Assembly (NCBI RefSeq): GCF_000143415.4
Contig: NW_003314332.1
Coordinates: 682,001-746,000, forward strand
DNA length: 64,000 bases
Direction of reading: 5' to 3'
Origin: Selaginella moellendorffii
Taxonomy: Eukaryota > Plantae > Lycopodiophyta
Within the stretch, counting starts at the first letter, position 1; each line of letters begins with the position of its first letter. Below are positions 1 through 64,000 of the stretch, one piece after another. The notes below the pieces were generated by a model. That model ran no database searches and had not been told where the DNA came from. It saw nothing but the letters and a program-made list of their open reading frames with translations. Both the position numbers and the translations under genes were made by a program.

Positions 1-750
1 GGGACGATCCTCCACGTCCGCCTCATCCTTGACGACTGGCTTCTTCCTGGGGTGATGGTGAGAGTGCGAGGACGTGGTTCCAGAGCCGGAGCTCTTCCGG
101 CGCTGCTGCTTCTGCTCCTCGATGAGAATCCTGCGCTTCTTGCGCGCCTCCTGCCGCTTCTGGCACTGCACCTCGCGCTTGAGCCGCTGCTGCTCCAACA
201 CTCTCCAGTTCACGGGCAGGGAATCCGACCGAGCCAGCGATGGCTGCCTTGCGCTTCCTACATTTACACTTGCAACACCCGAGCTCCCTGCCGGGGCGAG
301 CACACGATCGTCGCACTGCTGCTCCTCGTCTCGCAGGGGAGAAGGAGGACACGATGAAACTCCCGAGTGGGCGAAGGACGAGAGGCCGAGGCTGAGCTCC
401 AGACCACTCTCAAGATGCCTTCCTCCAGCTCCTCCCAGTTGCTGCGTCGTTGGAGAAGGATCTTGGTGGTGGCGGTGTTGCTGGTGGCGCGGAGGAGTGA
501 TGCAGAGATGGGGCAGCAGCGGCTGGAGTTTGAGCAGCAAATCCTGCGTCCCAGCAGCAGTGGCAGTGGCGGCGGCGGCGGCGGCAGCACAAATTGTGGA
601 GGAGGACGCTGAGGAGGACGAGGAGGAGAGTGTAGCAGCAGTGGGACTGGCAGTGGGAGCGGGAGCTTCGATGTCTACCTTTACGGTCATGGTAAAGTGG
701 ACGCGATTGCTGCTGCTCGTGGATGCGCCCTCGCTGCTACCGCTCATCAT
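1..750 (-). CDS. NINJA/AFP (ABI five-binding protein) family co-repressor, 5' part; runs off the window
   Basis: Manual translation from ATG at 750 (absent from the ORF track because no stop lies in the window): MMSGSSEGAS...HLESGLELSLGLSS (EAR motif)...LARSDSLPVNWRVLEQQRLKREVQCQKRQEARKKRR (NINJA_B-like). Confidence 0.75.
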   Translation of the reverse strand, partial: MMSGSSEGASTSSSNRVHFTMTVKVDIEAPAPTASPTAATLSSSSSSASSSTICAAAAAAATATAAGTQDLLLKLQPLLPHLCITPPRHQQHRHHQDPSPTTQQLGGAGGRHLESGLELSLGLSSFAHSGVSSCPPSPLRDEEQQCDDRVLAPAGSSGVASVNVGSARQPSLARSDSLPVNWRVLEQQRLKREVQCQKRQEARKKRRILIEEQKQQRRKSSGSGTTSSHSHHHPRKKPVVKDEADVEDRP

Positions 751-880
751 GCTGATCCGCCGCTCACTTCGCCGCCGCGCAAGATCTCTCTCGCTCTCTC
801 CCTCTCTCTCTCTCTCTTCCCTCCCCTCTCTCTCTCTCTTCCCCCCAATCCTCGCTAAACCTAGCGGCCTGTCCACGCAG

Positions 881-1077
881 CACGTGGCAAATCAGCACGT
901 GGCGGCTGCTCCACGTGTCGGGCTTCTCGGTTTTTAGGGAACAAAAGGATATTTTATGGCGATTAAAAAACTCTGTAAAAACCAGGGCACTACACCTGTA
1001 GGAGGTGGCATTGGGTGGACAAAGCCGCCCCATCGCTGGAAACGCGACACGTGGTGTGGTGAAAAATGGCACGTGGC
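881..1077. promoter_or_regulatory. Cluster of five G-box/ABRE elements upstream of the NINJA/AFP gene
   Basis: CACGTGGC at 881 and 896, CCACGTGTC at 911, GACACGTGG at ~1046, CACGTGGC at ~1070. Confidence 0.65.
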
Positions 1078-1136
1078 ATGTGCTCACGATCGGTTCCAAA
1101 GATTTTTATCACATCCAATGGTCGAATACATGGCAA

Positions 1137-3383
1137 TCACGATGTGGATGTTTGGGCGGCACAAAAATCTGGAGTAAGATACATGTTTGATAGCATCACA
1201 TATGGGGAAGCGTTATTTACGTCAAGCTGGATCATCTCTTTGATCACTCGCATTCCACGGTTGAAATCGTGGTGCATCCTACAACCATTCAACAATGTCG
1301 TCCAAGCCACCAGTTTTGTGTCTGGCGTATATTTCGGCACCAATTCTATGGTTTTCTCTGCGTCATCCAGCTTGCCTACTCGCCCTAACACGTCTACCAT
1401 GCAAATGTAATGGTCCACAATTGGCGTAATCCCATAGTCTCCAAGCATTGTGCCAAAGTAGCAAATGCCGCAGTGCTCCAAGATGCCGCCGTGACTACAC
1501 GCGGACAAGATCCCAACGAATGTAACCTCGTCCACGTCGACGCCCTGGAGCTGCATGGCTCGCCACAGCTCCAGCGATTGGACCTCGCGACCAGCCTGGG
1601 CATATGCCGTGATCATGGAGTTCCACGTCCACGTGTCCTTGCCCGCCATTTCGTCAAATAGCAGCCGTGCGGTGTCCAACACTCCACACCTGCCGTACAT
1701 GGTCACCAGCGCGTTGCCCAGAGCCATCTCGGTTTCGAGTCCCCTCGCCACCACCTCCTCATGGACGAGCTCGCCCACTCGCAAATCGGCCACGCTCCCG
1801 CAGACGTCGATCACGCTCACAAAGGTGATATCGTCGGCTGGGATGCCCTCCACGTCCATCTCCTGGAAGAGACGAATGGCCTCGCCGCCCACCCCGTTCT
1901 GTCCGTACGCCGCAATCATTGCGTTCCACGTCACCGCGCTCCTGATTGGCATGTCGTCAAACATTCGCCGCGCGTCCGCCACGTACCCCGCCTGGGCATA
2001 TGCCGACAGCATCGCATTCCTGGCCACCACATCCCAGCGTGGCATTCCATCGAATATCCTCCTGGCCTCATCAATGTGACCGCTCTCCGCGTACGCCACA
2101 AGCAGATTGGTCCACGACAAAAGCGACTTGTACGGCATGCTGTCAAAAAGGACTTTTGCGGCCAGTAGGTGCCCGTTCTGGGCATACACGGTCACCATCG
2201 CATTCCACGTCACCCCGTCCCGCCGCGTCATCTCGTCGAATAGCTGCCTGGCCTCGTCCACGTCACCGTTTAGCCCGTAGCCAGTGATCATGGCATTCCA
2301 CGCTGTAACGTCGCGCTGGCGCTTCCCCAATCCATCAAAGATTTTGCGGGCCTCTCGTACGTCCCAAGCCCTGGCATATCCACTTATCATGGTGCTCCAC
2401 GTCACCGCGTCCCTCTCATCCATACGGTCGTACAGCTCCCGCGCAGCGTCCATGTCCCCATGTGACGCGTAGGCAGCCAGCATGGCGTTGCAAGTCACCG
2501 TGTTCCTCTCTGGCATTTTAGCAAACAATGACGTGGCTCTTGCAAGATGGCCGTTCTGGGCATATGCGGTTACCAGGGCAGTCCAAGAAACGACGTTTGG
2601 ATTCGGAATCTGGTCAAAGAGATTCTTTGCCTCGACAACACTTCCTCGTTTTGCATACGCTGTGACTAACGCATTATACGAAGCTTCATCCTTCCCTGGC
2701 ATATTGTCAAAGAGCGCCTTGGCTTCCTCCAGAATGCCATTGCTGGCATACGCGGCGAGCATGGCATTCCACGCAACTACATTTTTCCGAGTCATCTTAT
2801 CAAACAAAGCTTTTGCCTCGCGCACGTCCTGGTTTTGAGAGTAAGCCGTGATCATAACTGTCCAGGAGAACTCGTTTCTGTCTGGCATCTTGTCGAAGAG
2901 CTTCCGAGCCTCACGGAGATGCCCTTTTTGGGCATATGCAGCCACGATAGCGGTCCACGAAACAACGGTCGGATCCGGCATGGCATCGAACAGCGTTCGA
3001 GCATCCTCCAGATTCCCATTCGATGCATACGACGTGATAAGACAGTTCCAGGTGACGGAATTGGGACGGGGCATCTTCTCAAACATGGTCTTGGCGTCGT
3101 CAAGATGCCCATTCTTGGCATATGCTGAGATGACCAGGTTCCACGAGTAGGCGTTGGGGCGTGAGATGCCGTCAAACACCCGGCGAGCGTCATCCACACT
3201 GCCACACTTTCCAAACATTTCCAGGAAAAGATTCGACAGGAACCTGTCTCCGGTGTGCTCGCTCGCCAGGAATTGCTCGTGGAGACGTTTTCCAGCTCGC
3301 AAATCCTTCGTGTTTCCGCAAGCACGGATCTTCTCGGCACAAGCGGATGCATCCAACCCATCAATCGAGGCCAAAGACCACAT
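1137..3383 (-). CDS. PLS-class PPR protein, E subgroup without DYW (organellar RNA-editing factor-like)
   Basis: 748 aa intronless ORF; ~31-aa repeats (A..LFD.MP.R.VVSWN.MI.AY); ends HYICMVDVLGRVG...WTTLLNGC...YVMLSNMY. Confidence 0.92.
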   Translation of the reverse strand: MWSLASIDGLDASACAEKIRACGNTKDLRAGKRLHEQFLASEHTGDRFLSNLFLEMFGKCGSVDDARRVFDGISRPNAYSWNLVISAYAKNGHLDDAKTMFEKMPRPNSVTWNCLITSYASNGNLEDARTLFDAMPDPTVVSWTAIVAAYAQKGHLREARKLFDKMPDRNEFSWTVMITAYSQNQDVREAKALFDKMTRKNVVAWNAMLAAYASNGILEEAKALFDNMPGKDEASYNALVTAYAKRGSVVEAKNLFDQIPNPNVVSWTALVTAYAQNGHLARATSLFAKMPERNTVTCNAMLAAYASHGDMDAARELYDRMDERDAVTWSTMISGYARAWDVREARKIFDGLGKRQRDVTAWNAMITGYGLNGDVDEARQLFDEMTRRDGVTWNAMVTVYAQNGHLLAAKVLFDSMPYKSLLSWTNLLVAYAESGHIDEARRIFDGMPRWDVVARNAMLSAYAQAGYVADARRMFDDMPIRSAVTWNAMIAAYGQNGVGGEAIRLFQEMDVEGIPADDITFVSVIDVCGSVADLRVGELVHEEVVARGLETEMALGNALVTMYGRCGVLDTARLLFDEMAGKDTWTWNSMITAYAQAGREVQSLELWRAMQLQGVDVDEVTFVGILSACSHGGILEHCGICYFGTMLGDYGITPIVDHYICMVDVLGRVGKLDDAEKTIELVPKYTPDTKLVAWTTLLNGCRMHHDFNRGMRVIKEMIQLDVNNASPYVMLSNMYLTPDFCAAQTSTS

Positions 3384-3390
3384 CTCGTCT

Positions 3391-5889
3391 TCATCGATTC
3401 GTGGTGTTCCTTCTGGATCCCTGAATCTCCGTGTAGAGATTGGAGAGCAGTGTCAAGGAGGAGGAATCGGTGGAATCCCTGGACATGATCTCGTTGACAG
3501 CCGCAATCGCACCACGTCCTACATTTCCGTGGACTCTACACGCTCCCAGAAAGCTCGACCACAAAACACTATCAGGCTCGAAGGGCATGGATGCCACAAG
3601 GCCATCGGCGGCGGCGAGCTCCCCGGCGCGCCCAAGAACATCGATGAAGCACGCGTAGTGATCCACAGTAGCTTCGATTCCAAAATCCGCCCACATTCCA
3701 ACGAAGTAGCTCCTTCCCAATTCGACATCGCCCTTGTGGCTACACGCCGCAAGAACACTGACGAAGCTCACCTCGCTGGGCGTGAATCCCGCCTGGGCCA
3801 TGCGACCGAAGAACTCTAGCGTTTCATCGCCAGAGCACACTGCGAGCATCGAATTCCAGGACACTACGTCGCGATGCTCCATCCGCGAGAAGATCTTGTG
3901 GGAATCGGCGACGCTGCCGCAGCGCCTAAACATCGCAATGAGCGCATTCGACAGCATTGGATCGTCGCGTTCCAATCCTCGCACCGATACCTCGAATTGG
4001 ATCACGCGGCAGAGGGCCTCGATCCCTAGGGCAGCGCAGGCGGCAATGGCGGCCATGAATGTGATGTTGGTGAATTCCAGCCCTAGAACGTCCATGCCAC
4101 ACAGCACAGCCAACGCTTCTTTGCCATGCCCAAACTGGGCATATGCTGATGCCATGGCTGTCCACGTCACCACGTCCTTCTCAGGCATAGTATTGAAGAG
4201 CTCTTGTGCTTCTCGCATGTAACCTAATTGCGCGTATCCTACCAGGAGGCTTGTGTAGGTGATAATGTTTCTTTGTGTCATGAAATCAAACACACTCTTA
4301 GCCACGTCAAGATGCCCGCATTGGGCATATCCAGCGATTAATGCGTTCCCACTTACAACGTTAGAATGAGGATTTTGGTCATAGAGAATCTTGGCATGGG
4401 AAAGTTGATGTTGTGAGCAGTAAGCAGTGATCATGGTGTTCCAGGAGGCAGAATCTGGATTTGGGATCTGGTCGAAGAATTGCCGAGCTCGATGAACATC
4501 CCCTCCCTGGGCATATCCCGCAAGCATCGCATTCCAGGAGACGATGTTCTTCCGCGGGGCTGGAATCTGATCAAAAACGTTTCTGGCCTTTACGAGATCG
4601 TTGCTCTGCGTGTAGCCCGAAACGATCGAAGCCCAAGACACCGTATCTCTCTCCAGCATAGAATCAAACAACTCTTTCGCCTCGCGCACACAGCCATTTT
4701 GATTGTAGGCGATGATCATCGCATTGCAGGATCCAATCCCCGGGCTGGGGCCGATGGAATCAAAGAGGCGCCTCGAGGAATCAAGCTGCCCATACTGACC
4801 GTACGCAGAGATGATCGCGTTCCATGTAGCCTCCGTCCGATCGGGTACGGCGTCAAACAGCCGACGGGCGAGATGGAGCTGACCCTGCTGACCGTACATC
4901 GCGATCATGGTCGTCCACGTGACCACATCGCGGCCAGGCATCTCGTCAAACAGGGCTTGGGCTTCCAGTAAATGCCCAGCGCGGGCATTTGCCGAGAGAA
5001 GAATATTCCATGATATAACGTCTCTCTCGGGCATCTGGTGGAACAGGGCAAGGCATTCGCGGACATTGCCATCGTGGCAATAGGCGGAGAGGATGAGGTT
5101 CCAGGAGATTAGGTTTTCTCGATTCGCCACGCGATCGAAGAGCTCCCTTGCGCGATCGATGCTCTCGCCGTGTTGCGCGAGGCCGGCGAGGATGGAATTC
5201 GTCGATAGGTCGTCTCTTTCTGGCATCCGATCGAAGATTTCCTGTGCCTGGTAGACGCGGCCGTGGTGGGAGTAAGCAGCCAGGAGCGCGTTGTAGGAAA
5301 CGAGGTTGCGCTGGGGCATGGCGGTGAAGATCTGCTCGGCATCGCCAAGATTTCCAAGCCGGGCGTGTGCCGTGAGCATGGAATTCCAGGACACCAGATC
5401 TTTGTCCGGCATTCCATCGAAGAGATCTCTGGCTTCTTGGAGCTTCCCCGATCGCGAGCACGCGGCGATCAAGATATTCCAGGCCATCTCGTTCCTCTCC
5501 GGCATGCAGTGATCGAAGAAGGATTTGGCGTGGAGGATCTGGCCGGTGTGCGCGTAGGCGGCGAGAACGGAGGTCCAAGACACGACATTGGTGAGAGGCA
5601 TGCGATCCAGCGCGATCTTGGCGTCACTGGCGCTGCCGCGGCGGGCGTGGGTGGAGAGCGCGATGTTCCAGGAGAAGAGATTGGGGTGAGGGATCTGGGA
5701 GAAGACGAGGAGCGCGCGGTCGAGATGGCCGCAGTTGCGATACATCTCCATGACGAGATTGCACAGGAAGACATTGTGGCGGTGATTGGAGGCGAGGATC
5801 TGAGCGTGCAGCGCCTGGCCCTGTGCCACATTCTTGGATCTGGATGCCTGCTTGAGCAGCGCCGCGTAGTGATCTGTGTCGTGCATCAA
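3391..5889 (-). CDS. PLS-class PPR protein, E subgroup without DYW
   Basis: 832 aa intronless ORF of PPR repeats; C-terminal HYACFIDVLGRAG...WSSFLGAC...LLSNLY. Confidence 0.92.
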   Translation of the reverse strand: MMHDTDHYAALLKQASRSKNVAQGQALHAQILASNHRHNVFLCNLVMEMYRNCGHLDRALLVFSQIPHPNLFSWNIALSTHARRGSASDAKIALDRMPLTNVVSWTSVLAAYAHTGQILHAKSFFDHCMPERNEMAWNILIAACSRSGKLQEARDLFDGMPDKDLVSWNSMLTAHARLGNLGDAEQIFTAMPQRNLVSYNALLAAYSHHGRVYQAQEIFDRMPERDDLSTNSILAGLAQHGESIDRARELFDRVANRENLISWNLILSAYCHDGNVRECLALFHQMPERDVISWNILLSANARAGHLLEAQALFDEMPGRDVVTWTTMIAMYGQQGQLHLARRLFDAVPDRTEATWNAIISAYGQYGQLDSSRRLFDSIGPSPGIGSCNAMIIAYNQNGCVREAKELFDSMLERDTVSWASIVSGYTQSNDLVKARNVFDQIPAPRKNIVSWNAMLAGYAQGGDVHRARQFFDQIPNPDSASWNTMITAYCSQHQLSHAKILYDQNPHSNVVSGNALIAGYAQCGHLDVAKSVFDFMTQRNIITYTSLLVGYAQLGYMREAQELFNTMPEKDVVTWTAMASAYAQFGHGKEALAVLCGMDVLGLEFTNITFMAAIAACAALGIEALCRVIQFEVSVRGLERDDPMLSNALIAMFRRCGSVADSHKIFSRMEHRDVVSWNSMLAVCSGDETLEFFGRMAQAGFTPSEVSFVSVLAACSHKGDVELGRSYFVGMWADFGIEATVDHYACFIDVLGRAGELAAADGLVASMPFEPDSVLWSSFLGACRVHGNVGRGAIAAVNEIMSRDSTDSSSLTLLSNLYTEIQGSRRNTTNR

Positions 5890-6599
5890 ATTGGCACTTT
5901 TTAAAAGACCTAAAACATTAACATGGAAGTTTTAAATTAGAATGTTAGCTAATTTAATTATGCTTTGTTCTAGAATTTCAGTGCTCAAATTCTTGGCGGA
6001 AAACACTCTCTTTGCAACTATTCATCATGTTCATCTTTGCCACAACTTTTCTTACCTCTATTTTCATCTATAGTAGATTTTTTATTAGCATCACTAGCAA
6101 TGGCACAAACCAACTCAATTCATTCTTTTCCATAACTTCTCAAGCTAACAAAAACACATTTAAAGAGTTGCACTAGCACTTAAGCCAGCACCAACACTGT
6201 AAGAATTGATCCATAGCACCTCCAACAAGCATGGTTAATTATGGTATGTATGCTAACAACATGTTTTGTTACTCTATGGGCATTGCTTCTGCTTGTAGCT
6301 AACAACACCGTGTGCCACACACACAAGTGAAAGCTTTATAGAATATTTATAGATATTTTAATAAGCATTAATATTTCTTTTTCATTTTTCAAGATCCTCA
6401 TTGTAGCATTAGCTTACTTTAATGTTAATTTCTGGTGAAAAAAAGTTAAAATTCAAAAAAATCTAATATAATAGTGTGGTAGTGTGAACAAATTACCATT
6501 ATATTTATTAATTTGATGGTGGGAGTAAAACTCCCCTTAGATTATTGCTTTTTGGACTGGCAATTACTCTTAAATTCACAAATTATTTCTATTTTTGTA

Positions 6600-8400
6600 A
6601 GGGTTTCTCATTCACACCTAACATTGTCTAAAATGTCTCCCTCTCCCACTTCTATCTTGTAGTCTACTTCTCTAGATCCACCTTTGGCTACAACATTTGA
6701 TAAATAATGCATTGTTAAAATATTATTTCCCCTTATACGGATACTCATAAAAATTAATTTATATGCCCCCCTTCGATAATGTATCCTCAAATATGGTGTC
6801 ATAGTTCCTTTTGGGGATTTAATGATTATATTACTTGTTATGAATCAGCCTCATAGAGCAGAGTAGGTAGCTTCAAGTTTTGCGGTGGAGTCACCTAGGA
6901 GGCTGACGGCCCAAAAGTAGTGCTAAGCATTCATGTTCATGGTTTCACAGGTGGCTTCAAATTTTGCGGTGGAGTCATTTGGGAAGTGAATAGCCCAAAA
7001 ACAACATCATGTGTTCGTGCTTGATTGATTGTCTTCATAAACAAAAATCCCCATAATTGCTTCAAGAATGTGACAAGGAGTTTTTTACACATATTCCATC
7101 TATGTTTTCATAAAACTTATAAATAAACTAGCAATGCAATATAAGGTTGTCAACAAGTTTAGTTGGCACTAGAGGCCTTAACAAGTTGTGGGGAACAAAA
7201 TCAAATCTTCTATATACAGAAGGTATAAGTAAAGGCTAACCATAAAAATGTTAAAAAGATTTTTATAATGGAGTATTTCTAATGCATTAATGTGAAGTTC
7301 AAAAAATGTAAGGGATAAAGGATAGAAATCTATTGTGCATTTCACTTGTTGATCTCTTAGGTATTTTACAAGAATTGTTATACAAATTTACTAAATGGCT
7401 TGTATTAGCTTTATGGAGTATTTAGCTTCCAAAGTTCCTAAAAATGTTCCTTTTATAAAACTGTATCAAATACTTTAAAGATAATCTGCACAACTATCTT
7501 TAGATTAAAAGCCTGTTTGGCCAATGGTTCATTTAGTGTTAATCTCACTCAAAAAGATAAGGTATGGCTCTATAATAGTTATAAATAATCTAGAGAATAT
7601 AAAGCTTACTATAATGGTTTAGTAATTTTCTAAGATCATAGAATTTATAAATTTGTAGATGGGAACCATATAATTCATTTGTTATTCTTGAGAGAAATCT
7701 TCATTTATTGTGGAGTATATGTGTAAGGGACTCTTTATATACTTGGAGCAATTTAGTTGTGAGACCTTGGGTATTTAGGGCTTCTTATTTGTGAAGGCAA
7801 TTAATCATAGTGAGAATGTATTAAAGCCTATAATTGGGAAGGGGTAGAGTCTCCTTCATGTTAGGTGTAAAGTAATCCAAGGTAATTCACCTAAATCTCA
7901 ATGCTATTCAAAAGAATAAACTTTACAAGCTTTTTGAAAATCTTGAAATCTTATTAAATGTTGTTTGAAGTTCCCGTACATTCTTTAAGTTCTTCTAGAT
8001 ATAGTGTCAATGTTATTTCTAATTATATAATTGTCAAAAATGTTGTTAAAAGATTATGGCATCAAGAACACATTTTTTAACTTTTTGTTCTTTAATTTAA
8101 TAAAGTTGATGACATTTGTCATTCCATTAAACATCTTTTGGGAGCCCATTAACATGATTTATTTTATATTGTGGAAAAGTGTATTAGGTAGCTATATTAA
8201 TGATGTGAAAGAGGAATAAAGCTTGCTTAGTAGGTGGTGTGGAGAAAACATTAAAGTTCTATAATTCTACCACCTATTACTAATAAATTTACCAATGATT
8301 TTATCTTATAGTTATTTAGCATCTAAGGCTTTTTGATTGTAAAGACAATAAAAATGTGTAGTATATGCTATTTTCACTATATACCTATGATGATTTATCA
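6600..8400 (-). mobile_element. Possible highly degraded Ty3/gypsy pol relic
   Basis: AT-rich; only short stop-riddled minus-strand motif echoes (IVKIAYTTHF ~8370, IMLMG ~8150, LPLPNYR ~7840) in RT-RNaseH order. Confidence 0.3.
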
Positions 8401-8889
8401 TAGGAAAATTATAGAGCAAAACCATAACCCTTAGACATGTGGGCTAAGGGTAGTGAAGTGGAACCTAAGTTTCAAAGCTTTAAGCCACTGAACAAAGGGA
8501 TAAAGCTAAACTCTCGAGCATAAAGCTAAAGAACAAAGAAATTGGAGCACAGGACAACTCCTAAGCATATAACACAAGAAATGAAAGGATATAAGTAAAA
8601 AGCAATATTGGAACAATCCTAGAGTATCTAGCATCTTAATGTTATGATTAATAAATAAAATGGAGCCAAATGGAATGTAACATTATTATAGCATACCGAT
8701 GGTTTAATGCGAGGATATAGATACTTCACCAACTAATATGGTATTGATCTTGGGCTTAAACCTAATCTAGACACAGAACAAGGATATGCACACAAGTTTT
8801 TTAGTAGGATATAGTAGGTAATCTATACTATACCTCAAGTTAGTCAACTATAAATTATGTATGAATGAATGATATATGATAAGCAACAA

Positions 8890-10898
8890 TTGTTTTGTTT
8901 CTTTGTGGACTTTTGTAAAGCATTTGACACAATCCCACAAAAGGAACTTTTTTAGTGACTTCAAAAGTTAAATACTCCACTAAAGTTGGTATAAAATATT
9001 TATAAACTCTTGAATTTTGACTTCTAGGGAAGTACACTTTTATTTATAAGTTGTAACTCTCTTGAAAGCCTCACTTTTTTGACATCCTGGAAGGTACACT
9101 CTTATTCATGGACCAAAGCTCTCGGGTTCCACTAAATATTAATCTCAACATATAATGTAATTCCCTTAGTCAATCAATAGAATATATCAATCTCAACATG
9201 TGATATGATTCCCCTAGTCAACTAATAGAGTCTAAATTCAAGACTTTTCTAATATCAAATATAAACTCTTAAATTTAAATTTCTCAAGAGGTCACCTAGC
9301 CCAATATCATTCATGTTTAACCCCAAATATTTTAACAATTGAAAAAGGGGGTGTATTCTTATTTATGAGCCATCCCTTTTATATTTGAACCCTTATATAG
9401 ATTATCTTTCAAATCACTCTTTTTAATCATTCAATAGATCTATATAATAATTCTTGTAGAATACTCAGAAAATCAACAAACAGAATGCACAATAAGTGTC
9501 AAGCAAGGTTATCCTTTATCCCCCACATTGTTTGGATTGCACATTGATGTATTGGAAACACTCTTTTGCAATGAAAATCTTTCCAACATTCTCATGGGTA
9601 GTCTCTACTTATACCTCCTATATGCAAATGATTTGCTCATGTCTTGTTAAAGCCTCCAACACTAGCTAGACTTGCTCGCAACCAGTAGTTTATCTATGAA
9701 TCTTATGAAAATATAGGTTATGGTATTTGGCCATCTATGATAAAGAAGTGACAAAAATGACCTCCATTGCCAACATTGGTTGCTGGTGATAAGAGAAAAC
9801 TACAAGTACCTTGTATATATAGTCCACCACAAGAATCCTTGGAAGGCTAGGACAACAGAATGCATCCAAGCAAGCACAAGAGCATATTACTCACTCTAGA
9901 GTGATCTCAAGCAAGCTGGTATTTTTCAATGGGATGCACATAGACAATATTACTAAAGGTGATCACTATCCTCACATATGCTAAGGAGGTTTAGGGTTGT
10001 AGACTACGACAAATGACATGGAGGAAAATGGAACAACTTAACTATTAGTTCTTGAATACAGAATTTGGATGCAACAAAGTGGCAATTGGGATTTTAATTA
10101 TGGAATCTAGCTTGCTTCTGATTGAACTCCGAAGTGTGAAAAACACAATGCAATACATCCTAAGTTGTACTGCTGGCAAGTGAACTTGAAGAAGGCAAAA
10201 GCTAAATCTGAGCCCTTCAACTGCTGTAGGACAATGACAACCAACACATTCCCCACCCAACCTCATATGCACTGCTCAAAATAAAATGGTTAAGTATGTT
10301 TTCTCAGATTTTATCAACCTTGCTAGAGATATCAGCAAAGGCTGGTGGCACAATCCTAGACAAAAGATTTGGGCAAGGATCTTGAGACCCTCCTTAAAGA
10401 AAATACCATAGATGTCCCAAACCATTGGCTTGAGTGAGCTTTCCAATGGTGGCTTCAAGGGGCTCAACACGATCCAAAATTCCAGCACTATTTATTAGTT
10501 ATCAACCTGCAAAGGCTTATTGGTATTGCTATTTACTGATCTATGGGACAACAGAATCCTGGCACACTATTGAGTGGGATAACATTGCCTGCACTCAGAA
10601 GTTAGGAGGACCAAATCTGTTATTTATACATTGAAGATAGTCAAACTGTCCTACACTTCACCACTGCATACAAACAACAATGGGACAAAGAACTGCTCCT
10701 TAATTTTGATTTGCCCCTCCCTCTCTTCCTCTAGCAATGGCAATACTAATGACTTTGTGAGTACCTTATTGCAACCACAAATTTGCACAATGAGCTACTT
10801 GCCATCCTTGAATTTACACATCCACAGTAGATAGGATGGTCTCATGCCCTTGGATCCTCATGACTTGAAATAGCTGTTATTATTATTATTATTATTAT
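8890..10898 (+). mobile_element. Degenerate non-LTR retrotransposon (LINE, RTE-like) RT remnant with (TTA)n tail
   Basis: FVDFCKAFDTIP at ~8900, SVKQGYPLSPTLFGLHID at ~9495, LLYANDL (YADD) at ~9615, NYKYL at ~9800, ending in a TTA tandem tail at 10877-10898. Confidence 0.65.
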
Positions 10899-11176
10899 GA
10901 CAATGGAGGATCTTTGCAATCCATTGCACTCTGCCATACCAGATTCAATCATTCCCCACACGGTTTAGAAATCACAGAAGTGGAAATACTTACAACCTAG
11001 AAGTTGTAAATTATAAGGGTAATGGTAACTGTAATGGAAAATATATCAAATTTCCTAAAATTTCGCCCTTAACGTTAAAGGTAAGCCCTAGGTCCTCACA
11101 TTCTTCTTTGCAAACCAATTGAGAGTTCTTAGCATTCTTATTAGTCTTATTAGAAAAAGAGACTGACGAAGTCCTT

Positions 11177-11758
11177 CTAAATGGACCATTCAAGCTGTAA
11201 GACCGTGGGTTCATCCTGGTCTTTGCCAACATATCTACAATCCACACCAAATTCCATGGCCAGCCCATTAATAAAGAAATAAATCTCCTCCCTCGGCACC
11301 TCCTTGAGCATAACCTTACTGCAAAACTCATGGTTTCCCGTGAGGAAAACAAAGTCTTCTCTATCCCAGCACCCGCTGATCCACTGCTGGAATGACTCTT
11401 TCGCTTCCTGGCCTAAGGTATCAAACCAGAGTTGCATGCTCCTCCAGTCCAGAAAAACGTCCCAAATAAAAGGTGTACAAACCTCGGGATCCTCCTCGTA
11501 CCAGCACCAACCTTCATCATCGTCGCGTTGCATACTGTTTGGAGCAAAGAATTGCGCGCCACCAACTATCATCCGCTGCTTCCAAGCTACCAGCATTGGC
11601 TCGGTTTCTAGGGTTTGAGCGGCAAGGCTGTCGCAGATGTAGGTCCTAGGGGAAGAGCACAGACGAGTGAATCTAAAAACGTAGCTGTGGATGTACCTTA
11701 TTTCAGAGCTCGGACGATTGATGATACCCATCCAGTGAGCTTTGTGCCATTGCAACAT
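11177..11758 (-). CDS. Uncharacterised protein homologous to the C-terminal (degenerate PIN-like) domain of the divergent gene; probable 51-nt intron 11646-11696
   Basis: Shares WHK..W, Y.CDS, AWK, FFAP.S, GW..Y, VFLTGN..F, GLAM.F..D.R, DEP.VL.L.WS with 12600-13084(+). An in-frame GTACAT...CCCTAG intron gives EIRTYICDS. Confidence 0.6.
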   Translation of the reverse strand: MLQWHKAHWMGIINRPSSEIRYIHSYVFRFTRLCSSPRTYICDSLAAQTLETEPMLVAWKQRMIVGGAQFFAPNSMQRDDDEGWCWYEEDPEVCTPFIWDVFLDWRSMQLWFDTLGQEAKESFQQWISGCWDREDFVFLTGNHEFCSKVMLKEVPREEIYFFINGLAMEFGVDCRYVGKDQDEPTVLQLEWSI

Positions 11759-11794
11759 TGAAAACCTACGGTTTATTAGGGCTCAGGGGAGATT

Positions 11795-12907
11795 ATGTTG
11801 TCGATGGAGCCACCGCCGATTGTTGCGAGTAGGGACATCTGTGTTGACACGAATCTCGTGATCTACTTCGTAGACGGCGATGCGAGTCCTCAGCTGGAAT
11901 CTTACCTCCGTGCATCGGTGGCCGCTGGAAGCAAGCTCTTGCTCACCAATGGCGTCTCGGGTTAGAGCTTAGTTTCTATGCTTTGATACTAAGTTTCTAG
12001 CTTTTTAGAGGAGCTGCGGCGCCTGCGCCCCACTTTCACCGGCACCTCGAGAGGTTTGACGTTCACACGATACTGTAACAGCGCACAGGAGGTAGCAGAC
12101 GCTGATCGAATTCTCCCGCTGGTGCGGCAGCAAGTCCACTATAACTTTGGTGGAATGCAGGTGAGTAATGCAGGATCTTTGCAGAACTGACTTTGTTTTG
12201 ATTGAATGCAGGTGACCGACTTGAGGATCGCACTTGAATCTTGCATGATCAGCAGTCGGGCTGAATATCATGGGCCTCGGACACTCTTCCTTCTGACCAA
12301 CGACAAGAAATTCGCGACAAGCTTCACTGTTGGGGGTCCTGGGTTGGTCGAGGTCCTAGCCGACCAATTGGCCGGTAACCTGTGTCCGGTGGTCTCCTTC
12401 CAGTCACTAGGCGCTGAGGCTTTCGTTCCAAGACGACGATCGCAGAAAACCACTGGCACCGCCGGTACCGGGCCTGGAAGTGGTAGAACCTCTGGTGGCA
12501 GCCCGCGGCCGCTCGGAGGCAGCAATCAGCATGGCGGCAAGGGAACTTCCGCTTCTGCTCCCAGTGTGGCATCTCCTGGACCTTCCAAGGTGTGGAAGCC
12601 GAAATCCAATTTGCTGGTGGAGCTACTTGCATGGCACAAAAGCTTGTGGATCAGCTTGAGCAGCAGGAAGCCGCTGGAAGTTCACTACTACTACTGTGAC
12701 AGCAGCGCGTTTGATGCGCTCCAGCGAGGTCCGCTGCGTGCATGGAAGAAAAGCCTCGGCAAAGTCTGCTTCTTTGCACCCTTGAGTGCTGTTAGGACTG
12801 GAGCAGCATCCGGGTGGTCTCCCTACCGAAACAAGTACGGGATCGAGCTTTCAGGTTTTAACGATGGTGGTGACGAACTTCATTGCTGCATCGGCTACTG
12901 CTCCTGA
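11795..12907 (+). CDS. PIN/VapC-like ribonuclease-domain protein; exons 11795-11960, 12009-12160, 12212-12907 (~337 aa); homology continues past frameshifts to 13084
   Basis: Spliced translation: DICVDTNLVIYF...LLLTNGVSEELRR...MQVTDLRIALESC...LFLLTNDKKF, the D/E/D/TxD acidic quartet of PIN domains; GT-AG introns of 48 and 51 nt. Confidence 0.7.
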
Positions 12908-13139
12908 CGAGAGGCCCGTGTTCCTCACTGGCAATGCCAAGTTCGCCAAACGGTTCAGGAAAGAAGCATTTCGTGAAGCCGTCTACCAGGGCTAGCAATG
13001 CCGTTCCTGATTGACGTCCGAATGATCGATGGGACGAAGGACGAGCCTCAAGTGCTGGAATTGCAGTGGTCAGGTGCGAATTAATCAGCGCGTCCGAGAA
13101 GAATTTTGGAGCCTGTAAATTTTGAGAGACTGTCAACGC

Positions 13140-14199
13140 GAAACGTTACCGCGTCCTCCGTTCGATCGGGCACGGCAGTCGAACAGCTGACGGGCAAGAT
13201 GGAGCTGACCGTGCTGACCGTACGGTCGTCCACGTGACCACGGTGACCGCATCGCGGCATCTCGTCAAACAGGGCTTTCAGTAAATGCCCAGTTCGGGCA
13301 TATGCCGCGAGAAGAATATTCCATGAGATAACGTCTCTCTCGGGCATCTGGTGAAACAGGGCAAGCCATTCGCGGACATTGCCATCGTGGGAGAGGATGA
13401 GGTTCCAGGAGATTAGGTTTTCTCGATTCGCCACGCGATCGAAGAGCTCCCTCGCGCGATCGATGCTCGCGCCGTGTTGCGCGAGGCCGGCGAGGATGGA
13501 ATTCGCCGATAGGTCGTCTCTTTCCGGCATCCGATCGAAGATTTCCTGTGCCTGGTCGACGCGGCCGTGGTGGGAGTAAGCAGCCAGGAGCGCGTTGTAG
13601 GAAACGAGGTTGCGCTGGGGCATGGCGGTGAAGATCTGCTCGGCATCGCCAAGATTTCCAAGCCGGGCGTGTGCCGTGAGCATGGAATTCCAGGACACCA
13701 GATCTTTGTCCGGCATTCCATCGAAGAGATCTCTGGCTTCTTGGAGCTTCCCCGATCGCGAGCACGCGGGGATCAAGATATTCCAGGCCATCTCGTTCCT
13801 CTCCGGCATGCAGTGATCGAAGAAGGATTTGGCGTGGAGGATCTGGCCGGTGTGCGCGTAGGCGGCGAGCACGGAGGTCCAAGACACGACATTGGTGATA
13901 GGCATGCGATCCAGCGCGATCTTGGCGTCACTGGCGCTGCCGCGGCGGGCGTGGGTGGAGAGCACGATGTTCCAGGAGAAGAGATTGGGGTGAGGGATGT
14001 GGGAGAAGACGAGGAGCGCGCGGTCGAGATGGCCGCAGTTGCGATGCATCTCCATGACGAGATTGCACAGGAAGACATTGTGGCGGTGATCGGAGGCAAG
14101 GATCTGAGCGTGCAGTGCCTGGCCCTGTGCCACATTCTTGGATCTGGATGCCTGCTTGAGCAGCGCCGCGTAGCGATCGCGATCCGTGTGGTCCAACAT
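13140..14199 (-). pseudogene. Truncated duplicate of the 5' ~1.06 kb of the PPR gene at 3391-5889
   Basis: Near-identical DNA to ~4820-5880 with small deletions and a frameshift near 13250; lacks the C-terminal half. Confidence 0.85.
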
Positions 14200-14240
14200 A
14201 GACTTGGGAGTTTTAGGGTTCTTGGAGGAAGCTTTGAGCG

Positions 14241-15733
14241 ATGGCGGAGGAGCTGGATGAGCTCTTGATGTTCCTTTCTTCGCCAGCGCCAAACGTAAGA
14301 GTTTGTTTCCATTTCATTGCGCCTGACAAGAGCTCCTTTCGCAGCTTAGAAAGGCCGCGGTAGACATCATCGAAGGCTTGACTGGAAGCGACGAGGGGAT
14401 TGCCAAGCTCAGCACCAAGCTCTCGATTCTCCTCCCGGCTCTCGTACAGCTCCTTGCTGGTAACAAGGCAAGAAGCGGATCCATGTCTAGTGCCTAAAAG
14501 CCTGTGAATGATCTTACGTCCAGCTCGTTGCGAAGCCAGCGGCAGGAGCTCTGGTCAATCTGTCACAGGATCAGGAAGTGGGAGAGATGCTGCTTGAACT
14601 GGGAGCTGTTGCAAGCGCCATGGATCAGATAGGCAAGCAAGGCCAGGACGTGGATAAGCTCATGGTGATGCTCCTCGTGAACTTGACGACTCTAGAGCCT
14701 GGTGCTCGGCTGCTATGCGAGGTGTGATGCTTGCTCTCCTTCGCCATCTCCAAATCTCTCTTACAATTTTCTTGCTAGGAGGGCGATGAGAAGCTCAAAG
14801 GACTACATATGAGTCGTCTCGTGAGATTGTTCTCGCGGACCCCAGAAGAAGGTATGATAAGAAAGCTGTTCTTGTACACTACCTGTGTGTGTTGCGTAGG
14901 TGACGATGCGTACGAGCACGTTGGAGCAATTCTTGTCAACGTATCGCGAACGGACTTGGGACGCAAGCTCATGCTGGACACCAAGCGAGGCCTCTTGAAA
15001 CAGGTTTTACGCCAATGCGACTCCAAGAGTCTTGTTCGCAGGCGAGGAGTAAGTTGATGAAAAAATCTGTTTCGTTAGATAAGTTTTGCGACTTTCTCAT
15101 CTTTGTTCTTCGTGCGCAGGTGATTGGCACCATCCGCAACTGTTGTTTTGAAGCTCCGTCCCATCTGCCGAGCTTGCTTTCCCTGTCCGAGCTTCTGTGG
15201 CCATGTCTCATCCTTCCAGCCGCAGGAAGCAAGGTCTTACTCAATTGTTGCACCATTGCGGGAATTCAGCTAAGCCCTCTCTCGTCGACGTGATGCCGCA
15301 GATCTATAGCGAAGAGGAGCGATCCAAGATGCCCCCGGAGCTGGCGGTTCCATTGTCCATAGAACGCCAGGCGGAACCAGACTCCCAGATCCGTCGCGAA
15401 GCCTTGGATGCTCTCTACCTGCTCATAAAGCAGGTGAAGTGAAGCGCTAGACTTTCTAGATCCGATCCCCAGGGCTGATTTTGTGGTCGTGTACCAGGAG
15501 GCTGGATTTAGAGCGTTTTGGGAGCTCGGTGGAGCCGACGTTCTCAAGTCCGGCTACGAGAACGAAGAAGATCCGGAAGTCATGGACAAGTACGAGCAGC
15601 TGGGGTCACTGGTAAGAACTGACACACACGCACTTCTTTTTTTCTCCCTGCATGCGCGTACGTATCAAACTCAAACACATTCTTCTACGCGTGCGCGTCA
15701 CAGATCATCGCGCAGAGTGGCAGCAGCTCTTGA
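14241..15733 (+). CDS. HGH1: HGH1/FAM203 homolog (eEF2 chaperone), multi-exon
   Basis: MAEELDELLMFLSSPAPN|LRKAAVDIIEGLTGSDEG..., ALVNLSQ, LMVMLLVNLT, YEHVGAILVNVS, GTIRNCCFE, GYENEEDPEVM; short GT-AG introns. Confidence 0.85.
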
Positions 15734-15931
15734 CCGCAGTGATCGATGATCGATTCGGTTTGACAAATTGTTAGCGAAAGACTGGAGAAAAGTTTGTGTC
15801 AAGCACACTCACACCGGAAAAGTCCTTGAATATTCGCTCCTTCTGCACACGCCTACTAGTCAACGGAGGTTTTTGCGTGCTTCGCTCTTCTCGTACAAAG
15901 AGAAGAAAACAAAAGCCAAAGGTTTTTATTT

Positions 15932-15983
15932 TGTGTGTGTGTGTGTGTGTGTTGTGGAGAGGTGTAGAGAGAGAGAGAGAGAG
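15932..15983. repeat. (GT)n and (GA)n microsatellites upstream of cytochrome b5
   Basis: tgtgtgtgtgtgtgtgtgtg...agagagagagagagagaga. Confidence 0.9.
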
Positions 15984-16027
15984 ACCTAAGCGCTGGGCGC
16001 GGCGTGGGTGAGAGGAATCTGGCGAAG

Positions 16028-16569
16028 ATGTCGAAGATTATGGCCTACTCCGAGCTCGCCGAGCACAACAATCGCAAGGATTGCTGGCTTCTCATCTCCG
16101 GAAAGGTATCTTGTGCCCTGATCTGCCGGATCCAATAGGGCTCCCTCGATCTGTGGAATGCCAAATTTTTCTCAACTCTCTCTCTCTCGTGGGCAGATTT
16201 ACGACGTGACCAAGTTCCTAGAGGACCATCCCGGCGGCGATGAAGTCATCCTCTCCGCCACAGGTAAGTGACAACTTCCGGTGCCAAGGAGCGCGAGATC
16301 ACACTTTTTCTCCTCCAGGGAAGGATGCCACGGACGATTTCGAGGACGTCGGGCACAGCAGCAGCGCTCGCGACATGATGCACAGCTATTACATTGGCGA
16401 GGTGGATTCGGCAACTCTGCCGGCCAAGCCCACATTCAAGCTGGCGACCCAGGACGCGTATAATCCCGACAAGACCTCGCAGTTCCTCATCAAGATCTTG
16501 CAGTTCTTGGTACCCCTGGCCATCCTCGGGCTGGCGGTTGCCGTGAGATTTTTTACCAAACAATCCTGA
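16028..16569 (+). CDS. CB5: Cytochrome b5 (tail-anchored), 3 exons
   Basis: MSKIMAYSELAEHNNRKDCWLLISGK|IYDVTKFLEDHPGGDEVILSATG|KDATDDFEDVGHS plus a C-terminal TM helix. Confidence 0.95.
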
Positions 16570-17062
16570 AAGGTTTGAGCAAGTCTTCCTCCTCCTCCAC
16601 ATTCGTCATCGTTCGTTCTACTCTCTCTTTCTCTTTTCTCCCCAGGAAATAGGAAAGAACAAAAAAAGTTCCAGGGAAATAATTCTCCTCTCTTTTTTTT
16701 CCAGAAACCTTGCCAACCAACCAAGTGCTTAGATATTGAAATCGAAGATTGGCTTTTGCTTTGTTTCTTCGTCCCCCCAGGGCTTTATTTCTCGCGATTG
16801 ACCGACCTGGAAGAAGATTAGTTCCCAGTAATGCAAGTTTAGTTTTGTTTGACAGGTAGTTGTGATTTGTTTCTAAGTCACAAACTTTGGAAGAAAAAGA
16901 GAGGAGTAGATTTAATATATAAAAGTCTTACTTTTCTCTCCGACTCCGACTCAAATAATTACATCATCGTCTCTTGCTCTTGATTGCTTAAAAAGTGTGC
17001 CTGTCTCTCGAGAATCCTTTTGGTTGGTCACGTCTCCTCCTAACAAAGCTGTGCTCCTCTGC

Positions 17063-18202
17063 TCATAGCTCCAGATCAAACTTTCGCTGCTTCTTTGGCA
17101 CCGGGAAGTCCATGATCACGGAGCTCCCACACTTGGGACACCTGGGATCCAACTGCGAGATCATCACGTACATGAGGCACCGCTTGCAACCAGTGAGGGT
17201 GACCTTGGCCGGTTGGCTTGGCGGAGGCGATGGAGACGACCGGGGAGACGATGCGGCGGGCGGGAGCAGGCAGAGGCACTCGGAAGAGGTGGTGGTGACG
17301 ACGCTGCTGGCATCCTCCTCCTGGTTGCTCGACAGATTGAGCTTGAGGTCGAGACCACCACTCTCGCTCTCGTTCTCCCTGTCCTCCTTGTAAATCGGGT
17401 TTGGATGATCCGCATTAGCAGCAGCGTCGTCGCCGTCGTCGCCTTGCTTTTTCCTCCTCCACAGCTGTGTGGCTTCGCCACCATTCTTTCTCTTGACCGC
17501 CGCCGCCTGCTTTCCAAGTTCGGATTGCAGTAGCTCCAGGGACATGTGACAGGAGGCTGCTGGAGGCGATCCAAACGGTGGCTCTGCGGGTGAGCAAGAG
17601 TGGCCTTCGCGAGGATCATTGCAGGTGGTCTTGCCAGTGTTCCAATTGATGAAAAAGACCGTTCCAGACTGCACAAAAAATTATCGGTTTAATCAATCGG
17701 CTCGGCCTGTTGCACCATTTCAAAAATACAGACAAAAAACAATCAAGGCACACTCAATTACCAAGAACGAATCTTGGCCAAAATGGCAAACAAAAAAACG
17801 AAGAAAGCAAAAAACAAAACAACGAGAAGGCTAAACAACAACGTGAAAAAAGCGTGAAAGAAAACATCAACTCTTTTTGCTACGATCCACCCAGAAAGAA
17901 ACCGGACATACCTTCAAGTCGAGTCTTTTCTCCCATCCTTTCGGAAGCGGAACATCCTGGCCGAGCTCCAAAAAATCCGATTGTTGTTCTTCACCATCCG
18001 TTGTCATGGTAGTATTCGAAGCCGCTCGTCCACCTAGCAGGTCCAAAGTGTGGTGCCTTCCAACGCCGGATTCATCAAAGGGCTTCCCCAGCATCATCTC
18101 CAGCAGCTTCTGATGATCATCGCCCCAAGCTCGTTTCTTGCTCATGCGAGCAATACCACCGAGCTCACCACTGCCCCACCCGACTTCCAGTGCCACAGCC
18201 AT
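17063..18202 (-). CDS. CFL1: CURLY FLAG LEAF1-like WW-domain protein; exons 17912-18202 and 17063-17668
   Basis: PLPKGWEKRLDLK|SGTVFFINWNTGKTTCNDP (WW), LDLKLNL (EAR), GCKRCLMYVMI..DPRCPKC zinc ribbon; spliced length 897 nt is in frame. Confidence 0.8.
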
Positions 18203-21200
18203 CACCTCTCAATGCAATTTCACGAGCTCCTTCCCCCCTGACTCTATAGCAATATAGCAGCAGCAGCAGCAGCAGCAGCGGCGGCGGCGACGGCGGCTGC
18301 TGCAAAAAGAGTGGGAATTTACCGAGCAAACTTTAGCAGCGCAAGGAAAGAATGGAAGAAGAAGCGGCTTTACCCCGGAGAAGAAGCAAAGCAATACTAG
18401 CGGCGCAGCAGCGGCGGATGATGGATGAAGAGGTCTGTCTGTCAATGGAAGTGGTAGTAGAAGAAGAGGAGGCTTCCATTGGCATTGAATGCTGCCATCT
18501 CCTTCACGCTACGCACAGGGGCCCCAGGCTCTTAACTTCCACATTTACTGGCTTGATGGGATGCACCTCCTCCCTCTTTCAAACATTCGTCTCGTCTCGT
18601 CTTCTTCTTCGATCCAATCTCTCCTCACTCAACTCCGCTCGCTCAACTTGACTGTGCTTCTTCGACTTGCTGCTCAGCTGAGTATGAGATAGAACTGAGT
18701 TGAGTAACCGGCCAGTCGGCTGGACCGAGCTATCTATCTATCGCAAGCCCTTCTCTCTCCCTGTCCCCCCCTCCCCCTGTTAGAGCTATTATATAGACTG
18801 TGCCCGGCCAAATACGATTACCGTCATCACCTTTAAGGTACTATACTAGTCTCTAGCCTGACTTTCCTTTTATACTAATTCTATGATATGATATGAAATG
18901 ATCGCATATCTATCTATATCAATACTACTGCTCCGTCCGAAACTCACCTGAGGAAAAACTTAAAACTATCCTACTACCCCTGTGATTCTCTAGCCTCTAC
19001 GGGCACATATACTACTGCCCACCTTCCTTGAATCCTTACCTTACCACCGCTACCAGCGATGATATATTAGATTCCCTCCAGTGTTCCGAGCCGACTAGAC
19101 TGAACACACATGCCCCTTGGTGTTGCATGGCAAAGATCCCATCTTTCACGCTAAGAACCGGCCTGTTGTCTAAATTACCAGCGAAGGTATTAGCTGAGCA
19201 TGCATGGGTGGAATTGAAATCAACAGAGGATACTTATCTGGAGGAGGCTGCACACAGTTGATGGCACAAGTATGATTGCCAGCTGCCCCTGGCTATTGGG
19301 TTTGATGACCCTTTAGTGCTTGCCTTGAATGGCCTCTCTCCAAATTTCCAGGCGCCACTAAATGCACACCTCTCGTCGCCGTTAGTTTAGTCATCATGTC
19401 CGGTAATCCGCCCGCTAATGGCTTCAATAATGCTCCTCCAAATCCCGCCCGAGCCGGGTCGGGTCGGGTCTCTCACTCGACTGCAACAACTGAAAACCAA
19501 GTCAGTGCCGGATATTTCCCTCAGACTTTGAGCAGCATTGTCTTACCTTCTTTCTACGTTGCAATCAGAACTCCGACCACCTAAATGTGTGAGGGATTTG
19601 AAAAAATCGCAAGATAAATGCACAGGGAGTAAATTCGAGTCACCTAACACAAAGGACCGGTGGCTGACAATGGCAATGGCAATTGGAAGAGATCAATCTC
19701 TCCTCTTTGTCCACAAAAATATATACCACCCAGAAAACAATGCGGCAAGCGATGCGATGCGATGCCATGCCATGCATAGAAAAAAAGAAAGAAATGTTAT
19801 CTTACTCTTTCTACGAACCTTTGAATTTGAACCTTTCAGGCTCTGTTGTTGTACTGGCCGTGTCGAATCTTTTGTTGGGAGCGGGAGAGGAAGCGGTAGG
19901 TGAATGTTTAGTTGTCTACGTGTGATTCTTCGCGCATTTATGCAATTGCAACACCTTGTGCGTCAGCTCAAGCTCATCGTCTAGTAACTTGAGCATTTTT
20001 TTCTTCGACTGCAATACGCGAGAAAGAATAAGAAGTTATAAGAAAATAAAAGTCATAAAAAGATACACTAAGCTTGGGCATTGATGCGGTTGAATGCGCG
20101 ATAGCAACCCGCAAAAGGAAAAGCAAAAAAGATATTCACGAAATCAAAGCAAGACCGAGAAAGATAAGATAATCTCCGCTCAGGCAAACTCAGGCAGTTA
20201 AAACATGTGACATGTTTAGCGCACTGCATGTCCTTTGACACCACTCAATGCAAAATAATGCCTGTGATCTCCCGATAAATCATTTTCCCAGCAGCCTATT
20301 ACATGCAAAGCAGTAGTACTGCAAAGATGAAGTACACTTTCAAACCAGTCTTCCTCACTCGCCATTTGAGCCAGCCAATGCAGAAGAAAGATAAGATGGT
20401 AATAACACGGACAGAAGCTACGAACCCAGTTATCCAGGCCTAAATGTGTAGGCAAAGACTTGTGCTCCACTTTATGACAATGCAAATGCAATGCAAGAAC
20501 AGACGCATCGCATCCCACCACCATGTCAATCACCAAACCCAACTCAACTCAACGTCGAGCCTCGAGGAAGAGGAAAACCAACCTGTAGTTTCGATGGATG
20601 GATGGATCACACCAGCGTCCTTCCTCTTGGCGTCATATCTGACCGTAGCAGGCATGAAGACCTCTTTTCGAAGTATAAGCTCTGCTGCTGCTGCTGCTGC
20701 TACTGCTGCCCCTAAAAGTTGTAAAGGAAATGAAAACAAAAGAGAAGTTAGTGTCGCAAAGGCATACCTTTGTTGCAAGCTTTTGAGAGCCCACGTGTGG
20801 TTTCATGGTCCGGCTACCTTTCTATTTATGAAATTCCGAAATGAAAGCCCACCTTAAGATGTCCCATATCGGAATGCCTCCATTATCTTAGACACGGACC
20901 GTCCCTTAATCCATCATATTGGCATTCAAGTTGCACCCTCCTCCACATTGTTACGGTTCCCCAATCCTAAAGCAAGCAAAAGAACCAGCAAAAGTAAGTA
21001 AATCCCGTTGTCTTAAGGGTTTGCTATTGCCAAGGACAACCAAAGCATTCATGTCTCAGCAACATCACAGTATTCAACTCGAAAAAGATAGCCACATGCA
21101 AAGACGAAGACATTGCAAGCCATAAACACCAGCGTGGCCCCTGAACGGTGGACTTAAAAGAGGCCCACCCCTTTTCTTCGTTCATTCTAAAACAAAAGTG

Positions 21201-22745
21201 AAGCCTCTGAAATCTAGTACTAAAATGACATAGTGCGGGAAATCGATTCAAGTAGCCCAGAAAAGGAGGTGAAAATGAACCGACTGGGACAAGATAAAAT
21301 CGGGAGAAGCAGTCTCAAAATCACGAGACAAATTGCTACTGTAGTTTCGGAAAGGCACACCTTAAGTGTTCATGCGGCATCAATTTCGCTTGCAGATACG
21401 CCTGGCACCAGGAAACAGAAATACAGGCCAACCTGAGAAGCAAGGAAAAGAGAAGAAAAGGAAACAACAGAAGCCGTATCCATACCTCATTGTCAAGCTT
21501 AACACCCCGTGGACTGGATATAAGATAAGCCGGACTTGAATGAGCGCTTTAAAGTGATGGAAATAGGTGACTGCGTGCGAATACAGCCGAACTGACTCCA
21601 CTGTGATGTTGTCTACGCAGAGTGACAGAGAGAAGTTATACTGCTTAAATTCTCTGCGGAGTTTGAAACTTACGTACACTTAGGTTGAGATACTTCTGTT
21701 CTCCACCTTGACAGAGATCCTGAAAGACACCAGAGAAATACGCATCATGCAACAAAAGCGACTAGAAAAGCTCGTTTTCAGTCCTGACTAGAAAACTGCA
21801 AACGCTTCAATTTGAACAATGGTGGACTGAATGCAAGCAGGTACCCCTTGAATTCACGCCGGAATATCCAACGCCAGAAATTCGCGTCGATTCAAAGAGG
21901 ATTTAAAGCAGCGCTGGTGCGTATTGCAGAAACTTTGAAGATGGCGGGCAACAACGGCTCAATCAACCACAGCAACTTAATGCAACAAACAAAAAAATAT
22001 GGTCGAAAAGAGAGAGAAACATAAAGAGACAGCCAATTGCATGCATCGGTGAAATGCGCAAATCAGCGAGCTCGAGCCAATTGCGTGCAATAGTAAACCG
22101 CACAAATCAGTGAGCTCCAGCTTGCCCTCGACATCAAACAGTAGCGTTGAAATATCAGAGATGAGCAGAAAAAGAGAAAAAAAAAATGCTTACGTCAAGG
22201 GAATGGAAGAGTCTTGCGATAACACGTACACTGGACACACCAACATAAAAGAGGCATCCGGAAACACTATGAATGCAGCCTGGCTATGGCGACAAAACAA
22301 AGGTCATACACATAAGATATATACACACACTCACATAGATAGACGAAAGCGACGACGACGTACCTGCCTAAGACGAGACCCTTCTTCACTCGCCCGCATT
22401 ATGCCACTGCGCGACTGCGCAGCCGGAAAAAAAGACAAGGGAATGAAAAGAAAAGAAAATTGTGGAAGAAGCGATGACATCTCGTCCCAGGGTACCTGAA
22501 ATCGAGGGTGAAACCGCAGCGATAGACGCCAAACCATGATCTAGTGGCCGATCGGCGATGCAATTCCGGAGACGACGATCCATCTCTCGCTAATCGCCCT
22601 ACATTTTCCTACCAAGAACCCTAAAACCCTGTTATTTTTTCAAATGATAATAATTCCCCGGATAGGCGTCGCTACGCCGTTGGATCGACCCCATGGATCG
22701 ACGGCAGCCAAGGCGTGTGTATGAATAGTAACTTACATTCAAGCT

Positions 22746-23813
22746 TTAGTTTCGTGCGAGAGGGAGAGCTCGGCATGAGTAAGTCTCTTTGAGATTGCTG
22801 CGGCTCCCCGACGACGTGAAGATGGACTGGTAAATCTCTTTGGTGGCGTTGGCCGGGATTGGAAGAAGAGGCTTGGCTTTCTTTGCCACAGCTTTCATCG
22901 TAGAGGAGTGAGTGAGAGGAGGAGCATCCTTCCTCTTGTTACTGTTGGTCTCGTCTTCGCCACTGCCACCTTCGATCGATTCGATCACTGCTCCAACGTT
23001 GCTCCTGGATTCGCCATTCTTCTCCTTCTTGGTAACGCGCCTGGCCGCCGCTCTCTCTGCCTCCATTCTCTCGCGGAGCAGGCCAACTTCTTCGTCGGTG
23101 CCATTGAGAGGGATCTTGTCCTCGGCTTTAAACTCCGCGAAGCAGACCAAGCACGACGAGGACTGCACCTCCTTGAGCGCTCGGACGCTCAAGACATGGC
23201 CGCAGTTCTTGAGCGCCACGAACTTAAACTTGCCATTGAACTCCTGCCCCGAAACCGGGCACTGGAACTTGGTCTCGACGTGTTCGTCGTCGGGATCCAC
23301 TCCGGGGATCGCCGAGAGGTGAACCGGCGTGAGATCCTTGAGACCCCTGATGTGCCGGAATTTCTTGGGGAGGGACTTGGTGATGAGCGCGTGAACAAGA
23401 GCCTCCTTGTTGTAGAGATTCCCGAGAGGATCCATGACGCAGGGCGGCCGGAGATAATCGCAGGAGAGAGCACACTGGCACCATCTCGCTAGCCTGGCCT
23501 CGTTTGGATCCACCTTATCAGGCTTCTTCTCAGCGTACATCTTGAGGTAGCAATCCCTCGACTCGGCGCCCGTGGCACCGCCATCGCCACCGCCGCCCCT
23601 GACCCTGACCCCCAAATGGAGCGTGCTCCAGCGGCCCACACCGGATTCCTGGAGCGGTCGGCCATGGCCGAGAAGCTTACCTCCGTGAGAGAGATAGAAA
23701 GCGTCGTGCGACGATGCCCGGGGCAGCAGCGCCTGGATGACATCGCCGGCGGTGGCCGAGCGCCCCACCTCCACACACGAGGACGATGATTCGCTCCTCA
23801 CGAAGATCTGCAT
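22746..23813 (-). CDS. RTF2: Replication termination factor 2 (plant type, N-terminal ubiquitin-like domain)
   Basis: Real start MQIFV at 23813; UBL ending VRVRGG|GGDGGATGAESRDCYL; CALS...GNLYNKE; FQCPVSG...CGHVLS RING-like. Confidence 0.9.
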   Translation of the reverse strand: MQIFVRSESSSSCVEVGRSATAGDVIQALLPRASSHDAFYLSHGGKLLGHGRPLQESGVGRWSTLHLGVRVRGGGGDGGATGAESRDCYLKMYAEKKPDKVDPNEARLARWCQCALSCDYLRPPCVMDPLGNLYNKEALVHALITKSLPKKFRHIRGLKDLTPVHLSAIPGVDPDDEHVETKFQCPVSGQEFNGKFKFVALKNCGHVLSVRALKEVQSSSCLVCFAEFKAEDKIPLNGTDEEVGLLRERMEAERAAARRVTKKEKNGESRSNVGAVIESIEGGSGEDETNSNKRKDAPPLTHSSTMKAVAKKAKPLLPIPANATKEIYQSIFTSSGSRSNLKETYSCRALPLARN

Positions 23814-23878
23814 TCTCCTTGCCCTAACCCTAGCCAGGGCAGAAAAAATCCAAAGAAATAGAAGTAAAAGCACTAATT

Positions 23879-35764: not shown

Positions 35765-38620
35765 GCACCCAGAACAATCCCCTGGGATGGATGTCAGCTT
35801 GGAATCCGAGCGGCCGCTCGTTGCCGTGGCGCCCGCCGCAAGCTAGGAAGAGGAGAAAAAGCCCTCGCTGCCGCCATAGCCGAGCTCTCCTCCCTCCTCC
35901 ACAAAATTAGGGTTTGGTTTGGGAAAGAAAGAATCTGTACGCCACGTGGCTCTAACACTCCCACCTGGATCTTTATCACCAGCGTGACCATTGCCGCCCA
36001 CCTAGCTGGAGCCCTGCGAGTACTCCAAGCGCTTCTCGATGTTTGCAGAAAACAATAGATGGAAGAGCCTTAGTGAAGATATCAGCAACCTGGGCCTCAG
36101 CTCTCCTCCCATCACTTGTTCTCTGATGTAGTGGTATTTTATTTGTATATGCTTCGTCCTGGCGTGATATCTCGGATTCTCTGAAAGAGCAATTGCTGAT
36201 TGATTATCCGAGAGAATGACCGTGGGTCCTTGTTGCCGTAGCTGCATACTCGCTACAAGCTCACAAAGCCAGCTCGCCTCTTGTGCTGCCCCTGTCAAAG
36301 CTAGATACTCCACTTCAGTTGTCGACAAGGCTGTCACAGCTTGCCGCTTGCTGCTCCAAGTTACCACACCATCACCAAGGAAAAGGCAATAACCGGATGT
36401 AGACTTCTTGTCGTCTAAATCCCCTGCATAATCTGCATCGGCATAGCCTTGCAAAATAAATGCGTGACCAGAAACATGCCGTTGATAGCTCAGGCCAAAA
36501 TTAGCAGTGCCTCTGAGATAGCGCAAGATGCACTTCACAGCTTGCCAATGTTGCCAGCCTGGATTTGCCATATACTTAGCCACCTCTCCCACAGAATAAG
36601 CAATGTCTGGGCGGGTACAAACGGCCAAGTAGATTAAGCATCCAACGACCTGGCGATATGGCACAAGATCCATCTGTTGCGTCTCAGCCTCACTAGGAGA
36701 CATCTCAGCAGACAAATGAGTACTCGCTTGCATTGGAGTAACGGAAGGATTGAGGTTCTCAAGCCCAAACCTGCGCAATACTTCCTCCACATAAGCTCGT
36801 TGTGAGAGTGTCACAACTCCTGGTCGTGGTTGCTGAACTTGAATCCCAAGGAAAGTGTGCACGGGGCCAAGATCTTGCATCTCAAACTGGGCTCCTAGCT
36901 TTCTCTTGATTTCAGCAAGAAGATACCATCGTCCACATACAAGGCCAAAATGACCAAAGCACCATCCTCAATCTTCATATACACATTTGAGTCGGCATGG
37001 TTTTTCTGGAATCCAAGAGAAATCAGAAAAGAATCAGATGCATGGAGGCCATATAAAGCCTTCTTCAGCCGATAAATCCTCTGGCTCGGATCAAGGCCGG
37101 ATGTAAACCTCCTCAGGAATTTCTCCATGTAAAAATGCAGTCTTCACATCCATTTGCTCCACATAAAGATCATGCTGCGCTGCTAAAGCAAGTAACAGCC
37201 TAGTAGAAGCCATCTTCACGACCGGGCTGAAAGTTTCTGTAAAGTCTATGCCTTCGATCTGAGTAAAGCCTCGTCCCACAAGCCTAGCTTTAAAGCACTG
37301 CACTTCTCCTGAAGGTCCAGCTTTCACGCAGAAAAGTAGCTTTGTCGAAACTACATTAGCATTGTCAGGAACTTCATCAGGAAGATACCAGGTTTCATTT
37401 GTTGCATGAGCTCGCACCCCACACAGCAGCATAAGGAGATTTCTTAGCTTGTGCAAGCGTAACAAGAATCTTCACCTCTGCTGCTGTGAACATAGCCGTT
37501 GAACTCTGATGATAAGAAGCTCTAGCAGCTGCTCGTGCTCGCTTCTCAGCTTGCTCTCGCTGATAAGCTTCACCCTTCGCTGTATAGGTTAAAGGGCGAC
37601 CAGAGCGGCTCAAGACCTGGATAATATCAGGGTCACTGTGACGCACAGGTTACCATACGCTCAGGTTCAGGAATATTGTGCTCGGGCTCAGGATCAGCAA
37701 CCACCTCAGGAACGTGATCAGGCTCTGGAGCTCGTGTCACAGCAGAGGTTGAAGCTCCCCCTGCAGCTGGAGCATAAGCACAGCCAAGTCGAGGTAGAGG
37801 ATCATCCTCCTCATCTTCCCATGGATGAAAGAAAACAGGCTGTGAGCTCGCCCTACTTTCTCCACAAAGAACCTGTAGAAGGAACTCCTGGATCCTTGTG
37901 ACGTTGAAAATACACACGAGATTCATCAAAGATGACATCTCGACTCACAAACTCTTTCCTGAGTCTAGATGAAGGAGTCGATATCCTCGCTGCTCATCAC
38001 TATAGCCCAGAAATATACACTTCTTGGATTTAACATCCAATTTCCCGCGTAGCTCATTAGGAACATGAGAAAAAGCTAGACAGCCAAGCCTCATAAGGTG
38101 TCTTGCCTTGAATAGCTGTGGTCAACACCCTATTACGCATGGCTATCGCATGATCCCAAAACCCTAGGAGGAAGACCAGCATCGGCAATCATCGTCCTAG
38201 CCAGCTCCACCACTGTCCTGTTAAACCGCTCAGCTACCCCGTTAAGCTCAGGAGTGTATGGAACTGTGAATTAAATCAAGCTGGTTCTCCACTTCATGCT
38301 TATAAGCCTTAAATGCTAGCAAAGCTTCGTCCTTAGGAGCTAAGAACTTAACAGCCACATACCTCGTAGCATCATCAATAAACGAAATAAAGTACCTCTT
38401 CTTGCGCTGTGTCATCACTTGAAAAGGGCCACATAAGTCTGAGTGAACCAGCTGAACTGAACACTCCCACCAGAGTTGAACGCCCGACGATGCTGCTTTC
38501 CCATGATGCATGGCTCGCATAATGGCATTGAAAAGGACGTGATGGCCAAGCCATCAACCACGTGGTCTCGCTGCAACTGCTGGATCGTCTTGTGATTCAC
38601 GTGGCCAAGTCGACTTTGGA
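35750..38620 (-). mobile_element. Ty1/copia remnant: 3' LTR (35750-35957), PPT, frameshifted RNaseH/RT/integrase
   Basis: LTR with TGTTA...TAACA ends, PPT GGTGGGAG; ADYAGD, RTKHIQIKYH, YVDD, QMDVKTAFLHG, LVHSDLCGP motifs. Confidence 0.9.
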
Positions 38621-38719
38621 TATCTGCAGTGATGAACTCGCAGATGAACTCACAGTAGCCACTGCCATTGTAGCTAGCAGCTTCCCTGGAACAGAAACCT
38701 TGCAATCCATCCAGAACAG

Positions 38720-38995
38720 TCGTCCTATCTTGCTTGCTGAAGCCAAGAGAAAGCTAGGAGCCCAGTTTGAGATGCAAGATCTTGGCCCTGTGCACACTTT
38801 CCTTGGGATTCAAGTTCAGCAACCACGGCCAGGAGTTGTGACACTCTCACAACAAGCTTATGTGGAGGAAGTATTGCACAGGTTTATTAGAACCTCAATC
38901 CTTCTGTTACTCCAATGCAAGCAAGTACTCATTTTGTCTGTTGAGATGTCTCCTAGTGAGGCTTAGACATAACATATGGAGCTTGTGCCATATTG
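38720..38995 (+). mobile_element. Inverted copia RT fragment
   Basis: Reverse-complement match to ~36650-36925 (LGAQFEMQDLGPVHTFLGIQVQQPRPG). Confidence 0.8.
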
Positions 38996-39029
38996 CATAT
39001 GTTGCTTAATTATTCCATGTGAGGCAATT

Positions 39030-39111
39030 AGTTATCTACCCGTACTACAATTCCGCAGTGGATACCTTCATCTGTGGATACTCCACACAAGCAACTAGTT
39101 ATCCACCCGTA
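39030..39111. repeat. Left remnant of the 68-bp minisatellite, interrupted by the gypsy insertion
   Basis: Same unit as 46638-47330; the TSD CCGTA lies inside the unit. Confidence 0.85.
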
Positions 39112-42100
39112 TGTAAGGAACCGACTCCCCGAGATGTCGTAGGCTAAAGGATCCCCAAAAGCTTGACCGAAATGACAAAGAGTTCATCGGATGGGACCAA
39201 GTCGAGGATCGAGTCCAAGACCGACTCTAGGACCGAGTTCGAGATAGAGTCCGGAATCGAGTCCGAGACCGACTCGGGGACCGAGTTCGAGTCCGAGTTC
39301 GAGACCGAGTTCGAGACGGAGTCCGGATCCGAAATCGGGTCCGAGACCGAGTCCGAGGTCGAGTCCGAGGTCGGGTCCGAGATCGGGTCCGAGATCGGGT
39401 CCGTGATCGAGTCCGAACCCGAATCCGAAGTCGGATCCGAAATCGGGTCCGAGATCGAGCCAGAGACTAAGTCCAAATACTAATACGGGTCAAGGGGTGA
39501 AAGCCCAAAGCGTGCGTCTCCCGGGGGGGGGGCTGCAGGGGGTTCCAAAAGTATAGTAGGGATAGTGAGGTCCAGGAACCAGTTTTGAAGGGACTCTCCA
39601 GTTGGGCTTCCAAACCGACTTGAGGTTGAGACTGGGACCGAGGGGCCTTGGGTGGGAGTGAGCATGGACTTGGCTGGTGCCGGAGGGGCCATCCAAGGAA
39701 GTGCTCAAGAGCAGCTCCCACTCCCGAAAGGGAAACCGATTGCGGTGCTCCCGGCTTATGTGGAGTGGTGCCCCACTTGAGTACCATGCGGCTCATTGGT
39801 CCTCGCCCTTCCTAGGGGCTTGGGCCTTCCTTCGGGATGGAAGTGGGGGGCGAGAGGTACCCATACCGGGCCGCTAGGCCACGGTGTTTCGCCCCGGCAT
39901 CCCGAAGCAAGTGTTGCACTCAAGACTTGGGATTTAGAGGGTCCCATGATCAAGTCTTGTGGTACCAAGGGATGTTAGGAACCTAGAAGCTTGGTGTGCT
40001 TGGCTGCTTGTGCTTGCGGGGAGTGTAGCCGAACCTTAAGTCCAGTCTAACCCGGGGAGGGGGATTGGGAGTGATTTGGGAATCCGTGGAAGGATGGCTA
40101 ACACCCCGTTGCTCGTGCAGTGAGTAGCTGAAACCAAGTAGGAGCTGGTACCATAGGCGAGAACCTTGGCGAGGGGACTTAGCAAAAGCCAAGGCAGTGT
40201 TGGACGGATAGACGAGGTAAGCTGGCAAATTGGAAAGGAAAAATTTGTGGCTTACAATTTGGTATCGGAGCCTTTATCTCAGTTCTAGCGAAGGATAGAG
40301 GCGGATTGCTGGGAGATGGCAAGGGTAGGGCGTAAGCGAACCCAGGCGGAGACGGAACCTCCGCCGGAGCTGGAGCCTCCAGTTGAACAAGAGGCTATGG
40401 ATGAGGAATCCTTGCATGAGGAGGACTCTAGTGAGGAAACTTCCAAACAGGAGTCCGGTGGCGAGGTTCGGTCGTCCAAGGCTCGATTGGACGTGCTAGA
40501 AGGACAGCTGGCACAGACCAATGCCCTGCTGGAGACTCTCGTACGCAAGTTAAAGCGTGACGAGAAGCGGAAGAAAAAGCGAAAGACTGCGGATGAAGGC
40601 AGCGCAGAAGGTGCGGACCCTTCGGCAGGGACTGAGGCAAAACCAGACAAGGTCGAACAGACCGAAGTGGAATCAGTCCCTCAGGCAGTTCCCAAGTACA
40701 AACCAAAGCCCCCACCGGTGTTCAAGGGAGTGAACGACTATAAGGTTGTGGAGGATTGGTTTTACGATATGGAGGACTACTTCCGAGCGTTACGGTTACC
40801 GAGCTCGGAGAAGGTCCCATGTGCAAAACCATACTTGGCAGATAATGCCAAGTCTTGGTGGAGAACAACGGAGGCCAACGAAGGACCAGCGGCCACCTGG
40901 GACATGATGAAGGCGAGGATCCGCGCGACATACGTTCCTCCGAATGCCACTCTGCATCTGAGAGATGAGCTGAGTAGGCTGAAGCAGACTGGAACCATCC
41001 AGGAATATGTGAATGGGTTCATGGCAAAGAGGATACTTGTCACGGACATGGGGGATATGGATGCGTTCCATGCCTTTATATCAGGTTTGCAAACCTGGGC
41101 TCGCGGTGAGGTGATGCGCTGGAACCCGACCAACTACAAGGAAGCGTTGGATGCGGCCATCAAGGTGCATTTCAACGATAACCTGCGAAAGGGGAACACG
41201 ACGGGGTCGGGATCCACGTTTCACAAAGGGGCCAAACCGAGGGGAACATATAGCAGGGGGAAATTCAAGAAGAGTTTCTCTAAGAATGAGTCCTCGGGAT
41301 TCCGGAAAGGCAAATCCGGTGGCCAGCGAGCAAGTACGTGGGGGAGTCAAGCGAAAAGAGACAAACCCACGGATAAAAAGGTCAAGTCATATAGCAGCGT
41401 GGGAAACAACGTATGCTACAACTGCGGTGAAGCGGGACACTTTTCGAGGGAATGTCCCTACCCGAAGAAGGCCAGAACCAATATGGCCATCAAGTCGGGT
41501 GAAGTCCAAAATGAGGTATGTGATCCAGTCCCTAACTCAAAGTTACTCATTACACAAGCAACTTTGGTAGAGAGTCGTTCGCGACATCTACTAGCCCTCC
41601 GAGGGAAGCTCGGAGGTAGCTTTGTTAAGATCCTTATTGACACGGGTGCTTCGGATAATTTTGTGGCTGCAGACATAGTCCGGCAAGCCAGACTAACGGT
41701 GCAGCGGCTAGGCGAACCAAGGACTATAGAGTTTGTTCAAGGTAGCCAAAGCACCGATGAGGTACTTCGACAAGCGAGAGTCGAAGTGGGGACATGGAAA
41801 GTGGACATGGATTTCACCGTCTTGGACATGGCGGGATTTGACGTGATCTTCGGAATGGATTGGTTTAATCGGTTCGTGGTAGCCCTGCATGGACAAGGTA
41901 GGAACCTTGTGGTATTGGCGAATGCCCAAGGAAGAAGATCTAGGGTGGAGGCCTAGGATCTAAAGGTAGGGCAAAGCAAGGCCAAAGAGTCATGCTTAAA
42001 CCTGGTGTCCACGAGAGGACAACTCACTAAAGGAACTAAGGCAGCCTTTTTGTGCTTACTCTCGGTGAAGAGTGACAAAAAGACAAGAACGGAAGAAGTA

Positions 42101-45100
42101 CCTTTAGTGATCCAGCAGGTGCTGGACCAATTCCAGGATACGATGCCGGAGGAGCTACCGGCGGGGTTGCCCCCCGCACGACCGATAGAACATAAGATTG
42201 AGCTAGTCGAGGGTGCTGAGGCGGTGGTTCGTCCACCCTATCGATTGAACGAAAAAGAACTCAAGGAGCTCAAGAGCCAACTAGAGGAGTTGGTGGACAA
42301 AGGGTATGTTAGGTTGAGCAAGTCGCTGTATGGGGCGCCGGTGCTATTTGTGAAAAAGAAAGATGGATCTATGCGCATGTGCATAGACTACCGGTTGCTC
42401 AACAAGTATACCAAGAAGAACAAGTACCCTTTGCCAAGGATCGAGGACCTGTTCGATAGGTTGGGAAAGGCAAAATACTTCTCGAGGATTGACCTAAGGT
42501 CAGGATACTACCAGATCAGGGTAGCTGAGGAAGATGTCGAGAAGACAACCTGTCGAACGAGGTATGGGAGCTTTGAGTTTCTGGTGATGCCCTTTGGGCT
42601 GTGCAATGCGCCGGCAACGTTTTCGGCGTTGATGAACCACATCTTTGTACCCTATCTGGATCACTTCGTGGTCGTCTATATTGACGACATCCTGATCTAT
42701 AGCGAGACGCTAGAGGAGCATGCCGAACACTTGGCGAAGGTGTTTGAGAAACTAAGGGAACACAAACTGTATGCTAAAGAGAGCAAATGTGACTTTGCTC
42801 AACAAGAGGTAAAGTTTCTCGGGCATGTGGTGGGCCAGGACGGGCTCAAGGTGGACCTAGAGAAGGTCCAAGCGATCCAGGATTGGGAGCGACCATCGAA
42901 TGTACATGAGTTGAGGGCATTCCTGGGGCTATGCAACTACTATCGAAAGTTTATCAGACACTATTCGAGAGTAGCCCTGCCCTTAACGGACCAAACAGGA
43001 AAAGGGAAGATGGTATGGACAGCAGAATGCGAGGCGGCATTCATCCACCTCAAAGGGAAGTTGAGGAAGGCTCCCATATTGGCATTGCCAGACTTTGGTA
43101 AGGACTTTGAGGTAGAAACGGATGCTTCGGACTTTGCGTTGGGTGCAGTTCTGAAGCAAGACAACCATCCGGTAGCGTTCTTCTCGAAGAAGCTGGACAA
43201 GGCTCAACGGAAGTGGCCTGCTCACGAGAAGGAATTGTTTGCGGTGGTCAAGGCACTCAAGGAGTGGCGACACTACCTTGGGAGACACTTCAAGGTTTAC
43301 ACGGACAATGTGGCAACGAAACACTTCTTGTCACAGCCCGACCTAAGAGGGAAACAAGGTCGGTGGGCCAATGCCTTGGCCGAGTTTGATTGCAAAATTC
43401 TGTACAAGCCTGGGAAGAGCAACATCGTGGCGGATGCGCTAAGTCGAAAAGCGAGCTTGAAGTTGGCAATATCCAGCGCAACAGCAACCTTCTGGGACGA
43501 TGTGCGGACAGCATATGAGAACGATGGTCTAGCACAGGAAGTGTTGCTGAGGAATCTAGAGGCGCGGGAAGCTCACCAGAGAGGTGAGCTGCCAACGGAA
43601 GAGAAAACGGGCTATGCAGAACGCAACGGACTCATTTATTACAAGCAAACGAGGGTGTATGTTCCAGAAGGGGAACTAAGGAAGGTGGCCTTAGAAGAGT
43701 GTCATGACGGACCTCTTGCGGGACATGGTGGAGTGCCCAAGACGATGGGCTTACTCAAAAGGAAGTACCATTGGCCAGATATGGCTAAGGACGTCCAAGA
43801 CTATGTAAAGACATGTCCAACATGTTAGCAGGTAAAAGCCGTGACCAAGGCTAGTGGGGGCTTGTTGCAAAGCATCCCAATTCCAGATCGCCCGTGGAAA
43901 TGTCTTACAATGGACTTCATCACGGGACTCCCCCCAAGTGAGGGGTTTGATGCGATATTCGTGGTGGTGGACCGATTTTCAAAAATGGCACACTTCATAC
44001 CCACCACAACAGATGTGGATGCGGAAGGTGTGGCAAAGCTGTTCTTTGAACAAGTGGTTCGAGTGCGGGGAAGACCAGAAGAGATCATCTCAGATCTAGA
44101 TAAGATCTTCACCAGTAGGTTCTGGAGGACTCTCCTGGAACAGTATCGCACCAAGTTGAAATTCAGCACAGCCTACCACCCACAGACAGGTATGGGGTAT
44201 TGAGTCAAGTTGTTGGCCCTAACACTTCTTGACAGACGGACAAACGGAAAGGGTGAATAGGCAGCTGGAGGATTATTTGCGATGCTATGTCTCGGGAGAC
44301 CAGACCGATTGGGTAAGTCATTTGGGACTTGCGGAAATGTGTTATAACAACTCACCACATTCGAGTATCGGGGTGAGTCCATGGGAAGTCATCAATGGGC
44401 GAGCTATTGAAGGTCCTGTGGAACTCGGCGTGGCCGAGTATCATGGAGAGTTGCCCGCAGTGGAGGCATTCACGGCGGAAAGACTCAGCATTTGGAATCT
44501 AGTGAGGGATTCCTTGGAACGGGCTCAACAAAGGCAAACTAAATACGCGAACCAGAAGCGTCGGGATGTAGAGTTCCAAGCTGGGGAGAAGGTGTGGCTG
44601 AACACCAAAAACCTCAGACTACCAAGTGGGATCAGCCGAAAGTTGACCCAAAGGTAAAGATGCATGTATTCCTGTAAATGAATTGATCTTGAGTTCCTTA
44701 AGCAGGTTCGCGGGGCCTTACGAGATTGAGGCACGAATCGGTAAAGTGGCTTACCGACTCCGACTTCCTCGAGAGATGGGGAAGATGCACCCAGTGTTCC
44801 ACGTGAACTTACTCAAGCCGTACTTTGAGGATCCGCTTCGCAAGGACCAAGTGAGACCTTTACCTGAGGTTATCCAAGGGGAAGAGGAATACGAAGTCGA
44901 AGCCATCCTCAATGCGCGCAAGAGCAAGCGACAAGGACGCGAGGTGAGAGAGTTCCATGTGAAGTGGAAAGGATTTCCACACTGCGAAGCAACATGGGAA
45001 CCGGAGGAGAACCTAGCGAACGCGCGAGATCTAGTGGAGGAATTTCTGCAAGGCAGAACTCTATGTACTTATGCAAAATTCAATTAAAAATATCAATTTG

Positions 45101-46637
45101 CAAAGTTGAGCAAATGGCATATGTTGGGACCCGAAGGCGCGCCAAAGGTAAGCTAATTAGCATGGGTTGGATAGGTCGACCAGGCGTAGGGCACTACGCC
45201 TGACTCCCCGCGGGGATGTCGAATCCGTAGACGTATTCTACGGAGGTTGGGTTCGAGTCCCAACCCCCTAGTAAAGCAAGGCTGGGTTCAAGTCCCGACC
45301 CTATACTAGGGCGTGGTGAAGTGAGGAGTATAGGGACACCTATATTCCGTTGTCATGGGCTCTTGGCCGGGGAGGCTAACTTAGGCACACCGCTAAGTGG
45401 GGGGATGCCCCCGGAGACATGGACAACAAGTCGTAGGATAAAACGAGACGTTCGATGTGGGCATCGAACTTCTTCTATGGGTGGTGGAGTTGTAAGGAAC
45501 CGACTCCCCGAGATGTCGTAGGCTAAAGGATCCCCAAAAGCTTGACCGAAATGACAAAGAGTTCATCGGATGGGACCAAGTCGAGGATCGAGTCCAAGAC
45601 CGACTCTAGGACCGAGTTTGAGATAGAGTCCGGAATCGAGTCCGAGACCGACTCGGGGACCGAGTTCGAGTCCGAGTTCGAGACCGAGTTCGAGACGGAG
45701 TCCGGATCCGAAATCGGGTCCGAGACCGAGTCCGAGGTCGAGTCCGAGGTCGGGTCCGAGATCGGGTCCGAGATCGAGTCCGTGATCGAGTCCGAACCCG
45801 AATCCGAAGTCGGATCCGAAATCGGGTCCGAGATCGAGCCAGAGACTAAGTCCAAATACTAATACGGGTCAAGGGGTGAAAGCCCAAAGCGTGCGTCTCC
45901 CAGGGGGGGGGGGCTGCAGGGGGTTCCAAAAGTATAGTAGGGATAGTGAGGTCCAGGAACCAGTTTTGAAGGGACTCTCCAGTTGGACTTCCAAACCGAC
46001 TTGAGGTTGAGACTGGGACCGAGGGGCCTTGGGTGGGAGTGAGCATGGACTTGGCTGGTGCCGGAGGGGCCATCCAAGGAAGTGCTCAAGAGCAGCTCCC
46101 ACTCCCGAAAGGGAAACCGATTGCGGTGCTCCCGGCTCATGTGGAGTGGTGCCCCACTTGAGTACCATGCGGCTCATTGGTCCTCGCCCTTCCTAGGGTC
46201 TTGGGCCTTCCTTCGGGATGGAAGTGGGGGGCGAGAGGTACCCATACCGAGCCGCTAGGCCATGGTGTTTCGCCCCAGCATCCCGAAGCAAGTGTTGCAC
46301 TCAAGACTTGGGATTTAGAGGGTCCCATGATCAAGTCTTGTGGTACCAAGGGATGTTAGGAACCTGGAAGCTTGGTGTGCTTGGCTGCTTGTGCTTGCGG
46401 GGAGTGTAGCCGAACCTTAAGTCCAGTCTAACCCGGGGAGGGGGATTGGGAGTGATTTGGGAATCCGTGGAAGGATGGCTAACACCCCGTTGCTCGTGCA
46501 GTGAGTAGCTGAAACCAAGTAGGAGCTGGTACCATAGGCGAGAACCTTGGCGAGGGGACTTAGCAAAAGCCAAGGCAGTGTTGGACGGATAGACGAGGTA
46601 AGCTGGCAAATTGGAAAGGAAAAATTTGTGGCTTACA
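39112..46637 (+). mobile_element. Full-length Ty3/gypsy chromovirus: LTRs 39112-40256 and 45491-46637, TSD CCGTA
   Basis: TGTAAG...CTTACA LTRs with ~10 substitutions; PBS TGGTATCGGAGC; gag zinc knuckle CYNCGEAGHFSREC, protease LIDTGA, RT YIDD, RNaseH, integrase, chromodomain EYEVEAIL...VKWKGF...TWEPEENL; in-frame TAG stops ending at 41956 and 43828. Confidence 0.98.
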
Positions 46638-47330
46638 CCGTACTGCAGTCTCACAGTGAATACCTTTATCCATTGATACTCCACACAATTGCTTCATCCA
46701 CTCATACCTTCATCCGTGGATACTCCACATAGTTGCTTCATCCACTAGTACTACAGTCCCATAGTGGATACCTTCATCCGTGGATACTCCACACAGTTGC
46801 CTCATCCACCCATACTGCAATCCCACAGTGGATACCTTCATGTGTGGAGTATTCCACATAGGCAACTAGTCATCCACCCGTACTGTAGTCCCACAGTGGA
46901 TACCTTCATGTGTGGAGTATTCCACACAGGCAACTAGTCATCCACCTGTACTGCAGTCCCACAGTGGATACTTTCATGTGTGAAGTATTCCACACAAGCA
47001 ACTAGTCATCCACCCGTACTGCAGTCCCACAGTGGATACTTTCATGTGTGGAGTATTCCACACAGGAAACTAATCATCCATCCGTACTGCAGTCCCACAA
47101 TGGATACCTTCATGTGTGGAGTATTCCACACAGGCAACTAGTCATCCACCCATACTACAGTCCCACAGTGTATACCTTCATCCATGGATACTCCACACTG
47201 TTGCCTCATCCACCCGTACTACAGTTCTATAGTGGATACTTTCATCCGTGGATACTCCACACAATTGCTTCATCCACCTGTACTGCAGTCCCACAATGGA
47301 TACCTTCATCTGTGGATACTCCACACAAGA
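46638..47330. repeat. Minisatellite, ~66-68 bp unit, ~10 copies
   Basis: Unit CACCCGTACTGCAGTCCCACAGTGGATACCTTCATGTGTGGAGTATTCCACACAGGCAACTAGTCATC; period 68 at 46875/46943/47011/47079. Confidence 0.95.
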
Positions 47331-47599
47331 GGAAAGACGTGGGCATCCATGTCATACACATGGATGCATAATACGTACGATTTTAAATTTAGGGGTAAAA
47401 ATATACCTTGCTCAAGAGTATATTATATTTTAAGTAGCCACTAATTAATGAAAATCGAACCCTTGCCATTTTCTTTGATACGGAAAATATAGCACACTTT
47501 ATTTCTCTTCCCTTAAACCAACTAAAAAAGGGGTAATTGTTTGATGAGAAAGCCCTTTGATGGCTATTTTATCCAAGGTTTCAAGGATCCACAATAACA

Positions 47600-48195
47600 G
47601 TATATTCAAATCTCATTCCATAATCACATGCACTACACATATCCACATCTTCTTGTAGGTCCACTCCCATAATTTCACAAATTGACTTCCAATTCTCAGC
47701 AAAACTCTTCTCCATATTCATGTGGACACTGTAGAGAGGGTTGAGTCTTCCTCCTAACGCTCCATTTGCCTAGTATCCATATCTTTCCACTCATTATATG
47801 GATCTGTGTCATCATCATCTTTGGACGGGCATTCATCCAAATACCATAGGCCAGACAGGCCAGAATCCCCACCTCATAAACCAGAACTGTGCATGTTTTT
47901 TCCAGGCAAGGAAATTCGTCTTATCGAACTGCTCCATGTCTCTGGAGGAAGAAGATGACGCCATCCTATCCTAGCATCTATGGCACTGATCTGCCAGAAA
48001 AACCTAACTTATTGCTCTGATACCATGATGAGAGAAGCCAGGCCTCATGGCCTAGTGTGCTATAAAGAATGAGAACACTCCCAAAACAATCCCCTGGGAT
48101 GGATCTCACACATGATGGGAAAGAAAACTAAGAAAGCCCTAAACTGAAGGAATGTGACTCAAGCTATAGGTGCTGTATGCCACGTGGCTCTAACA
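47600..48195 (-). mobile_element. Ty1/copia 5' LTR (48026-48195), PBS and degraded gag start
   Basis: PBS TGGTATCAGAGC at 48014-48025; gag MASSSSSRDMEQFDKTNFLAWKK; LTR shares AACAATCCCCTGGGATGGAT and GCCACGTGGCTCTAACA with 35750-35957. Confidence 0.8.
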
Positions 48196-48204
48196 AAATT
48201 GTCC

Positions 48205-48570
48205 CCCCTATATATATACACACGCTCTCATCTAATTGAGCAATTCTTAGTCAACTGATACAAAGTCAAGCAGAATTAATTGGAAACTGATCCCTTGCTT
48301 TGGTAGCTTCCTCGAATCTTACGAGCTACCGAAGTGGAAAATCGATCAGCCTTTCTTTGGCGGTGATCTCTTCCATGATGAGTGCGTATGACGCTGAAAA
48401 TTCTTCATTTTTCGATCTCTCGCACGATCAATCAATCAGCAACTTTGAGCGTCAGCCAACTTGTTTCTGAAGTGTGTTCCAGCTGTTTGCCACACTTGAT
48501 CAACAAAGTCAAGAAGAATTCATTGGAATGAGAAGTCAACTGATCCAATGCATGATCTAATATAAGTTCT
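48205..48570. promoter_or_regulatory. W-box-rich, possibly bidirectional promoter
   Basis: TTGACT (minus strand) at 48249, 48264, 48507, 48534; TATATATA at ~48208 and TATAA at ~48561. Confidence 0.5.
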
Positions 48571-48605
48571 TCAATAAATATGTGTGAAGATCGATTCACC
48601 GGGAT

Positions 48606-64000: not shown

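Follow-up and report, generated by a model that had tools for sequence, protein, structure and literature searches.

The locus lies within a window of 64,000 nucleotides from Selaginella moellendorffii (all positions below are those of the window) and carries two divergent genes. On the minus strand, positions 11177-11758 hold an ORF of 193 aa that is open throughout and corresponds to the RefSeq gene LOC112340870 on scaffold GL377636.1. At the local base composition the chance of finding 193 open codons is about 2.5e-05. Exon 1 (11697-11758), delimited on basis of the ORF list, the RefSeq comparison and a frame-aware alignment, carries a conserved WHK..W motif. It is followed by an intron of 51 nt (11646-11696; GT..AG, with GTAC as first and CTAG as last bases) and by exon 2 (11177-11645), which ends in the stop codon at 11177-11179. 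The intron is in frame and lacks a stop codon, and therefore the raw ORF reads through it. The RefSeq protein XP_024515786.1 (167 aa, 19.7 kDa) matches the ORF for 100% outside the intron. In fact, the 17 intron codons that RefSeq splices out are also absent from the related domain of the neighbouring gene, where BLASTP places exactly the same gap. The first ATG is found at 11756-11758 and the RefSeq start at the second Met (11731), so that the WHK..W motif lies upstream of the RefSeq start and is cut off by the RefSeq model, which may be of ab initio origin. If translation starts at the first Met, the product of the spliced gene has about 176 aa and a mass of about 21 kDa, a rough figure obtained by taking the 17 intron codons off the 23.05 kDa of the unspliced ORF. 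By its open frame, its intron and its agreement with the RefSeq protein, the minus-strand ORF is best read as a genuine spliced protein-coding gene.

The neighbour on the plus strand is SELMODRAFT_425059, which has no RefSeq protein and is known from a single record, a GenBank model of the 2010 era. Exon 1 (11795-11960) contains the first acidic motif, CVDTN; the GenBank model begins at the second ATG (11804). The sequence and the sum of the intron lengths place intron 1 at 11961-12008 (48 nt, GT..AG). Exon 2 (12009-12160) encodes the motifs SEELRRL and ADADRI, and intron 2 (12161-12211; 51 nt, GT..AG) is flanked by a direct repeat that matches at 17 of 19 positions (repeat family D12). Together, the two introns amount to 99 nt, which is precisely what the annotated model of 334 aa requires across 11804-12907. 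The first part of exon 3 (12212-12622; ORF list and sequence) covers the end of the PIN-like domain, with the motif LLTNDKKF, and a basic linker rich in Gly, Ser, Pro and Thr. The remainder of the gene encodes a C-terminal domain that is shared with the product of LOC112340870. The splice sites are intact in both genes and all three exons of the PIN-like gene are in phase. UniRef carries the protein under the automatically assigned name 'PIN domain-containing protein'. A literature search found neither of the two gene identifiers.

The two genes are arranged head-to-head. The sequence-only reading had placed their start codons at 11758 and 11795 with 36 bp in between, and these positions were found as claimed: the minus-strand ATG occupies 11756-11758, the plus-strand ATG 11795-11797, and the spacer (11759-11794) includes an A/T-rich TTTATTA / TAATAAA stretch. 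With start codons this close, the genes would be served by one promoter region or have overlapping 5' ends, and their co-expression is probable. No RNA family was matched in an Rfam search of 9000-15000.

A clear relation between the two genes emerges at the protein level. In BLASTP, the 193-aa minus-strand ORF matches three reading pieces of the 3' region of SELMODRAFT_425059 with E-values of 3e-08, 5e-05 and 2e-09, and the three segments are collinear. A frame-aware alignment of residues 1-175 of the intron-less LOC112340870 protein with 12623-13072 gives 66 identities over 148 positions, and the motifs WHK..W, CDS, AWK, FFAP.S, VFLTGN..F, GLAM.F and DEP.VL.L.WS all recur in it. The motif-for-motif correspondence with the C-terminal domain of the neighbour that had been read from the letters was thus recovered for every motif listed. 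As judged from this alignment, the paralogy between LOC112340870 and the C-terminal region of SELMODRAFT_425059 is real. A further apparent homology in a third frame, suggested by an inverted match of 14 of 15 nt (11436-11450 versus 12795-12809), found no support on translation and was attributed to chance.

At the DNA level the likeness between the copies has nearly gone. The inverted matches that are left measure 15-17 nt, which is the level expected by chance, and the synonymous sites are saturated; the pair is therefore no inverted repeat of recent origin, as had also been proposed on first reading. A hairpin or siRNA locus was ruled out for the same reason, since the DNA similarity of the copies is essentially lost. 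An old partial duplicate is marked by protein similarity that is collinear, by saturation at synonymous sites and by conservation of the first two codon positions, and all of these are seen here.

The way in which the copies have diverged is informative with respect to selection. A dN/dS-type check between them, which had been suggested beforehand, gave a dN of 0.62 and a pS above 0.75 (i.e. saturated). With the presently out-of-frame tail included in the alignment, identity amounts to 0.49-0.53 at first, 0.58-0.69 at second and 0.15-0.29 at third codon positions. Third positions that are saturated next to second positions that are 58-69% identical show that purifying selection acted on the protein sequence of both copies during most of the period after the duplication. 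The same comparison shows that the stand-alone copy later diverged into a very acidic and tryptophan-rich protein. It carries a net charge of -16 with 11 Trp, versus +4 with 5 Trp for the fused domain. The calculated pI is 4.2 for the stand-alone and 9.2 for the nuclease-like protein, a contrast that stems mainly from the linker and the tail of the latter, the PIN-like core having a net charge of -3.

The fused copy of the domain is interrupted. Its first segment (12623-12904) is read in the gene's own frame, where the annotated protein stops at a TGA (12905-12907). The second segment (12906-12989; DERPVFLTGN...EAVYQ) lies past this annotated stop and is read in frame +1 only, a frame that is closed by a stop at 12992-12994. 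The third (12989-13084; GLAMPF...DEPQVLELQWS) returns to the original frame and ends at the ancestral stop TAA (13082-13084). All three segments were defined by BLASTP and the frame-aware alignment. The initial claim that the fused copy is frameshifted and the stand-alone copy open was borne out and could be refined: there are two compensating changes, +1 near 12905 and -1 near 12988, of which the first can be placed within about 12833-12906. They cancel each other and leave about 84 nt out of register. As a consequence of the +1 change the annotated protein of the fused gene stops at 12907 and has 334 aa, whereas the ancestral protein would have had about 390 aa. Because the out-of-frame segments are the best conserved part of the domain (50-54% identity) and are free of internal stops when read in the ancestral frame, the break appears to be recent. 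The alignment shows a fused copy that has lost the last and best-conserved third of its domain not long ago through a frame change. A rescue by splicing was considered for either frame change and rejected, since inspection by hand yielded no in-phase GT..AG pair that would spare the conserved VFLTGN or GLAM.

The same features could be expected if the frame changes had arisen by error during sequencing or assembly, or belonged to a null allele of one haplotype, in which case the plant would possess the full fused domain and the genes would simply be old neighbouring paralogs. At a distance of only 84 nt, one shift exactly undoes the other, and base-calling errors or a young allele would leave the out-of-frame stretch as conserved, and as free of stops in the ancestral frame, as it is. 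Nevertheless, the window is identical over 20.5 kb to the deposited Sanger-based scaffold, and an assembly of this kind is unlikely to contain two independent errors of a single base within 84 nt. Moreover, no intact version was retrieved: exact-protein look-ups with both raw ORFs and with the neighbouring PPR gene matched this scaffold alone, and no second haplotype or assembly. Taken together we regard this explanation as unlikely.

Two programmed ribosomal frameshifts, +1 at UCC UGA C (12902-12908) and -1 at GGC UAG (12990-12994), would likewise yield the full fused domain. Each frame change falls on the stop codon that closes the incoming frame, translation through both shifts would restore the domain of the paralog without loss, and the first site shares the UCC UGA core of the antizyme +1 site. 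However, the second site does not correspond to any known slippery sequence, the placement of the first shift is loose, a stop that is hidden just after an indel is not rare, and the Rfam search of the region did not reveal a family of stimulatory RNAs. In addition, we know of no precedent for programmed frameshifting of this kind in plants, nor of any gene that combines the two types of shift. Such a mechanism is extremely improbable.

The broken state of the fused gene and its lack of a RefSeq protein could also indicate a decaying, lineage-specific relic. If SELMODRAFT_425059 is a pseudogene, as it may be, nothing would remain to be regulated, and the stand-alone ORF would be open because little time has elapsed, or would be a functionless artefact of annotation. 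The failure to find relatives for either protein and the very low confidence of the structure predictions (see below) are in line with such decay. On the other hand, the codon-position pattern points to long purifying selection in both lineages, an open frame of 193 codons would have been a rare survivor, and the splicing signals and exon phases of both genes have been preserved. We consider a mere relic improbable.

With respect to relatives, a word-indexed search and an exhaustive phmmer search of 1.84 billion representatives returned the stand-alone protein itself only, where it should be noted that the phmmer search missed even the fused paralog, so that paralogs at about 35% identity would escape detection. 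Searches with exon 3 of SELMODRAFT_425059 and with residues 1-175 of its protein equally returned self only. On these searches, the shared domain would be an orphan accessory domain of ~150-175 residues that is otherwise encountered only at the C-terminus of the adjacent PIN-like gene.

The shared domain had initially been labelled a 'pseudo-PIN' domain, and this label found no support. Local alignment of the domain with the PIN half of the neighbour (residues 1-175 of the SELMODRAFT_425059 protein) gave z = 0.7-1.2, NCBIfam, PADLOC and PHROGs contained nothing that matched it, and sequence and profile searches of the PDB returned no relevant match. The label is an interpretation, derived only from the short resemblance between VFLTGN..F and LLTNDKKF. 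A Pfam match of the stand-alone protein to DUF5619 (E = 0.05) was not reproduced in the fused copy and was dismissed as chance. The structure models of the stand-alone protein do not lend themselves to a fold assignment: the AF2 single-sequence model is unusable (pLDDT 35.6), and the model from the ESM Atlas (pLDDT 0.38) has neighbours of mixed folds at a TM-score of 0.3 only.

The neighbour itself is a candidate PIN protein on two grounds, the order of its motifs and its neighbours in the ESM Atlas. Read by eye, CVDTN, SEELRRL, ADADRI and LLTNDKKF follow each other in the order D..E..D..D. The ESM Atlas model has a low confidence (pLDDT 0.56), and its neighbours over residues 8-173 are PIN/VapC clusters with TM-scores, normalized by target, of 0.69-0.70. 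A PIN profile was not matched: Pfam, NCBIfam, PADLOC, PHROGs and the PDB remained blank even at E-values up to 10. The AF2 single-sequence model reached a pLDDT of 38.5 and its Foldseek matches were meaningless proteasome rows.

It had been proposed that the pair acts as toxin and antidote. In this view SELMODRAFT_425059 would encode an active, toxin-like ribonuclease of the PIN type, and the product of LOC112340870, as an inactive decoy resembling a PIN domain, would neutralise it in trans in the role of an antitoxin. The adjacency of the genes with their divergent starts, the long-term selection on both copies, the motif order with the PIN/VapC-like neighbours of the model, and the combination of a small acidic with a basic nuclease-like protein, as in many nuclease-inhibitor pairs, are all in favor of it. 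Against it, the shared domain does not resemble the PIN half or any PIN profile or PDB entry, the neighbour lacks a PIN profile match and failed to give a usable AF2 model, and the putative nuclease gene is itself truncated. With no relatives found in the searches above, a conserved pairing of the two genes received no support either. The comparison with the VapBC type II toxin-antitoxin systems also falls short. There is a likeness in that a small PIN-type nuclease candidate with four ordered acidic motifs is located beside the gene for a small acidic protein. VapB, however, is encoded ahead of its toxin within one operon, has a DNA-binding domain and shows no relation to that toxin. The Selaginella genes, in contrast, are divergent, reside in a plant nuclear genome and are interrupted by spliceosomal introns (48-51 nt), and the small protein is related by paralogy to the C-terminal domain of the putative nuclease itself; Pfam, NCBIfam and PADLOC did not yield a match to any antitoxin or DNA-binding family. 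In the barnase-barstar and colicin-immunity systems a strongly acidic small protein is likewise encoded beside a nuclease, comparable to the net charge of -16 and the pI of 9.2 found here, but those inhibitors are bacterial and are not paralogs of any part of their nuclease. Although adjacency, long-term selection and charge are circumstantially compatible with a role as partner or inhibitor, a toxin/antidote pair is speculation, and in our judgement it is quite unlikely.

Plant microProteins are another type of known system. By definition (PMC9638782, PMC4807768), microProteins are single-domain proteins below 20 kDa in size which bind to larger proteins at the related domain. XP_024515786.1, at 19.7 kDa and with a homologous domain in a larger protein, agrees with this description in its size and its relationship, and the protein translated from the first Met (~21 kDa) is borderline. 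The likeness to plant microProteins such as LITTLE ZIPPER (versus HD-ZIPIII) and miP1a/b (versus CONSTANS) consists of a small single-domain paralog in which the catalytic part is absent, and of an origin by duplication and domain loss. The differences are that the targets described so far are in most cases transcription factors whose dimerisation domains are defined, whereas the putative target here is nuclease-like, and that the Selaginella genes are immediate head-to-head neighbours. The pair also resembles the fusion/fission pairs of the Rosetta-stone type, where the occurrence of one domain in both fused and separate form is a classical hint of joint work. Here, both forms stand side by side in one genome, and the fused form is breaking down, which gives the locus the look of a fission in progress.

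We therefore favor a lineage-specific partial gene duplicate as the best reading of the locus, with LOC112340870 possibly acting as a microProtein-like partner. The pair would go back to a partial duplication or a fusion that took place locally, and long ago, within the Selaginella lineage. The stand-alone protein would most likely work on or with the nuclease-like protein through the shared domain, in the style of a plant microProtein, and would either modulate that protein or replace in trans the domain now missing from the fused copy. For the explanation as a whole, i.e. a selected stand-alone paralog, a local partial duplication or fusion and a microProtein-like action together with the nuclease-like protein, we put the chances at about even. 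A more specific version is very doubtful. It would have a putative PIN-type ribonuclease controlled by an acidic protein that derives from its own duplicated accessory domain and is encoded back-to-back with it across a shared promoter gap of 36 bp. Its corollary is hardly more than conjectural: a eukaryotic inhibitor, microProtein- or antitoxin-like, would have been born from its target, and the target would now be discarding its own copy of the domain.

Should the two genes indeed be functionally linked, they would provide a compact natural example of the birth of a microProtein from a partial duplicate of its target, where the target is a nuclease and not a transcription factor. The locus would also represent a domain fission caught midway, in which the fused copy has just been broken while the free copy has been retained and reshaped. 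Otherwise, the locus adds one further lineage-specific pair of orphan genes to the genome of a lycophyte, and its use would then lie mainly in the correction of the annotation at two points, namely the start codon of LOC112340870 and the status of SELMODRAFT_425059 as a truncated gene or a pseudogene.

The stand-alone gene (LOC112340870, minus-strand ORF 11177-11758) is an old partial duplicate of the accessory domain of its plus-strand neighbour SELMODRAFT_425059, kept by selection and lying head to head with its parent. The free copy has been strongly remodelled in charge, and the parent's own copy is freshly broken. Pairwise BLASTP of the minus ORF against three successive pieces of the 3' region of the plus gene yielded E-values of 3e-08, 5e-05 and 2e-09. 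A frame-aware protein-to-DNA alignment (a custom script that joins the three BLASTP pieces, with 17 intron-encoded codons left out of the ORF) placed residues 1-175 of the small protein against 12623-13072 in one collinear alignment with 66 of 148 pairs identical. For the other analyses the spliced proteins were the database models P0001 (RefSeq XP_024515786.1, the stand-alone protein) and P0002 (GenBank EFJ12860.1, the neighbour). The sequence-only reading had proposed this paralogy from a list of shared motifs, all of which were found; it had also correctly placed the ATGs at 11758 (minus) and 11795 (plus), 36 bp apart, and recognized that the fused copy is out of frame while the stand-alone copy is open. 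The stand-alone frame remains open across 193 codons (chance about 2.5e-05).

The history of the two copies is reflected in their codons. Synonymous divergence has reached saturation (pS above 0.75), and identity amounts to 0.49-0.53 at first, 0.58-0.69 at second and 0.15-0.29 at third positions. Thus, both lineages have been under protein-level selection over most of their history after the duplication; that the locus is merely a decaying, functionless relic we consider unlikely. The stand-alone copy carries a net charge of -16 and 11 tryptophans, whereas the fused domain has +4 and 5; the pI of the stand-alone protein is 4.2 versus 9.2 for the whole nuclease protein.

The GenBank model of the PIN-like gene (11804-12907, plus strand, 334 aa; RefSeq holds no protein entry for it) has two in-phase GT..AG introns, of 48 nt (11961-12008) and 51 nt (12161-12211). 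Its exons 1-3 encode a domain of approximately 175 residues, followed by a basic Gly/Ser/Pro/Thr-rich linker and the shared domain. The second intron is flanked by a 17/19 direct repeat, TTTGrTkGAATGCAG/GTGA (12146-12164 and 12197-12215), the score of which was reached in 3 of 500 shuffles. An origin of the intron by tandem duplication of an exon segment containing AGGT would leave such a footprint; the interior of the intron is dissimilar to the exon. In the stand-alone gene RefSeq splices out a 51-nt intron (11646-11696, minus strand, GTAC...CTAG) that keeps the frame, the raw ORF reading through. The fused paralog has a gap exactly at this site, an independent argument for the splice. In the RefSeq model the protein begins with the second Met (11731), omitting nine codons that include the WHK..W conserved in the paralog. 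Therefore, the first ATG at 11758 is more likely the start, or the transcript was recently shortened: either the annotated start codon is mis-set, or transcription starts less than 27 bases into the ORF.

The fused copy, from 12623, follows the gene's frame up to a TGA (12905-07), continues in frame +1 for 28 codons (DERPVFLTGN...EAVYQ) up to a TAG (12992-94) and then returns to the original frame up to a TAA (13082-84). The two changes, +1 and -1, cancel each other, and no intron was found that bridges either of them without loss of conserved residues. As assembled, and in agreement with the GenBank model, the gene stops at 12907 and lacks the final third of the shared domain. The out-of-frame tail shows the same codon pattern, even more strongly, and has no internal stop in the ancestral frame; the break is therefore recent. 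That the frame changes stem from errors in the assembly, or belong to one null allele, is rather improbable; GL377636.1 (GCA_000143415.2) is identical to the window across 20,555 bases. Each change coincides with a stop in the incoming frame, at UCC UGA C (12902-12908) and at GGC UAG (12990-12994), and the first shares its core with the antizyme +1 frameshift site. This match suggests two programmed ribosomal frameshifts, but we regard it as a coincidence, probably due to chance, and consider such recoding extremely improbable.

The shared domain had no match, by sequence or small profile, in Pfam, NCBIfam, PADLOC, PHROGs or the PDB. Its relatives were likewise absent from a search of 1.84 billion representative proteins, which missed even the shortened fused copy and is blind to relatives at approximately 35% identity. 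The one database match of the 193-aa ORF was XP_024515786.1 ('uncharacterized protein LOC112340870', Selaginella moellendorffii). Structural models of the domain were of useless confidence (AF2 pLDDT 36; ESM Atlas pLDDT 0.38). The label 'pseudo-PIN' for the shared domain is based on the likeness of a single short motif. It is unsupported, given that the domain has no profile or PDB match and shows no similarity with the neighbour's PIN-like half (z about 1); a remote relation to PIN may nevertheless exist. For the neighbour itself, a PIN nuclease is only a lead: its product matched no profile and gave no usable AF2 model, and the sole indications are ESM Atlas neighbours and four acidic motifs in the ~175-residue domain, ordered as in PIN nucleases.

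With start codons 36 bp apart, the two promoters should overlap or lie within each other's coding sequence, so that expression of the genes is probably coupled. By the definition in PMC9638782 and PMC4807768, a microProtein is a free-standing copy of a single domain from a larger protein. Most economically, the stand-alone protein would associate with the nuclease protein via the shared domain in a microProtein-like manner. The lost tail of the fused domain would fit redundancy with the free copy, and the acidic remodelling would fit a newly acquired function as well as an inhibitor that mimics nucleic acid. We give this picture of a selected partial duplicate, coupled expression and association an even chance of being correct; any particular sign of the effect on the nuclease protein is much less probable. 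A toxin/antidote-like pair acting in trans, as had been suggested, is quite improbable; the locus does not have the architecture of a bacterial toxin-antitoxin module. The closest concepts are plant microProteins, Rosetta-stone fusion/fission pairs and, purely as an analogy, nuclease-inhibitor pairs. The locus represents an orphan case of a familiar class, in which partial duplication of a gene yields a single-domain paralog.

The window is plant nuclear sequence, equivalent to GL377636.1:682001-746000, and the pair sits among ordinary, tightly packed spikemoss genes. Two large intronless minus-strand PPR genes (1137-3383, 748 aa; 3391-5889, 832 aa, with a weak E-motif at its C-terminus) are separated by only 7 bp. 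A third minus-strand PPR gene (13081-14292) meets the ancestral frame of the PIN-like gene tail to tail, both stopping within a single TTAA (13081-13084; minus TAA 13081-83, plus TAA 13082-84), so that their 3' ends must overlap. Further right lie genes for a cytochrome b5, a DUF383/384 protein and a WW/zinc-ribbon protein. On the left side, next to the stand-alone gene, some 5-5.3 kb (5900-11000) is AT-rich (GC about 0.32) and devoid of genes; 54-nt inverted arms within it (7271-7324 and 9510-9563, 81% complementary) may mark the two termini of a 2.3-kb terminal-inverted-repeat element that has decayed.

What the first reader, a model, noticed from the sequence alone, without database searches (positions are those of the whole stretch)
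11795..13084. Cryptic intron-split VapC-like PIN nuclease gene
Seen: splicing two short introns yields a compact PIN domain with all four catalytic-type acids (VDTN, VSEEL, TDLRIA, LTNDKKF), then a G/S/P linker and a second, degenerate PIN-like domain (YYYCDSS...FIAASA...FLTGNAKF) broken by two frameshifts. Known: this motif spacing typifies VapC toxins, while familiar eukaryotic PINs (NOB1, UTP24, SMG6, RRP44) have other architectures. Inference: a lineage-specific or horizontally acquired RNase, possibly a defence or toxin effector.
Basis: partly seen in the sequence, partly recalled or inferred. Interest (0 to 1): 0.8.

Follow-up and report, generated by a model that had tools for sequence, protein, structure and literature searches.

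The report
Orphan PIN-like RNase gene in Selaginella
This is a real, already annotated and weakly transcribed spikemoss gene whose first 150 residues look like a small VapC-type PIN ribonuclease with no detectable relatives anywhere, fused to a second domain that is cut short by frameshifts and has an intact, better-expressed copy next door.

Summary
The sequence observation holds. The window is Selaginella moellendorffii nuclear DNA.

- **Transcription:** a transcript contig joins exon 2 to exon 3 across intron 2. Contigs stop at both edges of intron 1.
- **PIN domain:** residues 1-165 carry the acidic set D15, E53/E54, D106, D134. Pfam, NCBIfam, PADLOC, PHROGs and PDB sequences give nothing. 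An exhaustive phmmer scan of 1.84 billion proteins found only the protein itself. The PIN fold rests on the ESM Atlas alone (TM 0.68 to a VapC cluster; every named neighbour is in the PIN clan). AlphaFold2 without an alignment failed.
- **Second domain:** it is homologous (35% identity) to the divergently transcribed neighbour LOC112340870 at 11177-11758, but only across two frame switches. The first is also present in RNA. No tool supports a PIN fold for this domain.
- **Origin and role:** horizontal transfer, toxin or defence roles have no support.

Best reading: a lineage-specific PIN-like RNase gene, possibly decaying. Other first-reader notes of this scan mention PIN-like genes elsewhere in this genome; I did not check them. 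Interest is modest.

The parts
11795..11960 (+). Exon 1 of SELMODRAFT_425059 (the GenBank model starts at ATG 11804). It holds motif 1 (CVDTN, D15) and the first base of the E53 codon.
   Evidence: Translation; identical to P0001. Transcript contig 11787-11954 and minus-first-mate reads.
11961..12008 (+). Intron 1, 48 nt, GT...AG. If it is retained, the frame stops after 56 residues.
   Evidence: RNA contigs end at 11954 and restart at 12010, with none inside the intron. No read bridges the junction directly.
12009..12160 (+). Exon 2, with motif 2 (SEEL, E53/E54) and the helical middle of the PIN-like domain.
12161..12211 (+). Intron 2, 51 nt, GT...AG.
   Evidence: A transcript contig of run X1 joins 12152 to 12204 (the cut can slide by +8, giving 12160/12212), skipping 51 nt with GT..AG ends.
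12212..12907 (+). Exon 3 up to the annotated stop (TGA 12905-12907). It holds motif 3 (TDLRIA, D106), motif 4 (LLTNDKKF, D134), the G/S/P-rich linker (about 12395-12600) and the first ~100 residues of domain 2.
   Evidence: RNA contig 12359-12987 is colinear with the genome, with 0 differences and 0 gaps.
11828..12360 (+). PIN-like (VapC-type) domain, about residues 9-150 of P0001, split by the two introns.
   Evidence: ESM Atlas structure and feature neighbours; motif set. No HMM support.
12590..13084 (+). Domain 2, homologous to the neighbour's product P0002. It reads in frame 0, then +1 (about 12861-12992), then 0 again (12992-13084). The two frame switches lie at about 12830-12885 and 12975-12995. 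The annotated protein ends inside this domain.
   Evidence: BLASTP and tblastn against the minus-strand ORF in three pieces. 35% identity over 147 columns when read through with X at each break.
11177..11758 (-). Neighbour gene LOC112340870 (P0002, XP_024515786.1), a stand-alone intact copy of domain 2. It has one 51-nt GT-AG intron at 11646-11696. The in-frame ATG at 11758 precedes the RefSeq start at 11731. It is transcribed divergently from the PIN gene, and the start codons are 36 bp apart.
   Evidence: Joint seen in 6+2 stranded reads, with depth up to about 7 against about 1-4 for the PIN gene.

Best explanation
A lineage-specific Selaginella gene encodes a small VapC-type PIN-like metal-dependent endoribonuclease domain of about 150 residues. 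A disordered G/S/P linker joins it to a second domain of unknown fold.

Inferred mechanism: the four acidic residues (D15, E53/E54, D106, D134) hold Mg2+ or Mn2+ at the C-terminal edge of a parallel beta-sheet and cleave single-stranded RNA, as in other PIN nucleases.

The second domain has suffered two frame switches, so the expressed protein is cut short within it. An intact stand-alone paralog of that domain is transcribed divergently from the shared 5' region and at a higher level.

The gene is either a still-working truncated RNase or a young pseudogene in decay. I put these at roughly even odds.

Shown: the gene model, splicing of intron 2, transcription of both genes in the expected orientations, homology of domain 2 to the neighbour, the first frame switch in RNA, and the absence of detectable relatives.

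Inferred: the PIN fold (predicted models only), catalysis, RNA as the substrate, and any link between the two genes.
For: - The gene model is identical to GenBank EFJ12860.1 / UniProt D8SRW5, 'PIN domain-containing protein'.
- Intron 2 is joined in a transcript contig. Contigs break at both edges of intron 1. Stranded reads lie on both genes in the expected orientations.
- ESM Atlas, residues 1-165: the three best structure rows are PIN/VapC clusters (TM by query 0.68, 0.60, 0.59), and every named family among the 100 feature neighbours is in the PIN clan (PIN_halo, PIN, PIN_3, PIN_4, PIN_5, DUF4411).
- Internal control: the same tool on residues 225-334 and on P0002 gives no PIN neighbour.
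- The acidic residues sit where PMC5499597 places them: after strand 1, after strand 2, at the N-terminus of helix 4 and after strand 4.
- Domain 2 is 35% identical to P0002 across two frame switches.
Against: - No HMM library or PDB sequence match even at E<=10.
- AlphaFold2 without an alignment gave a junk model (pLDDT 46), and its Foldseek hits were meaningless. The fold therefore rests on one language-model source.
- With no homolog anywhere, conservation and selection cannot be assessed.
- The basis of UniProt's name could not be checked here.
- Expression is low: depth 0-4 in 12% of two RNA runs.
- The frame switches in the same gene suggest relaxed constraint.
Confidence: 0.6

Rival explanations
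1. Decaying pseudogene. A once two-domain gene has lost its reading frame in domain 2, and the N-terminal ORF and weak transcription are leftovers without function.
For: Two frame switches relative to the intact paralog, the first confirmed in RNA. Low read depth compared with the neighbour. No allele, paralog or ortholog in the protein collections. Only the 2010 GenBank model, and no RefSeq protein, is in the cluster. The locus borders a rearranged region holding a PPR gene fragment duplicate.
Against: The PIN exons keep an open frame, canonical splice sites and all four acidic residues. Intron 2 is still spliced. A truncated C-terminal domain need not abolish the N-terminal domain.
Confidence: 0.3
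2. Toxin-antidote-like gene pair. The PIN RNase is a toxin, and the divergently transcribed stand-alone copy of its partner domain neutralises it.
For: The neighbour is a paralog of the very domain fused to the PIN domain, which is a domain-fusion argument for interaction. The start codons are 36 bp apart and the 5' transcripts overlap. The neighbour is expressed more strongly.
Against: Nothing beyond the arrangement supports it. The neighbour has no known antitoxin or DNA-binding domain. No mobile-element borders surround the pair. Neither protein has relatives, so co-occurrence cannot be tested.
Confidence: 0.05
3. Not a PIN domain. It is an orphan or de novo coding sequence whose motifs resemble PIN by chance, and the language-model match is a false lead.
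For: No HMM or PDB sequence match. AlphaFold2 gave no confident fold. The Atlas feature score of 0.88 is below its own 0.9 lead threshold, and only 115-123 of 256 features are shared.
Against: Atlas structure match with TM 0.59-0.68 to three different PIN clusters. The four motifs occur in the canonical order and spacing, in 0 of 200,000 shuffles. The control regions give no PIN hits.
Confidence: 0.12
4. Recent horizontal acquisition of a bacterial or archaeal vapC gene.
For: Only the small size and the VapC-like motif spacing. The Atlas neighbours are all prokaryotic, but that tool warns this is no sign of transfer.
Against: No prokaryotic relative at E<=1e-3 by exhaustive phmmer, by the genome-contig scan or by tblastn on plasmids. 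The gene has two spliceosomal introns and lies among ordinary plant genes (PPR, Cyt-b5, DUF383/384).
Confidence: 0.03

Closest known systems
VapC toxins / minimal PIN domains (Pfam PF01850, PIN_halo PF26425; VapC-like group of the PIN-like superfamily, PMC5499597)
   Same: About 140-150 residue domain. The acidic residues follow strand 1, strand 2, the start of helix 4 and strand 4, with spacing like VapC. They are the best structural neighbours in the ESM Atlas (TM 0.59-0.68).
   Different: No significant sequence match to any PIN model. Eukaryotic gene with two introns. Fused to a linker and a second domain. No upstream VapB-type antitoxin and no operon. The gap between the third and fourth acidic residues is 28 residues.
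Eukaryotic housekeeping PIN proteins (NOB1, Fcf1/Utp24, SMG6, Rrp44/Dis3, Swt1)
   Same: They belong to the same superfamily and to the VapC-like structural group (PMC5499597).
   Different: No hit to their Pfam families and no ortholog. Different architecture. Those proteins are conserved across eukaryotes, whereas this one is a singleton.
Inactive PIN paralogs paired with active ones (Utp23 beside Utp24, per PMC5499597)
   Same: Domain 2 has short motif echoes (YYCDS, NFIAASA, FLTGNxxF).
   Different: No tool supports a PIN fold for domain 2 or for P0002. The resemblance is at motif level only.

Membership tests
PIN domain-like superfamily (VapC-like group) | Three-layer alpha/beta/alpha fold with a parallel beta-sheet | tested here: met
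   The ESM Atlas model of this protein, residues 9-165, aligns to VapC/PIN clusters with TM 0.68/0.66, 0.60/0.65 and 0.59/0.68. These are predicted models only. AlphaFold2 without an alignment was uninformative (pLDDT 46).
PIN domain-like superfamily (VapC-like group) | At least four acidic residues: after S1, after S2, at the N-terminus of H4 and after S4 (PMC5499597) | tested here: met
   D15 (ICVD), E53/E54 (after KLLLT), D106 (TDLRIALE) and D134 (FLLTND). The ordered motif set occurs in 0 of 200,000 shuffles. Their spatial clustering could not be checked because no coordinates are available.
PIN domain-like superfamily (VapC-like group) | Significant match to a curated PIN family model (PF01850, PF13470, PF13638, PF26425 and others) | tested here: not met
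   hmmscan of P0001 and of residues 1-165 against Pfam-A at E<=10 gave 0 families. NCBIfam, PADLOC and PHROGs also gave none.
PIN domain-like superfamily (VapC-like group) | Metal-dependent nuclease activity | not testable with these tools
   Needs a recombinant protein assay with acidic-residue mutants.
VapBC type II toxin-antitoxin module | Small antitoxin gene with a DNA-binding domain immediately upstream in the same operon | tested here: not met
   The only close neighbour is divergently transcribed, 167-176 aa, contains an intron and has no Pfam or NCBIfam domain.
VapBC type II toxin-antitoxin module | Stand-alone PIN toxin of about 130-150 aa | tested here: not met
   The PIN-like domain is the N-terminus of a 334-aa protein with a linker and a second domain.
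Housekeeping eukaryotic PIN proteins (NOB1, Fcf1/Utp24, SMG6, Rrp44) | Orthology, meaning detectable homology to these conserved families | tested here: not met
   No Pfam hit. Exhaustive phmmer finds only the protein itself and one spurious repeat protein.

The most novel reading that the evidence does not exclude
A plant nuclear toxin-antidote-like pair. An orphan VapC-type RNase would be held in check by a partner domain that exists both fused in cis (now frameshifted) and as a divergently transcribed stand-alone gene sharing its promoter region. If the other PIN-like genes that this scan's first readers noted in the same genome are real, it could be one of several such fast-evolving genes in Selaginella.
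Probability: 0.06. Interest if true: 0.75.

Novelty: new member of a known kind. Interest (0 to 1): 0.35.

Why it matters
Minimal VapC-type PIN domains are typical of prokaryotic toxin-antitoxin systems. The eukaryotic PIN proteins considered here (NOB1, Utp24/Fcf1, SMG6, Rrp44) are conserved parts of RNA processing and decay machinery. A stand-alone-style PIN domain that is an absolute orphan in a lycophyte, sits beside a paralog of its own partner domain and is caught in partial decay would be a small example of birth and death of nuclease genes in plants. It could also be an entry point to lineage-specific RNA cleavage or conflict systems. As it stands it is an annotated, unstudied gene whose fold assignment rests on predicted models only. 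It is worth a cheap expression and RNase test, but it is not a major surprise.

Tried and rejected
- **Family libraries on the separate exon pieces and on P0001:** Pfam, NCBIfam, PADLOC and PHROGs gave nothing useful. The weak DUF5619 (E 0.06) and phrog_38192 (E 0.28) hits are noise.
- **PDB sequence search:** only antibody light chains at E about 0.5.
- **Exhaustive phmmer of residues 1-165:** the protein itself plus P0003, a repetitive bacterial surface protein hit over 44 residues. I rejected this as spurious.
- **Word-index searches:** three queries (the exon-3 ORF, the neighbour ORF and the whole of P0001) returned only the two Selaginella proteins themselves. No allele or paralog appeared.
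- **Prokaryotic searches:** tblastn on 72,556 plasmids gave no VapC under any weak hit. The scan of prokaryotic species genomes confirmed none of 600 pattern matches.
- **AlphaFold2:** residues 1-165 as a single sequence gave pLDDT 46. P0002 with its three window fragments gave pLDDT 39. Both models are unusable, and Foldseek on the first returned only proteasome subunits at TM 0.3.
- **hhalign of domain 1 against the domain-2 alignment:** probability 0.3%, so an internal PIN duplication is not supported.
- **Complex prediction of residues 1-165 with P0002:** no verdict (score 0.00, partner fold uncertain). This is evidence neither for nor against binding.
- **Attempt to fetch a bona fide vapC gene:** I wanted one for a local unfiltered HMM test and read the whole annotation of plasmid pUTI89. 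It has none (my recollection was wrong), and I dropped the idea.
- **Mobile-element borders:** I looked for borders around the gene pair and found none. The only flanking repeat is a PPR gene fragment duplicate.
- **Literature:** no paper mentions the locus tag or the accessions.

Full report
**Where we are.** The window is nuclear DNA of Selaginella moellendorffii, scaffold GL377636.1, at about 683.8-704.9 kb for the central part. This follows from the exact match of the region's product to SELMODRAFT_425059. The surroundings are ordinary plant genes: three PPR genes, a DUF383/DUF384 gene, a cytochrome b5 gene, a WW-domain gene and an Rtf2 gene.

**The observation.**
- The two introns are GT...AG, 48 and 51 nt. 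Removing them gives one frame from ATG 11795 to TGA 12905-12907.
- GenBank protein EFJ12860.1 (P0001, 334 aa, start at the second ATG, 11804) uses exactly these two introns. UniProt D8SRW5 is already named 'PIN domain-containing protein'. The gene is therefore not cryptic.
- In P0001 numbering the four motifs place D15 (ICVDTN), E53/E54 (GVSEEL), D106 (TDLRIA) and D134 (LLTNDKKF). The E53 codon is assembled by splicing intron 1.
- A pattern for the four motifs in order and spacing matched none of 200,000 shuffles of the domain and none of the 183 other long six-frame ORFs of the window. The pattern was written after the fact.

**Transcription.**
- In transcript-like contigs of run X1, one contig joins 12152 to 12204. 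The cut can slide to 12160/12212, it skips 51 nt and the ends are GT..AG. Intron 2 is therefore spliced.
- Contigs end at 11954 and restart at 12010, and none lies inside intron 1. This fits splicing, but no read bridges that junction.
- A 629-nt contig (12359-12987) is colinear with the genome without any difference. No further intron rescues the frame, and the first frame switch is present in RNA too. The second, at about 12975-12995, lies at that contig's end and is covered by only one or two raw reads.
- Stranded raw reads put the PIN gene's RNA on the + strand at depth 0-4. The neighbour's RNA is on the - strand at depth up to about 7, from about 12% of each run.

**The N-terminal domain.**
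- Sequence methods find nothing. Pfam-A, NCBIfam, PADLOC and PHROGs give no family at E<=10. PDB sequences give only noise.
- An exhaustive phmmer scan of 1.84 billion representative proteins finds only the protein itself and a spurious repeat protein. Word searches find no allele or paralog.
- No prokaryotic genome or plasmid encodes a relative.
- AlphaFold2 without an alignment gives an unusable model (pLDDT 46), and Foldseek on that model is meaningless.
- The one positive result is the ESM Atlas. Its own model of this protein, residues 9-165, aligns with TM 0.68/0.66 over 137 residues to a VapC toxin cluster, and with TM 0.60 and 0.59 to two further PIN clusters.
- Among the 100 nearest clusters by language-model features, every named family belongs to the PIN clan. 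The top score is 0.88, below the tool's own 0.9 mark.
- As an internal control, the same tool gives no PIN neighbour for residues 225-334 (best score 0.76, mixed folds at TM below 0.5) or for the neighbour protein.
- The acidic residues sit where the PIN-like superfamily has them: after S1, after S2, at the N-terminus of H4 and after S4, with at least four needed for activity (PMC5499597).
- I take the PIN fold as likely, about 0.75. It is not proven, because it rests on predicted models from one source plus a motif argument.

**The second domain.**
- The part after the G/S/P linker is homologous to the ORF on the opposite strand at 11177-11758.
- The neighbour is RefSeq LOC112340870 (P0002, 167 aa). 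It has one 51-nt GT-AG intron at 11646-11696, seen in eight stranded reads.
- An in-frame ATG at 11758 lies nine codons before the RefSeq start. Homology to the PIN gene's domain 2 (LQWHKAHW against LAWHKSLW) already covers those codons, so 11758 is probably the true start.
- Read through with X at each break, domain 2 of the PIN gene is 35% identical to P0002 over 147 columns, but in frames 0, +1 and 0. The annotated protein therefore ends about 20 codons after the first switch and lacks the last third of the domain.
- The pieces after each switch are still recognisably similar to P0002. The switches are thus younger than the duplication.
- Whether this domain is a degenerate PIN cannot be settled. 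It has motif echoes in the right order (YYCDS, FFAPxS, NFIAASA, FLTGNxxF, with N in place of D).
- Against that, hhalign against domain 1 gives probability 0.3%, the Atlas gives no PIN neighbour and AlphaFold2 gives no fold.

**Arrangement.** The two genes are head to head, with 36 bp between ATG 11758 (-) and ATG 11795 (+). Minus-gene reads extend to about 11930 and plus-gene reads begin near 11760-11790, so the 5' ends of the transcripts appear to overlap. Coverage here is low.

**Mechanism.**
- The most likely working model is a metal-dependent endoribonuclease of the PIN type, in which the acidic residues coordinate Mg2+ or Mn2+.
- PIN domains usually act as dimers or with partner domains (general knowledge of VapC and PIN structures). 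The fused second domain may have been a partner or regulator, a role that the stand-alone paralog could still play in trans. Both of these points are inference.
- The complex prediction gave no verdict and counts neither way.
- The frame switches, the low expression and the lack of any relative make a gene in decay a serious alternative.

**Comparison and novelty.**
- It works like, and probably folds like, a VapC-type PIN domain.
- It is not a member of any curated PIN family by sequence, it is not a VapBC module and it is not an ortholog of the housekeeping eukaryotic PINs.
- Horizontal transfer has no support.
- No paper mentions the gene.
- Other first-reader notes of this scan report PIN-like genes elsewhere in the same genome. 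They share no detectable sequence similarity with this one by my searches, and I could not inspect them.

**Verdict.** This is a new, orphan member of a known kind, and interest is modest.

**Handling of the broken frame.** I read domain 2 through only with X at each break.

Noticed in passing
window:13155-14178 and window:4830-5874: The PPR ORF at 13081-14292 (-), 403 aa here and annotated as 372 aa, contains a 1-kb stretch that is a 94% identical duplicate of the 5' part of the 832-aa PPR gene at 3391-5889 (-). It looks like a truncated PPR duplicate. Its left border (13155) lies 70 nt from the end of the PIN gene's domain-2 homology, so the PIN gene's 3' end borders a rearrangement.
   Followed up: partly
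window:7195-9642: An AT-rich stretch (GC about 0.32) has long imperfect inverted repeats. Arms of about 280 nt at 7195-7477 pair with 8916-8979 and 9428-9642 at 76-81% complementarity. This looks like a foldback or MITE-type element between the PPR gene and the PIN-neighbour gene.
   Followed up: no
window:11731-11758 (-): The RefSeq model of LOC112340870 starts at the ATG at 11731. An in-frame ATG at 11758 adds nine residues that are already homologous to the paralogous domain of the PIN gene, so the annotated start is probably too far downstream.
   Followed up: partly
window:11757-11930: Stranded reads of both orientations overlap here. The 5' ends of the two divergent transcripts seem to overlap head to head over the PIN gene's first exon, which could form natural antisense RNA. 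Depth is only 1-4 reads.
   Followed up: no
window:1137-5889 (-): Two long intronless PPR genes (748 and 832 aa) lie in tandem. The second has an E motif. With the fragment at 13081-14292 this makes three PPR genes within 14 kb.
   Followed up: partly
sequencing-run table, run X8: A run labelled as a different organism (coded B) holds about 5% of the sampled words of 11100-13200. This hints that part of the stretch exists near-identically in a related species.
   Followed up: no
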